A DNA stretch of 64,000 nucleotides from Burkholderiales bacterium 39-55-53 (lineage in GTDB: Bacteria > Pseudomonadota > Gammaproteobacteria > Burkholderiales > Burkholderiaceae_C): positions 37,817 to 101,816 of the forward strand of contig NCJK01000008.1 in NCBI GenBank assembly GCA_002282445.1. The letters are read 5' to 3'. Of this stretch, positions 1 to 64,000 are shown one piece after another. The notes under the pieces are model-generated. The model was not told the origin of the DNA, made no database searches, and was given only the letters and a program-made list of their open reading frames with translations. The position numbers were made by a program, and so were the translations under genes. Every line of letters starts with the position of its first letter. Position 1 is the first letter of the stretch.

Positions 1-546
1 CCCGGTGGTGACTTGCCCGTTTTACTCGCAGCCTGCAATCGACTGGGCGTGACGCCAGAACAAATTTGGATCACTCACGCACACATTGACCACGCTGGTG
101 CGACCGCCGACTTGGCTGAGCAACTGCATCTGCCCATCACCGGCCCTCATGAAGGCGACCAGTTTTGGATCGATGGCTTGCCCGAGGCAGCAGCCAGCTA
201 CCACTTCCCCCCAGCACGCCCCTTCACCCCCACCCGTTGGCTGCACGATGGCGACACGGTAGCGCTTGGCAAGCACACACTGCAAGTGCGCCACTGCCCA
301 GGCCACACGCCAGGCCATGTGGTGTTTTACTCACCAGAGATCAAGCGTGCGTTTGTGGGTGATGTGCTGTTTGCAGGCAGCATTGGTCGCACCGACTTTC
401 CACGCGGCAACCACGAAGATCTGATCAACAGCATCACGCAGCGCTTGTGGCCCATGGGAGACGACACCGTGTTTATTCCAGGTCACGGACCTGAAAGCAC
501 ATTTGGCCGTGAGCGTAAAACCAACCCTTATGTGGGTGGGACCTAA
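1..546 (+). CDS. MBL-fold metallo-hydrolase (glyoxalase II-like), 5' partial at window edge
   Basis: Frame is open to nt 1. HxHxDH motif THAHIDH plus downstream His/Asp positions (HCPGHTPGH, GDVLF) are typical of the metallo-beta-lactamase fold. Confidence 0.8.
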   Translation, partial: PGGDLPVLLAACNRLGVTPEQIWITHAHIDHAGATADLAEQLHLPITGPHEGDQFWIDGLPEAAASYHFPPARPFTPTRWLHDGDTVALGKHTLQVRHCPGHTPGHVVFYSPEIKRAFVGDVLFAGSIGRTDFPRGNHEDLINSITQRLWPMGDDTVFIPGHGPESTFGRERKTNPYVGGT

Positions 547-573
547 ACGCCAAACAGTTAACGAAGTCGCTAT

Positions 574-1401
574 TTACTTTGCGCGCTCGTAAAGCGGCAT
601 CACCTTAGGCAGGTTGGCCTGAATTTCTTCAATGCGCGTGTTGCCCGAAGGATGGGTGCTGAGCCACTGCGGTGGCGCACCTTTGTTGGCAGCACTCATT
701 TTTTGCCACAAGGTCACGCCCGCACGCGGGTCGTAGCCCGCTCGAGCGGCTATTTCCATGCCCACCAAGTCCGCTTCGGTTTCGTCGTCACGGCTGAATT
801 TGAGGTTGAGCAAGCTCGCGCCTTGCTTGGCGACTAAATCGGTGAGTTGCGGATTAACACCAAAAAACACAGAGGCCACAGCACTGCCAATGGCGGCTAC
901 GCCATTCGTCGCCGAGGCTTTGCCCATGCGCTCGCGCGCATGTTCACGCAAAGCATGCGCAATTTCATGGCCCATCACCATGCCTACTTCATCATCCGTC
1001 AGCTTGAGTTGCGTCAAGATGCCGCTGTAGAACGCGATCTTGCCCCCGGGCATACAAAACGCGTTGATTTGGTTTGACCCCACCAAATTGACTTCCCATT
1101 TCCACTCTTTGGCGCGTGAATTCCATTCATAACTGTGGGGGATGATTTCTTTGGCAATTCGACGCAGACGGATCACTTCAGGGTGGCTGTCTGGGCCGAG
1201 TGCATTTTTACTGGCCGCCTCTCGCATCATGTCGCCGTATTGTTTGCGGGCTGATTGCTCCACTTCACCTGCAGGTACAAGCCCAGCAAACACCGACGAC
1301 TCTCTGTTCACCTCCACGCCCTCACGCGCCAACACTGCGCCAGTGCCTAGGCCGCAGGCGCAACCGACACAACCGTAAATAAAAGAACGTTTGGTGAGCA
1401 T
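574..1401 (-). CDS. M48 family zinc metallopeptidase, probable lipoprotein/secreted
   Basis: HExxH zinc motif (MGHEIAHALREH) and a hydrophobic Cys-containing N-terminus. Confidence 0.8.
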   Translation of the reverse strand: MLTKRSFIYGCVGCACGLGTGAVLAREGVEVNRESSVFAGLVPAGEVEQSARKQYGDMMREAASKNALGPDSHPEVIRLRRIAKEIIPHSYEWNSRAKEWKWEVNLVGSNQINAFCMPGGKIAFYSGILTQLKLTDDEVGMVMGHEIAHALREHARERMGKASATNGVAAIGSAVASVFFGVNPQLTDLVAKQGASLLNLKFSRDDETEADLVGMEIAARAGYDPRAGVTLWQKMSAANKGAPPQWLSTHPSGNTRIEEIQANLPKVMPLYERAK

Positions 1402-1412
1402 GAAAAGTCTTT

Positions 1413-2804
1413 ATGAGAAAGCCTGAAAATAGAGGCATGAACGATACAACAAGTCCAGCCACGACATCCACAACAAAGGTTAAAAACTTGAGCTGGTTGG
1501 CGGCATTTCGCGTGTACTTGGAGCCCGCCTCTTGGCGCATGCTGTGCTTGGGCTTTTCGGCAGGCTTGCCGTTGTTGTTGGTGCTGGGCACACTGAGCTT
1601 TCGCTTGCGCGAAGCCGGCATCGACCGCAGCACGATTGGTTTTTTAAGCTGGGTGGGACTCGCCTATGGCTTTAAGTGGGTGTGGTCGCCACTGGTGGAC
1701 CGCTTGCCGCTTCCATTGCTCACACGATGGCTGGGCCGCCGTCGCAGTTGGCTGCTGCTGGCACAGCTCACGGTAGTCGCTGGCTTGATCGGCATGGCTT
1801 TACTTGACCCTCAAGTGGCGCTGGAGCCTGTGGTGTGGTGCGCACTGGTGGTGGCGTTTGCGTCTGCCACACAAGACATTGCCCTGGATGCGTTTCGCAT
1901 TGAATCAGCCGACGCACAACACCAAGCAGCCTTGGCAGCCACCTACCAAACCGGTTACCGCCTCGCCATGATTTGGGCGGGTGCGGGCGTGCTGTGGGTG
2001 GCAGCACGTGCAGCAGGCGCGGATGAAACAGCCTATGTGCATACCGCTTGGCAAACCGCGTATTTGGTGATGGCTGCATCCATGGGTTTGGGCGTGCTCA
2101 CCGTTTTGTTGTCGCCCGAACCCGCGCCGCGCGACATGCCCCCCGCTCGCAACGCAGCCGAATGGCTGCGCGGCGCGTTGATCGAACCCTTCGCCGAATT
2201 CATTCGTCGCTACCGCTGGCAGGCAGCGCTCATTTTGGGTTTGATTGCGGTGTATCGCATCAGCGATGTGGTGATGGGCATCATGGCCAACCCGTTTTAC
2301 GTGGACATGGGCTACACCAAAGACGAAGTAGCGGCGGTCACCAAAGTGTTTGGCGTCATCATGACTTTGTTGGGCGCGTTCATTGGTGGTGTGCTGTCCA
2401 TGCGCTTAGGCGTGATGCGCATCCTCATGCTGGGCGCAGTGCTGAGCGCCATCACCAATTTGTTATTTGCTTGGTTGGCCACGCGCGGGCACGATTTGAC
2501 GGCGCTGGTATGGGTCATCTCGGCCGACAACTTGGCCAGCGGTATTGCGTCTGCCGCGTTCATTGCGTATTTGTCTAGCCTGACCAATGTGAACTACTCG
2601 GCCACGCAATACGCACTGTTCAGCTCGATGATGTTGCTCGCACCCAAATGGTTGGCTGGCTTCTCGGGTGTGTACGTGGATGCCCACGGCTATGAGGCCT
2701 TCTTCAACAGCACTGCACTATTGGGTGCGCCTGTGCTGCTGTTGGTTTGGTTGGCATCGCGCATACTGCCTGTTGCACACGGCGAGAGCGCTGCCGACAA
2801 ATAG
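1413..2804 (+). CDS. ampG: AmpG family muropeptide MFS permease
   Basis: Polytopic MFS protein with an AmpG-like N-terminal region (LGFSAGLPLLLV..., GFKWVWSPLVDR). The start could instead be the ATG at 1437. Confidence 0.8.
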   Translation: MRKPENRGMNDTTSPATTSTTKVKNLSWLAAFRVYLEPASWRMLCLGFSAGLPLLLVLGTLSFRLREAGIDRSTIGFLSWVGLAYGFKWVWSPLVDRLPLPLLTRWLGRRRSWLLLAQLTVVAGLIGMALLDPQVALEPVVWCALVVAFASATQDIALDAFRIESADAQHQAALAATYQTGYRLAMIWAGAGVLWVAARAAGADETAYVHTAWQTAYLVMAASMGLGVLTVLLSPEPAPRDMPPARNAAEWLRGALIEPFAEFIRRYRWQAALILGLIAVYRISDVVMGIMANPFYVDMGYTKDEVAAVTKVFGVIMTLLGAFIGGVLSMRLGVMRILMLGAVLSAITNLLFAWLATRGHDLTALVWVISADNLASGIASAAFIAYLSSLTNVNYSATQYALFSSMMLLAPKWLAGFSGVYVDAHGYEAFFNSTALLGAPVLLLVWLASRILPVAHGESAADK

Positions 2805-2842
2805 GCTGGATGCGCAGTTTGTGCTGATTCTGTCTGCTTGAC

Positions 2843-3880
2843 TTAGTTCACAAAACCAGCAGCCAACCGCTGCACCACTTCTGATGCAGGCCCCTCAAAG
2901 CAACCTGAACGGTTGCTACCCGACCAAAGTGGTGTGAAATCATCTAATTGCTTTGCTTCTGCCTTCTTACGCAAGGGCGCTATGGCTTGAGTCGCTAGCG
3001 GGAAAGGTGGCGCAGCGTCATTGTGCGGCCCCAACTCCTGCATGACACGATTGAACATGCCGCGCGCCAATCCACCCGTGAACAAGTTGGTTAATGCAGT
3101 TGGCGCATTTGCATCGCTCAATCTCGCTCGATGCAAAGCACTGGTTTTTGCTTCATGGCATAACAAAAATGCTGTGCCAACTTGCACTGCTGACGCGCCA
3201 GCTGCCATCGCTGCTTGAACATCTTGTGCATGAGCAATACCGCCTGCCGCGATGATGGGCACCTCAATGTTGGCGCAGAGCTGTTTGAGCAAATCCAAGG
3301 TGTTGGATTGGCGCGATACGTCGCGATCTAAAAAATGGCCACGATGCCCACCCGCTTCAAGGCCTTGTGCAATCACACCATCTGCACCATGGGCCACCAA
3401 CCAACGCGCCTCATCCAATGTGGTTGCCGAAGACATCACCCAAGCACCTCGTGCTTTGACACGCGCTAACAAACTAGGCTTGGGCAACCCAAAGTGAAAA
3501 CTCACGGCTGCTGGCGAAAACTCTTCCAAGACTTCCGCCATTTCTTCATCAAACGGGCGCCGTCCTGCATTTGTCGGAATGCTTGCTGGATCAATGCCAA
3601 ACTCTTGATAGTAAGGCTGCAGTGCCGTTTCCCACTTGGCCTCTGCAGCCTGTGTTGGCGTTGTCGTTTGATGACAAAAGAAGTTCACGTTGTAGGGCAA
3701 GCCACTCGACTGCAACGTTTGCAACTCTTGTCGCAGATTTGCCGCGTCAAGCATGGCAGCTGGCAATGAGCCCATGCCACCCGCTCTGCTCACGGCGATC
3801 GCAAGTGCACTGTCTTGCGCACCAGCCATGGGGGCTTGGATGAGCGGAAACTGTGCGCCACAAAAACTAGTCAATGACAT
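2843..3880 (-). CDS. nitronate monooxygenase (NMO / 2-nitropropane dioxygenase family)
   Basis: FPLIQAPMAG motif and a TIM-barrel FMN pattern. The internal ATG at 3880 (MSLTSF...) is preferred over the ORF-track start. Confidence 0.8.
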   Translation of the reverse strand: MSLTSFCGAQFPLIQAPMAGAQDSALAIAVSRAGGMGSLPAAMLDAANLRQELQTLQSSGLPYNVNFFCHQTTTPTQAAEAKWETALQPYYQEFGIDPASIPTNAGRRPFDEEMAEVLEEFSPAAVSFHFGLPKPSLLARVKARGAWVMSSATTLDEARWLVAHGADGVIAQGLEAGGHRGHFLDRDVSRQSNTLDLLKQLCANIEVPIIAAGGIAHAQDVQAAMAAGASAVQVGTAFLLCHEAKTSALHRARLSDANAPTALTNLFTGGLARGMFNRVMQELGPHNDAAPPFPLATQAIAPLRKKAEAKQLDDFTPLWSGSNRSGCFEGPASEVVQRLAAGFVN

Positions 3881-3996
3881 GGCAATCTTTCTATCTGCTG
3901 GTATGAATCCTAGCGCTGACCACATCAACAAAAATATACATGACGACTATGATGTGTTACGTAATATCTGTCATGGCGCGCTCGCCCAATTAACCC

Positions 3997-4989
3997 ATGA
4001 AAAAACGCATCCTGATTTTGTCGCACGACAACAAAGTAGGCGACGCCATAGTAGCGACAGGCCTTTTCAAACCCTTGCGAGCGCACATACCCGATTGTGA
4101 AATTGGCGTTCTGTGTGGTCCAACTAATGTTGCACTTTATAAGCACCATCCAGATGTGAAAAGGCTACATGTATCCGCAAGTCGCAACGTATTTGCACGC
4201 ATGTGGGCCAGCTTCAAGGCGCGTTTGTTGAGGTATGACATAGTTGTTCACTTTGGCTTAGATTTGGCAAACCCTTCGCAACAAATTGTTTTGAAGATGG
4301 TCAATGCCAAGCAGCGCTTTTTATTTGCAACGCATCCGACTCAGCCTTTACCAAACGATGTCGTTATTCATGGAATTACCGATGCGTCTCATTATTCTGA
4401 ACGACACATTCGGTTTTTGCGTTCTATGGACATTTCCACCGACGTCTATCACTACGACATACGCTTTGAAGCACAAAATTCAACCGCATTAATTAAAGAC
4501 ACAGGGCCTTTGCTTGTCATCAATAGCCAAAGCAGCACGTCTAATCGGTCTTTGTCTTTGCGCTGGCTTCATGATTTTGTATCTCGAGTCAGAATTGAAC
4601 ATCCGACAATGTTTGTCCAACTCTTAAGTGCAAGCCCGAACCACCAAGCCGACCTGACCCATGCGATGGTAGGTTTGGGTGATCTTGTGTCTGTTTCACC
4701 GTTTCACCCAAGCGTGAGTCGCTCGCTAAAAATTATCAGCACTGCCGACGTTGTACTCACCCCCGACACCTACGCCGTGCATGCTGCCAGCGCTTGGAAC
4801 ATCCCTGTCGTTGCTTTGTATTTACCCAGTGGGCCAACCAAAGTGTGGACGCCTCTTTCTGATACTTATATACAAATTGAGGCAGCGCCAGAAAAAATGG
4901 TGAGCGATATCGATGTGTCTGATGCAATAAAGGCGCTGAATGAGGTGATCACATCACATCACACGCGCCGCCACATTCACGCCAATTGA
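3997..4989 (+). CDS. glycosyltransferase family 9 (heptosyltransferase-like)
   Basis: N-terminal ILILSHDNKVGDAIV pattern and overall GT9 layout. Lies next to waaF. A hand-counted 100-nt sample is 42% GC. Confidence 0.65.
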   Translation: MKKRILILSHDNKVGDAIVATGLFKPLRAHIPDCEIGVLCGPTNVALYKHHPDVKRLHVSASRNVFARMWASFKARLLRYDIVVHFGLDLANPSQQIVLKMVNAKQRFLFATHPTQPLPNDVVIHGITDASHYSERHIRFLRSMDISTDVYHYDIRFEAQNSTALIKDTGPLLVINSQSSTSNRSLSLRWLHDFVSRVRIEHPTMFVQLLSASPNHQADLTHAMVGLGDLVSVSPFHPSVSRSLKIISTADVVLTPDTYAVHAASAWNIPVVALYLPSGPTKVWTPLSDTYIQIEAAPEKMVSDIDVSDAIKALNEVITSHHTRRHIHAN

Positions 4990-5912
4990 CTGCCGTGCTC
5001 TGCACCCAATTGCTGAAAGCCAAACAAACAGGTATCTGTGAACTGCTGGCGCAAAGCGTTACGTCGCTTCAATGCGGATCGTTTCTTTGATTCAACTTCA
5101 TGCTCTGGGCGAGGCTGCCACACCAATGGCATCAACCAGTGCCCTTGTGCAGTTTGTTCTATTGCACCGAGTTGCTGCCAAAGTTCGTCGTAACTCATAC
5201 TGATGCGTTTTGACAAACTGAAGTAGTTAGCATACGCATGTTTTTTATCAGCAACACCCACAATACCCACCAGGCCCCATGCTTGAGCTAGGGCTTGCAA
5301 TGCGTTGAGTAAGAAGAAACCAGGCTTTGTGCGCTCTAAGGCTTGTGTTGCTTGCTTGATCAAATCTTTGGTATTCGATACGCCTTGGAAACAACCCAAA
5401 AATAGCGCATGCCCATTTCCTGGCAATCCGAGCATATGGGCTGGCAAAACGCTGATAGATGAACGCATCAAAAGAGTTCCATTAACGTGCAGGGTCAACA
5501 TCAACTCACCCTCTGGGCCTAAGCCACGGCTGGGGCCAAGCATGACATCAAATTCAGTATTGTTGTGCTGGATCTTTGCAACTCCTACCCGCTCTGGTTC
5601 ATAAAAAGCAAGCGTATAAGGCAATTTAAACTTATTCTCAAACCAATCAAGGAAAGCAAGCTGAGCCTTGACGCGTGTATGACTATCCAAACCCGACCAA
5701 AGATAGGCACGCGTACATTTGAGTAACAAAGAAGGGTCTTGTTCCAGCAAACCGGTGAGCTGACGAGACTCGAAGTATTGTTGAACCTCTGCCAACTCGG
5801 AACTAAATAGTGTTTGTCTTAGCTTGAACTTCAAGCGACGTTTCATGGTCTGCATCTTCCCGCCGGCAAGGTTGTCGGTGAGCAAGAAGAGCTCTTCAGA
5901 GTTGGACCACAT
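4977..5912 (-). CDS. VirK/YbjX (DUF535) family protein
   Basis: Blocks match E. coli YbjX: PEGELMLTL, LFLGCFQG, ALAQAWGLVGIVGVADKKHAY, SYDELW and SKKRSALKRR. Confidence 0.8.
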   Translation of the reverse strand: MWSNSEELFLLTDNLAGGKMQTMKRRLKFKLRQTLFSSELAEVQQYFESRQLTGLLEQDPSLLLKCTRAYLWSGLDSHTRVKAQLAFLDWFENKFKLPYTLAFYEPERVGVAKIQHNNTEFDVMLGPSRGLGPEGELMLTLHVNGTLLMRSSISVLPAHMLGLPGNGHALFLGCFQGVSNTKDLIKQATQALERTKPGFFLLNALQALAQAWGLVGIVGVADKKHAYANYFSLSKRISMSYDELWQQLGAIEQTAQGHWLMPLVWQPRPEHEVESKKRSALKRRNALRQQFTDTCLFGFQQLGAEHGSQLA

Positions 5913-5960
5913 ACATTCTCAATTCAATTATTTAGCAGCCATAAATCATGGCCATTATTT

Positions 5961-7022
5961 TCACAACAAACGATACACACGCTCAGCCGACACGTCTTCT
6001 AAACAACGCATGTGGCCTAACGGACACGTGCGCTCATAGCAAGGCGAGCAAGCAAGCGGTGGTTGATAGCTGCCATCCACGCGCAACCACACCACGCGCG
6101 CGCGGTCGTTCAAAGGCGGCGTGTGCTCTGGACTAGATGAACCAAACACCGCCACTTGCGGCACACCAAAAGCAGCGGCCACATGCATCAAGCCAGAGTC
6201 ATTGCTCACCACGCGATGCGCATAGGCAATGAGTGCAAAGGCTTGCATCAAATTAGTTTGGCCTGCCAAGTTAAAGCAATGACCAGGCTTAGTTGCATTG
6301 GCTGCTGTCGCGATTTCTTGGCAGATGTCGAACTCTTTGCCAGAGCCCAACAAGAACACGGGACGGTCGATCTTGCTGGCCAATTCGGCAAAGTGTTTGA
6401 CAGGCCAGCGCTTGGCGGGGCCGTATTCAGCGCCCGGTGCGAACACCACATAGCTGTGTTTGGCCAAGGTCGGCAACGTGGGCATGTTGGTGGCCAGCTC
6501 TTCCAGCGCCTCATCTAGCAAGCCCACACCCGCTTTGAGCACGGGGCGCAAATCGCCCACCAGCTTCATGGGGCCGGTGCGCGTTTGGCCCACAAGGCTC
6601 AATGCCGCATACCACTCCACCATGGGTGGGCGTTCTTCGGTGTCGGGGTTGTCTAAGCGGTCGGTTAATAAACCGAAGCGCATTTCGCCGGTGTAGCCCA
6701 CTCGCTTGGCGATGCCGGCCATCCACGGCAGCAAAGCGCTTTTCAGGGAATTGGGGCACACATAGGCCACGTCAAACTTGCCGCGCAATTGGTTGGCGAG
6801 TTTAATGCGCCCCATCAGCTGCAAGCCGCCGTGTTTGAACGGCATTTCAATCACTTCGGCCACGCCAGGCATGACACGGTAAACCGGTGCAATCCAAGGC
6901 AAGGCAGCGACGGTGAGGCGCTCGCCGCGCGCAGCCAAGCGGCGAAGCAAGGGTTCGGTCATCACCGCATCCCCAATCCATTGGGGCGCAATGATGAGCG
7001 CGTTTTTAGTGATGGCCGCCAA
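5961..7022 (-). CDS. waaF: ADP-heptose:LPS heptosyltransferase II
   Basis: ALIIAPQWIGDAVMTEPLL motif and a GT9 fold. The ORF-track start at 7094 would overlap the upstream zinc-finger gene by 89 nt. The in-frame TTG at 7022 gives a typical length. Confidence 0.85.
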   Translation of the reverse strand: MAAITKNALIIAPQWIGDAVMTEPLLRRLAARGERLTVAALPWIAPVYRVMPGVAEVIEMPFKHGGLQLMGRIKLANQLRGKFDVAYVCPNSLKSALLPWMAGIAKRVGYTGEMRFGLLTDRLDNPDTEERPPMVEWYAALSLVGQTRTGPMKLVGDLRPVLKAGVGLLDEALEELATNMPTLPTLAKHSYVVFAPGAEYGPAKRWPVKHFAELASKIDRPVFLLGSGKEFDICQEIATAANATKPGHCFNLAGQTNLMQAFALIAYAHRVVSNDSGLMHVAAAFGVPQVAVFGSSSPEHTPPLNDRARVVWLRVDGSYQPPLACSPCYERTCPLGHMRCLEDVSAERVYRLL

Positions 7023-7209
7023 CGTGCTCGCCGGCTTTGAGTTTGTACTCAGTGCCGCAGTAAGGGCACTTGGCTTCACCGGTGCTGGCCACATCCAAGT
7101 ACACCTTGGGGTGGCTGTTCCAGAGTTTCATGTCGGCCTTGGCGCTGGGGCAATACACGCCGCCGTTGCCGTTGAGGTCTTTGGCCAAGAGTTCAACTGT
7201 GTTGCTCAT
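7006..7209 (-). CDS. zf-CHCC zinc-finger domain protein
   Basis: 67-aa ORF with the pattern C..H..CPYCG (VYCPS...HPKVY...KCPYCGTEY). Sits between ilvE and waaF. Confidence 0.75.
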   Translation of the reverse strand: MSNTVELLAKDLNGNGGVYCPSAKADMKLWNSHPKVYLDVASTGEAKCPYCGTEYKLKAGEHVGGHH

Positions 7210-7211
7210 TT

Positions 7212-8150
7212 TTAAACCTTAGTCAACCAATGTGCGTACTTGGGATTGCGGCCGTTGACGATGTCAAAGAACGCGGTTTGAATTTTTTCGGTGATCGGGC
7301 CGCGGCTGCCTGCGCCCAATTGGATGCGGTCAAGTTCACGAATTGGTGTGACTTCAGCGGCTGTGCCTGTGAAGAACGCTTCATCAGAGATGTACACCTC
7401 GTCGCGTGTGATGCGCTTTTGCACAATCTCAAGACCCAAATCTTTGGCGATGTGGAAGATGGTGTTACGGGTGATGCCGTTTAGAGCGCCAGCCGACAAG
7501 TCGGGCGTGTAGATCACGCCATCTTTCACCACGAAGATGTTTTCGCCAGCGCCTTCAGACACAAAGCCTGAGGTGTCGAGCAACAGGGCTTCGTCGTAAC
7601 CTTCGTCGGTCACTTCCATGTTGGCCAAGATGGAGTTGGTGTAGTTGCTCACCGCCTTGGCTTGCGTCATGGTGATGTTAACGTGGTGGCGTGTGTAGCT
7701 AGAGGTCTTCACGCGGATGCCGCGCTTCATGCCTTCTTCGCCGAGGTACGCACCCCAAGTCCAAGCAGCGACCATCAAGTGAATGGTGTTGCCTTTGGGG
7801 CTCACGCCCAATTTCTTGTCGCCGATCCAAGTCAGGGGACGGATGTAGCCGCTTTCCAACTTGTTCTCACGCACCACGGCGCGTTGTGCTTCGTTCACTT
7901 GATCTTTGGTAAACGGGATGTTCATGCGCAAGATCTTGGCGCTGTTGAACAGGCGGTCGGTGTGCTCTTGCAAACGGAAGATCGCTGTGCCTTGCTCAGT
8001 TTTGTAAGCGCGCACGCCTTCAAATGCCCCGCAACCGTAGTGCAGAGTGTGGCTCAGCACGTGGATCTTGGCGTCGCGCCAATCGACCATCTGGCCGTCC
8101 ATCCAGATTTTGCCGTCACGGTCAGACATGGATGGGATGACTACGCTCAT
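7212..8150 (-). CDS. ilvE: branched-chain amino acid aminotransferase
   Basis: Class IV aminotransferase signature (HTLHYGCGAFEGVRAY, EGAGENIF). Confidence 0.9.
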   Translation of the reverse strand: MSVVIPSMSDRDGKIWMDGQMVDWRDAKIHVLSHTLHYGCGAFEGVRAYKTEQGTAIFRLQEHTDRLFNSAKILRMNIPFTKDQVNEAQRAVVRENKLESGYIRPLTWIGDKKLGVSPKGNTIHLMVAAWTWGAYLGEEGMKRGIRVKTSSYTRHHVNITMTQAKAVSNYTNSILANMEVTDEGYDEALLLDTSGFVSEGAGENIFVVKDGVIYTPDLSAGALNGITRNTIFHIAKDLGLEIVQKRITRDEVYISDEAFFTGTAAEVTPIRELDRIQLGAGSRGPITEKIQTAFFDIVNGRNPKYAHWLTKV

Positions 8151-8239
8151 GGGATTTCCTTTGGACTGATGTTGTAGAGGCCGCCAATTTTGGCGTAATG
8201 GTGCATTTTAGCGGCCCTAAAGACCGCTCATTTACAGGT

Positions 8240-8671
8240 TTAGTCGTTGGCCGCGTGGCTCACGGGTTCGATGTCAGTGGCGTGGAACGGCCGATCCAAG
8301 GTCCAGCTTTGCAACTTGCCCTGCGCAAAAACGCACCGAACCACCGATTGGCTGCCGTCGCGCCAGCTGAACACCTCGGGCTGAGCGCCCTTATCGGTCT
8401 CTGCTTGACCCAAGGCCTTGGTCATGGCAATGACGTGCATCAAGCTCACACCCGCTTTGAGCTTGGCGTTCAGCATGACGGCGCTGTCCACAAAGCCAAT
8501 CGGACGGCTGCTGGCCCGCTTCATGATTTGTACCAAACGCGTGAAATACAGCAGCAGCCACATGACGCCACCCGTCACCACCATGGCAATGCCCATCCAG
8601 CCCCAGCTTTGCCAAGCCCAAGCTGTAAAGCCCACCGTGCCAATCGGCACCAAATATCTTTGAAAGTTCAT
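8240..8671 (-). CDS. small membrane protein of unknown function
   Basis: 143-aa ORF with two N-terminal hydrophobic helices. No motif recognised. Confidence 0.5.
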   Translation of the reverse strand: MNFQRYLVPIGTVGFTAWAWQSWGWMGIAMVVTGGVMWLLLYFTRLVQIMKRASSRPIGFVDSAVMLNAKLKAGVSLMHVIAMTKALGQAETDKGAQPEVFSWRDGSQSVVRCVFAQGKLQSWTLDRPFHATDIEPVSHAAND

Positions 8672-8733
8672 GCGGCTATTGTCTCAGCCTCGGATGTGGC
8701 CTTAACGTGACTTCTACGTAGCCTACTTATGAA

Positions 8734-10110
8734 TTAACCCAGCTCACGCACCAAACTTATAGCTTCATCGACCCGTTCCACCGCATGCACGGTCATGCCT
8801 GGGATGGGCTTCTTGGGCGCGTTAGCTTTGGGAATCACAGCCACGGTAAAGCCCAACTTGGCAGCTTCTTTCAAGCGCTCTTGCCCACGCGGCGCGGGGC
8901 GCACTTCGCCAGCCAAACCAACTTCACCAAATGCAATGAAACCCTGAGGCAATGGCTTGCCACGCAAGCTGCTTTGGATGGACAACAACACCGCCAAATC
9001 CGCAGCCGGTTCGCTGATGCGCACCCCGCCCACCGCGTTAACAAACACGTCCTGATCCATGCACGCCACACCTGCATGGCGGTGCAACACCGCCAGCAAC
9101 ATGGCCAAGCGGTCGCGGTCCAAGCCCACGCTCAAACGGCGAGGTGATGGACCGCCGCTGTCCACCAAAGCTTGAATCTCCACCAACATAGGCCGCGTGC
9201 CTTCGAGCGTGACCAACACACAGCTACCGGGCACAGGCTCTGAGTGTTGGCTCAAGAAGATGGCGCTGGGGTTGCTCACGCCCTTCAAGCCTTTTTCGGT
9301 CATTGCGAACACACCAATTTCGTTCACTGCGCCAAAGCGGTTTTTGATGGCGCGCACGAGTCGGTATGTCGAATGCGTGTCGCCCTCAAAGTACAACACC
9401 GTGTCCACCATGTGTTCCAACACACGTGGGCCAGCCAATGCACCCTCTTTGGTGACATGGCCCACCAACACCACCGCTGTGCCGGTGGACTTGGCCATGC
9501 GTGTGAGGTGGGATGCACATTCGCGCACCTGCGCCACAGAACCTGGGGCACTGGTGAGCTGATCGGAGTAAACGGTTTGGATGGAGTCCATCACCACAAC
9601 TGCAGGCTGCAGTTTGTCGACGGTGGCGAGTATTTTTTCGAGTTGCGTTTCAGCCACCACTTGCACTTGGCTGTGGTCCAGCCCCAAGCGCCGCGATCGC
9701 AAAGCCACTTGCGAAGCAGACTCTTCACCCGTCACATACAAGGTGCTCATGCCGCTGCGTTGCAGGCCGTCCATGGCTTGCAAAATCAAGGTGGATTTGC
9801 CAATGCCGGGGTCACCGCCAATCAGCACCACTCCACCTTCGACCATGCCACCGCCCAACACGCGGTCGAGTTCTTCTTGGCCTGTGGGTGTGCGCGCCAC
9901 GTCTTGCGCTTCGATGTCTGAGAGGATCGCCACTTCAGAAGCGGGGGCCAATGCGGCCATACCCGCGTAGCGGTTTTTGGTGGGGCCGCTGCTGTCGACC
10001 GCTGTTTCAATGAGCGTGTTCCACGCGTTGCAGCTGGGGCATTTGCCCAACCACTTGGCGGTGATGCCGCCGCAGTCGGTGCAGGTGTATTGGGTTTTTT
10101 CTTTGGCCAT
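8734..10110 (-). CDS. radA: DNA repair protein RadA
   Basis: N-terminal C4 zinc finger (CTDCG...CPSCNAW), Walker A GDPGIGKST, KNRFG motif and a Lon-like C-terminal domain. Confidence 0.95.
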   Translation of the reverse strand: MAKEKTQYTCTDCGGITAKWLGKCPSCNAWNTLIETAVDSSGPTKNRYAGMAALAPASEVAILSDIEAQDVARTPTGQEELDRVLGGGMVEGGVVLIGGDPGIGKSTLILQAMDGLQRSGMSTLYVTGEESASQVALRSRRLGLDHSQVQVVAETQLEKILATVDKLQPAVVVMDSIQTVYSDQLTSAPGSVAQVRECASHLTRMAKSTGTAVVLVGHVTKEGALAGPRVLEHMVDTVLYFEGDTHSTYRLVRAIKNRFGAVNEIGVFAMTEKGLKGVSNPSAIFLSQHSEPVPGSCVLVTLEGTRPMLVEIQALVDSGGPSPRRLSVGLDRDRLAMLLAVLHRHAGVACMDQDVFVNAVGGVRISEPAADLAVLLSIQSSLRGKPLPQGFIAFGEVGLAGEVRPAPRGQERLKEAAKLGFTVAVIPKANAPKKPIPGMTVHAVERVDEAISLVRELG

Positions 10111-10120
10111 GCACCAATAT

Positions 10121-10140
10121 TACTGGATAAATAGCCAGTA
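10121..10140. promoter_or_regulatory. SOS-box-like palindrome TACTG-N10-CAGTA upstream of radA
   Basis: The sequence tactggataaatagccagta is a perfect 6-bp-arm palindrome with an AT-rich spacer. It ends 11 nt upstream of the radA ATG. Confidence 0.4.
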
Positions 10141-10150
10141 CTGCAAGGCG

Positions 10151-11245
10151 CTAGTATTGCGTGAACCCCACGCGGCTAGAAACAGCGCACATCAGCTCGT
10201 AGCCCACGGTCCCCGCAGCTTGCGCCACCTCGTCAATCGGCAACACCGCGCCATTGCTGGACTTACCCCACAGCGTGACTTCGTTGCCAAAGCCTGCATC
10301 TGCACAAGGCGTCAAGTCCACCGCAATCATGTCCATGCTCACGCGGCCTAGGGTTCGGGTGCGCACACCGCTCACCAGCACAGGCGTGCCCGTGGGGCAA
10401 TGACGCGGATAGCCGTCTGCATAACCACAGGCCACGACGCCGATGCGCATCGGAGCTTCTGCTGTGAACGACGAGCCGTAGCCCACAGTGTCACCCACTT
10501 GCAGGTCTTGTGTCGCGATGATGCGGCTGCGCAAACTCATGGTGGGTTGCAAATCCCACGCGGCAATATCGCGTTCTGGGTAATCGGGGGCGCTGCCGTA
10601 CAGCGCAATGCCAGGTCGCACCCAATCGGCGGCCACCGCCACATCGTTGGCATGGCGCAACAAACCAGCACTGTTGCAAGTGGTGCGCTCGCCTGGCAAA
10701 TCTTCGGTGGTTTTGGCAAAGGTCGCCATTTGCTGGGTGATGCCTTTGGGGCCGTCGGCATCACTGAAGTGAGTGACCAATGAAATTTCGTCCACTTGCG
10801 GCAACTGGTTCAAGCGCGTCCAAGCCGAACGAAAGCGCGTGGGCGTGAAACCCAAGCGGTTCATTCCACTGTTCATTTTGAGGAATATTCGATGCGGCAC
10901 TTGTGTCTTGTGGGCACTCAGCATGTCCACTTGCTCATCGCAATGCACGGTGTGCCATAGGTCTAAGCGCGAGCACAGCTCAAGGTCACGCATTTCAAAC
11001 ACACCTTCTAGCAACAGCACAGGGCCGCGCCAGCCTAGGCCGCGTATGCGTTGGGCTTCGTCTAAGTCGAGCAATGCAAACCCATCTGCGCCACGCAAGC
11101 CTTCAAACACGCGCTCAATGCCGTGGCCATACGCGTTGGCTTTGACCACCGCCCAGACACGGGCATCGGGTGCAGCGGCGCGCATGCGGGCTAAGTTGTG
11201 ACGCAAAGCGTCGGTGTGAACAAAGGCTTGTATGGGACGGGGCAT
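10151..11245 (-). CDS. alr: alanine racemase
   Basis: [14 protein letters not shown]-lysine motif. The internal ATG at 11245 (MPRPIQA...) is preferred, because the ORF-track extension overlaps lplT. Confidence 0.9.
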
Positions 11246-11345
11246 GGTCAATATTGTGGCACCCGCGTGATATAACCTCGGGTAGTTAAAAAAGAAAGAA
11301 GAATCAACAGGCCTGCAGACTTCTGCACGCCTGCCAGACCTACCC

Positions 11346-12653
11346 ATGAAGCGCGGTTTTTACACCATCATGTCGGCGCAGTTTTTCAGCTCGCTGGCCG
11401 ACAACGCACTGTTTGTGACAGCCGTAGAACTCCTCCGATCAGATGGGGCTCCCGAGTGGCAGCGTGCTGCTTTGGTGCCCATGTTTGCTCTCTTCTATGT
11501 GGTGCTCGCGCCATTTGTCGGAGCTTTTGCTGATTCGCGACCCAAGGGTGAGGTGATGCTGATGAGCAACACCATCAAGGTGGTGGGTTGCTTGATGATG
11601 TTGTTTGGTGTTCACCCCTTGCTGGCTTATGCAGTGGTGGGTTTGGGCGCGGCGGCTTATTCGCCCGCCAAGTACGGCATCTTGACCGAGCTGTTGCCAG
11701 CATCGCAGTTGGTCAAAGCCAACGGTTGGATTGAAGGCTTGACGATTGCATCCATCATCTTGGGCGTGTTGTTGGGCGGTCAATTGGTCGGCCCTCATTT
11801 GTCGGCTTGGTTGTTGTCATTTGATTTGCCATTCATCACCACGGGCATCGACTCTTCTGCCGAAGCCGCCATTTGTTTGTTGATTCCCTTGTACGCCTTG
11901 GCTGCTTGGTTCAACAAGCGCATTCCGCTCACAGGCGCGGCCTACATTCCCATGCGCTTGGATCCAGAGAAAAGCATGACGCGCAATTTGATGGCTTTGG
12001 TGCCGGATTTCTGGGATTGCAACAAGCGTCTGTGGCAAGACAAATTAGGTCAGATCTCCTTGGCCACCACCACCTTGTTCTGGGGCGTGAGTGGCAACCT
12101 GCGCTATATCGTGCTGGCTTGGAGTGCCGCCGCTTTGGGCTACACCACCACACAAGCTTCTAGCTTGGTCGGGGTGGTCGCCATTGGCACGGCGGTAGGT
12201 GCAGTCGTCGCCTCGATGAAGATGAAGCTTGACCACGCACCACGCTTGATGCCTTTGGGCATCGCCATGGGTGTGTTTGTGGTGGCGATGAACTTCATTG
12301 ACAACCTTTGGTTGGCTGTGCCTTTCCTGATCATCTTGGGTGGCTTGGGCGGCTTCTTGGTTGTGCCCATGAATGCGCTGTTGCAGCACCGTGGTCATAA
12401 CCTCATGGGTGCAGGCCGCTCCATCGCCGTACAAAACCTAAACGAGCAACTGTGCATTTTGGGTCTGGGCTTTTTGTACACCTTCAGCACGGGCATGGGC
12501 CTGAATGCATTTGGTGCGATCACCGCCTTTGGTCTACTCGTCGGTTTTGTGATGTGGCTCATCAAACTCTGGCACGAGTACAACCATGCCCACCACCGTG
12601 AAGAGCTAGCCCGTTTGTTGCATATCGCTCGCAATGACGATTTGCACGGTTAA
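11346..12653 (+). CDS. lplT: lysophospholipid transporter LplT (MFS)
   Basis: N-terminus [19 protein letters not shown] and a 12-TM MFS layout typical of LplT. Confidence 0.8.
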
Positions 12654-12671
12654 TCCGTGCACGCCTGTGCC

Positions 12672-13595
12672 ATGACCGCGCGCCCCATTCTGGCCGTGTT
12701 GGCCTTGGCCCTGAATGCTTTGGTGTGGGGTCTGTCTTGGTGGCCACTTCACCAACTTCATGCCCATGGCTTGCATCCCTTGTGGGCTACTGCTGCCGTA
12801 TTCACGCTGGCCACCCTTGTGCTGAGCTTCATCAGCCCACAAGGTTGGCGTCACTTCAAACAACACCCTCAGCTCTGGTGGCTCATGGCCGCTTCGGGCC
12901 TGACCAACATTGGTTTTAACTGGGCCGTCACCACGGGCGATGTGGTGCGCGTGGTGTTGCTGTTTTATCTCATGCCCACTTGGGCGTTGTTGCTGGCTTG
13001 GTGGATGCTGGGCGAACGCCCCACGCGCGGTGCGTTGATGCGCTTGAGCCTAGCGCTGTTGGGTGTGGTGCTGGTCCTAAAAACACCTGAATCTCCTTGG
13101 CCACTGCCGCAAGATTTGCCAGATGTGTTGGCTTTGCTTGCGGGTTTTACTTTTGCGCTCACCAACATTTGGCTGCTGCGTTTGCAGCACACACCCGAGT
13201 CATCACGCATGGTGGCCATGTTTGGCGGTGGTGCTTTGATGGCCACGGTGTGCGCAGCACTTGCCACGTTCGCCGGTGTGATCCCTGCGGTGGAAGTGGT
13301 GTCATTGAATGGCTTTGACGAGTCGACGCTGCAAGCAATTTCCACCTGGGCGCCTTATGTGGTGGGCCTGAGCTTTGCCTTTTTAATTTCCAACTTCACA
13401 CTGCAATACGGCGCAGCCCGTTTGAGCGCGCACACCACTGCGATGGTGATGATGTCGGAAGTGGTGTTTGCCAGTGTGTCCTCAGTGGCGCTAGGGGCAT
13501 CCACGCTTTCATGGCGCATTGGATTGGGCGGGGGCATGATTGTGTTGGCAGCATTGCTGGCCTCGCAAGCGCACACAGACAATCCTCAGGCTTGA
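12672..13595 (+). CDS. DMT (EamA-like) family transporter
   Basis: About 10 TM segments with a duplicated EamA-like architecture. ATG at 12672; the ORF-track GTG is at 12657. Confidence 0.75.
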   Translation: MTARPILAVLALALNALVWGLSWWPLHQLHAHGLHPLWATAAVFTLATLVLSFISPQGWRHFKQHPQLWWLMAASGLTNIGFNWAVTTGDVVRVVLLFYLMPTWALLLAWWMLGERPTRGALMRLSLALLGVVLVLKTPESPWPLPQDLPDVLALLAGFTFALTNIWLLRLQHTPESSRMVAMFGGGALMATVCAALATFAGVIPAVEVVSLNGFDESTLQAISTWAPYVVGLSFAFLISNFTLQYGAARLSAHTTAMVMMSEVVFASVSSVALGASTLSWRIGLGGGMIVLAALLASQAHTDNPQA

Positions 13596-13658
13596 TTTTT
13601 CCGACGTTGTGCCTTTGCGCACGCATAGCCCATCCTCTATTTTTTCGAAGGTTCGCAC

Positions 13659-14144
13659 ATGACTGACTTGACCGACTTCACCGCCAACCGCATTGACGGC
13701 ACACCCTTGTCACTCGCCGAACTGCAAGGCAAAGTGCTGCTGGTCGTCAACACCGCCAGCGCGTGTGGCTTCACACCGCAATTTGAAGGCTTAGAGGCGC
13801 TGCACAAAACCTACGGGGCGCAAGGCCTGGCCGTCATCGGTTTTCCGTGCAACCAGTTTGGCGCGCAAGACTCAGGAACCAACGAAGAGATTGGCGCGTT
13901 TTGCCAACGCAACTACGGCGTGAGCTTTGCGATGATGGAAAAAGTAGATGTGAACGGCGACGCTGCACACCCATTGTTCAAGTGGCTCAAGGCAGAAGCG
14001 CCAGGCCTGTTAGGCAGCGAAGCCATCAAATGGAACTTCACGAAGTTCTTAGTGGGCAAAGACGGGCGCGTCATCAAGCGCTATGCGTCGATGGATGCGC
14101 CTGCGAAGTTATCGAAGGACATCGAGACGGCTTTAGTTGCGTAA
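13659..14144 (+). CDS. glutathione peroxidase (Cys type)
   Basis: NTASACGFTPQ active-site motif, plus FPCNQFG and WNFTKFLV. Confidence 0.9.
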   Translation: MTDLTDFTANRIDGTPLSLAELQGKVLLVVNTASACGFTPQFEGLEALHKTYGAQGLAVIGFPCNQFGAQDSGTNEEIGAFCQRNYGVSFAMMEKVDVNGDAAHPLFKWLKAEAPGLLGSEAIKWNFTKFLVGKDGRVIKRYASMDAPAKLSKDIETALVA

Positions 14145-14243
14145 TTACAAAATGACCATCATTTGATCAGTTTCAATAATGAAAATAGAGTTATATTAAT
14201 GCTGAGTCTGAAAGCTGGCCCGTCTGGGGAGTAGGTCTCACCC

Positions 14244-14265
14244 GGGCCCTTAGGGGCCCTTTTTT
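14244..14265 (+). terminator. rho-independent terminator after gpx
   Basis: GGGCCC-ttag-GGGCCC stem-loop followed by a T6 run. The T-run overlaps the stop codon of the convergent DUF3800 gene. Confidence 0.6.
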
Positions 14266-15025
14266 ATAGTCTTACGATTCCCTGCGCATCTCTCGGTGTT
14301 GCTGCTTTACACAATATCGAGGCCATTCGCCCGAAATAGTTTTGCCCTGACTTTTTCTTCATATATGCAGAGGGTGAAAGTTGTTGATACAACAAATAAG
14401 CTGCAACATCGACTGACTGTATGAAATACGAATGCGCAGAATCTCTGAAGTTAGCGTCTTCTATCACGTGTCGCACCAACAAGTTTCTATACCCATTCGT
14501 CATGGCATTCGGAACTGGGTTATGAGCTCTCATCTTTCTTAACAACCCGTTTAATTTCTTTGCATCTGACATGTCTGGAAATAAAAGCCCCATGTCGTCT
14601 GAATTTTTCGGGCCAGGGAAGTTCTGATGAGCAATCGTATTTTCAAAGCGTTGGATCAATGCTTTCCATGCCAGTTCAAAAACATCTGTATCTAGGGCCT
14701 TCGTTTCCTTATCAACAACGACATTAATCAAACTCACATGCGGCATGGAGGCTAGTTTGTCTGCATAACGCCTCAAGATTTCTAACCTATGTTGTTTAGG
14801 GATTCGAGCCAAATCTCCTGGCCTTGAGATTAATGGACTTGCGTGAATTTCATCTCTCAGCCGCAATCCAAATTTGAGCTTTAGATCTCTACGAAATTGC
14901 AGTAATTCTTCCTGTGTCTGCTTCCAACGTAACTCGTGAATGACTAAGCCCGTCAATACAAAGTAACGCGTCGGGGATCCATTCAATCCAACATCGCCAC
15001 TCTCATCCACATACATCATGTACAT
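14264..15025 (-). CDS. DUF3800 domain protein (unknown function)
   Basis: N-terminal YVDESGD motif and C-terminal FIQSVDVAAYLL motif are typical of DUF3800. Hand-counted 100-nt samples are 41-44% GC. Confidence 0.7.
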   Translation of the reverse strand: MYMMYVDESGDVGLNGSPTRYFVLTGLVIHELRWKQTQEELLQFRRDLKLKFGLRLRDEIHASPLISRPGDLARIPKQHRLEILRRYADKLASMPHVSLINVVVDKETKALDTDVFELAWKALIQRFENTIAHQNFPGPKNSDDMGLLFPDMSDAKKLNGLLRKMRAHNPVPNAMTNGYRNLLVRHVIEDANFRDSAHSYFIQSVDVAAYLLYQQLSPSAYMKKKSGQNYFGRMASILCKAATPRDAQGIVRL

Positions 15026-15106
15026 CTATTGATATCTCCTCAAATGGGAAATTACCAATTAAATAGTACAAATTATTTCTTTTTGGCTTTCGGGAGCTTG
15101 GGGTTT

Positions 15107-16360
15107 TTAATACGCATCTCCTAATGCCTCATCCAACACTTCCACCCAATGCTTCACGGGCACATCCGTGCCGCTTTGCAAGTGGGTGATGCAGCCCACG
15201 TTGGCGCTCAGGATGGCTTTGGGCTTGAGCGCATCCAAGTTGACCAGCTTGCGGTCACGCAGGGTGTAGCTGATGTCTGGGTTAAGCACGCTGTATGTGC
15301 CCGCAGATCCGCAGCACAGATGTGATTCGTTGTTGGCCACTTGAATCGAAAAGCCCAAAGCGGCCATGTGTTGCTCGACGCCGCCTTTGAGCTTTTGGCC
15401 GTGTTGCAAGGTGCAAGGTGGGTGATACGCCTGAGTACCTGCAGCAGCAACCGCCGCTGCATTGAGTTTGGGTTTGAGCACCGGCACTAAGTCTGGCAGC
15501 AACTCGCTCAAGTCTTGCGTGAGGTCGCTGATGCGTTTGGCTTTTTTGGCGTAAGCGGCATCATCCTTCAGTACATGGCCATAGTCCTTCACCATCACGC
15601 CACAGCCTGAAGCGTTCATCACAATCGCTTCCACACCTTGCTCGACAAACGGCCACCAGGCGTCGATGTTGGCGCGAATTTGCACCATGCTGCCGTCTTG
15701 GTCGTTCAAGTGAAATTTCACCGCGCCACAGCAGCCAGCCTTTGGTGCGACGATGGTTTGAATACCGGCCGCATCCAACACACGCGCAGTGGCGGTGTTG
15801 ATGTTGGGCAGCATCGCGGGTTGCACACAGCCAGCGAGCATGAGCACTTTGCGAGCGTGTTGCGCCTTGGGCCACACCACGCCGTTGCGCTCTGCCGTTT
15901 GCGGGGCTGGCACTTTGGCTTTGAGTGCGGCAGGCAACACACCGCGCACGGCTTGGCCCAACTTCATGGCGGGCGCAAACAGAGGCGAAGTCAATCCTTC
16001 TTTCAAAGCCCAACGCATGATGCGCTCGCCCATGGGGCGCTGAACTTGCGCGTCCACCACTTTGCGGCCCACGTCCACCAAGTGGCCGTATTGCACACCA
16101 CTGGGGCAAGTGCTTTCGCAGTTGCGGCAAGTCAGGCAGCGGTCCAAGTGCTGTTGTGTGGCGCGCGTGGGCGTGGCACCTTCAAACACTTGCTTCATCA
16201 AATAGATGCGGCCGCGTGGGCCGTCCAGTTCGTCGCCCAGCAGTTGATAGGTGGGGCACGTTGCTGTACAAAAACCGCAGTGCACGCACTTGCGCAAAAT
16301 GGCTTCGGCTGCTTCGCCTTCGGGCGTGCCGACGTATTGGGGGGCCAGGTTGGTTTGCAT
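15107..16360 (-). CDS. glcF: glycolate oxidase iron-sulfur subunit
   Basis: Two 4Fe-4S motifs (CVHCGFCTATCP, CLTCRNCESTCP) and CCG domains. Confidence 0.9.
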   Translation of the reverse strand: MQTNLAPQYVGTPEGEAAEAILRKCVHCGFCTATCPTYQLLGDELDGPRGRIYLMKQVFEGATPTRATQQHLDRCLTCRNCESTCPSGVQYGHLVDVGRKVVDAQVQRPMGERIMRWALKEGLTSPLFAPAMKLGQAVRGVLPAALKAKVPAPQTAERNGVVWPKAQHARKVLMLAGCVQPAMLPNINTATARVLDAAGIQTIVAPKAGCCGAVKFHLNDQDGSMVQIRANIDAWWPFVEQGVEAIVMNASGCGVMVKDYGHVLKDDAAYAKKAKRISDLTQDLSELLPDLVPVLKPKLNAAAVAAAGTQAYHPPCTLQHGQKLKGGVEQHMAALGFSIQVANNESHLCCGSAGTYSVLNPDISYTLRDRKLVNLDALKPKAILSANVGCITHLQSGTDVPVKHWVEVLDEALGDAY

Positions 16361-16375
16361 GTGAGGCTCTGTGTA

Positions 16376-17560
16376 TTAGGCGCGACCGGGGTTAAAGACA
16401 CCCGCTGGGTCAAACTGTTTTTTGAGTTCGTTTTGAATGCGTTGTTGCACAGCGTTGAGCGGTGTGTACACGCCCGCTTGCTTGTCCACATCGCCCAAAG
16501 TTTGTTGGCTGGCATCGCTGGTGCGGAACAAGGTGGCGTGGCCACCCGCTTTCACCGCGGCTTCGCGCACTTGGGTCGCAGCCGAGGCTGGGGCCCACAG
16601 CCAGCGCTGTGCGCCATGCCATTCAACGTATTGCGCGCACGCAGCGCCGTTCACAAGCACATCCAACACAGGCGCAGTTTGCGGCACGCTCAAACGCCAC
16701 AAGCAGTCTTGCTCGGTGGGCGCTTTGAAGAAATCTAAGGTTTGCTCGCCGCTGGCTTGCCAGTCGGCCGAGGCTTGCGCTTGGTCCAAGATGCTCACGT
16801 GTGCACCGAGGGCTTTCACCTCGGCGCTCATTTTCACGATGGCCGCGTCTACTGCGGCCACTGCGCCGCGCAAGCGGACAAAGAAAAAGTCTTGCGCAGG
16901 AGAAGCTGTGGTGTCGTGCACCCATGCGCTGGCGTTCAATGGCAGCGGCTGACCGCCCCATTGGTTGATGAGTTTCAGCGCTTGCGCTTGTGTCACACCC
17001 GCGCAGACCAAGGTGGCTTCGCCTGGGTAGACGGGCAACACTTTCAAAGACACTTCGGTGATCAGGCCTAGCTGACCCCAACTACCGGCCAACAAACGCG
17101 ACACGTCGTAGCCCGCCACGTTCTTCATCACTTGACCGCCAAAGGTGAGGTGTTCGCCTTTGCCGTTGATCACGCGAGCGCCCAACACAAAGTCACGCAC
17201 TGTGCCCACACTGGCGCGGGCTGGGCCGCTCAGGCCTGCGGCCACCATACCACCAATCGTCGCGCCCTTACCAAAGTGCGGTGGCTCGAATGCAAAGCTT
17301 TGGCCTTTTTGCGCCAAGGCGGCTTCAACCTCTGCCAAGGGTGTGCCGCAGCGCACGGTAATGACCAACTCGCTTGGCTCGTAGCTCAAGATGCCGCTGT
17401 AGGCAGTGGTGTCCAGCACCTCGCCCTGCAGGGATTGGCCTAAAAAGTCTTTCGTTCCACCACCGCGTAGGCGCAAAGCTTGGCCAGATTGGGAGGCTTG
17501 CAGAATGCGATCGGTGAAATCTTGAAGGGTGTGTTGCGCGGTGTCTTGCATGGCCATCAT
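16376..17560 (-). CDS. glcE: glycolate oxidase FAD-binding subunit
   Basis: FAD-binding PCMH-type domain immediately upstream of glcF. Confidence 0.85.
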   Translation of the reverse strand: MMAMQDTAQHTLQDFTDRILQASQSGQALRLRGGGTKDFLGQSLQGEVLDTTAYSGILSYEPSELVITVRCGTPLAEVEAALAQKGQSFAFEPPHFGKGATIGGMVAAGLSGPARASVGTVRDFVLGARVINGKGEHLTFGGQVMKNVAGYDVSRLLAGSWGQLGLITEVSLKVLPVYPGEATLVCAGVTQAQALKLINQWGGQPLPLNASAWVHDTTASPAQDFFFVRLRGAVAAVDAAIVKMSAEVKALGAHVSILDQAQASADWQASGEQTLDFFKAPTEQDCLWRLSVPQTAPVLDVLVNGAACAQYVEWHGAQRWLWAPASAATQVREAAVKAGGHATLFRTSDASQQTLGDVDKQAGVYTPLNAVQQRIQNELKKQFDPAGVFNPGRA

Positions 17561-17610
17561 GGTAGCCGCTGGGCCTGACAGGGGTTTTGAATTTTTTGCA
17601 CAGCCCTGTT

Positions 17611-17650
17611 AAAAATAAAAAAGCCCGCCCTGATTTCTCAGGTGCGGGCT
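17611..17650 (-). terminator. rho-independent terminator after amtB
   Basis: On the minus strand: AGCCCGC-loop-GCGGGCT followed by TTTTTTATTTTT. Confidence 0.75.
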
Positions 17651-17682
17651 GTGAAGTCCAAGAAAACTTGAAGTCTTGAAAA

Positions 17683-19152
17683 TTAACGGTGGTAAGCCGT
17701 TTCGCCGTGTGAGCTGATGTCGAGGCCTTCGCGCTCTTCTTCTTCCGTCACACGCAAACCAACCACCAAGTCGACCAGTTTGAAGGCAATGAAAGAGACC
17801 ACTGCTGACCAGATGATGGTGGTCACCACAGCCTCGAGCTGGATCAACACTTGTCCACCGATTGAGTAGTCAGCGCTGGCAGCGTTGGCCACGTAATCAA
17901 ACACACCTGTACCGCCCAGTGATGGGGCTGCAAACACGCCGGTCAACAAAGCGCCCACGATACCGCAGACACCGTGCACGCCGAACACGTCGAGTGAGTC
18001 GTCAGCGCCCAAGAGGCGTTTCAAACCATTCACACCCCACAGGCCAAACAAACCGCCAGCAGCACCGATCACGATAGCACCCATGGGGCCCACGAAACCG
18101 CACGCTGGGGTGATCGCCACCAAACCAGCCACTGCACCAGAGGCAGCACCCAACATAGAAGCTTTACCTTTGGCCAATGCTTCACCAGCAATCCAAGCCA
18201 GAGTCGCAGCAGCAGTCGCCACCAAAGTGTTCACGAAAGCGAGGGCAGCAACACCGTTGGCTTCGAGGTTAGAGCCGGCGTTGAAACCGAACCAACCCAC
18301 CCACAACAGAGATGCACCGACCATGGTCAATGTCAAGCTGTGAGGCGCCATGGATTCTTTGCCATAACCGACGCGCTTGCCGATCACATAAGCACCGACC
18401 AAGCCAGCCACCGCAGCGTTGATGTGCACCACAGTACCGCCAGCGAAGTCCAGAGCACCCTTGGCCCACAACCAGCCAGCAGCGGCAGTCACAGTTTCCA
18501 GAGAAGCAGCGTCAGTAATGGCGTCAGGGCCGTCCCAGTACCAAACCATGTGAGCCACTGGCAAGTAGCTGAACGTGAACCAAATGGCGCAGAACAACAA
18601 CACCGCAGAGAAACGCACACGCTCAGCAAATGCACCCACGATCAAAGCGCAAGTGATGGCAGCGAAGGTGGCTTGGAATGCAGCGAATGTGAACTCAGGA
18701 ATCACAACGCCCTTGCTGAAGGTCGCGCCCACAGAGTCAGGTGTGATGCCTTGGAAAAACAATTTATCAAAGCCACCAAAGAATGGAGAGCCGCCTGTGA
18801 ATGCCACTGAGTAACCGTAGATGACCCACAACACATAAATGAGTGAGCTGACCACGAAGACTTGCATCAACACAGACAACATGTTTTTGCTACGAACCAA
18901 ACCGCCGTAGAACAAAGCCAAACCGGGGATGGTCATCAAGATCACCAACACAGTGGCAATCGTCATAAAGGCGGTATCGCCTTTGTTAGGCACTGGCGCT
19001 GGAGCGGCAGCTTCTGCGGCAGGCGCAGCAGCGGGTGCAGCGGCAGGGGCTGTGACTTTGACATCAGCAGCTGGGGCTGTTTGTGCCATGGCGGCAGTGC
19101 CGCCTAGCAGCAGGCCAAAACCAATGGCCAATGAGGCTAAGAATTTTTTCAT
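17683..19152 (-). CDS. amtB: ammonium transporter
   Basis: Amt family signature blocks (DFAGGTVVHINAAVAGL, VHGVCGIVGAL). Signal peptide followed by an Ala/Pro-rich linker. Confidence 0.95.
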   Translation of the reverse strand: MKKFLASLAIGFGLLLGGTAAMAQTAPAADVKVTAPAAAPAAAPAAEAAAPAPVPNKGDTAFMTIATVLVILMTIPGLALFYGGLVRSKNMLSVLMQVFVVSSLIYVLWVIYGYSVAFTGGSPFFGGFDKLFFQGITPDSVGATFSKGVVIPEFTFAAFQATFAAITCALIVGAFAERVRFSAVLLFCAIWFTFSYLPVAHMVWYWDGPDAITDAASLETVTAAAGWLWAKGALDFAGGTVVHINAAVAGLVGAYVIGKRVGYGKESMAPHSLTLTMVGASLLWVGWFGFNAGSNLEANGVAALAFVNTLVATAAATLAWIAGEALAKGKASMLGAASGAVAGLVAITPACGFVGPMGAIVIGAAGGLFGLWGVNGLKRLLGADDSLDVFGVHGVCGIVGALLTGVFAAPSLGGTGVFDYVANAASADYSIGGQVLIQLEAVVTTIIWSAVVSFIAFKLVDLVVGLRVTEEEEREGLDISSHGETAYHR

Positions 19153-19166
19153 GATGGTCTTCTTTC

Positions 19167-19526
<360 letters not shown>

Positions 19527-19536
19527 TTAGCTTGGT

Positions 19537-20319
19537 TTAGAAGCTGTACTTGACGCCGACGACCATTGCGTTTTTGCCAGCGTAGTAGCTCGTTGAAGAC
19601 AAGCCTCGTGACAGCGTTTCATCTGCTGTAGTTTTGATTGCTGCAACAGAAGCAGACAAGCCATCGCCCAAGTCTTTGTTCAAAGTCAAAGCGAAATCGC
19701 TGTAACCGTAGATTTGGTTTGCGTTTTTGATGCTCTGACGACCAGCGTGAGGCACGAAGCTGTAACCATTGCCCAAATCAAATGTGGCGCTCAGATCCCA
19801 ATAGGTGCTGCCCTTGCTGTCAGAGTAACCAAAAAGATTTGAAGTAGCCTGCGAATACTTCAAAGTTGCTGGGCCGTATGTAGCTGCGCCATAGACTTCG
19901 TCAGTGTTGGCGTTCACGTTCACACCAGGTGCGGCATCTTTGTATGTGTTGCCCACGTACTGGTAGCGCAAGTAACCGACGTCATATGCAACGCCAGCTG
20001 CTTCAAACTTGTAACCACCGTAAATATCGAGTTCAACAGCGCCTTTAGCTGAGGATGAACCTGACGCAGGCAAAGCATCTTTGATCCACTTGATAGTCGA
20101 ACCCCAAGCACCCAAGTAGAAACCATTTGCGTTTGCGTAATCCACACCGCCTTGCAAAGCAGCATCGCCCTTAGTTTGAGCAAGACCGCGGTAACGGTAT
20201 TGGCTGACCACGCCCACGTTGTAGGTCACTTCAGGCGCAGCAGCAGCTGGTGCTGTTTGTGCAAAAGCTGCTGAAGATGTGGCCAAGAGGGCCAGTACGA
20301 GTTTGGACTTGAGGTTCAT
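19537..20319 (-). CDS. TorF-family putative outer-membrane porin
   Basis: Signal peptide, SQYRYRGL motif, beta-barrel-like alternation and a C-terminal YSF. Typical partner of glnK-amtB. Confidence 0.7.
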   Translation of the reverse strand: MNLKSKLVLALLATSSAAFAQTAPAAAAPEVTYNVGVVSQYRYRGLAQTKGDAALQGGVDYANANGFYLGAWGSTIKWIKDALPASGSSSAKGAVELDIYGGYKFEAAGVAYDVGYLRYQYVGNTYKDAAPGVNVNANTDEVYGAATYGPATLKYSQATSNLFGYSDSKGSTYWDLSATFDLGNGYSFVPHAGRQSIKNANQIYGYSDFALTLNKDLGDGLSASVAAIKTTADETLSRGLSSTSYYAGKNAMVVGVKYSF

Positions 20320-20360
20320 AGTTTTCTCCGTTGAAAAATAAAAGAGGGATACATCTACTT

Positions 20361-20376
20361 AGCAGGGTCCGTGCCA
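20361..20376 (-). promoter_or_regulatory. sigma-54 (-24/-12) promoter of the porin-glnK-amtB operon
   Basis: The minus strand reads TGGCACggaccCTGCT. The GG and GC elements have exact consensus spacing, about 40 nt upstream of the porin ATG. Confidence 0.65.
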
Positions 20377-20458
20377 GCGCGATTGTTCACAAAAGTGTTC
20401 TCTCTACGTGACCCACGACCCAAAGTGATGCAGTAGTCTGACTACCCCACCATTTTGA

Positions 20459-20475
20459 TGCACTTCTTTGGTGCA
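20459..20475. promoter_or_regulatory. NtrC-type enhancer site
   Basis: TGCACTtcttTGGTGCA compares to the consensus TGCACC-N4-TGGTGCA. It lies about 90 bp upstream of the sigma-54 promoter, and a weaker overlapping half-match sits just 5' of it. Confidence 0.6.
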
Positions 20476-20529
20476 CTACTTCGTACTAATCGCCCCGCAA
20501 TGGGGATAACCCTTGGAAATGGAAGTTGT

Positions 20530-22107
20530 ATGTCACTGGCTCTGATTCACAGTCGTGCACTTTTGGGTTTGCAAGCACCCGCCGTGACCGTGGAGGTGCA
20601 TTTAGCCAATGGTCTACCCAGTTTCACGCTGGTGGGCTTGGCCGATACCGAAGTCAAAGAGGCGCGTGAGCGGGTGCGCTGCGCCATTCAAAACGCAGGG
20701 CTGGACTTCCCTACTAATAAGAGGATCACCGTCAACCTAGCGCCAGCGGATTTGCCCAAAGACTCGGGCCGGTTTGATTTGCCCATTGCCTTGGGCATCT
20801 TGGCTGCCCACGGACAACTGGACATTGCGGCTTTGACGCAGCATGAGTTTGCAGGCGAGTTGTCTTTGTCTGGCGAGCTTCGACCTGTGCGTGGTGCGCT
20901 GGCCATGGGGCTAGCACTTCGCGGTGCGGGTGTGCGCACGCGTTTGGTGTTGCCGCCGGGCAGTGCTGAAGAAGCCGCACTTGTGCCCACGGCCGAGGTG
21001 TACCGTGCACAGCACCTGAGCGATGTGGTGGCGCACTTTGCCAAGCCAGAACTCAAAGGCTTGGTGGCTCAGCGCGAAGAAGGCACAACGCACGATGTGC
21101 ACACCACCGATGGTTGGTGTCGCATCGAAACACCTCAACTGAGTACGCACCAAGACAAAGTCCCTCACGCACGCGGCCCAGACTTGGCAGATGTCAAAGG
21201 CCAAGCTATTCCGCGTCGCGCGCTAGAGATTGCCGCAGCAGGCGGGCACTCTCTTCTATTAGTAGGGCCACCCGGCACAGGTAAGTCCATGCTGGCGCAA
21301 CGCTTTGCAGCGCTGCTGCCTGATATGACCTTAGATGAAGCTTTAGAGAGTGCGGCCATCGCCAGCTTGGCCGGACGCTTTGAGCTGAGCCAATGGATGC
21401 AGCGGCCCACGCGCAGCCCACACCACACGGCCACCTCTGTGGCGCTGGTGGGTGGTGGCACACCGCCACGACCAGGTGAGATATCTCTCGCGCACAACGG
21501 CGTGTTGTTCTTGGATGAATTGGCTGAAGTCAAACGCAGCGCCTTGGAAGCGTTGCGTGAACCCTTAGAGAACGGCCACATCACCATCTCACGCGCGGCG
21601 ACGCAGGCCAAGTTTCCGGCACGGTTTCAGCTGATCGCTGCGATGAACCCTTGCCCCTGTGGCTACTTAGGTTCTTCGATCAAAGCCTGCCGATGCACGC
21701 CCGACCAAGTGGCGCGTTACCAAGGCAAGCTCAGCGGACCGTTGCTAGACCGCATTGATTTGCAGGTGGAAGTGCCCACGCTGACAGCCGATGTGTTGAT
21801 GCAAACTGCACCTGGCGAGTCCACCGCCACGGTGCGCGCGCGATGCTTGACCGCTCATGCCAAAGCCGTGGCACGACAAGGCACACCCAACCAAACCCTG
21901 CAAGGCCAAGCTTTAGAAACGCACATGCAGTTAGATGTGGCAGCTGCCACGTTTTTACAAAACGCGGCCACCAAACTAGGCTGGTCGAGCCGCAGCACAC
22001 ACCGTGCGCTGCGCGTGGCACGCACCATTGCAGACTTGAGCCACAGCACCACCGTCCAAGTGGCGCATGTGGCAGAGGCCCTGCAATACCGGCGCGTGCT
22101 GTCTTAG
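20530..22107 (+). CDS. comM: YifB/ComM family Mg-chelatase-like AAA+ ATPase
   Basis: Lon-like N-terminal domain, Walker A GPPGTGKS and MCM-like motifs. The ATG at 20530 leaves the NtrC site outside the CDS. Confidence 0.9.
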   Translation: MSLALIHSRALLGLQAPAVTVEVHLANGLPSFTLVGLADTEVKEARERVRCAIQNAGLDFPTNKRITVNLAPADLPKDSGRFDLPIALGILAAHGQLDIAALTQHEFAGELSLSGELRPVRGALAMGLALRGAGVRTRLVLPPGSAEEAALVPTAEVYRAQHLSDVVAHFAKPELKGLVAQREEGTTHDVHTTDGWCRIETPQLSTHQDKVPHARGPDLADVKGQAIPRRALEIAAAGGHSLLLVGPPGTGKSMLAQRFAALLPDMTLDEALESAAIASLAGRFELSQWMQRPTRSPHHTATSVALVGGGTPPRPGEISLAHNGVLFLDELAEVKRSALEALREPLENGHITISRAATQAKFPARFQLIAAMNPCPCGYLGSSIKACRCTPDQVARYQGKLSGPLLDRIDLQVEVPTLTADVLMQTAPGESTATVRARCLTAHAKAVARQGTPNQTLQGQALETHMQLDVAAATFLQNAATKLGWSSRSTHRALRVARTIADLSHSTTVQVAHVAEALQYRRVLS

Positions 22108-22841
22108 GCGCGAGCGCCCAACACAATACCTTCGCGTTGCAATTGCGCTATTACCTCTGCACCTTCGCGCACAAACACATCGGGCTCGGGGTGCGACAAC
22201 CAACGCGCCAACACCATGAAGGCTTGCTCGCCCGTCTGACCTTCGCGCAGCAGGTCGAGTAACTGACCTCTGAACACACTGCTCTCCAACACATGCAACT
22301 CGTCGCTCATGTCGCGCAGCATCGACACATAGGTGCTTTGCATGTCGTCAGGTTTGTGGTCGGTGTCGATGCTGTGCACGGGCCACTCGTAGGCTGCTTC
22401 CACATGCGTGGGGTTGAGCACCACCGCGTGTTGCATCACGTCGGCGCTGGCATTGAAGGCGGGCCACTGCACTGGTGCGGTGTTGACCGCGTTTTGCAGC
22501 CACTCGAAATGCGCCAAGTCTTGCAACAAAGCAGGCAAGGTTTGCATGTCTGGGCTTTCACACACATGATCCACAAATGCACGTTGCGTGGTGCTGGCCC
22601 ACGGCGTGTGGTTCGGCGCATCTTTCAAGAACAAGCGCACGGCATGTTCCCAAATATCTTCGCCCAGCAGGGCTTGCGTAATCGGAAACGCGGGCTCCAA
22701 CACATCGCGTAAATGCTTGACCATTTCTTGCGTGCAAACTGCGGCAGCTTTGGCATCGACACCTTCGGGGGCGGGCACGCTCAATGGGTCGCGCAAGTGG
22801 CGAGCCAAGGCAAATTGATATTGGCGGAAATCGTTCAGCAT
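22104..22841 (-). CDS. DUF2063 (HvfC/BufC-like) paralog
   Basis: Shares ARHLRDP, HTPW, DLAHFEW, VLNP and HKP blocks with the HvfC at 25415..26158. Its start overlaps the upstream gene by 7 nt. Confidence 0.7.
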   Translation of the reverse strand: MLNDFRQYQFALARHLRDPLSVPAPEGVDAKAAAVCTQEMVKHLRDVLEPAFPITQALLGEDIWEHAVRLFLKDAPNHTPWASTTQRAFVDHVCESPDMQTLPALLQDLAHFEWLQNAVNTAPVQWPAFNASADVMQHAVVLNPTHVEAAYEWPVHSIDTDHKPDDMQSTYVSMLRDMSDELHVLESSVFRGQLLDLLREGQTGEQAFMVLARWLSHPEPDVFVREGAEVIAQLQREGIVLGARA

Positions 22842-23560
22842 GTCAGGGCCTCCAAGTTGAGTTGTTTCACATCGTCCACGCAACGCGCCACACGGCGATG
22901 CGTACGTGCGAGCACGTCTCCTAACAGGGGATATTCACGGCCCACACGCACGTAGTCGATGCTGCCTAGTGGCAACGCACGCAAAAACGCATGCGGGTCA
23001 AAGCCATAGTTCAAACCGTTCGCGGCCAGTGCGTGCAGATCCAAATGCAGACTGCAGCCCGATGCTGAAACAACCTCAGAGATGAACTCTGCCTCGTTCA
23101 TCTCCACCAAAGTGGGTGCCATGTGGTGCATCACGTTGCGAATGCCGATGCGCAAACCCAGTGCCTCTTGCACTTGGGCAATGCGTGACACCGTCCACTT
23201 CACCGCTTCGCGAGTGCTGGAGATGGGCAAGTTGATGAACAAGGGCGTGTCGTCAGCACTCCAAGCCAGCGCTTCAGAAAACACTTGGATGCCGTGCTCT
23301 GCAATGAAGCTGCGCAAATCGCGCAACACTTCTTTGTCCAACACGCCGGGGCCGCCCAACGACAGGCTTTGACTCAAACACACACTGGGGTAATGCTGTG
23401 TGAGCTGCTGCAAGTCTTTACCCACCTTGCCGCCGATGCCAATCCAATCGGGAGGGGTGAGTTCTAAAAACTGCAAGTTATCAGGCGCACGGCTTTTCAG
23501 CGGCGCTAGCAGCGCAGGTCGCAGAGCTAGGCCCGCGCCTTGAAGGATGTGATGTTTCAT
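22835..23560 (-). CDS. DUF692/MNIO-like protein with degenerate metal ligands (possible pseudoenzyme)
   Basis: Aligns without gaps to HvfB (26155..26997), but conserved ligand positions are replaced (H->L, EH->EA, E->R, DVNN->DLHA, HVAGH->RVGRE) and the C-terminus is truncated. Confidence 0.65.
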   Translation of the reverse strand: MKHHILQGAGLALRPALLAPLKSRAPDNLQFLELTPPDWIGIGGKVGKDLQQLTQHYPSVCLSQSLSLGGPGVLDKEVLRDLRSFIAEHGIQVFSEALAWSADDTPLFINLPISSTREAVKWTVSRIAQVQEALGLRIGIRNVMHHMAPTLVEMNEAEFISEVVSASGCSLHLDLHALAANGLNYGFDPHAFLRALPLGSIDYVRVGREYPLLGDVLARTHRRVARCVDDVKQLNLEALTC

Positions 23561-23736
23561 AAGGTTGCTTTCATACAAAGTGCCAATGCATGGCTCCAAG
23601 CCTCGTATTCGTCACCGCTTCTGAGAACATGAACAAACGAATTTGCAAATCACCACCTTTTTGATAGCAGCCCCAAAACATCACAAATCGCGTAGGCGTC
23701 ACTCTAAAAATTGAGGCTGCGTATCATTAACAGCCC

Positions 23737-24930
23737 ATGTCTCAAAACCAGTTTCACTCACGCGATGCCCGCTTTGTTTGGGTACTTTCGCTACTGCAAC
23801 TCATCAGTTGGGGAAGTGTGTTTTACGGATTCGCGTTGTTCATGGAGCCGCTCGAACAAGCCTTGAGCATGAGCCGGGCCGAATCGTCGCTGGGGTTTAG
23901 CTTGATGTTGTTGGCCGAAGGCGTGCTGGCTTTTCCTGTGGGCCGCTGGATTGACCGTGGGCATGAACGTGCGGTGATGACTTGTGGCTCGTTGCTGGTG
24001 GCATTGGCGTTTGTGCTGCACAGCCAAATCACCACCGCGCTTGAGTTTTATGCGGTGTGGGCTTTGTTGGGTGTGGGCTTGGCGGGCACTTTGTACCCGC
24101 CTGCGTTTGCGGTGTTGACGCGGCGGTTTCCACAGCACTTCAGACGCGCCATCATCATCCTCAGCTTTTTGGGCGGGTTGGCCAGCACAGTGTTTATTCC
24201 ACTCGTGGCGTGGCTCATTGACGCGTTGGGCTGGCGCGATGCCCTGTGCGCGTTGGCCGCCATGCACCTGCTGGTGTGTGCGCCCGTACATTGGCTGCTC
24301 TTGCGTGATGCGCCACGGCGCGCCGTGTTGGCATCCACACACACCGACAGCGCCACACTTTGGCACTTCGTGCGCCTGCCTCAGTTTTGGCTGCTGGCTA
24401 CCTGTGTGGTGTTGCTCATGGGCGTGGCGTCGGCCCTACCCGCCCACATGGTGAGCCTACTGCGCGAAACAGGCATGGATGAATCATGGGCGATTGCCGT
24501 ACCAGCCAGCATTGGCGTGTTGCAAGTGATGGGGCGCTTGGGTTTATATGTGACCGAGCATCGCGTGGATGTGCACGTCGCCAACCGTTGGGTGACGGTG
24601 CTGATTCCGCTTGGCTTTTTAACGCTACTGATTGGCTCAGGCCACGGGATGTGGGGCGTGTTGTTTGTGGTGTTTTATGGTTTGGGTAACGGCATGCTCA
24701 CCATCGTCAAAGGCACGGTGATGGCGCAATACGTGAGCCGTGAGCACATGGGGAGCTTGAACGGCTTGCTAGGTTTGCCCATGGCACTGGCCCGCGCCGC
24801 AGCCCCTTGGTTGATGGGGCTGCTGTGGTCTGCCGAGGCCGGTTACACCGTGGGTTTGTGGTGCATGCTGGCAGCTAGCGTGGTGGGGGTGGCGGCGTTG
24901 TGGTTGGCACAGCGGCTGCGCAACACGTAA
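23737..24930 (+). CDS. MFS transporter
   Basis: 12-TM profile, 397 aa, with an MFS loop motif GRWIDRGHER. Confidence 0.8.
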   Translation: MSQNQFHSRDARFVWVLSLLQLISWGSVFYGFALFMEPLEQALSMSRAESSLGFSLMLLAEGVLAFPVGRWIDRGHERAVMTCGSLLVALAFVLHSQITTALEFYAVWALLGVGLAGTLYPPAFAVLTRRFPQHFRRAIIILSFLGGLASTVFIPLVAWLIDALGWRDALCALAAMHLLVCAPVHWLLLRDAPRRAVLASTHTDSATLWHFVRLPQFWLLATCVVLLMGVASALPAHMVSLLRETGMDESWAIAVPASIGVLQVMGRLGLYVTEHRVDVHVANRWVTVLIPLGFLTLLIGSGHGMWGVLFVVFYGLGNGMLTIVKGTVMAQYVSREHMGSLNGLLGLPMALARAAAPWLMGLLWSAEAGYTVGLWCMLAASVVGVAALWLAQRLRNT

Positions 24931-25418
24931 TCGAACGACAAACGGCCGGGGCCCATCCACAACAAGGTCCACAACATGCCCATCAGCACCACGGGGTACT
25001 TGAAATTGCCAAAGCCTTTGTCTGTGAACACATAGCCTTGCGCCAGCTCAGTCCAAGTGCGCCATGCCTCGGGCCAGTGCACGCTGGCAATGGCCACCAC
25101 ACTCAGCACCAACAAAGACACCGAAAAGAAGCGAGTGCCAAGCCCGATCACCAAAGCGATGCCGCCGAGCAGCTCAAACCACGTGGCCATTTGCCAACTG
25201 ATGTTGGGTGGCACAAGGTTGAACGGAAACGGAAACTGGTCTTGAATATCTGCAAACCAGTTTTCGCCGTTGAATTTTTCTAAACCGGATTCAAAAAAGT
25301 CCCAGCCCAGAATTAAACGCAGGCTGAGTAGGCCCACCCACAAACCCAGCGCGTCGAATGTGCCAAGGTATTGGTTGAGGCGTGTTTTCATACACACGTG
25401 ATGGATGTTGTGGCTCAT
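24843..25418 (-). CDS. DoxX family membrane protein (HvfX/BufD-like)
   Basis: DoxX-type 4-TM pattern. ATGA start/stop overlap with hvfC. Confidence 0.8.
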   Translation of the reverse strand: MSHNIHHVCMKTRLNQYLGTFDALGLWVGLLSLRLILGWDFFESGLEKFNGENWFADIQDQFPFPFNLVPPNISWQMATWFELLGGIALVIGLGTRFFSVSLLVLSVVAIASVHWPEAWRTWTELAQGYVFTDKGFGNFKYPVVLMGMLWTLLWMGPGRLSFDYVLRSRCANHNAATPTTLAASMHHKPTV

Positions 25419-26158
25419 GGCTGCGTTCCCAAAATGATTTCTTGATCTTGTAGTTGTTGGAGCAAGGTGACACCAAATGCCATCAGCAGTTCGGGCTGCG
25501 GGTGTTGCATTTGTTCAGCGATGAGCTGCATCACTCGTTTGCCGGTCATGGGCTGCGCGTCTAGCAGCGCCAGCACATGAGCGGTAGCAGCATTCACCTC
25601 TGTGAACTGCACCGCATCGTCTGCATCGCGATACACCACCAAATGCGTGTCCATAGGTTTGCGTGGCTTGTGTTGCTCACCTATGCGATGCACAGCCCAG
25701 TCGTAGTGCAAGTCCATGCGTGCAGGGTTGAGGACCACGATCTCTGCCATCAGGTTGCCTTGTGCGTTGGCAACGGGGCGCGTCACGTCCATCACATCTA
25801 CCGCCAGCTCGGCCCATTCGTAATGCGCCAAGTCAGGTAGCCACCGTGGCAAAGGCTGCTTAGGTTGGCCCTCTTGTAAATAGCGCACAAACTCACGTGG
25901 AATGTCTCGAAACCACGGTGTGTGCAAAGGCCAGTCGCGGTAGAAAGTACGGCACAAACGTCGCCAAGCGGTGTCACCCAGCAACTTGCGGCTCAACGGC
26001 ATGCAGGTGTCGATGAAGCCGCACACGTTGTTAAACAGCATCTCGTTGTACACCGCCATGCGCCGTGCGGGCACGCCTGCGGGGCGCATGGTGTGATGTG
26101 GGTCACGCAAATGGCGCGCCATGTCTTGCTGAAAACTCTGAAACAAGGCCGTCATCAC
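25415..26158 (-). CDS. hvfC: DUF2063 RiPP maturation partner (HvfC/BufC family)
   Basis: MARHLRDP N-terminal motif and an ATGA overlap with hvfB. Confidence 0.85.
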   Translation of the reverse strand: MMTALFQSFQQDMARHLRDPHHTMRPAGVPARRMAVYNEMLFNNVCGFIDTCMPLSRKLLGDTAWRRLCRTFYRDWPLHTPWFRDIPREFVRYLQEGQPKQPLPRWLPDLAHYEWAELAVDVMDVTRPVANAQGNLMAEIVVLNPARMDLHYDWAVHRIGEQHKPRKPMDTHLVVYRDADDAVQFTEVNAATAHVLALLDAQPMTGKRVMQLIAEQMQHPQPELLMAFGVTLLQQLQDQEIILGTQP

Positions 26159-26997
26159 GCCACCTTCTTCATGCGTGGCGCTTGCGCCTGCAAACGTGCA
26201 ATCTGCATGACTTCAGCCGTCAGCTCGTCCAAGCTGGGCAAGTTGAAGTCGCGCTCTAAGCAGGTGGGCACATCGCCGCCCATGCGCTCATACGCGGCCA
26301 ATAGCAAATGCCACACGGGGTCGATCACCTCTGCACCGTGTGTGTCGATCAGCAGACCATCGGGCTCTACATAATGACCGGCCACATGCACATAGCACGT
26401 GCGCTCTAGCGGTAAGGTGTTGAGATAGTCCAAGGCGTCAAAGCCGAAATTTTGGCTGTTGACGTAAATATTGTTCACATCCAAATGCAACAGGCAATCT
26501 GCCTCTTTGACCACCGCCGCCACAAACTCGGCTTCGCTCATTTCCGCGCCGGGTGGGGCAATGTAGGTGGATGCGTTTTCAATGCCAATGCGCATTTCCA
26601 AAATGTCTTGCGCTTGCTTGATGCGCCTGGCTGTCCACATCACCGCCTCTTGGGTGCAGGGGATGGGAAGCAAGTCGTACAAGTGCGATTCGTCAGAACA
26701 CCAAGACAAATGCTCGGTGAACAGCTGCATGCCGTGCGCCTTCATGAAGGCTTTGGTTTTGTGCAGCAGTTGTGTGTCCAACGGTGCAGCCCCCCCCAAA
26801 GAGAGGGACAAGCCGTGGCACACAAACGGGTAGCGTTCGGTGAAGTGACGCAAGTCTTTGGCCGACCGGCCTCCCAAGCCAGCCCAGTTTTCGGGCGCAA
26901 CTTCAAAGAAGTCGATGACGTTTGGCACGCTGTGTTTCAGCGGCTCTATCAATTCACGGCGAAAGCCAAGGCCTGCGCCTGAGAGGGGTCGGTTCAT
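26155..26997 (-). CDS. hvfB: DUF692 multinuclear non-heme iron oxidative enzyme (HvfB/BufB family MNIO)
   Basis: All family motifs are present: CHGLSLSLGG, TEHLSW, IENAS, LDVNNIYVN, HVAGH, IDTHG and ERD. Confidence 0.9.
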   Translation of the reverse strand: MNRPLSGAGLGFRRELIEPLKHSVPNVIDFFEVAPENWAGLGGRSAKDLRHFTERYPFVCHGLSLSLGGAAPLDTQLLHKTKAFMKAHGMQLFTEHLSWCSDESHLYDLLPIPCTQEAVMWTARRIKQAQDILEMRIGIENASTYIAPPGAEMSEAEFVAAVVKEADCLLHLDVNNIYVNSQNFGFDALDYLNTLPLERTCYVHVAGHYVEPDGLLIDTHGAEVIDPVWHLLLAAYERMGGDVPTCLERDFNLPSLDELTAEVMQIARLQAQAPRMKKVA

Positions 26998-27027
26998 GAT
27001 GGCGTCACTCCACGCAAGGTTGCTGAA

Positions 27028-27318
27028 TTACTTCTTAGCGCCGCACTTGGCTTCACCGCACTTGCCGTCTTTTTTCTTGTCGCCGCCACAAGAAGCATCT
27101 TTCTTCTTGTCAGCGCCACAGGAGGCTTGCTTTTTCTTGTCTGCACCGCACTTGGCTTCGCCGCATTTGCCGTCTTTTTGCTTCATGTCAGCTTGGGCCA
27201 ATTGGTAGCCACTGTCGAGTTTGCTGGCTTCAAATGGGTTGGCTGCGATAGCGGGGCTGATAGCGGCCACAGCGAATGCAGAGCCCAAAGCCAAAGAGAG
27301 GAGTTGTTGTTTTTTCAT
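27028..27318 (-). CDS. hvfA: HvfA-type Cys-rich RiPP metallophore precursor
   Basis: 96 aa from the ATG at 27318. Sec signal peptide (…SPAIA/ANPF), then six Cys-Gly motifs in a Lys-rich core (GKCGEAKCG...ASCG...ASCG...GKCGEAKCG). Immediately upstream of hvfB. Confidence 0.8.
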   Translation of the reverse strand: MKKQQLLSLALGSAFAVAAISPAIAANPFEASKLDSGYQLAQADMKQKDGKCGEAKCGADKKKQASCGADKKKDASCGGDKKKDGKCGEAKCGAKK

Positions 27319-27373
27319 GATGAGAGTCCTTTGAAAGGTGAGTTGATAATCATGACCAGCGGTCTTTGGGTAA

Positions 27374-27399
27374 TTCGCCGCCGCAAACAAATTGGTTAC
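27374..27399 (-). promoter_or_regulatory. SigF-type ECF promoter for the hvfA operon
   Basis: The minus strand reads GTAACC-aatttgtttgcggcgg-CGAA, an exact match to GTAACC-N16-CGAA, about 50 nt upstream of hvfA. Confidence 0.6.
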
Positions 27400-27422
27400 A
27401 AACATTTATAAAAAGTTTTTCT

Positions 27423-27448
27423 GTAACTTTTCATTCCTCACCAACGAA
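27423..27448 (+). promoter_or_regulatory. SigF-type ECF promoter (autoregulatory) for the sigma/anti-sigma operon
   Basis: GTAACT-N16-CGAA on the plus strand, ending 5 nt before the GTG at 27454. Confidence 0.5.
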
Positions 27449-27453
27449 CTGAT

Positions 27454-28014
27454 GTGACCGTGGATTTACAAACCTTAGAAACCTCACTGCACGCCACCTG
27501 GATTCAAGCGTTAGCCGGACACGCGCCTAGCTACGAAAAAGCGCTGTCAGCCATCAGTGGGCATTTGCGGGCGTTTTTGAAACGTCGTTTGTATTCACGG
27601 CCCCAAGACGTCGAGGACCTCGTGCAAGAAACCCTGTTTGCCATTCATCAAAAGCGACACACCTACCAAAGCGATCAACCGCTGACGGCTTGGGTGTATG
27701 CGATTGCGCGCTACAAGTTGATTGATCACTTGCGCGCTCATTCGCGCCGCGAAAGCAAGCACGACGACATCGACGACTGGGCAGAACAACTGTGGGTCGA
27801 CAACGACAACGAGGCACGCGATGCCTCGCGCGATGTTCACCAGCTGTTGTCCGAGCTGCCCGATAAGCAACGCCTGCCCATCGAGCACACCAAGCTGCAA
27901 GGCTTGTCGATTGCTGAGTCTGCTCAGCTCACGGGGCAGAGCGAAGCAGCTGTCAAAGTCAACATCCACCGCGGGCTCAAAGCCTTGGCCCAAAAGTTTG
28001 GAGTCACACCATGA
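27454..28014 (+). CDS. sigF: ECF RNA polymerase sigma factor (SigF/ECF16-like)
   Basis: Sigma-70 region 2 (DLVQETLFAIHQKRHTY) and region 4 (LPDKQRLPIEHTKLQGLSIAESAQLTG). ATGA overlap with the downstream DUF1109 gene. Confidence 0.85.
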   Translation: MTVDLQTLETSLHATWIQALAGHAPSYEKALSAISGHLRAFLKRRLYSRPQDVEDLVQETLFAIHQKRHTYQSDQPLTAWVYAIARYKLIDHLRAHSRRESKHDDIDDWAEQLWVDNDNEARDASRDVHQLLSELPDKQRLPIEHTKLQGLSIAESAQLTGQSEAAVKVNIHRGLKALAQKFGVTP

Positions 28015-28652
28015 AAACCAACGATCTCATTGCCATGCTGGCGACTGAAGCTAGCGCCACACCGACTGTCTCGCCCTTGCGCCGCTGCGCTCAAGCCACC
28101 GCCGCTGGCGTAGCCATCAGCTTGGCACTGGTGCTAACACTGTGGGGCTTGAACCCAGAGCTGAACGCCCTCGCCCTCACCCAAGCGTTTTGGGTAAAGG
28201 TGGTGTGGCTGGTGCTCACCTGCACATTTGCAATGCCTGTGGTGATGCACTTAGCCCGCCCCGGCGTGGCCGCCGGCCGAGGCGTGTGGGGCATCGCTGC
28301 CGCACTGGTGGGCATGGCCATGCTGGCCTTGGCACAAGTGGCCACAGTGGATGAGGACACAGGCATGCAACTGATGTTGGGCGGCTCTTGGCAAGTGTGC
28401 AGCGCCAGCATTGTGGCGCTGTCTGTTCCGTTGTTGGCGGCTTTGTTGTGGATGCTGCGCGGCATGGCCCCTACGCGCCCAGCCTTGGCGGGCGCAAGTG
28501 CTGGCTTGATGGCAGGCGCGATCGCGGGCTTGGTGTACTCGCTCCACTGCCCCGAAACTGCTTATGCGTTTTTGGCGGTTTGGTATGTGGCGGGCATGGC
28601 CGTGATGACGGGCGTGGGCGCGTTACTAGGTTCACGCTTGTTGCGTTGGTGA
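28011..28652 (+). CDS. nrsF: NrsF (DUF1109) family membrane anti-sigma factor
   Basis: Six-TM protein starting MKTNDLIAMLA. Translationally coupled to the ECF sigma gene. Confidence 0.8.
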   Translation: MKTNDLIAMLATEASATPTVSPLRRCAQATAAGVAISLALVLTLWGLNPELNALALTQAFWVKVVWLVLTCTFAMPVVMHLARPGVAAGRGVWGIAAALVGMAMLALAQVATVDEDTGMQLMLGGSWQVCSASIVALSVPLLAALLWMLRGMAPTRPALAGASAGLMAGAIAGLVYSLHCPETAYAFLAVWYVAGMAVMTGVGALLGSRLLRW

Positions 28653-28716
28653 GGCGTGCGCTGAAGTGCCTCGCTGAGTATTTACACATCACGCTGCAAC
28701 TTCACACGCAGCGCAA

Positions 28717-28755
28717 ACAAAAAAGGCTCCGTGTCAACGGAGCCTTTTTGCTTTT
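28717..28755. terminator. bidirectional rho-independent terminator (nrsF / metH)
   Basis: AAAAAAGGCTCCGT-gtca-ACGGAGCCTTTTT, flanked by an A-run and a T-run. Confidence 0.7.
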
Positions 28756-31501
28756 ACAAGTTAGGCGCTAGCAAGCGTTCTAAATCTTTCACCGTCACAC
28801 CTTGTCGTTGCGCCAAGTCGTGCACTTGGTCTTCACCAATGCGGCCCACGTTGAAGTAGGTTGCTTCTGGGTGGGCCAAGTAAAAACCGCTCACGCTGGC
28901 TGCGGGTGTCATGGCCAAGCTGCTGGTCAAGCCCATGTCGATGTCGTCACACTGCAGCAAAGCAAACATGTCTTGCTTCGCGCTGTGGTCGGGGCAGGCT
29001 GGGTAGCCAGGCGCTGGACGAATGCCTTGGTATTTTTCTTTGATCAGGTCTTCGTTGCTCAGCGCTTCGTCTGCGGCATAGCCCCACAAGTCGGTGCGCA
29101 CGCGGTGGTGCATGCACTCGGCAAAGGCTTCGGCCAAGCGGTCGGCCAAGGCTTTGAACAAAATGGCGGAGTAGTCGTCATGCGCTTCGATGAAACGCTT
29201 TTCTTGCTTTTCTGCGCCTAGGCCTGCGGTCACCGCAAACAAGCCCACGTAGTCAGCGGCTTGGGTTTGGTCAGCCACAAAGTCGGCCAAGCAACGGTTA
29301 GGGTTGTTGTTTGGTTTGACCGTTTGTTGGCGCAAGCCGTGCCATGTCATCACTTGCTGTTGGCGGGTTTCGTCGGCGTACAAAACAATGTCATCACCTA
29401 CGCGCTGTGCAGGGTACAAGCCCACCACTGCATTGGCAGTGAGCCAGCGGTTGGCGATGATTTTTTTCAGCATCGCTTGGCCGTCGGCATACACCTTCTT
29501 GGCTTCCACGCCCACCACCGCGTCGTCGAGGATGGCGGGGAATGGGCCAGCCAAATCCCACGTTTGGAAGAACGGGGCCCAGTCGATGTATTTCTCTAGC
29601 TCAGCGAGGTCGAAGTTTTTGAACACGCGACGGCCAATGAACTTGGGCTTAGCGGGTTTGTAGCTATCAAAGCTCACAGGTGTGGCGTTGGCACGCGCTT
29701 GGGCCAAGGTGACCAACGACGTTTGCTTTTTGTTGGCGTGCTGCTCCCGCACATTGGCGTAATCGGCGTTCAGCTCGGCAATGTATTTAGCCGCTTGGTC
29801 TGACAACAAACCTTGCGCCACGCTCACGCTGCGTGAGGCATCGGGCACGTACACCACGGGGCCGTCGTAATGCGGTGCAATCTTCACGGCGGTGTGCACG
29901 CGGCTGCACGTTGCGCCACCAATCATCAGCGGCATTAGCCGCGAGCGGAAGTAATCGTCTTTTTGCATTTCGCCCGCGACGTATTGCATTTCTTCCAGCG
30001 ACGGGGTGATGAGGCCAGACAAGCCAATGATGTCTGCGCCCTCTTCTTTGGCCTTGGCCAAAATTTCGTGGCAAGGCACCATCACGCCCATGTTGACCAC
30101 TTCGTAGTTGTTGCACTGCAAGACCACGGTGACAATGTTTTTGCCAATGTCGTGCACGTCGCCCTTGACCGTGGCGATGACGATCTTTCCCTTGGCTTTC
30201 ACGTCTTGGCCCGCTTCGGCTTGCAAGCGTTTTTCTTCTTCGATGTAGGGCACGAGGTGCGCCACCGCTTGCTTCATCACGCGGGCCGACTTGACTACCT
30301 GCGGCAAGAACATCTTGCCTTGGCCAAACAAATCACCCACCACGTTCATGCCGTCCATCAACGGACCTTCAATCACGTGCAAGGGACGGCCGCCCTTGGC
30401 CAATATTTCGCGGTAAGCCTCTTCGGTGTCTTCGTTGATGAAGTCGGTGATGCCATGCACCAGCGCGTGGCTCAGGCGGTGTGCCACCGTCACGGGGGCA
30501 TCAGCAGTGCCGCGCCAAGCCAGCTTTTGGCTGTCGTCTTTGGCTGCGCCTTTGGCGGTTTCGGCTACTTCAATCAGGCGTTCGCCCGGCGTGAGGTGTG
30601 CTTCGCCTTCTTTGTATTTGGGGATGCGGTTGAGCACCACATCTTCCACACGCTCACGCAGTGTGGGCTCGAGGTCGTCATATACGCCCACCATGCCGGC
30701 GTTGACGATGCCTATGTCCATTCCCGCCTTGATGGCGTGGTACAGGAATACGGTGTGAATGGCTTCACGCACAGGGTCGTTGCCGCGGAAACTGAACGAC
30801 ACGTTCGACACGCCGCCGCTCACCTTCGCGCCGGGAAGGTTTTGCTTGATCCAACGCGTGGCTTCGATGAAGTCCACCGCGTAGTTGTCGTGTTCTTCAA
30901 TGCCGGTGGCAATGGCGAAGATGTTGGGGTCGAAGATGATGTCTTCGGGTGGGAAGCCCACTTCGTCCACCAACACGCGGTAAGCGCGTTCGCAAATTTC
31001 AATCTTGCGTGCGTAGGTGTCGGCTTGGCCTTTTTCGTCAAACGCCATCACCACCGCAGCCGCACCGTAGCGCTTGACCAGCGTGGCTTGGCGCTTGAAC
31101 TCGTCCAAGCCTTCTTTCATGCTGATCGAGTTGACGATGCCTTTGCCTTGAATGCAACGCAAGCCCGCTTCGATGACCGACCACTTCGATGAATCCACCA
31201 TCACCGGCACGCGCGCAATGTCGGGCTCGCCCGCCATCAGGTTAAGGAAGCGAACCATCGCGGCTTGGCTGTCCAACATGGCTTCGTCCATGTTGACGTC
31301 AATCACCTGTGCGCCGTTTTCCACTTGCTGACGCGCAACGGCCAAAGCTTGCTCGTACTCGCCGTTCAGAATCATGCGCGCAAAAGCTTTGGAGCCAGTG
31401 ACGTTGGTGCGCTCGCCAACGTTGACAAACAAACTGCCCTCGCCAATAGAGACTGGCTCAAGGCCAGACAGCTTCATGGGGGGAACTGCAGTGGAATTCA
31501 T
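28754..31501 (-). CDS. metH: methionine synthase, large module (pterin-binding, B12-binding, AdoMet-activation domains)
   Basis: Pterin-binding barrel, [11 protein letters not shown]12 motif and a C-terminal activation domain. ATG at 31501 preceded by AGGTGAG. Confidence 0.9.
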
Positions 31502-31531
31502 GGGGGTACTCACCTGGGGGCTATCAATACA

Positions 31532-31620
31532 GGTGAGCGTCGTTGCAAAAGATTCGGCCCCAAGCCTGACTTCACGCGCGAGTCCTGAAAGGACGGGTGA
31601 AGCTGCAACGCTCCTTGGGG
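31532..31620 (-). promoter_or_regulatory. SAH riboswitch in the metH (large module) leader
   Basis: The minus strand reads CCCCAAGGAGCGUUGC-AGCUUCAC...GUGAAGU-CAGGCUUGGGG...GCAACGACGCUCACC. This matches the SAH-element core (AGGAGCGYUGC, CAGGCUY, AACGRCGCUCAC). CUCACCUG can also pair with the SD-containing CAGGUGAG. Confidence 0.75.
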
Positions 31621-31670
31621 TAGCTCATATTTTAACCTCTGCGTTTTCAACGGCTGACTTCACGCCGAAA

Positions 31671-31895
31671 ATGCGAGCCGTGCAAAAAATACTCATTGTT
31701 TTATTGTCCGTCTCGCTTCCGGCATTGGCCGACAGTTCGGCTTGCACGCGCGAGTACGCACCTGCTTGTGGCGAGTACAAAGGCGAGCAAAAAACCTATC
31801 CCACACGTTGCGTCATGAAGAACGCCAAAGCGAAGTGGTTGTCAGACGGGGCATGTCATGCACCCACCACCGCAAACAAAAAACCCGCTGAATAA
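31671..31895 (+). CDS. small secreted Cys-rich protein, Kazal-like domain
   Basis: Signal peptide (…LPALA/DSS), then C-x7-CG...TYPTRC...DGAC, which resembles Y-x-P-V-CG...TY-x-N-x-C of Kazal_2 domains with 4 Cys. Confidence 0.5.
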   Translation: MRAVQKILIVLLSVSLPALADSSACTREYAPACGEYKGEQKTYPTRCVMKNAKAKWLSDGACHAPTTANKKPAE

Positions 31896-31908
31896 GCGGG
31901 CTTTATTT
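31877..31908. terminator. weak bidirectional hairpin between convergent small genes
   Basis: CCCGC-tgaataa-GCGGG flanked by an A-run and CTTTATTT. The stem is only 5 bp. Confidence 0.4.
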
Positions 31909-31921
31909 GAGCAAAAGTGGT

Positions 31922-32167
31922 TCAGTGCGCCTTGAACTTGCTATGCGCTTTGTAGCCGTTCTTGAAGTTATCCCATTCCAGCACGGGCGCATGGGCACCT
32001 AAAAACTCTCGCAGGAGCTGGCTGGATTGGAGCTTGGTCAACTCCAGTTTTTCTGAGATGAGTGTGCGGTTGATATGACCATGCTCTTTGTAGATGGCCA
32101 TAACGGCGTCCACACGGCTTTTTAAGTGACGGCCGGCAGGGGTTTCGATAAATGCTTGACTTGACAT
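31922..32167 (-). CDS. hypothetical 81-aa protein
   Basis: ATG-initiated ORF in the insert between the two metH modules. No motif recognised. Confidence 0.4.
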   Translation of the reverse strand: MSSQAFIETPAGRHLKSRVDAVMAIYKEHGHINRTLISEKLELTKLQSSQLLREFLGAHAPVLEWDNFKNGYKAHSKFKAH

Positions 32168-32289
32168 GGCGTAATGAATTTCTCAATTACGTCAATTTTC
32201 ATAATCTCTGCTTCGCCTGTAAATCCGCCACTTGGCGTATGAATTTCGCCTAGCACTTACATGTCTTGTAAGTGGCAACCAAAAAACTA

Positions 32290-33333
32290 TTAAGCCGCTT
32301 CACGATAAAAAGGCCCAGCGCTCAAAGCTCGCGCCTTTTGGTCCGACACCGCTTGGCCAATGGCCGCAATGTGGTCGGGCGTGGTACCGCAGCAGCCGCC
32401 CACGATATTGACCAAGCCTTCAGCGGCAAATTCGTGCAACAAACGGCTGGTCACATCTGGCGTTTCGTCAAAGCCGGTATCGCTCATGGGGTTGGGCAAG
32501 CCGGCGTTGGGGTAGCAGCTGATGAAGGTATCGCCCGCCACTTTGTTGAGTTCTTGGATGTAGGGGCGCATCAGCGTCGCGCCCAACGCGCAGTTGAGGC
32601 CAATGGCCAGCGGCTGCGAGTGGCGCACGCTGTGCCAGAACGCAGTCACAGTTTGACCGCTCAAGATGCGGCCCGAGGCGTCGGTCACCGTGCCGCTGAT
32701 GATGATGGGCAGGCGCTCGCCCGAGGCTTCAAAGAATTCTTCAATCGCAAACAGCGCTGCTTTGGCGTTGAGCGTGTCAAAAATGGTTTCGACCAACAGC
32801 ACATCTGAGCCGCCTTCAACCAAGGCTTTGACTTGGTCGTAATAGGCGGCGCGCAGTTCTTCAAAGTTCACATTGCGTGCGCCAGCGTCGTTCACATCGG
32901 GGCTGATACTGGCAGTTTTGGGCGTGGGGCCTACCGCGCCAGCCACAAAACGGGGTTTGTCTGGCGTGCTGTATTTGTCGCAGGCTTCGCGGGCAATGCG
33001 AGCCGAGGCCAAGTTCATCTCGTAGGCCAAGTCGGCCATGTCGTAGTCGGCCTGCGCAATGGTGGTCGCGCCAAAGGTGTTGGTCTCGATCAAGTCAGCG
33101 CCAGCGGCGAGGTAACGCTCGTGGATGTCACGAATCACGTCAGGGCGGGTGAGGCTGAGCAACTCGTTGTTGCCTTTCACGTCTTTGTGGAAGTCTTTGA
33201 AGCGCTCGCCCCTGTATTGCTCTTCATTCAGCTTGAAGCGCTGAATCATGGTGCCCATCGCGCCGTCGAGGATGGCTATGCGTTTGGCCAAGATGGCGGG
33301 TAATTCTTTTGCGCGGGTGTAGGCTTGAGTCAT
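32290..33333 (-). CDS. homocysteine S-methyltransferase domain protein (MetH N-terminal module as a separate gene)
   Basis: [11 protein letters not shown], the Zn-ligand context GLNCALG and the C-terminal [14 protein letters not shown] at 33333. Confidence 0.9.
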
Positions 33334-33367
33334 GCCTCTATTGTAAGAAGGGCGACAATACCGCCCC

Positions 33368-35341
33368 ATGCCGCACGTTTTGCCCCACGCCTCCAACACC
33401 ACTGACACAGCAGTGGCCGATGCGAACCCGCAAAATATCTTGCGCGAAGTCTTTGGCTACAACGCTTTTCGCGGCCCCCAAGAAGCCATCGTCAACCACG
33501 TGTGCGGCGGCGGGGATGCCCTGGTGCTCATGCCCACGGGCGGCGGCAAATCCCTTTGTTACCAAATTCCGGCCATTGCGCGCCAACGCGCTGGGCACGG
33601 CATCACCATCGTGGTGTCACCACTCATTGCGCTCATGCACGACCAAGTTGGCGCGCTGCACGAGGCGGGTGTTGAGGCTGCGTTTTTAAACTCCAGCCTC
33701 AGTGGCGAAGAAGCCAATGCGGTGGAGCAACGCCTGCGCCGTGGTGACATCACCCTGTTGTACGCCGCGCCCGAGCGCATCACCACGCCGCGTTTTTTGG
33801 CGCAGCTCGACATGCTGCACGAGCAAGGCCAGCTCAGCCTGTTTGCCATTGACGAAGCGCATTGCGTGAGCCAATGGGGCCACGACTTCCGCCCCGAATA
33901 CCGCGCTTTGACGGTATTGCACGAGCGCTACGCGGGCGTGCCGCGCATGGCGCTGACCGCCACCGCCGATGCGCTGACGCGCGCCGACATCGTGGAGCGC
34001 TTGCAGCTGGAAGACGCACAACAGTTCGTCAGCAGCTTTGACCGCCCCAACATCCGCTACACCATCGTCGAGAAAAAAGACGCCTCGCTGCAGCTGCTGC
34101 GCTTCATCCAACGCGAGCACACAGGGCCAGACTGGCAAGACAGCGGGATTGTGTATTGTCAATCGCGCAAGCGCGTGGAAGAAGTGGCCAAAAACTTGTG
34201 CGACGCAGGCATTGCCGCGCTGCCGTATCACGCGGGACTCGACAGCGCCATTCGCCAAAAGCACCAGAACCGCTTTTTGCGTGAAGAAGGTTTGGTGATG
34301 GTGGCCACGATCGCCTTTGGCATGGGCATCGACAAGCCCGATGTGCGTTTTGTGGCGCATTTGGACATGCCCAAAAACATCGAAGGCTATTACCAAGAAA
34401 CCGGCCGTGGCGGCCGCGACGGCCAAGCCGCCCATGCGTGGATGGCCTACGGCCTAAACGACGTCGTGAACCAACGCCGCATGATTGACGAAAGCCCGGC
34501 GGGCGAAGAGTTCAAGCAAGTCATGCGCGGCAAGCTTGATGCGCTGTTGGCGTTGGCCGAGGCGACCGATTGCCGTCGGGTGCGTTTGTTGGGGTATTTT
34601 GGCGAAACCTACGCACCCGAAAAGGGCGAAGCGCAACCCGACGCCGAGCAGCCCCAAGGCGAACAAGCCCCACGCTACACCTGTGGCAACTGCGACAACT
34701 GTTTGAATCCGCCCGAAATTTGGGACGGCACAGAAGCCGCTCGCATGCTGCTGTCCACCATCTACCGCATCAAACAGCAAAGCGGCATGTCGTTTGGCGC
34801 GGGCCATGTGATGGACATCTTGCGGGGCAAAGCCACCGAAAAGGTCAGCCAATACGGCCACGAGAAGCTCAGCACCTTTGGCATTGGTGCGCATTTCAGC
34901 GAGGTCCAGCTGCGCGGCGTGCTGCGCCAGCTCATCGCACTGGGCGCTTTGGGTGTGGACGCGCAAGCTTTCAACACTTTGTATTTGACCGAGGCGTCAC
35001 GGGCTGTGCTCAAGGGCGAAGTCACGGTGCGCCTGCGCGCGTCGGTATCCACACCCGCAGACCGCAAAGCAAAGCGCACCGCCAGCGGCACCTCCAAACC
35101 CGCGCCCATCGCGCTGGACGACGCAGGTCAAAAGCGTTACGACGCCCTCAAAGCTTGGCGCGCTGAGGTGGCCAAGTCGCACAACTTGCCCGCTTACGTC
35201 ATCTTCCATGACGCCACATTGGCGGCCATCGCGCAGGCCGAGCCGCATGACCTCGAAGCTCTCCAGGGCATCGCCGGCATCGGGGCCAAAAAGCTCGAAG
35301 CCTATGGTGGCGAGGTGCTTCGGGTGGTAACTTCAAGCTAG
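33368..35341 (+). CDS. recQ: ATP-dependent DNA helicase RecQ
   Basis: [26 protein letters not shown], Zn-binding CGNCDNC and a C-terminal HRDC domain. Confidence 0.95.
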
Positions 35342-35486
35342 GGCCAAACCCTCGTTGTTACATGAAAACGATAAAAAAGCATTACTTTTTATGTTGTTTT
35401 ATGTAACTCACAGGACATTTGAAAGCTTCGTGAAGGGGTGGGATTCATAGAATGTCACCCCATTGGTGTAGGCCAATGGCAATGAA

Positions 35487-35536
35487 TTGAGGTCAGAGCC
35501 TCGCAGCAGATCGCTGGGCTCTGACCTCAATTTTTT
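35487..35536 (+). terminator. strong terminator-like hairpin 15 nt upstream of the pckG start codon
   Basis: TTGAGGTCAGAGCC-15 nt loop-GGCTCTGACCTCAA followed by T6, then TAGGAG (SD) and the ATG. Confidence 0.6.
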
Positions 35537-35551
35537 GACTTAGGAGCTTTT

Positions 35552-37399
35552 ATGAACATCAACGCACCCGCCTATGTAAAGAACCCCAAGCTGGTCGCTT
35601 GGGTTGCCGAAATGGCCGCCTTGTGCAAGCCAGACACCGTGTACTGGTGTGACGGCAGCCAAGAAGAGTATGACCGTCTGTGCCAAGAACTGGTCGACGC
35701 AGGCACTTTCAAAAAGCTCAACCCCGCCAAGCGCGCCAACTCTTTCCTCGCCATAACCGACCCATCAGACGTGGCTCGCGTAGAAGACAGCACCTACATC
35801 TGCTCAGCCAAAAAAGAAAACGCCGGCCCTACCAACAACTGGATGGAACCCGCCCAAATGCGCGCCACGTTGAACCCCCTGTTCGACGGCTGCATGAAGG
35901 GCCGCACCATGTACGTCATCCCATTCAGCATGGGCCCTCTGGGTTCACACATTGCCCACGTGGGCATTGAGCTGTCGGATAGCGCCTACGTGGTGGTGAA
36001 TCAAAAACTCATGACCCGCATGGGCAAAGCCGTGTACGACGTGATCGGCACTGACGGCCCCTTCGTGCCTTGCGTGCACACCGTTGGCGCGCCTTTGGCC
36101 GCTGGCGAAAAAGACACCACCACTTGGCCTTGCAACCCCAAAACCAAGTACATCGTGCACTACCCAGAGACCCGCGAAATCTGGTCTTACGGTTCGGGCT
36201 ACGGCGGCAACGCCTTGTTGGGCAAGAAGTGCTTTGCCTTGCGCATCGCCTCCAACATGGGCCGCGACCAAGGCTGGTTGGCCGAGCACATGCTCATCTT
36301 GGGCGTGACTTCGCCAGAGGGCAAAAAGTACCACGTGGCAGCTGCGTTCCCAAGCGCTTGCGGCAAAACAAACTTCTCCATGTTGGTGCCACCTGCAGCC
36401 TTCAATGGCTGGAAAGTCACCACCATCGGTGACGACATTGCTTGGATCAAGCCACACGCTGACGGCAAGATGTACGCCATCAACCCAGAAGCTGGCTACT
36501 TTGGCGTCGCCCCTGGCACCAACATGAAGACCAACCCCAACTGCATGCTGAGCTTGCACAAAGACGTGATCTTCACGAACGTGGCGCTCACAGACGACGG
36601 CGACGTGTGGTGGGAAGGTATGGAAAAAGACACCGGCAGCATGCCCGAGCACTTGATCGACTGGCAAGGCAACGACTGGACACCCGCCATCGCCAAAGAA
36701 AAAGGCACCAAGGCGGCTCACCCCAACGCCCGCTTCACCGTGGCTGCCACCAACAACCCAGCTTTGGACCCTCAGTGGGACGACGCCAACGGCGTGGCCA
36801 TTGACGCCATGATGTTTGGCGGCCGCCGTTCCACCACCGTGCCACTTGTCACCGAAGCACGCAACTGGACCGAAGGCGTGTACATGGCTGCGACCATGGG
36901 CTCTGAAACCACCGCTGCCGCCTTTGGCGCACAAGGCGTGGTGCGCCGTGACCCATTCGCCATGCTGCCCTTCTGCGGCTACAACATGAGCGACTACTTC
37001 CAACACTGGTTAGACATCGGCGCTAAGCAAGCCGCTGCTGGCTACAAACTGCCCGCGTTGTACTGCGTGAACTGGTTCCGCAAAGACGAGTCTGGCTCGT
37101 TCGTGTGGCCTGGCTACGGCGACAACATGCGCGTGTTGAAGTGGATCATTGACCGCTTGGAAGGCAAAGCTCAAGGCCACGACACCATGTTTGGTGTGGC
37201 CCCGAACTACAGCGAAATCAACTGGTCTGGCATTGAGTTCAGCGCCGACGACTTCGCCAAAGTGACCAGCATCGACAAAGCCGCTTGGGCCGAAGAGTTC
37301 AAGCTGCACGAAGAGCACTTCAGCAAGTTGGCTTACAACCTGCCCAAGGCCATGAGCGACACGCTCAAATCTTTGGAAGCACGATTGGAAACTGTTTAA
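35552..37399 (+). CDS. pckG: phosphoenolpyruvate carboxykinase (GTP)
   Basis: GTP-PEPCK signature blocks ([22 protein letters not shown]). Confidence 0.95.
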
Positions 37400-37420
37400 T
37401 CCGGTTTTTAATCCATCACA

Positions 37421-37456
37421 AGCCCCGCAAGGCCAAAAGCTTTGCGGGGCTTTTCT
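37421..37456 (+). terminator. rho-independent terminator after pckG
   Basis: AGCCCCGCAA-loop-TTGCGGGGCT followed by TTTTCTCTT. Confidence 0.75.
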
Positions 37457-37581
37457 CTTGAAAATCTGAAAAATTTCCGCATTTCGTATGCAAGAAAAGC
37501 TGAGGTTTCAAAGACAATCCACGCTTCACTGTTTTCTGTGCGTGTGATTTCTAACATCCCACGCTTTCAAAGGCCTCATCC

Positions 37582-38787
37582 GTGAACACCCCTCTTGCCT
37601 CCGCCCTGCGCACCGCAGCCCTCGCCTTGAGCGTGGTCGCCCTTCCCGTCTTCGCCCAAAACGTCATCAAGATTGGCGAGATCAACAGCTACAAAGCCCA
37701 GCCTGCATTCCTTGACCCCTATAAAAAAGGCATGGAATTGGCCGTAGAAGAAATCAACGCCGCAGGTGGCGTGAACGGTAAGCAACTTCAGCTCATCACC
37801 CGTGACGACAACGCCTCGCCCGGCGACGCTGTGCGTGCCGCCGAAGAGCTGCTGAGCCGCGAGAAAGTAGATGTGCTTTCGGGTGCGTTCCTCTCGCACA
37901 TTGGTTTGGCATTGGGCGACTTTGCCAAGCAACGTAAAGTGTTTTTCCTAGCGGGCGAGCCGCTGACCGACAAAATGGTTTGGCAAAACGGCAACCGCTA
38001 CACCTACCGCCTGCGCGCGAGTACCTACATGCAAGTGGCCATGCTCGTGCCCGAAGCCGCCAAGCTCAAGAAAAAACGCTGGGCCGTGGTCTACCCCAAC
38101 TACGAATACGGCCAATCGGCTGCCGCCACGTTCAAGCAACTGCTCAAAGCCGCACAACCTGATGTGGAATTCGTGCTCGAGCTCGCGCCGACGCTGGGCA
38201 AAATCGAAGCAGGCTCGGTGACGCAAGCGATTGCCGATGCCAAGCCCGATGCCATCTTCAACGTGTTGTTTGCCACCGACCTTGCAAAGTTTGTACGCGA
38301 AGGCAACACACGCGGTGTGTTCCAAGGGCGCGAAGTGGTGAGCCTCTTGACGGGAGAGCCTGAGTATTTGGAGCCGCTCAAAGACGAAACGCCTAATGGC
38401 TGGATTGTCACGGGCTACCCTTGGTACGGCGTGCAAACGCCTGAGCACAAAGCCTTTTACTTGGCCTACCACCGCAAGTACAACGACCACCCCCGCTTGG
38501 GCTCGGTCGTGGGCTACAGCATGATTCACGCTTTGGCTGCAGGCATCACCAAGGCCAAGAGCACAGAAACCGAAAAGCTGGTCACTGCATTCAGCGGTTT
38601 GAAATTCAGCACGCCCTATGGCCCCGTGATGTTCCGCAAGCAAGACAACCAGTCCACCATGGGCGCGTTCTTGGGTCGCACCAAAAACGACAATGGCAAA
38701 GGCGTGTTGGTAGACTACCGCTACATCGACGGAGCCAGCGTGCAACCCAGCGATGACGTTGTGAAAAAACTCAGACCGAGCAACTAA
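37582..38787 (+). CDS. ABC transporter substrate-binding protein (Leu/Ile/Val-binding protein family)
   Basis: Signal peptide and a type-1 periplasmic binding fold pattern. GTG start. Confidence 0.85.
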   Translation: MNTPLASALRTAALALSVVALPVFAQNVIKIGEINSYKAQPAFLDPYKKGMELAVEEINAAGGVNGKQLQLITRDDNASPGDAVRAAEELLSREKVDVLSGAFLSHIGLALGDFAKQRKVFFLAGEPLTDKMVWQNGNRYTYRLRASTYMQVAMLVPEAAKLKKKRWAVVYPNYEYGQSAAATFKQLLKAAQPDVEFVLELAPTLGKIEAGSVTQAIADAKPDAIFNVLFATDLAKFVREGNTRGVFQGREVVSLLTGEPEYLEPLKDETPNGWIVTGYPWYGVQTPEHKAFYLAYHRKYNDHPRLGSVVGYSMIHALAAGITKAKSTETEKLVTAFSGLKFSTPYGPVMFRKQDNQSTMGAFLGRTKNDNGKGVLVDYRYIDGASVQPSDDVVKKLRPSN

Positions 38788-38808
38788 ACGCCACTCGAAC
38801 CCAAACAC

Positions 38809-38838
38809 AACGCCCGCCTCTTGCGGGCGTTTTAATTT
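38809..38838 (+). terminator. intra-operon hairpin between the binding-protein and permease genes
   Basis: AACGCCCGC-ctctt-GCGGGCGTT followed by TTAATTT. Confidence 0.5.
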
Positions 38839-38855
38839 CAAAGCCACACACCTTG

Positions 38856-40814
38856 ATGGACGCCGCCAGCCTCTTCGTACAAGCCCTCAACGGGTTGGCC
38901 GCTGCCTCGTCTTTGTTCTTGGTGGCAGCGGGTTTGTCACTCATCTTTGGGGTGACGCGCATCGTCAACTTTGCGCATGGCTCGTTCTTCATGCTGGGTG
39001 TGTATGTGGCGTACTCACTCGTGTCGCATGCTGCACCGTCTGTGTCAGCAGCTTTGAGCATGGTGTTAGGTGACGCTGCCGGTCAAACCACTGCCTACTT
39101 TTTAATGTTGATGTGCGCGGCGCTCGTCACCGGCCTGTTGGGTGCGTTGGTAGAGGTGCTATTGCTGCGCCGCATTTACAAAGCGCCTGAGTTGTTTCAG
39201 TTGCTCGCCACCTTTGCCTTGGTACTAGTCATTCAAGACAGCACATTGTGGCTGTGGGGCGCTGAAGATTTGCTGGGGCCACGCGCTCCGGGCCTGAGTA
39301 GCGCGGTGGATATTTTGGGCCGCCGCTTTCCCACGTATGACTTATTTCTGATCGCCATTGGCCCGCTGGTGTTGGCGCTGTTGTGGTGGTGCTTGCAGCG
39401 CACACGCTTTGGCGTGTTGGTACGTGCAGCCACGCAAGACCGCGAAATGCTGGGCGCTCTGGGCGTGAACCCACGCCACTTGTTCACTGCTGTGTTTGCG
39501 CTGGGCTGCGCATTGGCTGGCTTGGGCGGCGCACTGCAACTGCCACGCGAGCCTGCGCATTTAGGACTGGACATGGCCACGATTGGCGATGCGTTCGTGG
39601 TGGTCGTGGTGGGCGGCATGGGTTCTATCCCCGGCGCGTTTGTAGCGGCTTTGTTGATTGCCGAAATCAAAGCGCTGTGCATCGCTGTGGGCACGATCGA
39701 CATTTTGGGCGTGTCGTTTGCTTTTTCTAAGCTCACGCTCGTGGTCGAATTTTTGGTGATGGCTGCGGTGTTGATGGTGCGTCCTTGGGGTTTGCTGGGC
39801 AAGCCACAAAGTGCGCCGCGCATCAGCACTGAGCAAGAAGCGCCGTTTACTTTGGGCAGCGTTCGTTCGCAGTGGGTGTGGTTGTGCATGGGTGCTGCAC
39901 TACTTGCTCTGCCTCTGTTCACTACTGACTCGCCCTACACACTGGTGTTGGGCATTGACTTGTTAATCGCCGCATTGTTTGCCGCCAGCTTGCACTTCAT
40001 CATGGGGCCTGCGGGCATGCACTCGTTTGGTCATGCGGCTTACTTTGGCGTAGGCGCATACGCCGCCGCGCTGCTGGTGTTGCGTGCGGGCATGTCTAGC
40101 GAAGCGGCCTTGTTGTTGGCCCCGCTCGTCAGCGCTTTGGTAGCCGCGCCTATTGCGTGGTTTGCGGTGCGCTTATCGGGCGTGTACTTGGCCATGCTCA
40201 CGTTGGCGTTTGCACAAATTGTGTGGTCCATCTGTTTTCAATGGGACGACTTCACCGGTGGCAGCAACGGCATCACGGGTGTGTGGCCTAGCGATTGGTT
40301 GCAAGACAAATCTTCTTTTTACTGGCTCACGCTTGCCTTAGTTACTGCCAGCGTGATAGCGCTGCGCCGCGTGCTGATGTCGCCCCTCGGCTACGCACTG
40401 CGTGCCAGCCGCGACTCGGTGGGCCGCGCTGAAGCCATGGGCCTGAACGTGGCGCATGTGCAATGGCTGGGCTTTGTGGTGGCCGCAGGCTTTGCAGGTT
40501 TGGCGGGCGCGTTGTTTGCGTTTTCTAAAGGCAGCATCTCGCCCGATGTGTTGGGCGTGAGCAAGTCGGTCGATGGCTTGGTCATGGTCATGCTGGGTGG
40601 TGTGCACACGCTGGTTGGCCCACTGGTGGGCGCAGTGACGTTTACGGCGCTGCAAGACAGCCTGGCCCGCAGCACCGACTACTGGCGTGCCGTGTTGGGT
40701 GGCAGCATGTTGCTGCTGGTGCTGGTGTTTCCGCAAGGGATTGCAGGCTCGGTTCAAGCGTTGTGGCAACGTTTGCGTGGTTCATACGCTTCAGAGAAAC
40801 GAGTGGCAGCATGA
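38856..40814 (+). CDS. fused LivH/LivM-type ABC transporter permease
   Basis: About 650 aa with two branched-chain amino acid permease domains in one polypeptide. Confidence 0.85.
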   Translation: MDAASLFVQALNGLAAASSLFLVAAGLSLIFGVTRIVNFAHGSFFMLGVYVAYSLVSHAAPSVSAALSMVLGDAAGQTTAYFLMLMCAALVTGLLGALVEVLLLRRIYKAPELFQLLATFALVLVIQDSTLWLWGAEDLLGPRAPGLSSAVDILGRRFPTYDLFLIAIGPLVLALLWWCLQRTRFGVLVRAATQDREMLGALGVNPRHLFTAVFALGCALAGLGGALQLPREPAHLGLDMATIGDAFVVVVVGGMGSIPGAFVAALLIAEIKALCIAVGTIDILGVSFAFSKLTLVVEFLVMAAVLMVRPWGLLGKPQSAPRISTEQEAPFTLGSVRSQWVWLCMGAALLALPLFTTDSPYTLVLGIDLLIAALFAASLHFIMGPAGMHSFGHAAYFGVGAYAAALLVLRAGMSSEAALLLAPLVSALVAAPIAWFAVRLSGVYLAMLTLAFAQIVWSICFQWDDFTGGSNGITGVWPSDWLQDKSSFYWLTLALVTASVIALRRVLMSPLGYALRASRDSVGRAEAMGLNVAHVQWLGFVVAAGFAGLAGALFAFSKGSISPDVLGVSKSVDGLVMVMLGGVHTLVGPLVGAVTFTALQDSLARSTDYWRAVLGGSMLLLVLVFPQGIAGSVQALWQRLRGSYASEKRVAA

Positions 40815-41644
40815 CCACGCACACCCCTCACTCAGCAACGCATGCAAAGAAGCCCGCGCAAAGTGGTGGCTCATTGCTAGACGTCCAGCACTTGCACAAA
40901 GCCTTCGGCGGCAACCAAGCCGTGAACGATGTGTCGTTCAATTTGCAGCCGGGCGAACTGTTGGCCCTCATCGGCCCCAACGGCGCAGGCAAATCCACCA
41001 CCTTCAATTTGGTCAACGGCCAGCTCGCGCCTGACAGCGGTAGCATCGCTTTGGATGGCGTTTCACTGCTGGGGCGCAAGCCACACGCGTTGTGGCGCAT
41101 GGGCGTGAGCCGCACATTTCAAATTGCACAAACTTTTGGCTCGCTCACGGTGGCTGAGAACGTGCAAATGGCTTTGCTATCGGCCAAGGGCAAATCTCTC
41201 GCACCTTGGCAACGTGCCACCCACTACCGCCGTGCAGATGCGCTGCAACTGCTTGAGCAAGTGCAGCTAGACACTCAGGCCAGCCGCCCTTGCAGCGCAC
41301 TCGCCTATGGCGATGTGAAGCGCCTTGAGCTGGCCATGGCTTTGGCGAACGAACCACGCTTGCTGCTGATGGACGAGCCCACCGCAGGCATGGCCCCCGA
41401 CGAACGACACGCACTGATGGCACTCACACGCAGCTTGGTCAACCAACGCGGCGTGGCTGTGCTGTTCACCGAGCACAGCATGGACGTGGTGTTTGAACAC
41501 GCCGATCGCGTGCTGGTGATGGCACGTGGTGCACTCATCGCGCAAGGCACACCCGCACAGGTTCAAGCAGACCCACAGGTGCAGGCGGTGTACTTTGGCA
41601 GTGGCAAAACATTTGGTGCTTCAACAACAGGCGGTCAACCATGA
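40811..41644 (+). CDS. ABC transporter ATP-binding protein (LivG-like)
   Basis: Walker A GPNGAGKST, signature motif and Walker B LLLMDEP. ATGA overlap with the permease gene. Confidence 0.9.
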   Translation: MTTHTPHSATHAKKPAQSGGSLLDVQHLHKAFGGNQAVNDVSFNLQPGELLALIGPNGAGKSTTFNLVNGQLAPDSGSIALDGVSLLGRKPHALWRMGVSRTFQIAQTFGSLTVAENVQMALLSAKGKSLAPWQRATHYRRADALQLLEQVQLDTQASRPCSALAYGDVKRLELAMALANEPRLLLMDEPTAGMAPDERHALMALTRSLVNQRGVAVLFTEHSMDVVFEHADRVLVMARGALIAQGTPAQVQADPQVQAVYFGSGKTFGASTTGGQP

Positions 41645-42336
41645 CGCAAGCATCCAACCATACGACTACCACCCCGTTGCTTAACGTCCAAGGTTTAAAC
41701 GCTTGGTACGGCGCAGCGCAAGTGCTGTTCAACGCACAGCTGCATGTGCAGCGCGGCGAGGTGGTAGCGCTCATGGGGCGCAACGGCGCGGGCAAGTCCA
41801 GCACGCTCAAAGCCATCATGGGCCTCATGCCCCGCCGTACCGGAAGCGTGGTGTTTGCGGGCTACGACATCTCGCATGCCGAGCCCTATCAAGCTGCACG
41901 CTTAGGCCTAGGCTATGTACCCGAAGACCGTCGCATCTTCACCGACCTGACCGTGCTAGAAAACTTGCAACTTGGCATTCAAGCAGCGCGTCTTTTTGCA
42001 GATGGCACGGCTGCACCGCAATGGTCGCTCGAACAAATCTTCGCTTTGTTTCCCAACCTCGCCGACATGCAGCAACGCCCCGCGAGCCACATGAGCGGCG
42101 GTGAACAACAAATGCTCACTGTGGCGCGCACCCTCATGGGCAACCCGTTGATGGTGTTGCTTGATGAACCATCCGAGGGCGTGGCCCCTGTCATCGTGGA
42201 ACAAATGGGCGAGATGATTTTGGCGCTCAAGCGCCAAGGCTTGAGTGTGTTGCTGTCTGAGCAAAACACTCACTTTGCGCAGTGGGTGAGTGACCGCAGT
42301 TACACGCTGGATCGCGGCGTGCTGACAGCCTCTTAA
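41641..42336 (+). CDS. ABC transporter ATP-binding protein (LivF-like)
   Basis: Walker A GRNGAGKSS, MSGGEQQML and LLDEPSEG. Confidence 0.9.
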   Translation: MTQASNHTTTTPLLNVQGLNAWYGAAQVLFNAQLHVQRGEVVALMGRNGAGKSSTLKAIMGLMPRRTGSVVFAGYDISHAEPYQAARLGLGYVPEDRRIFTDLTVLENLQLGIQAARLFADGTAAPQWSLEQIFALFPNLADMQQRPASHMSGGEQQMLTVARTLMGNPLMVLLDEPSEGVAPVIVEQMGEMILALKRQGLSVLLSEQNTHFAQWVSDRSYTLDRGVLTAS

Positions 42337-42965
42337 AACGGCTTGGCCTCGCCCCAATAGTTGTAGCCCAATGTTTTGGGCCAACTCACATAGGCAGCAT
42401 CGCTTTGGAGTTGAAAGCCTGCATCTCCCAACAGCTCTGGCACATCACGCGTCAGCCTGCAGCCTCCGGCTAATTTGCGCCAATACGGTTCGATGCGTTT
42501 TTGCCAGTGCACCACAGCAGCATCGGGAGCCAAACCGTGTTCGGCAAACAGCAAACGACCATTGGGTTTGAGCACGCGTCGCATTTCACGCAGCGCAGCA
42601 AACGGATCGTCAATCGAGCACAAGGTGTAGGTGCACACCACACAGTCAAAGGACGCTGAGTCTAACGGCAACGACTCCGCAGACAGTTGTACAAGCTCCA
42701 CGGGCAAGCCCGCTTGCAGGCTGCGTCGCTGCGCCAAGGCGTGCATTTGCGCAGCAGGGTCTACGCCAACCAAGCTGCTGACTTTGCTGGTGTCATAAAA
42801 CTTGAGGTTCAAGCCCGTGCCAATGCCAACTTCCAACACGCGCCCCGCCGCTAAAGGAATCACCTTGCGGCGCTGGCTTTGAATCATGGGCATGCCACAG
42901 GCAAAGTCCACCAAATAGGGCAAGACGTGCTGGTCGTACCAGCTGGGTGTCGCGTGTGTGGTCAT
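42333..42965 (-). CDS. class I SAM-dependent methyltransferase
   Basis: Motif I VLEVGIGTGLN and a type-11 methyltransferase layout. Confidence 0.8.
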   Translation of the reverse strand: MTTHATPSWYDQHVLPYLVDFACGMPMIQSQRRKVIPLAAGRVLEVGIGTGLNLKFYDTSKVSSLVGVDPAAQMHALAQRRSLQAGLPVELVQLSAESLPLDSASFDCVVCTYTLCSIDDPFAALREMRRVLKPNGRLLFAEHGLAPDAAVVHWQKRIEPYWRKLAGGCRLTRDVPELLGDAGFQLQSDAAYVSWPKTLGYNYWGEAKPF

Positions 42966-42972
42966 AACGTGG

Positions 42973-44532
42973 TCATGACACCAACTGCGGTCCCACTTTG
43001 CCGTTTTTCACGACATAGCTCGCTTGCGTTTTCAAGCCCGCCTCACTGCCAGCCGGAAACTTGGTGGTTCTGAAATCACAGCGCACTTCTTTAGGCGTGA
43101 CAGTGATCAAGCTGTAGCCGCGCTCGTCGGCACGGTAGTGCAACAAGTCGGAATTACTGTCACGAATGACTGTGGCCGTCTTATCGCCCAAACCGCGTGA
43201 GGTGATGGAGGTGGTCACAAACTCGCTGGCCACAATGGGTGATTGGGGGTTGTTGGGTTCAAGACGCAAATTGGCGGCCACGTTGCAATGCACATCGCCA
43301 CCCAAGGTAACAACGTTGCTGAGCTTGGCATCCACCACGGTTTGAAGCAGGCGCTTGCGTGCTTCGGGGTAGCCGTCCCACGCGTCGTTCCAATAGCTTC
43401 GACCCACGGGTGCGGGCATGCTGGTGGAGCTGATTTGCGTAGCCTGTGCCACCAGTTTCCATTGGCGCTTGGACTGACTCAAACCTTCGGCCAGCCAACG
43501 CTCTTGCGCCATGCCAAGCATGGTGCGGCTTGCATCGCTCAGTTCATCGCATTGCAAGACGGGGCGTGCGCCGCCAAGCACTGGATCGCGGCAGGCTTGG
43601 GCGCTTCGGTATTGGCGGCAATCGAGTGTCCACACATCGGCCAGCTTGCCCCAAGTGAGTTGGTCGTACAGGTGCATATCGGCGGGGTTACTGACATCAG
43701 GACCTAAGAGCAAGGGCTGGTGCTCAAAATACGCTTGATACGCCGCGGCACGGCGCAACAAGAATTGCTGTGGCTCTGTGTAGTGACGGTCTTGGTCATT
43801 GGCGTAGTCATTGACGACCTCGTGGTCGTCCCACATCAGCACCCATGGGTGTGCGGCGTGTGCAGCTTGTAAATGTGGGTCGCGTTTGTATTGCTCGTAA
43901 CGATCGCGATAGCCCTGCAAAGTTTTGGGCTCTTCGTTGCTGTGTTTGCGAATGGCGTATTTCGGATTGCTGCTCTCATAAATATAGTCACCCATGAAGA
44001 GTACAAAGTCGAGTTTTTGTTGCGCTATCTCACGGTGTGCGATGAACTGCCCATGCTCATAGTGCTGGCACGATGACAGCGCAATGCGCAGCTCGCGCAC
44101 ATCGGCATTCAGCGCAGGCGCTGTACGTGTGTGGCCCACGGTGCTGCGTGCTTCACCTTGGATGAAGCGATACCAATAGTCGGTGCTGGGTTGCAACTGC
44201 TGCAGATGCACATGAACGCTGTGGCCGCGCGCTTCATTGGTGACCACCTCGGCTTTTTGCACGCGACGTTTCAGCGCCGCATCGGCAAACACTTCGACCT
44301 GCACACGCAAAGCCTCTGTACCCACCGCTCGGTCTTCGTCACCAAAGATCAAGCGCGTCCACAACACGACCGAATCAGCCCTCGGACGGCCACTGGCGAC
44401 ACCCAATGCAAATGGGTTGATCTTCCATCGACGCCTTTCAGAGGACGGTGCGGCCACCGCCGTGAGCCAAGGAGCCAGCGCCAATGTGATGGCGCTGCGT
44501 TGCAAGTGTTGGTTAAATTCGCGACGTTTCAT
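42973..44532 (-). CDS. phoD: alkaline phosphatase D family protein
   Basis: Tat-like signal (KRREF...), PhoD metallophosphatase blocks (FVLFMGDYIYE, WDDHEV). Confidence 0.85.
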   Translation of the reverse strand: MKRREFNQHLQRSAITLALAPWLTAVAAPSSERRRWKINPFALGVASGRPRADSVVLWTRLIFGDEDRAVGTEALRVQVEVFADAALKRRVQKAEVVTNEARGHSVHVHLQQLQPSTDYWYRFIQGEARSTVGHTRTAPALNADVRELRIALSSCQHYEHGQFIAHREIAQQKLDFVLFMGDYIYESSNPKYAIRKHSNEEPKTLQGYRDRYEQYKRDPHLQAAHAAHPWVLMWDDHEVVNDYANDQDRHYTEPQQFLLRRAAAYQAYFEHQPLLLGPDVSNPADMHLYDQLTWGKLADVWTLDCRQYRSAQACRDPVLGGARPVLQCDELSDASRTMLGMAQERWLAEGLSQSKRQWKLVAQATQISSTSMPAPVGRSYWNDAWDGYPEARKRLLQTVVDAKLSNVVTLGGDVHCNVAANLRLEPNNPQSPIVASEFVTTSITSRGLGDKTATVIRDSNSDLLHYRADERGYSLITVTPKEVRCDFRTTKFPAGSEAGLKTQASYVVKNGKVGPQLVS

Positions 44533-45941
44533 TTCAACAAGAACTTCAAGTATTTATCTGCCAATTGACGGTAGGGTGGCCACATCATGCGCATGCCGCT
44601 GACACGCGCTTGGTAAAAGACGGGCCGTAATTTTGAGAACGTCACGAAGCCTTCGTACCCGTGGTAGTGGCCCATGCCACTTTCGCCCACACCGCCAAAC
44701 GGCATGCTGTGCTGTGCCGCGTGAAACAGCGCATCGTTCACACCCACGCCACCCGACATGACCCGCTTGATCAGCTTGTCGGTCGTGTGTGCTTGATGGG
44801 TGAACGGATAAAACGCCAGTGGGCGCGGACCTGCGTTGATGCTTTTAATCACCGCATCTAGTTCGTCGTAGCCAATCACGGGAAGGATGGGGCCAAAGAT
44901 TTCTCGGGTGTGCAGGGCGCAGTCGTGCGGGACGTTCAACACAATGTGCGGTGCAATTTTTCGAGTGACCGCGTCCCATGGCTGACCCGGCAACAAGGGG
45001 ACCAGCGTTGCGCCTTTAGTTTGGGCTTCTAGCAAGGCGTCGCACAAACGCTGAAAAGCGCGTTCGTCAATGATGGTGGTGAAGTCTGGGCTGTCTAAAT
45101 TTGCGAAGCGTTTTTGAACAATCTCTTTGCAAAGTTCGACAAACTTTTCGACCTTCTTCTCTGGAACATACACATGGTCTACGGATGTGCAAATTTGCCC
45201 AGCATTGAAACACTTGGCAAACATGATTCGCTCTGCAGCCACGCGCACATCAAAATCATTGCACACCACGACTGGCGATTTACCGCCCAGCTCTAAGGTG
45301 ACGGGGCATAGGTTTTGGGCGGCAGCAGCCATCACAGCACGGCCCGTCTGTGAAGAACCAGTAAACACCAAGTGATCAAATTTGAGCTGCGAAAACGCCA
45401 CGCCCACGCCACCGGTTTCCTCAAAAAATGCCAGTTTCTCAGAGCTGAAATAGCGCGGTGCAAGTTCCATCAACAAGCGCGTGAGGTGGCGCGAGTTCTC
45501 GGACATCTTCACCATCGCGCGGTTGCCCGCAGCAAACGCATCGACCAAGACCAAAAAACTCAGGTTGATCGGGAAGTTCCAAGGCACGATCACGCCCACT
45601 ACACCTAGGGGCTGCGGTAGCACGCGGTTTTTAGCGCCAAAGAAGTTGAACCAATCAATGCTGCGGCGCTGCGGCTTCATCCACTGTTTGAGGTGTTTCA
45701 AGGCGTGGTCTACGCCATGCATGACGGGCACCACTTCGGCCAGCTTGGTTTCGTGCCGTGAGCGGTGGCCGTAGTCGGCGCTGATGGCTTGTGCGATAGC
45801 CTCAGCGTTTTCTTTTACCAAGGCTTTGAGCTTGAGCAAGTCTGCACGACGCGAAGCAGCACTTGGATAGGGCTGTGACGTGTGCGCCAAACGCTGACTT
45901 TGCAGCGCTTGCTCTAAAGGCGTTAAGGCGGAGTAGGACAT
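44529..45941 (-). CDS. aldehyde dehydrogenase (coniferyl-aldehyde dehydrogenase-like)
   Basis: ELGGKSP and catalytic FNAGQICTS motifs. The ATG at 45941 avoids overlap with the upstream gene. Confidence 0.85.
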   Translation of the reverse strand: MSYSALTPLEQALQSQRLAHTSQPYPSAASRRADLLKLKALVKENAEAIAQAISADYGHRSRHETKLAEVVPVMHGVDHALKHLKQWMKPQRRSIDWFNFFGAKNRVLPQPLGVVGVIVPWNFPINLSFLVLVDAFAAGNRAMVKMSENSRHLTRLLMELAPRYFSSEKLAFFEETGGVGVAFSQLKFDHLVFTGSSQTGRAVMAAAAQNLCPVTLELGGKSPVVVCNDFDVRVAAERIMFAKCFNAGQICTSVDHVYVPEKKVEKFVELCKEIVQKRFANLDSPDFTTIIDERAFQRLCDALLEAQTKGATLVPLLPGQPWDAVTRKIAPHIVLNVPHDCALHTREIFGPILPVIGYDELDAVIKSINAGPRPLAFYPFTHQAHTTDKLIKRVMSGGVGVNDALFHAAQHSMPFGGVGESGMGHYHGYEGFVTFSKLRPVFYQARVSGMRMMWPPYRQLADKYLKFLLK

Positions 45942-45949
45942 ATGAAGCC

Positions 45950-46516
45950 TTATCCAGCCTCGTTGCGCTTCATGCGTTCGCTTTTCCAATACACATCGTC
46001 GCCGCCATTCATGCGGTTGAGGACGCGGGCCAACACAAACATGAGGTCGCTCAGGCGGTTGAGGTATTGGCGTGGCGCATCGCCAATGGCTTCTTCGTTG
46101 CCCAAGGCGACCACGGCACGTTCTGCGCGACGCGCTACTGTGCGACAAACATGCGAAAGTGCGGCTCCGCGCGTGCCTGCGGGCAGGATGAACTCTTCAA
46201 GTTTGGGCAGTTTGGCGTTGTAGGCTTCAAGTGCAGTGTCTAGGGCTTGCACCGCCTCTTCTTTGAGCAGCTCAAAACCGGGAATAGACAGTTCGCCGCC
46301 CAAGTTAAACAGCTGATGCTGAATTTCCACCAACACATCGCGCACGTCTTGCGGCATGTCTTCGCATAAAAGAACGCCGATGTTGGAGTTGAGCTCGTCC
46401 ACCTCGCCCATGGCGTGCACGCGCAAGCTGTTTTTAGAAACACGTTGGTTATTGCCCAATCCTGTTGTGCCTGCATCGCCTGTACGTGTGGCGATTTGTG
46501 AAAGTCGATTACCCAT
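45950..46516 (-). CDS. PduO-type ATP:cob(I)alamin adenosyltransferase
   Basis: N-terminus IATRTGDAGTTGL and MGEVDELNS motifs. Confidence 0.9.
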   Translation of the reverse strand: MGNRLSQIATRTGDAGTTGLGNNQRVSKNSLRVHAMGEVDELNSNIGVLLCEDMPQDVRDVLVEIQHQLFNLGGELSIPGFELLKEEAVQALDTALEAYNAKLPKLEEFILPAGTRGAALSHVCRTVARRAERAVVALGNEEAIGDAPRQYLNRLSDLMFVLARVLNRMNGGDDVYWKSERMKRNEAG

Positions 46517-46625
46517 GTGCAGCTGCCTCGTCAGTGTGGTTTGGCGTCTATTTTGCCTGTCGCGCAGGGGCTTTTGACAGACAGGGTCATGTTCTTAGAA
46601 TGACTGATCGTTTAGGAGACATCGT

Positions 46626-48053
46626 ATGAACGCACCCACCTCACACCAACATTTAACACCTGCCGTGGCACAACGCGAGGTACCTGCCGAGATGGTTGCA
46701 GCGCTACAAACCCGCTTTGGTACTAATTGCTCAACGGCATTGGTCATTCGCGAGCAACATGGCCGTGATGAGTCGCCCTTCGTTCATGTGCCGCCACCTG
46801 CGGCCGTGGTGTTTGCCGAGAGCACACAAGATGTAGCCGACGCGGTGACGTTGGCTGCGCAATACAAGGTACCCGTGATTCCGTTTGGTGTGGGATCTTC
46901 GCTGGAAGGTCATTTATTAGCAGTGCAAGGCGGCATCAGCGTGGACGTGAGCCGTATGAACAAGGTGCTGAGTATCAATGCCGAAGACTTAACCGTCACC
47001 GTACAACCCGGCGTGACGCGAAAGCAACTGAATGAAGAGATCAAGAGCACAGGTTTGTTTTTCCCCATCGATCCGGGTGCTGACGCCTCTATTGGCGGCA
47101 TGTGCGCGACCCGCGCCAGTGGTACCAATGCGGTGCGCTACGGCACGATGCGGGAGAACGTGCTCACCCTAGAGGTAGTGACTGCGAGTGGCGAAGTGAT
47201 TCGCACGGGCACACGCGCCAAAAAATCTTCCGCTGGCTACGACCTCACGCGCTTGTTTGTGGGCAGTGAAGGGACTCTGGGGGTGATGACCGAGATCACG
47301 CTGAAAATTTACCCATTGCCCGAGGCGGTGTCTGCCGCCGTGTGCTCGTTCCCCAGCATTGAGGCGGCTGTGCACACCACAATCACAACGATTCAGATGG
47401 GTGTGCCCATTGCACGCGTGGAATTGTTAGATGCTGGGTCTGTCCGCATGGTGAACCAGTATGCGAAGCTGAATTTGACCGAAGCGCCCATGTTGTTGAT
47501 GGAGTTTCACGGATCTCCAGCGGGCGTGAAAGAACAAGCGGAAACAGTGCAAGAGATTGCGGCTGAACATGGCGGTGTGTCGTTTGAATGGGCAACCACG
47601 CCCGAAGAACGCACTCGGCTTTGGACTGCACGACACAACGCATACTTTGCCGCCATTCAAAGCCGCCCCGGCTGCCGCGCAGTGACCACAGATACCTGTG
47701 TACCCATCAGCAAGTTGGCAGATGCCATGCTCGATTCGATTGCCGAGGCGGACGCTTCTGGCCTGCCCTACTTCTTAGTTGGCCATGTGGGCGATGGGAA
47801 TTTCCATGTGGGCTATTTGATTGACCCCAACAGCGTTGATGAGTGTGCGTTGGCCGAGGCGCTAAACCACAAGCTGGTGACCCGCGCGTTGAACTTGGGC
47901 GGCACATGCACCGGTGAGCACGGCATTGGTTTGCACAAGATGGACTTCTTGCGCACCGAAACTGGGGAAGGCGCGGTGGACATGATGCGCACGATCAAAC
48001 GGGCACTGGACCCGCACAACATCATGAACCCAGGGAAGATCTTTTCTCTATAA
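46626..48053 (+). CDS. FAD-linked oxidase (D-lactate / D-2-hydroxyacid dehydrogenase type)
   Basis: PCMH FAD-binding domain with GVGSSLEGH, and C-terminal GEHGIG...DPHNIMNPGK. Confidence 0.85.
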   Translation: MNAPTSHQHLTPAVAQREVPAEMVAALQTRFGTNCSTALVIREQHGRDESPFVHVPPPAAVVFAESTQDVADAVTLAAQYKVPVIPFGVGSSLEGHLLAVQGGISVDVSRMNKVLSINAEDLTVTVQPGVTRKQLNEEIKSTGLFFPIDPGADASIGGMCATRASGTNAVRYGTMRENVLTLEVVTASGEVIRTGTRAKKSSAGYDLTRLFVGSEGTLGVMTEITLKIYPLPEAVSAAVCSFPSIEAAVHTTITTIQMGVPIARVELLDAGSVRMVNQYAKLNLTEAPMLLMEFHGSPAGVKEQAETVQEIAAEHGGVSFEWATTPEERTRLWTARHNAYFAAIQSRPGCRAVTTDTCVPISKLADAMLDSIAEADASGLPYFLVGHVGDGNFHVGYLIDPNSVDECALAEALNHKLVTRALNLGGTCTGEHGIGLHKMDFLRTETGEGAVDMMRTIKRALDPHNIMNPGKIFSL

Positions 48054-49785
48054 GCATCTCTTCGACACGGGCGCAAACCTTTGCCGCATCAAAAGGCTTG
48101 AGCACAACCGAGCTGACGCCCGCAGCTGCAAAACGTTCTAAATCCAACGGATTCACATTGGCTGTTAAGCCAAGGACGGGCGTGTCTCGGGTAGGTTGAT
48201 CAAAGGTAAGTCTGAGTGAAGAGGTGGCTTCGATACCATCCATTTCGGGCATGACCATATCCATCAAAATCACATCAAACTCTTGCTTACGAAGCGCTTC
48301 GAGTGCAAGGGCACCGTTCTCCGCTTCGACGATTTCACATTTTTTCCAATTGGTTTTGAGGATCTGTCGCACCAGCAAGCGATTAATTGGGTGATCATCT
48401 ACGACCAAGAACCGCTGAACGGCATGCTGTGCCTGTGTGGTGACCTTGATGGTGGGCGTTTCCTCACTTGGCGGGGCAACCTCAACCAATGGCAGGGTGA
48501 ACCAAAACATGGAACCTTGACCCACGGTGCTTTCAAAGCCAATATGCCCCCCCATCAACTCAACCAAGCGCTGCGTGATGGACAAGCCCAAACCATTGCC
48601 ACCATAGCGCGATTGAATGTTGTCTTCAGCCTGAACAAATCGCTGAAATATTTTGGACTGTTGCGATTCTGGAATACCGATGCCGCTGTCTCGTACTGAA
48701 AAGTGAACACATAAGGGCTGACGACGGACAGACAAAGTGACGTGTCCTTGGTGCGTAAATTTGATGGCGTTGCCAAGCAAGTTCACCAAAATTTGCATCA
48801 AGCGGTGCCGGTCTGCACGCACCCATTGCGGCACGTTGTCGTCAATCGTGCAAATATATTTCAGATGCATGCTCTCGACACGTTGAGCAAACAAATCAAA
48901 TGCGGTGTTTACCGTATCGCGCAGGGCAAATGTTTCGGCTTGCACATTGATCTTGCCTGCTTGCAACTGTGAATAGTCGAGCACGTCATTAATCACGGTT
49001 AACAAATGGTCCGCCGACTGACGCGTGTGATTCAAAATTTTCAAAGCTTGCGGGTTATCAGACACGCGCCCGAGAAGCATGTTGTTAAAACCCAATATCG
49101 CGTTCATAGGCGTGCGCAACTCATGACTGACTGTGGCGATGAATTGCTCACGCAGGGCTGAAGTTCTTAAAAGTTCTTTTCGTTTTTCTTCCAGTTCCAA
49201 ATGACGCTGCAAGCTCGCGTTATATGCCTCTCGAAAAGAGTTGTCATACAAAAATGGCACGGTGATCAAAATCAATGTCACCACCGAATAACTGGCAAAT
49301 GACGACATGACTTGCGCAGCACCCAAGGTTGGATTCGCTGGCAACCAACCCTGCCAAGTCACATAAGACATCAGAACCTCAACCGCCAACACCATCACTA
49401 GCCAGCCAAAACCAGCGCGTCGACTGACAGCATAAAACGGAACCAACGGAATGACGGTCATCCAAGCCATACGCGGGGAAAAAATGCCGCCAGACATCCA
49501 CGCCGCATAACTTACCTGCAACAAGCCTGCCAAGAGGCCCAAGTTCACCGCCACTGAAAATGGCATGCCCCAAATGAACAACAGCTGCAAAACAAGCAAT
49601 ACAAACGCAAATGCCAATGGCACGGGTACACCGTTGGGATAGGGCGTGATGATGGCCAATACCACCATGACACCAATCAACAGCCAAACGACGAAAAACA
49701 AGTACGGCAGGCGGCCTTCTCTGAAGCGCACAGGCAAATAGGGCATTGCCAATTCAGCTAAATCTTCTAAGGTAAAGCGTGTCAT
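48022..49785 (-). CDS. hybrid sensor histidine kinase/response regulator (copy 2)
   Basis: N-terminal polytopic membrane domain, H-box SHELRTPMNAILG, N/G boxes and a C-terminal REC domain. ATGA overlap with copy 1. Confidence 0.85.
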   Translation of the reverse strand: MTRFTLEDLAELAMPYLPVRFREGRLPYLFFVVWLLIGVMVVLAIITPYPNGVPVPLAFAFVLLVLQLLFIWGMPFSVAVNLGLLAGLLQVSYAAWMSGGIFSPRMAWMTVIPLVPFYAVSRRAGFGWLVMVLAVEVLMSYVTWQGWLPANPTLGAAQVMSSFASYSVVTLILITVPFLYDNSFREAYNASLQRHLELEEKRKELLRTSALREQFIATVSHELRTPMNAILGFNNMLLGRVSDNPQALKILNHTRQSADHLLTVINDVLDYSQLQAGKINVQAETFALRDTVNTAFDLFAQRVESMHLKYICTIDDNVPQWVRADRHRLMQILVNLLGNAIKFTHQGHVTLSVRRQPLCVHFSVRDSGIGIPESQQSKIFQRFVQAEDNIQSRYGGNGLGLSITQRLVELMGGHIGFESTVGQGSMFWFTLPLVEVAPPSEETPTIKVTTQAQHAVQRFLVVDDHPINRLLVRQILKTNWKKCEIVEAENGALALEALRKQEFDVILMDMVMPEMDGIEATSSLRLTFDQPTRDTPVLGLTANVNPLDLERFAAAGVSSVVLKPFDAAKVCARVEEMLIEKRSSLGS

Positions 49786-51533
49786 GCTTGCCCCCAAGCA
49801 TGTGCAGCCAAAGCGTTTGATATTTTTGAAATGAGTTGCTGCTCATCCAGCGGCTTGTGCAACACATCATTCATACCTGATGCCAAGCAGCGGTCATGGT
49901 CTACGGGATTGGCACTGGCAGTCAGCGCCAAAATCGGCATATCGCTTGTGGGAGCCGGGAAATCGCGTCGCACGATTTGCGTCACTTCCATGCCATCCAT
50001 TTCAGGCATGACCATGTCCATCAGAGTCAAGTCAAAGACTTGATCTCTCATTTTTTCTAGCGCTTCTTTGCCACTGTTGGCTTGGGCAATTTCTGCTTTG
50101 GGGAAGCATTTTTTGAGCATCATGCGCGCCACTAAGAGATTCACGGCGTTGTCATCAACCAGCAAAATTTGAATCGGCTTGTCGATCAACATGCGTGCCA
50201 TTTCTGCGGCTGCTTGAGCCTCTTTGACCGCAATGCTGCGCAGTGGTATTTGAAACCAAAACCTTGAGCCTTGGCCTTGCACGCTGCTGACCCCAATCGT
50301 TCCACCTTGCAAAGAGACCAATCTCTCGCAAATGGACAGCCCGAGCCCTGTGCCACCATATTGGCGGTTGGTTTGCACATCAGCGTGTTCAAAGCCATTG
50401 AAAATTTGCTTTTGACGGTCTGGTGCTATGCCGATGCCTGAGTCTTGAACCTCAAACAAGACGCCGCCTCCTACGGCCTGAGCGCGAAGCACAATCTGCC
50501 CGACTGCAGTGAACTTGATGGCGTTATCTAGTAAGTTGTTGAGCACCTGCACCAAACGTTGTCGGTCACCTTTGACCCACATGTTATGCACGGCTGAAGC
50601 TTCTAGACTCAAGATGATTTTCTTTGTCTGCGTTTTTTCGTTATACGCAGCCAATACGCCAATCAGCGTTTCACGCAGTGCGAACTCCTCCTCGTGTAAC
50701 ACCAGCCGCCCAGCTTGCAACTGAGAAAAATCCAAAATGTCATTGACCACTTGAAGTAGCTGCTCTGTCGAACGACGAATGTGGTCCACCACCACCGCGT
50801 CTTCAGGCTTGGCTGCTAATTCAGTGCGCAAAATACCGTTAAGCCCCAAGATAGCGTTCATCGGTGTACGCAATTCGTGGCCCACTGAAGCGATAAACTC
50901 GTCCTTGTGGGCTTGTGCACGTATCAAGGCTTGATGCGTGCGTTCAAGCTCCGCATTGCTTTCATCCATTTCGACCGTTTGACTGCGATGCATCCGCTCT
51001 GTGACAAACACCACGTACATCGCCAAGCCAAGGACAAACAATTTATTGGCAACTGTCCAAGCCATGACATCGTTGGCCATGTTGATGTCACTATTGACCA
51101 AGCCATGCTGACTGATCAGCAACAACAATAAGTTTGCGACAAAAACTGCAACCACCCAAAACATTGCAGGAATTCGATCGAGCAACAGAATGGCTGGCAA
51201 GATAACCACAGTCATCCACACCATGACGGGAGAGTTGATGCCACCCGTCATGGCCGCAAGATAAGCAACGTAGCCAATTGACCAAACCAAGATGCCGTGC
51301 ACGACAAACAAATAAGGAACACCGATCAACAGCGCGGCCAACAATCCCCAATACCCTGCTGTACCCACCAAGTTGGCAATGTGGTTGTAATCTGGATGCG
51401 GAATGAAATAGAACGGCAGCGAGCATGCACCCACCATCAACAACATGTACATCAATAAACTGCGACGACGCTCCAGCTGGGAGCCTGTGAAAAAGCTCCT
51501 TGGCAAAAAGACGTGACGCAGTTTTTCAAACAT
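49782..51533 (-). CDS. hybrid sensor histidine kinase/response regulator (copy 1)
   Basis: Same architecture as copy 2 (H-box GHELRTPMNAILG, REC domain). Starts 4 nt after the parB stop. Confidence 0.85.
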   Translation of the reverse strand: MFEKLRHVFLPRSFFTGSQLERRRSLLMYMLLMVGACSLPFYFIPHPDYNHIANLVGTAGYWGLLAALLIGVPYLFVVHGILVWSIGYVAYLAAMTGGINSPVMVWMTVVILPAILLLDRIPAMFWVVAVFVANLLLLLISQHGLVNSDINMANDVMAWTVANKLFVLGLAMYVVFVTERMHRSQTVEMDESNAELERTHQALIRAQAHKDEFIASVGHELRTPMNAILGLNGILRTELAAKPEDAVVVDHIRRSTEQLLQVVNDILDFSQLQAGRLVLHEEEFALRETLIGVLAAYNEKTQTKKIILSLEASAVHNMWVKGDRQRLVQVLNNLLDNAIKFTAVGQIVLRAQAVGGGVLFEVQDSGIGIAPDRQKQIFNGFEHADVQTNRQYGGTGLGLSICERLVSLQGGTIGVSSVQGQGSRFWFQIPLRSIAVKEAQAAAEMARMLIDKPIQILLVDDNAVNLLVARMMLKKCFPKAEIAQANSGKEALEKMRDQVFDLTLMDMVMPEMDGMEVTQIVRRDFPAPTSDMPILALTASANPVDHDRCLASGMNDVLHKPLDEQQLISKISNALAAHAWGQA

Positions 51534-51537
51534 GTGT

Positions 51538-52458
51538 TCAGTGCTTTCGCAATTTGTCGATCAAGCCGTTGAGTTCATCAATGGAGCCAAATTGAATGGA
51601 CAGTTCACCCATTTCCTCAACTCTGCCATGACGCTTGACGCGTTTTTTAACGCGCACTTCCACTTGTGCGGTGAGCAAGTCGGAGAGCTCTTCTTCAATG
51701 CGCTTGATGTCGCGTGACTTTTCACTCTTGGGCTTTTGCGGCACAAGGTTGAATTCGGCGCTGAGTTTTTTGACCAGGCTCTCAGCTTCACGCACCGACA
51801 TTTTTTTGGCGCTGATTTGATTCGCTGCGGTGATTTGTGTGGCGCGGTCCAAAGCCAACAAAGCACGGGCGTGGCCCATGTCAATGTCACCCGCCATCAG
51901 CATGGACTGCACAGGCTCGGCTAAGTTGAGCAGGCGCAACAGGTTGCTAGCGGCACTGCGTGAGCGACCCACGGCTTGCGCGGCGAGCTCATGTGTGAGT
52001 CCAAACTCTTTGATGAGGCGCTGCAGGCCTTGGGCTTCTTCGAGCGGGTTGAGGTCTTCGCGTTGGATGTTTTCAATCAGCGCCATCGCTGCAGCGGCTT
52101 CATTCGGCACATTGCGCACGAGCACGGGCACGGTGTCAAGCCCGGCTAGTTTGGCTGCGCGACTTCGTCGTTCACCCGCGATGATTTCGTATTTGCCTGC
52201 GTTGGGGCCGTCGTGCAATTGACGCACAAGGATGGGTTGCATGATGCCTTGGGCTTTGATGCTTTCGGCCAACTCATACAAAGCGCCCTCGTCCATGCGT
52301 GTGCGCGGCTGGTACATGCCGGGCACCATTTGGCTCAAGGACAAGGTGTTGGGCAAGCCATCGGCAGCGGCGGCTTGTGCGGCTACGCTGTCATCGACTT
52401 TAGGGCCAAGCAAGGCCTCGAGTCCACGGCCTAGGCCTTTGGTTTTTTTAGTGACCAT
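51538..52458 (-). CDS. parB: chromosome partitioning protein ParB
   Basis: GLGRGLEALL N-terminus, ParB box IIAGERR and an HTH region. Confidence 0.95.
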   Translation of the reverse strand: MVTKKTKGLGRGLEALLGPKVDDSVAAQAAAADGLPNTLSLSQMVPGMYQPRTRMDEGALYELAESIKAQGIMQPILVRQLHDGPNAGKYEIIAGERRSRAAKLAGLDTVPVLVRNVPNEAAAAMALIENIQREDLNPLEEAQGLQRLIKEFGLTHELAAQAVGRSRSAASNLLRLLNLAEPVQSMLMAGDIDMGHARALLALDRATQITAANQISAKKMSVREAESLVKKLSAEFNLVPQKPKSEKSRDIKRIEEELSDLLTAQVEVRVKKRVKRHGRVEEMGELSIQFGSIDELNGLIDKLRKH

Positions 52459-52993
52459 TTTTTTCTTTCAGTAAATCTTGTAGCAAGGCAAAGCCCTCAG
52501 GCCAGTCGCCTACGCGTGAATCGGTGTTGATGTGGCCGACAGCACCGCAATCAACAAGGCGCGAGCCCCATGCTTGGGCCAAACCACTGGCGCGCAGCAT
52601 GCTGCAATGCGCATCGTTACGACTTGCAGCCACGATGCTGGCAAACGGCAAGCGTTCGCGCACGATGGGGCTCCAACTGTGGAGCATGTGCTGCATTTCG
52701 GGCCGCTCCACGTCAGCAGGCGCCACCAACAAAGCGCCTTTGACCTTGTGAGAAATCAGCGAGTGCGCAGCCCATGCAGCCACCAGCACACAACCCAAAC
52801 TGTGTGCCACGAGAACGGCATCAGGGTTGGCCAACACGGCCTCTTCGAGTTGAATCATCCAGTCGCCACGCAGTGGGAAGTCCCAGTTGTGTTGCTCCAC
52901 CCGCACATATCCGTGTTGGGCCTGCCACAGGCTTTGCCAGTGGTCAGGGCCGCTGTTGTGCCAGCCGGGAATGATGAGGACGGGAGTAGACAC
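52448..52993 (-). CDS. RBBP9/YdeN-family serine hydrolase (alpha/beta fold)
   Basis: IIPGWHNSGPDHWQ N-terminus and the nucleophile elbow AHSLG. Confidence 0.8.
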   Translation of the reverse strand: MSTPVLIIPGWHNSGPDHWQSLWQAQHGYVRVEQHNWDFPLRGDWMIQLEEAVLANPDAVLVAHSLGCVLVAAWAAHSLISHKVKGALLVAPADVERPEMQHMLHSWSPIVRERLPFASIVAASRNDAHCSMLRASGLAQAWGSRLVDCGAVGHINTDSRVGDWPEGFALLQDLLKEKNGH

Positions 52994-53004
52994 GCAAAAA
53001 CGAG

Positions 53005-53802
53005 TTAAATAGTTTTCACGCGTTCAACCATCTCGTGGGCAAAGTCCACAAATGCATGACTTCCTTTGGCTGATGGGTCAAACACCACGCCGGGTAGGCC
53101 ATAGCTTGGGGCTTCTGCCAAACGCACGTTGCGAGGAATAACGGCAGCGAACACTTTGTCGCCGAAATGGTCTTTGAGTTGATCGCTCACTTGCTGCTGC
53201 AAAGTAATGCGCGGGTCAAACATGACGCGCAGCAAACCAATGATTTTGAGCTCGCGGTTGAGGTTGGCGTGCACTTGTTTGATGGTGTTGACCAAGTCGG
53301 TAAGGCCTTCAAGGGCAAAGTACTCACACTGCATGGGAACGATCACACCATGCGCTGCACACAAACCATTGAGTGTGAGCATGGACAGAGACGGCGGGCA
53401 ATCAATCAAAACAAAGTCGTACTCGGCATCCACGGCGGCCAATGCTTGCTTGAGTCGGTTCTCGCGACGCTCCAAAGAAACCAGCTCAACTTCTGCGCCG
53501 GCCAAATCTCGGTTAGCACCTAAGACGTCGTAGGTTGGGATCTTGGCACGCACGCCATCGGTACCCCAGTTGCTGCGAATACGCGCTTCGGCGATGCTGG
53601 CCTCTTCCAACAACACGTCATAAACAGAAAGCTCCATCTCTCGCTTGTCGACACCTGAACTCATGGTGGCATTGCCTTGGGGATCCAAGTCAACCATCAA
53701 CACACGTTGGCCCACAAATGCCAAACCAGCCGCCAAGTTGACAGTGGTGGTGGTCTTACCGACGCCACCTTTTTGGTTGGCTACGCAGAAAATTTTGGCC
53801 AT
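53005..53802 (-). CDS. parA: chromosome partitioning ATPase ParA (Soj)
   Basis: Deviant Walker A NQKGGVGKTTT. Confidence 0.95.
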   Translation of the reverse strand: MAKIFCVANQKGGVGKTTTTVNLAAGLAFVGQRVLMVDLDPQGNATMSSGVDKREMELSVYDVLLEEASIAEARIRSNWGTDGVRAKIPTYDVLGANRDLAGAEVELVSLERRENRLKQALAAVDAEYDFVLIDCPPSLSMLTLNGLCAAHGVIVPMQCEYFALEGLTDLVNTIKQVHANLNRELKIIGLLRVMFDPRITLQQQVSDQLKDHFGDKVFAAVIPRNVRLAEAPSYGLPGVVFDPSAKGSHAFVDFAHEMVERVKTI

Positions 53803-53829
53803 ACAGAGCTTTCGAATGAGACTGAAAAA

Positions 53830-54444
53830 TTATTTAAACAAGGCCAACTTCAGGCCAAAACCGATGAGCAAAGCGCCCGCAATTTTGTTGAGCATCACAG
53901 TTGCTAATGGGTTAGCGCGTACGCGCTCGGCCAAATGGTGCGCCAACATAACGACCACCAAACCATAGGCAAATGTCAGCGCGGCAATGGTGGCAGCCAT
54001 CACCGCAAAAGTAAGTAACCCCAAGTGAATGGCAGGATCCACAAACAAGGGAAAGAACGCCATATAAAAAACAATGGCTTTTGGGTTGAGTACCGTGATG
54101 AACAAAGCTTGGCGAAAGTAGTGATCGGGCTTCATATCCAATACCGGTGCATCACCGGGTTTGGCATTGAAAAGCGAGTAGCCCAAACCAATTAGATATG
54201 CCGCACCCGCCCACTGAATGGAGCTGTACAAACTGGGATAGTTAATCAGCAGCGCCGACAAGCCCGCCACCGCCAACCACAACAACACTTGGTCGCCCGC
54301 GATCACACCTAACGTGGCGGCCATGCCCGAACGTACTCCGCCCTTGCCTGTTGCAGTGAGCAAGGCCAAGTTACCGGGCCCAGGAATGGCCAAAAAGACA
54401 ATGATGGCCACGACAAATGCGCCGTAGTCAGCGATACCAAACAT
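53830..54444 (-). CDS. LysE family translocator
   Basis: IPGPGNL N-terminal motif and a 6-TM profile. Confidence 0.85.
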   Translation of the reverse strand: MFGIADYGAFVVAIIVFLAIPGPGNLALLTATGKGGVRSGMAATLGVIAGDQVLLWLAVAGLSALLINYPSLYSSIQWAGAAYLIGLGYSLFNAKPGDAPVLDMKPDHYFRQALFITVLNPKAIVFYMAFFPLFVDPAIHLGLLTFAVMAATIAALTFAYGLVVVMLAHHLAERVRANPLATVMLNKIAGALLIGFGLKLALFK

Positions 54445-54474
54445 AGAAAACTCAGATATAAAACTGAAAGAAGT

Positions 54475-55197
54475 TTAACCGCGCATCCAGATGATGCAGC
54501 GTTCAGCATCTAAGCCAGGAACTTGAAGCTGTTCCACGTGAAACACTTTGACGCTTTCTGGCAACACAGCCAGCTCTTGGTCTGGATGTTTGCCCTTCAT
54601 GGCCATCCAAACGCCATGACTGGCCAAGGCCGATTTAGACCAAGTTGTGAAATCGACCAGCGAAGCAAAAGCACGGGAGCACACCACATCAAAAGGCTGA
54701 GTCAAGCTTTCGACGCGCGCGTGAAGACCTTTGAGATTTGGCAGTTTCAATGTCGCAGCCACCTGCTGTATGAACGCCGCTTTCTTGGCAACCGTATCCA
54801 CACAAGTCACCGATATTTCTGGACATGTGATGGCGATAACAATTCCGGGCAAACCGGCACCCGCCCCCACGTCCAATAGGCTGAACTGCGTTTGTTTGTT
54901 TGTTTGAGCTGACTGGCTTTCTACTTTTAATCCACCGTTACTGCCAGGCTCAACCGTCACAGCATCGGCTAAGGGCAACTTGGCCAGCTCGCGTCGAAGT
55001 GGCGCGATGACGGCAAGACTGTCCAGCAAGTGGTGGGTGAGCATCTCATTGGCATCACGCACCGCAGTCAAGTTGTAGACCTTGGTCCATTTGCCGATCA
55101 AGTCCATGTAGGCCAGCAACTGCTCTTGCTGCTCTGGTGGCAACGACAAGCCCAAGCCGTCAAGCCCCTTTCGCAAAGTTGGCAACAACGGGTGCAT
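54475..55197 (-). CDS. rsmG: 16S rRNA (guanine527-N7)-methyltransferase
   Basis: KWTKVYNLTAVRD, SAM motif LLDVGAGAGLPG and RAFASL. Has an insertion of about 30 aa before the SAM motif. Confidence 0.9.
   Translation of the reverse strand: MHPLLPTLRKGLDGLGLSLPPEQQEQLLAYMDLIGKWTKVYNLTAVRDANEMLTHHLLDSLAVIAPLRRELAKLPLADAVTVEPGSNGGLKVESQSAQTNKQTQFSLLDVGAGAGLPGIVIAITCPEISVTCVDTVAKKAAFIQQVAATLKLPNLKGLHARVESLTQPFDVVCSRAFASLVDFTTWSKSALASHGVWMAMKGKHPDQELAVLPESVKVFHVEQLQVPGLDAERCIIWMRG
54530..54545. other. parS centromere-like site (inside rsmG)
   Basis: TGTTCCACGTGAAACA fits the consensus TGTTNCACGTGAAACA. Confidence 0.75.
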
Positions 55198-57248
55198 CAG
55201 TTCGCCTCGGTTGTGCTTTTGTCGGCCGCATGCGCAGCCGCCTCTTGTGCGAAGCCTTTGACGCGCGAGCGCTTGAGGTGAATCAGCAACAAAGAAATGG
55301 CGGCCGGCGTGATGCCAGACATGCGCGAAGCTTGGCCCAAAGTTTCAGGCCGCTGGCGACTGAGACGCTGACGCACCTCAATGGACAGGGCCGAGACTTG
55401 GTTGTAGTCCAAGTCTTCAGGCAGTTTGAGGTTTTCGTAATGGGCAGCACGCCCTACTTCGTCGCGCTGGCGATCGATGTAGCCGGAATATTTGGCGGTA
55501 ATCTCAATCTGCTCAATGATGGCTCGGGTGGTTTCACGTGAAACATCGTCGCCCGCGAAGCCGTCGGTCACTTCTTGGCTTTGATACTTAGCGCCATCCA
55601 AAGACATCAACCCTTGGTAACTCACATCAGGGCGGCGAAGCAAATCGGCCAAGTTGTATTCGCGGTCAATGGCCTTACCCAGAACACGCTCCGATTCGGC
55701 AGCGGGCAAATTGCGTGGGTTGACCCAGATAGATTTGAGCCGCTCTGTTTCACGTGAAACAGCTTCTTGTTTGCGGCTGAAAGCTTCCCAGCGAGCATCG
55801 TCGACCAAGCCCATTTGGCGGCCGACCTCTGTCAGGCGCACGTCGGCGTTGTCTTCCCGCAGCTGCAAGCGGAACTCTGCTCGGCTGGTGAACATGCGGT
55901 ACGGCTCGGTCACGCCCTTGGTGGTGAGGTCGTCCACCAATACACCCAAGTAAGCTTGGTCACGGCCAGGCGTCCATGCGCCGTCAAAGTCATTGGCCGC
56001 ACCGGCCAAACTGCGGCATTGCAGTGCGGCATTGATGCCAGCGAACAGGCCTTGAGCAGCCGCCTCTTCATAACCTGTCGTCCCGTTGATCTGTCCGGCA
56101 AAGAACAAGCCGCCTATAGCGCGGGTTTCGAAACTGCGCTTCAACTCACGGGGGTCAAAGTAGTCATACTCGATGGCGTAGCCGGGGCGAATGATGTGGG
56201 CGTTTTCCAAACCCTTCATCGAGCGAACCAAGTCGTACTGGATATCAAACGGCAAGCTGGTGCTGATGCCGTTGGGGTAGTACTCGTGAGTGGTCAGGCC
56301 TTCGGGCTCTAAGAAAATTTGATGGCTGTCTTTGTCAGCAAAACGATTGATCTTGTCTTCCACGCTCGGGCAATAGCGTGGGCCAACGCCTTCAATCTTG
56401 CCGGTGAACATGGGGCTTCGGTCAAAGCCAGAGCGGATGATGTCGTGAGTCCGTTGGTTGGTGTGTGTGATCCAGCACGGCATATGCTGCGGATGCATGG
56501 ATGCTCTTCCCATGAAACTGAACACAGGCACTTCTCCCAGCACACCCGCCGAGCGTGCCCCACTTTCGGTTTGGTTGGCCACGCCATCACCCGGTTGCTC
56601 AATGCATTGGCTGAAGTCAATGGTGCGGCCATCAATGCGCGGAGGCGTACCAGTTTTGAGTCGTCCCTGTGGCAATTTGAGTTCTTTGAGCCGCGCCGAC
56701 AGGCTCACGGCAGGCGGGTCGCCCGCACGGCCACCGGCGTAGTTGTTCAGGCCCACATGAATCTTGCCGTCCAAGAAAGTGCCGGCCGTCAGCACAACGG
56801 TACGGCTGCGGAATCGGATGCCGGCCTGGGTGCAAGCACCCACCACGCGATCACCCTCCACCATCAAGTCGTCAACCGCTTGTTGGAACAACCACAAGTT
56901 CGGCTGGTTTTCAAGCATGCGACGAATGGCGGCCTTATACAAAATGCGGTCAGCTTGTGCGCGGGTGGCGCGAACGGCCGGACCTTTAGAACTGTTGAGA
57001 ATGCGAAACTGAATACCAGACTCGTCCGTGGCCAAGGCCATCGCCCCACCCAAAGCATCCACCTCTTTGACCAAGTGACCTTTACCAATGCCGCCAATGG
57101 ATGGGTTGCAGCTCATCTGGCCCAAAGTTTCAATGTTGTGACTGAGTAGTAAAGTTTTTGCACCCATGCGTGCTGAAGCCAGCGCGGCTTCAGTGCCAGC
57201 ATGACCACCGCCGACCACGATGACATCAAACTCTTGGGGGTACAACAT
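55197..57248 (-). CDS. mnmG: tRNA uridine-5-carboxymethylaminomethyl synthesis enzyme MnmG (GidA)
   Basis: [19 protein letters not shown] motif. The ATG at 57248 is preferred over the ORF-track start. Confidence 0.95.
55530..55545. other. parS-like site (inside mnmG), one mismatch
   Basis: GGTTTCACGTGAAACA differs from TGTTTCACGTGAAACA at one position. Confidence 0.65.
55746..55761. other. perfect palindromic parS site (inside mnmG)
   Basis: TGTTTCACGTGAAACA. Confidence 0.8.
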
Positions 57249-57394
57249 AAAACCAACCTTTGGGATGTGCGCACGCGCAAACAAATGCAGGGCTGCGCGC
57301 CACCCTGCTGAATAAGGGCGCGATTTTACTAGGGTGCGGCAAGTCCTATGCGTGTATTGTTTTTAGGACAAAATCTTCACCTCAAACACGGGGC

Positions 57395-57775
57395 ATGACC
57401 ATGAATAAAACCATCAGCATTCTTTTACTCACACTGATCGCCACATCTGCTTTGGCAGCAACAGGCGAAGAAACATACAACACCACGTGCGCTAACTGCC
57501 ATGCAAAAGGCTTGGCTGGTGCACCACAGACTGGTGACAAAAAAGCGTGGGGCAAACTCATCAAAGAAGGTCAAGTCGAGTTAACTGCCGATGGTTACGG
57601 CGGCGTACGCGCCATGCCTGCAAAAGGGGGCCGTGCTGAATTAACAGTGGCTGAATTTGCTGGTGCCGTCGTATTTATGGCTAATAAAGCTGGTGCGAAT
57701 TGGCAAGAAGCAGACGATACGATGCTGAAGAAAATCAACGCACGCATTGAAAAGCGAGCACAAGCCAAAAAATAA
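57395..57775 (+). CDS. c-type cytochrome (c5-like)
   Basis: Signal peptide, CANCH heme-binding motif and a distal Met (RAMP). Confidence 0.8.
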   Translation: MTMNKTISILLLTLIATSALAATGEETYNTTCANCHAKGLAGAPQTGDKKAWGKLIKEGQVELTADGYGGVRAMPAKGGRAELTVAEFAGAVVFMANKAGANWQEADDTMLKKINARIEKRAQAKK

Positions 57776-57799
57776 ATTGACGCTCATCTGCAACAAGAC

Positions 57800-58663
57800 A
57801 TGACGATCATCCATCACCCGCGGAGCGTTGAGCGCTTAATCGTGGGCCAAGAGACACAAGACGGTGCAGGCGTTCGCCTGACGCGTGTGCTTAGCCACGA
57901 TCTACAAGAGCGACTTGATCCGTTCCTGATGCTTGATGCGTTTGGTAGTGACAACCCCGGTGATTACATTGCTGGCTTTCCCAACCATCCCCACCGCGGC
58001 TTTGAGACAGTAACCTACATGATTGCAGGCCGCATGCGACACAAAGACAGTAGCGGCAACGAAGGCTTGCTACAAAACGGCGGCGTGCAGTGGATGACGG
58101 CTGGACGCGGTCTCACGCACAGTGAGATGCCCGAACAAGAGGAAGGCGTCATGGAAGGCTTTCAACTATGGTTGAACCTTCCGGCAAAAAATAAGCTGTG
58201 CGAGCCTTGGTATCGAGACATTCAAAGTGAAAGCATTCCTGAAGTCACTACCGATGAAGGTGTGTTGGTGCGCGTGATTGCAGGTCAGTCACACAACACT
58301 GCCGGTGCTATGCAGCGTGAACACACAGACCCGTTGTACTTTGACCTGCACTTCCCTAACGCTGAAGACACGGTGTTTGAGCAACCGCTACCGACGCTCC
58401 ACAACGCATTTGTGTATGTGTACCGTGGCGGCTTAAAAGTTGGTCAAGGTAACAAGGCAACCGATGTGCCCATCAAACGCATGGCTGTACTGACCAACGA
58501 TGGTGATGGTGTGGTGTTGCGCGCACAAGCAAACACACGCGCGATTTTGATTGCTGGGAAACCGCTGAATGAACCTATTGCCCAGTACGGCCCATTCGTG
58601 ATGAACACGCGCGAGGAACTGTTACAAGCAGTAGACGACTTTCGGGCCGGCCTGATGGGCTAA
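57800..58663 (+). CDS. pirin family protein
   Basis: Cupin metal motif FPNHPHRGFETVTYM. Confidence 0.9.
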   Translation: MTIIHHPRSVERLIVGQETQDGAGVRLTRVLSHDLQERLDPFLMLDAFGSDNPGDYIAGFPNHPHRGFETVTYMIAGRMRHKDSSGNEGLLQNGGVQWMTAGRGLTHSEMPEQEEGVMEGFQLWLNLPAKNKLCEPWYRDIQSESIPEVTTDEGVLVRVIAGQSHNTAGAMQREHTDPLYFDLHFPNAEDTVFEQPLPTLHNAFVYVYRGGLKVGQGNKATDVPIKRMAVLTNDGDGVVLRAQANTRAILIAGKPLNEPIAQYGPFVMNTREELLQAVDDFRAGLMG

Positions 58664-58682
58664 GCCCACCAAGCTAATCGGA

Positions 58683-61229
<2,547 letters not shown>

Positions 61230-61259
61230 TCAATCAGGAAAAAGGTAAACAACTACGCG

Positions 61260-62366
61260 TTAGATACGCATTGGCATCACCACATATTTGAAAGTGGTGT
61301 TTTCTGGAATGGTGATCAATGCTGAACTATTGGAATCAGCCAAGTCAACCTGCACCATGTCTTGGTCCATATTGGTCAAGGCATCAATCAAATAGGTCAC
61401 GTTGAAACCAATTTCAATGGCATCTCCGTTGTAATCAATTTCAAGTTCGTCAACAGCTTCTTCTTGCTCTGCATTGCTTGATGCGACGCGTAAGACACCA
61501 GGCTCAAGGTTCAAACGAACACCCTTGAATTTCTCACTGGTCAAAATCGCTGTACGTTGCAGGGTTGCTAGCAAAGCGGTACGACCCATAGTTATCGTAT
61601 TTTTATGGTTCTTTGGAATCACACGGTTGTAGTCAGGAAACTTACCTTCGACCAACTTCGTTACAAACTCCATACCATCAAAAGTGAACTTGGCTTGATT
61701 GCCAGCAAATTGCATTTCAATCGCACCATCTTTGTCGCTCAACAAGCGCTGCATTTCAAGTACGGTTTTACGCGGCAAGATAACTTCTTGGCGTGGGACT
61801 TCGACATCCAATGTTGCAGATGAAAAAGCTAAGCGATGCCCATCAGTCGCTACTAAGCTGAGTTGTTTGCCTTCAGCAACAAACAAAATGCCGTTCAAGT
61901 AGTAACGGATGTCATGCACAGCCATTGCGAATGACACTTGGTGCAACAACTCTTTCAAAGTTTTTTGCGGAACGCTAAATGAAGGTCCAAAGTTGGCAGC
62001 TTCTTGCACTAACGGAAAATCTTCAGCTGGCAAGCTTTGCAAAGTAAAGCGGCTTTTGCCACCTTTCAAAATCAATTTGTTTTGATTGGATTCCAAACTC
62101 ACAGTTTGATCTGAAGGCATGGTTCGCAAGATATCAATCAACTTACGTGCACCGACAGTTGTTGTGAAATTACCTGCATCACCATCAAGCTCTGCAGTGG
62201 TACGAATTTGAATTTCTAAATCGCTGGTAGTCAATTGCAATGAACTGCCAGTTTTGCGAATCAACACATTTGCCAAGATTGGCAATGTATGACGACGTTC
62301 AACGATGCCTGCAACAGATTGCAGAACTGACAAAACTTTGTCTTGTGTTGCTTTCAGTACGATCAT
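61260..62366 (-). CDS. dnaN: DNA polymerase III beta sliding clamp
   Basis: 368 aa with a three-domain clamp pattern (LPILANVLI..., C-terminal VVMPMRI). Confidence 0.95.
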   Translation of the reverse strand: MIVLKATQDKVLSVLQSVAGIVERRHTLPILANVLIRKTGSSLQLTTSDLEIQIRTTAELDGDAGNFTTTVGARKLIDILRTMPSDQTVSLESNQNKLILKGGKSRFTLQSLPAEDFPLVQEAANFGPSFSVPQKTLKELLHQVSFAMAVHDIRYYLNGILFVAEGKQLSLVATDGHRLAFSSATLDVEVPRQEVILPRKTVLEMQRLLSDKDGAIEMQFAGNQAKFTFDGMEFVTKLVEGKFPDYNRVIPKNHKNTITMGRTALLATLQRTAILTSEKFKGVRLNLEPGVLRVASSNAEQEEAVDELEIDYNGDAIEIGFNVTYLIDALTNMDQDMVQVDLADSNSSALITIPENTTFKYVVMPMRI

Positions 62367-62374
62367 CTCTTCCT

Positions 62375-62579
62375 CTTGTTTTCTTTATTTAAATTAGTAG
62401 TAGTAGATAAGCAAAGCATCTTTCTGTGGACAACAGCATTTTCCTCTTTTTTTTCAAGCACTTGAGCTACTTGGCAGAGTGTTGGCAACTGTGATTTTTT
62501 GCTGTCGTTCAAAACTGGATAACTTCTGAATTTCTACTTTTCTGTGGATAACTCTGGTGTTATCCAGAAACTACCCACA
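62375..62579. other. AT-rich tract plus DnaA-box cluster (oriC candidate / dnaN regulatory region)
   Basis: Perfect box TGTGGATAA at 62543..62551. One-mismatch boxes at 62425..62433 (TGTGGACAA) and 62560..62568 (TTATCCAGA). Weaker boxes at 62514..62522 and 62571..62579. AT-rich run at 62378..62415. Confidence 0.5.
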
Positions 62580-62599
62580 AGGTTGTTCTTTTTGATGGT

Positions 62600-64000
62600 T
62601 TAGCCCTTGAGTGTTTGCTCTAGAACGTGCAATTGTTGGTTTAAATCAGCCATTTGTTGGCGTTCTGCGGTGATCTTTCGAACAGCATGCAACACAGTGG
62701 TGTGATCTCGTCCGCCAAACAGCTCACCAATCTCAGGCAAGCTCTTTTGGGTAAGTTCCTTTGCAAGATACATGGCAATCTGGCGCGGCCTTGCGATCGA
62801 TGCAGGACGCTTCTTAGAGTACATGTCAGCCACTTTGATCTTGTAATAGTCGGCGACAGTTTTTTGGATGTTCTCTACGGAAATTTGACGATTTTGAATA
62901 GATAGCAAGTCACGCAAAGCATCTCGGGCCAGCTGAATCGAGATTTCTTTCTGATTAAACCGAGAGTAAGCCAATATTTTGCGTAGCGCACCTTCGAGCT
63001 CACGCACGTTCGACCGTACGTTCTTGGCAACAAAAAAAGCCACTTCTTCAGGCATTTCAGAGCCTTCTGCGCGTGATTTGCTAATCAGAATAGCCACTCG
63101 CATTTCAAGCTCCGGTGGCTCGATGGCAACTGTGAGGCCAGCATCAAAGCGAGAAACCAAGCGCTCATGAATATCTGTGAGACCTTTGGGATAGGTATCA
63201 CTCGTCATGATGATGTGTGATTTTTTAGCCAATAGTGCTTCAAACGCGTTGAAAAACTCCTCTTGCGTTCGCTCTTTGTTGGCAAAAAACTGAACATCGT
63301 CAATTAAAAGCAGGTCGAGTGAGTGATAACGCTCTTTGAATTCATCAAAAGTTTTGCGTTGGTACGCTTTAACCACATCCGAAACAAACTGTTCCGCATG
63401 GATGTAGAGAACTTTTGCGTCTGGTCGTTCTGAAAGCAGCTTGTTACCCACAGCGTGCATCAAATGGGTCTTACCCAAACCAACACCGCCGTAGATAAAT
63501 AGGGGGTTGTACAACTGACCTGGCATGGTGGCCACATGCATGGCTGCTGCACGTGCCATGCGATTGGCGGTACCTTCAACCAAGGTATCAAAGCTCAGGG
63601 CTGTATTGAGGCGTGTGCGCGGGCCACTTGGGATGCCTTCCTCTAATCCGACGAAGCTTTCGGGCAAGGATTCAAGTTCTTGAGAAAAAGAGATAGACTT
63701 AGTTCTGACGGGGGTTTCTTTAGGAGTAATCGCTAACTCAACTTGAATCGGTTGGCCATGTAATTGTTGAAGTAACCCAGCAATTCTGTTGGCATATTGG
63801 GCACGAATCCAGTCAAGTTTGAAGCGGTTACCCACCAAAATCACGGCTTTGCTGAAGTCATCTGCGACGTTCGCAACCAGCGGTTTGATCCAAGTGTTGA
63901 ACTGTTGTTCTGGTAATTCTTGTGCCAATTGGTCCACGCACGCTTGCCACAAACCATCACCCGAACTGGATGGAAGGCCGTCTGTGGCAGAGGAAGGGAG
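62600..64000 (-). CDS. dnaA: chromosomal replication initiator DnaA (5' end beyond the window edge or near it)
   Basis: LWQACVDQL...[10 protein letters not shown]-terminal domain, AAA+ Walker [11 protein letters not shown] and a C-terminal DnaA signature HTTVLHA. The frame stays open to nt 64000. Confidence 0.95.

Follow-up and report, generated by a model that had tools for sequence, protein, structure and literature searches.

MNIOs are regarded as iron oxidases, and annotated accordingly, and their presence is taken to mark a RiPP gene cluster. The locus described here raises the question of what a protein of this family may do when its iron site has been lost and a dedicated partner is still encoded beside it. 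It lies within the window, i.e., the whole 64,000-nucleotide stretch analyzed from Burkholderiales bacterium 39-55-53, in which a first-pass annotation had pointed out a ligand-degenerate MNIO gene and its partner gene, 3 kb from a canonical pair. The two genes, encoding the proteins called MNIO' and PME' hereafter, are arranged as follows:

22835..23560, minus strand: MNIO', ligand-less MNIO (DUF692/PF05114) paralog of 241 aa, predicted TIM barrel
22835..22841, minus strand: overlap ATGNTGA of 7 nt, joining the MNIO' stop to the PME' start
22104..22841, minus strand: PME', DUF2063/HvfC-type partner of 245 aa, with a helical N-domain and an RRE-like C-domain

Gene Structure and Predicted Fold of the Pair

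The two minus-strand reading frames and their 7-nt overlap were recovered where the first-pass annotation had placed them, and the substituted sequence blocks that it had quoted are all present as written. The open frames extend slightly further (22835..23599 and 22104..22883, both on the minus strand), the ATG starts at 23560 and 22841 being backed by orthologs. Alignment to the canonical pair is nearly gapless, as had been claimed: MNIO' shows 43% identity with the canonical MNIO (26155..26997) across 233 aa, the alignment having 2 gap positions, while 34% identity was found between PME' and the canonical DUF2063 protein (241 aa, 1 gap).

MNIO' belongs to Pfam family PF05114, with 152.5 bits (cutoff 25) over profile positions 1–200 of 263 only, vs. 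329 bits over the whole profile for the canonical MNIO. It falls under the cutoffs of both NCBIfam HvfB and NCBIfam BufB, and reaches 178.7 bits on the HvfB equivalog model (NF003818, cutoff 360), on which the canonical neighbor scores 393.8 bits. NCBI labels these proteins “DUF692 family multinuclear iron-containing protein.” AlphaFold2 predicted a full 8-stranded barrel (pLDDT 88, pTM 0.87), which Foldseek matched to 3bww (TM 0.84), TglH (8hci_B, 0.79) and MbnB (0.72), together with sugar epimerases and isomerases that share this superfold; according to this model, MNIO' has the TIM-barrel fold of solved MNIOs. The last ~40 aa had been described as absent. A shortfall of 39 aa was indeed found, but it does not correspond to a simple C-terminal loss, since in the model the barrel is complete, “ARCV” (residues 225–228) forming strand 8 and residues 232–240 a helix. 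The predicted structure is best explained by the internal loss of helix 7 (~23 aa), together with a slight shortening of the terminus; “CVDD” may be what is left of “CLERD.” The terminal Cys of MNIO', although invariant, was rejected as a functional TglA-like residue and is no sign of function, because the overlap with the PME' start dictates that the last codon reads TGN.

The partner is intact, in agreement with the first reading. PME' matches both PF09836 and PF22106 (47 and 58 bits, cutoffs 27), exceeds the curated cutoff of NCBIfam HvfC (NF050145, 158.8 vs. 142 bits), and its AlphaFold2 model (pLDDT 92) matches NGO1945 (3dee, target-normalized TM 0.78) as well as TglI, so that it is an HvfC/PME-type protein by domains, by profile and by predicted fold. 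Its N-terminal helix, DFRQxQFALARHLRDP, is nearly invariant; the same partner helix contacts the MNIO in MbnBC and in PesHI/PesXI (PMC13060819 for PesHI/PesXI). An adjacent partner-protein gene, typical of the MNIO family, is thus found next to MNIO' in the form of a DUF2063/HvfC gene overlapping it by 7 nt. The ATGNTGA overlap also occurs at loci L009, L051, L053 and L060 and, judging by its sequence, is a translational coupling between the two genes.

Loss of the Iron Site

In VcMbnB, the ligands are H55, H91, E135, D165, N168, H194, D209, H211 and E238, with D240 as acid/base (PMC8888699). The corresponding canonical signature, HHEDNHDHED, was found in 42 of 44 relatives, while MNIO' displays L62, A97, R141, D174, A177, R205, R219, H221 and two gaps. 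Only 2 of the 10 iron-site residues are thus kept (D174 and H221), and MNIO' has neither the di-/tri-iron ligand set nor the catalytic Asp. The near-complete replacement of metal ligands noticed on first reading is therefore upheld by alignment to the published ligands. Beyond the ligands, ~12 more family-invariant positions are gone. The site for multinuclear iron and the second shell around it have both been dismantled. Single Ala or Ser swaps at N175, D242 or H244 of HvfB suffice to abolish activity (bioRxiv 10.64898/2026.07.17.739211).

The degenerate MNIO proteins form one clade (200/200 bootstrap replicates), nested among betaproteobacterial HvfB/BufB-type MNIOs and divided into five deep types, among which the replacements vary: E140 is replaced by R, S, C or A; H204 by R, L, M or C; and D218 by R, H, P or S, or remains D. 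A general rule that arginines replace the metals was considered and rejected, the E/H/D-to-R changes being seen only in type 1 and its nearest relatives, and S, C, A, L, M or P occupying ligand positions in the other types. By contrast, a few polar residues at the mouth of the barrel do not vary in any of the five types, namely H145, which is derived and stands where the family has an invariant Tyr/Phe, and the retained E96, N142, H172 and D174. From their sequence conservation, these residues could constitute a new small site, rather than part of a purely passive scaffold.

Genomic Context of the Pair

The neighborhood of the pair includes the following genes:

23737..24930, plus strand: MFS transporter gene (Pfam MFS_1), divergent from the pair
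24843..27315, minus strand: canonical bufferin/oxazolin-type operon (Pfam and NCBIfam matches)
24843..25418, minus strand: DoxX gene of this operon
25415..26158, minus strand: canonical DUF2063/HvfC gene of this operon
26155..26997, minus strand: canonical MNIO gene of this operon, all ligands present
27028..27315, minus strand: bufA/hvfA gene of this operon
27454..28014, plus strand: ECF sigma factor gene (Pfam)
28011..28652, plus strand: NrsF anti-sigma factor gene (Pfam)

Neither PsiF nor extra MNIO/DUF2063 copies were found elsewhere in the window. In the slot between metH and comM, the pair is constant, while the canonical operon with the sigma/anti-sigma genes and the MFS gene are variable. 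The pair was indeed present in every locus examined, whereas the canonical operon, 3 kb away in the window, is limited to arrangements C and D, is missing from about half of the loci and is scattered over the pair's own tree. The MFS gene, limited to arrangements B and D, shares 88 nt with DoxX, the 3′ ends of the two genes overlapping, and its top NCBIfam match, ArsK, reaches 159 bits where the cutoff is 400. At loci of arrangements A and B, no sigma or anti-sigma genes accompany the pair, and the −35 element is changed.

The following elements were identified upstream of the pair and of the canonical operon:

23561..23665, minus strand: conserved regulatory region upstream of the pair (alignment of 36 loci)
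~23657-23663, minus strand: CAAAAAG, within this region
23641-23650, minus strand: ATTTGCAAAT, within this region
23624-23641, minus strand: TTCGTTTGTTCATGTTCT, within this region
23608-23611, minus strand: invariant CGAA, within this region
23582-23594, minus strand: small hairpin GCCA/TGGC, within this region
27374..27399, minus strand: GTAACC-N16-CGAA sigma-F-type promoter, facing bufA
27423..27448, plus strand: GTAACT-N16-CGAA sigma-F-type promoter, facing the ECF sigma gene

The block upstream of the pair is kept regardless of what adjoins further up (36 loci, all four gene arrangements) and occurs once in the window, a search for further copies across the window having returned none. Both negative statements of the first-pass annotation on this region hold: no precursor gene or Cys-rich ORF lies upstream of the pair, the 176-nt upstream region being free of ORFs, and no GTAACC-N16-CGAA precedes it. 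GTAAC[CT]-N15-17-CGAA indeed occurs at only two sites in the whole window, 27399(−) and 27423(+), forming two divergent promoters (27374..27448) that are both conserved in 9 loci; the GTAACC-N16-CGAA motif is that published for Caulobacter sigma-F (PMC3511200). Before the pair, a sigma-F promoter was not found, only the CGAA element being present; the −35 position reads TTCATG/GTTCAT, with agreement at no more than 2 of 6 positions at N16 and 3 at N17. A sigma-70 consensus scan of this region gave no match, and the search for Rfam families over 22000..28800 gave nothing relevant.

In three of the five types, the pair stands alone behind a sigma-F-type promoter, without precursor gene, active MNIO or DoxX. 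At such E-type loci (L055–L062), the lone pair lies behind GTAAC[CTG]-N16-CGAA and adjoins the ECF sigma and NrsF genes, the GTAACC-type sigma-F promoter being found before the pair at L055, L056, L058 and L060. The layout of the pair's upstream region in the window is homologous to that of the E-type GTAACY-N16-CGAA promoters, the −35 hexamer having been replaced. No precursor gene was found by the pair in arrangements A, B or E. A 43–50 aa ORF in the E-type intergenic region of L055/56 was discarded, as it spans the promoter itself and is missing in L058 and L060. That related lineages carry the degenerate pair as the only sigma-F/NrsF cargo runs counter to the initial view of a pair tied to the adjacent operon.

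Conservation and Selection

Freshwater Limnohabitans-like bacteria carry the same pair, which is represented by ~65 protein clusters and occurs at more than 45 loci. As initially reported for the window, the MNIO' frame is intact, and it is full length in 37 of 42 loci; protein length in the pair is constant and frames are intact over 69–99% identity. The survey of relatives proposed with the first reading showed a constant pair between metH and comM and no neutral dN/dS. Pairwise NG86 dN/dS was 0.097 for MNIO' (35 sequences, 491 pairs) and 0.128 for PME', compared with 0.075 for the canonical MNIO, 0.134 for the canonical PME, 0.10 for DoxX and 0.073 for comM, which shows that purifying selection on both genes is as strong as on their neighbors. 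In the E-type lineage, the values were 0.09 and 0.16. Constraint is even along MNIO' and PME' and strong over the entire MNIO' barrel, including its remodeled tail, with 0.08 in the L2-loop segment. The ligand segment, at 0.028 in the canonical enzyme vs. 0.10 in MNIO', has lost its extra constraint; the residues replacing the ligands are themselves conserved.

In a minority of lineages, the pair does decay. In L043, MNIO' ends early at a stop codon (172 aa) and the partner is truncated; in L044/45, MNIO' lacks 15 aa through an in-frame deletion and the partner is reduced to 124 aa; in L003, the partner measures ~116 aa, the two genes decaying jointly in L043 and L044/45. Since one or both genes are truncated in 3 of ~35 lineages, the function of the pair is dispensable in some backgrounds. 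MNIO' also evolves faster than the canonical MNIO of the same locus (72% vs. 90% identity in L044). In Limnohabitans sp. Jir61, an in-frame stop hits the canonical HvfC and spares the degenerate pair.

Discussion

The most likely function suggested by this analysis is that of a non-catalytic MNIO–partner heterodimer working by binding. We lean toward the view that MNIO' is an iron-less derivative of a bufferin/HvfB-type MNIO, that PME' is its dedicated HvfC-type partner, and that the two, maintained by selection, act together in this way. MNIO' and PME' would form a heterodimer incapable of cysteine oxidation; retention of the complex is indirectly suggested by the preserved overlap, the near-invariant N-terminal helix of PME', the conserved L2-loop and joint decay. 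The pseudoenzyme proposed in the first-pass annotation, kept with an intact partner, thus stands insofar as the ligands are lost and selection maintains both genes, but not as an appendage of the neighboring operon, which is absent in about half of the loci.

That annotation knew of no non-catalytic role in the family, and one has in fact been described. PesX, from the nitrilobacillin pes cluster of Peribacillus simplex, is an iron-less MNIO-fold protein that sequesters the partner PesI, with which it co-purifies, and inhibits the active MNIO PesH by competition (PMC13060819, 2026 preprint). Like PesX, MNIO' combines the TIM barrel of the MNIO fold with the loss of the iron-binding residues, and its gene lies next to that of a partner. 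PesX is expressed apart from the active MNIO, and its non-catalytic action via the partner is proposed with in vitro support (PMC13060819). Unlike MNIO', a clear PF05114 member, PesX cannot be recognized as an MNIO from its sequence, and it is restricted to pes-like clusters of Firmicutes; the homologs reported for it by BLASTp all come from such clusters (PMC13060819), so that a separate origin of the two proteins is likely on the basis of this published description. Moreover, PesX shares the single PesI with active PesH, whereas MNIO' is accompanied by a separate partner paralog, with 34% identity to its canonical counterpart, and pes clusters always include an active enzyme and precursors, whereas about half of the MNIO' loci have neither nearby. 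For this reason, competition of the PesX kind can be only part of the explanation, unless the genes for its targets lie elsewhere.

Compared with HvfB/HvfC (oxazolin) and BufB/BufC (bufferin), the pair shares the fold, the overlapping or abutting two-gene layout, the partner architecture and the sigma-F/NrsF setting, and in the window an active copy of this type, with its EGKCG-type precursor and DoxX, lies 3 kb off. Unlike these systems, MNIO' lacks helix 7 and the C-terminal extension, as well as 8 of the 10 residues of the iron site, and the pair has no precursor or DoxX of its own. Catalytically dead paralogs regulating active enzymes, such as the LytM factors (e.g., DipM) and CorB-CorD, have likewise lost metal ligands and kept fold and purifying selection; they belong to other folds and pathways, and an active binding partner of MNIO'/PME' is hypothetical.

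From a mechanistic point of view, and by analogy with PesX/PesI, the heterodimer may keep either a partner or a Cys-rich precursor with a signal peptide in a complex that is non-productive or protected, and may in this way tune or buffer the response to metal or oxidant stress. The client would be encoded elsewhere, or would be the adjacent bufA where present.

Other explanations were weighed against this binding role. Plain decay of a duplicated MNIO/DUF2063 pair heading for loss, the early-stage pseudogene of the first-pass annotation, would account for the truncations in L043, L044/45 and L003 and for the faster evolution of MNIO', yet it is contradicted by the dN/dS values (~0.1 in both genes) and the ORF survey, and thus refuted for most lineages, the three above being those that do decay. 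Constant length, conservation of both the replaced residues and the upstream region, persistence of the pair where the active operon is absent and the stop in the canonical HvfC of Jir61 also speak against it, and we consider it extremely improbable. A neofunctionalized enzyme, which lost the iron site and gained another active site for a new reaction on a peptide or small molecule, is unlikely but deserves more credit. Its site could be mononuclear 2-His-1-carboxylate or metal-free, built from H145, H172, D174 and E96, in line with the shared H145 and the retained residues including N142, with strong selection on the whole barrel and its tail, and with the epimerases and isomerases among the Foldseek matches. 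However, ligand replacements differ among types, which is unexpected for a shared new catalytic site, the segment that is tightest in the active enzyme shows no special constraint in MNIO', and PesX, the only iron-less MNIO-like protein studied, showed no activity (PMC13060819).

It is still less probable, in our opinion, that the pair is a dedicated feedback component of sigma-F/NrsF signaling, the heterodimer targeting the anti-sigma factor, the sigma factor or the inducing signal, rather than a RiPP precursor. This would fit the three deep types in which the pair is the sole operon divergent from the ECF sigma/NrsF genes and carries the sigma-F promoter motif, as well as the fast joint divergence of NrsF and the pair, L060 and the window sharing 40% identity in NrsF and 46% in the pair's MNIO (MNIO*), compared with 97% in metH. 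The pair nevertheless persists in A and B loci devoid of sigma/anti-sigma genes and with an altered −35, and no known case ties a DUF2063 or MNIO protein to anti-sigma control.

A bolder reading, which we put forward only tentatively, is that iron-less MNIO–HvfC pairs constitute a stand-alone stress module, ancestrally controlled by sigma-F, with a job other than RiPP maturation. Such a module might act as a holdase for, or a sensor of, Cys-rich proteins with a signal peptide or, alternatively, be a barrel with a new small metal/ligand site around the derived H145, together with D174 and H172. On this view, the deep “allelic” types that occupy a single chromosomal slot would be the outcome of diversifying co-evolution with a client that varies. 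If true, this would be the first MNIO-fold protein acting outside peptide oxidation without reliance on an active paralog.

The existence of a conserved clade without iron site but with a partner means that genome mining by family membership over-counts maturases. After PesX, MNIO' provides a second, probably independent and far more widespread example of an MNIO pseudoenzyme. As the pair occurs without adjacent active enzyme or precursor, and as sole sigma-F/NrsF cargo in relatives, it offers a clean genetic system for the non-catalytic role of this scaffold, which could also reveal the way in which abundant freshwater bacteria tune their bufferin-type responses to metal stress.

Gene organization and sequence of the pair

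The degenerate pair consists of MNIO', a ligand-less paralog of the MNIO (DUF692) family, and PME', its DUF2063/HvfC-type partner.

22835..23599, minus strand: MNIO' ORF, ATG at 23560, 241 aa (PF05114, 152 bits)
22104..22883, minus strand: PME' ORF, ATG at 22841, 245 aa (DUF2063 and NGO1945_C, Pfam)
24843..27315: canonical operon (EGKCG-type precursor, 280-aa MNIO at 329 bits, DUF2063 protein, DoxX), adjoined by a divergent ECF sigma/NrsF gene pair

The first-pass annotation had described a 7-nt overlap of the two minus-strand ORFs and a near-gapless alignment of both pairs, and both were borne out: MNIO' is 43% identical to the canonical MNIO (2 gap positions over 233 aa) and PME' 34% identical to the canonical partner (1 gap). 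Every block substitution that it quoted was found in MNIO', whose Pfam match ends at PF05114 profile position 200 of 263.

With regard to the neighbors, the BufA/HvfA precursor (27028-27315, minus strand) has 95 aa, whereas related loci mostly encode one of 80 aa and L044/45 one of 70 aa, and its count of Cys-containing repeats differs between strains (window versus L002, L013 and L044). The MFS gene (23737-24930, plus strand), with arsenite efflux protein ArsK as best NCBIfam match (159 bits, cutoff 400), varies in presence among strains and, in every strain that has it, is the direct divergent neighbor of MNIO'; at its 3' end, it shares 88 nt (24843-24930) with the convergent DoxX gene.

Iron site and fold

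Iron is bound in VcMbnB by H55, H91, E135, D165, N168, H194, D209, H211 and E238, with D240 as acid/base (PMC8888699), and single substitutions of N175, D242 or H244 each abolish HvfB activity (bioRxiv 10.64898/2026.07.17.739211). Among the relatives in an alignment of 82 sequences, 42 of 44 kept the canonical signature HHEDNHDHED; the corresponding positions of MNIO' in the window are L62, A97, R141, D174, A177, R205, R219, H221, gap and gap. Iron-dependent cysteine oxidation by MNIO' can be excluded with good confidence. The public name 'DUF692 family multinuclear iron-containing protein' (WP_104796872.1, BDU54363.1) is, judged from these residues, a transfer of function without sequence support.

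The AlphaFold2 model of MNIO' (pLDDT 88, pTM 0.87) displays eight strands, of which strand 8 ('ARCV' at residues 225-228) comes from the new tail, as does a short helix, and Foldseek matched the model to the HvfB homologue 3bww (TM 0.84), TglH (0.79) and MbnB (0.72), so that the barrel is predicted to be complete. The earlier statement that the last ~40 aa are absent therefore holds only in part: the model lacks roughly helix 7 and the C-terminal extension, but not strand 8, and 'CVDD' may be a remnant of 'CLERD'. The profile and structure check proposed at first pass thus gave a partial match, a conserved predicted barrel and a lost ligand set.

Conservation and synteny in relatives

A protein search with MNIO' yielded about 65 clusters, mostly of 241 aa and 69-99% identical, including Limnohabitans sp. 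TS-CS-82, TEGF004 and Jir61, followed by a sharp fall to canonical MNIOs of ~280 aa at ≤50% identity. The orthologues conserve the substituted blocks (CLSQSLSLGG, SEALAW, IRNV, HLDLHALA, YVRVG and ARTHRR) and the tail ARCVDDVxQLNLEAxTC, and the PME' family (NCBI label 'HvfC family RiPP maturation protein') is conserved to an equal degree. By these alignments, the pair is a conserved family and not a one-off. The metH-comM interval takes one of four arrangements:

A: metH–MNIO'–PME'–comM
B: A plus a divergent MFS gene
C: metH–NrsF–ECF–bufA–MNIO–HvfC–DoxX–MNIO'–PME'–comM, co-directional from bufA on (e.g., Jir61, TS-CS-82)
D: C plus an inserted MFS gene (the window)

These arrangements are interleaved on the pair's tree. 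The proposal that the pair accompanies a functional operon did not stand, as the pair was present in all loci and the canonical operon missing from about half.

Other features of these loci should be mentioned. In Jir61 (L002:6596-7339), codon 218 of the canonical HvfC/DUF2063 gene is an in-frame stop ('AEQM*HPKPELL'), and the downstream pair is intact. comM (yifB) is interrupted or truncated at L037:8330-10107, L053:6747-11047 (by an insert with genes for a reverse transcriptase (RVT_1) and a SEC-C-domain protein) and L001:4442-5090, and seems to be a hotspot of insertion in these loci.

Selection and decay

Coding sequences were taken from 50 loci; 37 of 42 had a full-length MNIO' and 34 of 38 a full-length PME'.

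Pairwise Nei-Gojobori dN/dS (approximate, dS being high, median about 1.1, and near saturation for many pairs)
MNIO' (35 sequences, 491 pairs): 0.097
PME': 0.128
Canonical MNIO: 0.075
Canonical partner: 0.134
DoxX: 0.10
MFS: 0.11
comM: 0.073
metH: 0.064

No pair exceeded 0.26, and constraint was uniform along MNIO' and PME' (0.05-0.14). In the active MNIO, constraint is strongest in segment 141-208, which bears the ligands (0.028); the same segment stands at the gene average in MNIO' (0.10), a pattern that would be expected for lost catalysis with fold and interactions kept. Decay was confined to a minority of lineages, and both genes tend to decay together: L043 combines a premature stop in MNIO' with a truncated partner, L044/45 a 15-aa deletion with a 124-aa partner, while L003 has a truncated partner. 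The survey of relatives suggested at first pass thus found mostly intact frames and dN/dS of ~0.1 in both genes, and decay of the pair, then considered as an early-stage pseudogene, is very improbable.

A deeper degenerate clade

Two 'canonical-length' matches, P0080 and P0083, are also degenerate (HQSDAMPRMQ, QQCDALPRMQ), as are P0187, P0085 and P0188, which ranked above all canonical MNIOs when 1.84 billion representatives were searched with a profile. With L053, they make up five deep types, which share 37-48% identity and form a clade in 200/200 NJ bootstraps, nested among betaproteobacterial HvfB-type MNIOs; this topology may suffer from a long branch, and shared derived residues back monophyly. 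About 20 family-invariant positions were lost across all types; P15, P106, H145, A177 and L178 became invariant (n=5), and the ligand-replacing residues vary between types. Loci L055-L062 (E-type, three types) read metH–NrsF–ECF ⇄ MNIO*–PME*–(PsiF)–comM, asterisks marking degenerate homologues, without precursor, active MNIO or DoxX, and one E-type lineage gave dN/dS of 0.09 and 0.16. Relative to the window, L053 and L060 have metH 93-97% identical, MNIO* 46-49% and partner 51-61%, so that the metH-comM slot is seen to hold deeply divergent 'allelic' types; the canonical MNIO of L053 is 93% identical to the window's, despite its divergent pair.

Upstream region of MNIO'

The 100 nt upstream of MNIO' are conserved in all four arrangements, in the order CAAAAAG, ATTTGCAAAT, TTCGTTT..TCATGTTCT, an invariant CGAA and a small GCCA/TGGC hairpin (window 23582..23665); in arrangement A, the metH terminator precedes them. 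The published sigma-F site, GTAAC[CT]-N16-CGAA (PMC3511200), was found twice in the window, before bufA and the sigma gene only, in agreement with the reported lack of such a promoter before the pair. L055-L062 carry GTAACT/C/G-N16-CGAA directly upstream of MNIO*. The Limnohabitans region agrees with these promoters in spacing and in its CAAAG…ATTTGC…CGAA layout, but its -35 hexamer is replaced, which points to a remodeled promoter. The hairpin (GCCA-loop-TGGC, 23582-23594, minus strand) precedes the MNIO' start by about 20 nt, had no Rfam match and is deleted in L019 and L023; its stem extension changes compensatorily between loci (e.g., AGCCAT/ATGGCT and GGCCAA/TTGGCC).

Proposed function

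PME' keeps both domains in an NGO1945/TglI fold (AF2 pLDDT 92), and its N-terminal helix, the MNIO-contacting element in PesHI/PesXI (PMC13060819) and also in MbnBC, is nearly invariant. Together with the conserved L2-loop segment of MNIO', the conserved gene overlap and joint decay, this argues that the heterodimer persists and that a peptide-binding surface is still used. At first pass, no described role for a dead MNIO was known, but there is one studied parallel, PesX: it likewise has the MNIO fold without iron residues, co-purifies with its partner PesI, showed no activity, and competitively inhibits the active enzyme PesH (PMC13060819).

Braking the neighboring operon in the manner of PesX would not suffice as an explanation, given that the pair also persists on its own. 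A neo-enzyme with a site formed by H145, H172, D174 and E96 is rather unlikely; H145 is invariant in the degenerate types and D174 is retained, but the residues standing in for the ligands vary between types. A sigma-F/NrsF feedback component is more doubtful still; E-type loci have the promoter next to MNIO*, which speaks for it, but in arrangements A and B the pair stands without sigma or anti-sigma genes.

We somewhat favor, by analogy with PesX, a binding-only heterodimer that would bind, without oxidizing, its partner or a signal-peptide-bearing Cys-rich client, sequestering or escorting it within a sigma-F-type stress response. A PsiF-repeat gene, whose product of roughly 100 aa has a signal peptide and two repeats containing 4 Cys, separates comM from the partner gene in several lineages (L009:9484-9783(-), L060:8862-9173(-), L051:1469-1780(-)) and was not found in the window; this product is a candidate client, though encoded on the opposite strand and not universal. 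Many bufferin precursors are unlinked to MNIO genes (PMC12452194), and the client of MNIO'/PME' may be encoded elsewhere.
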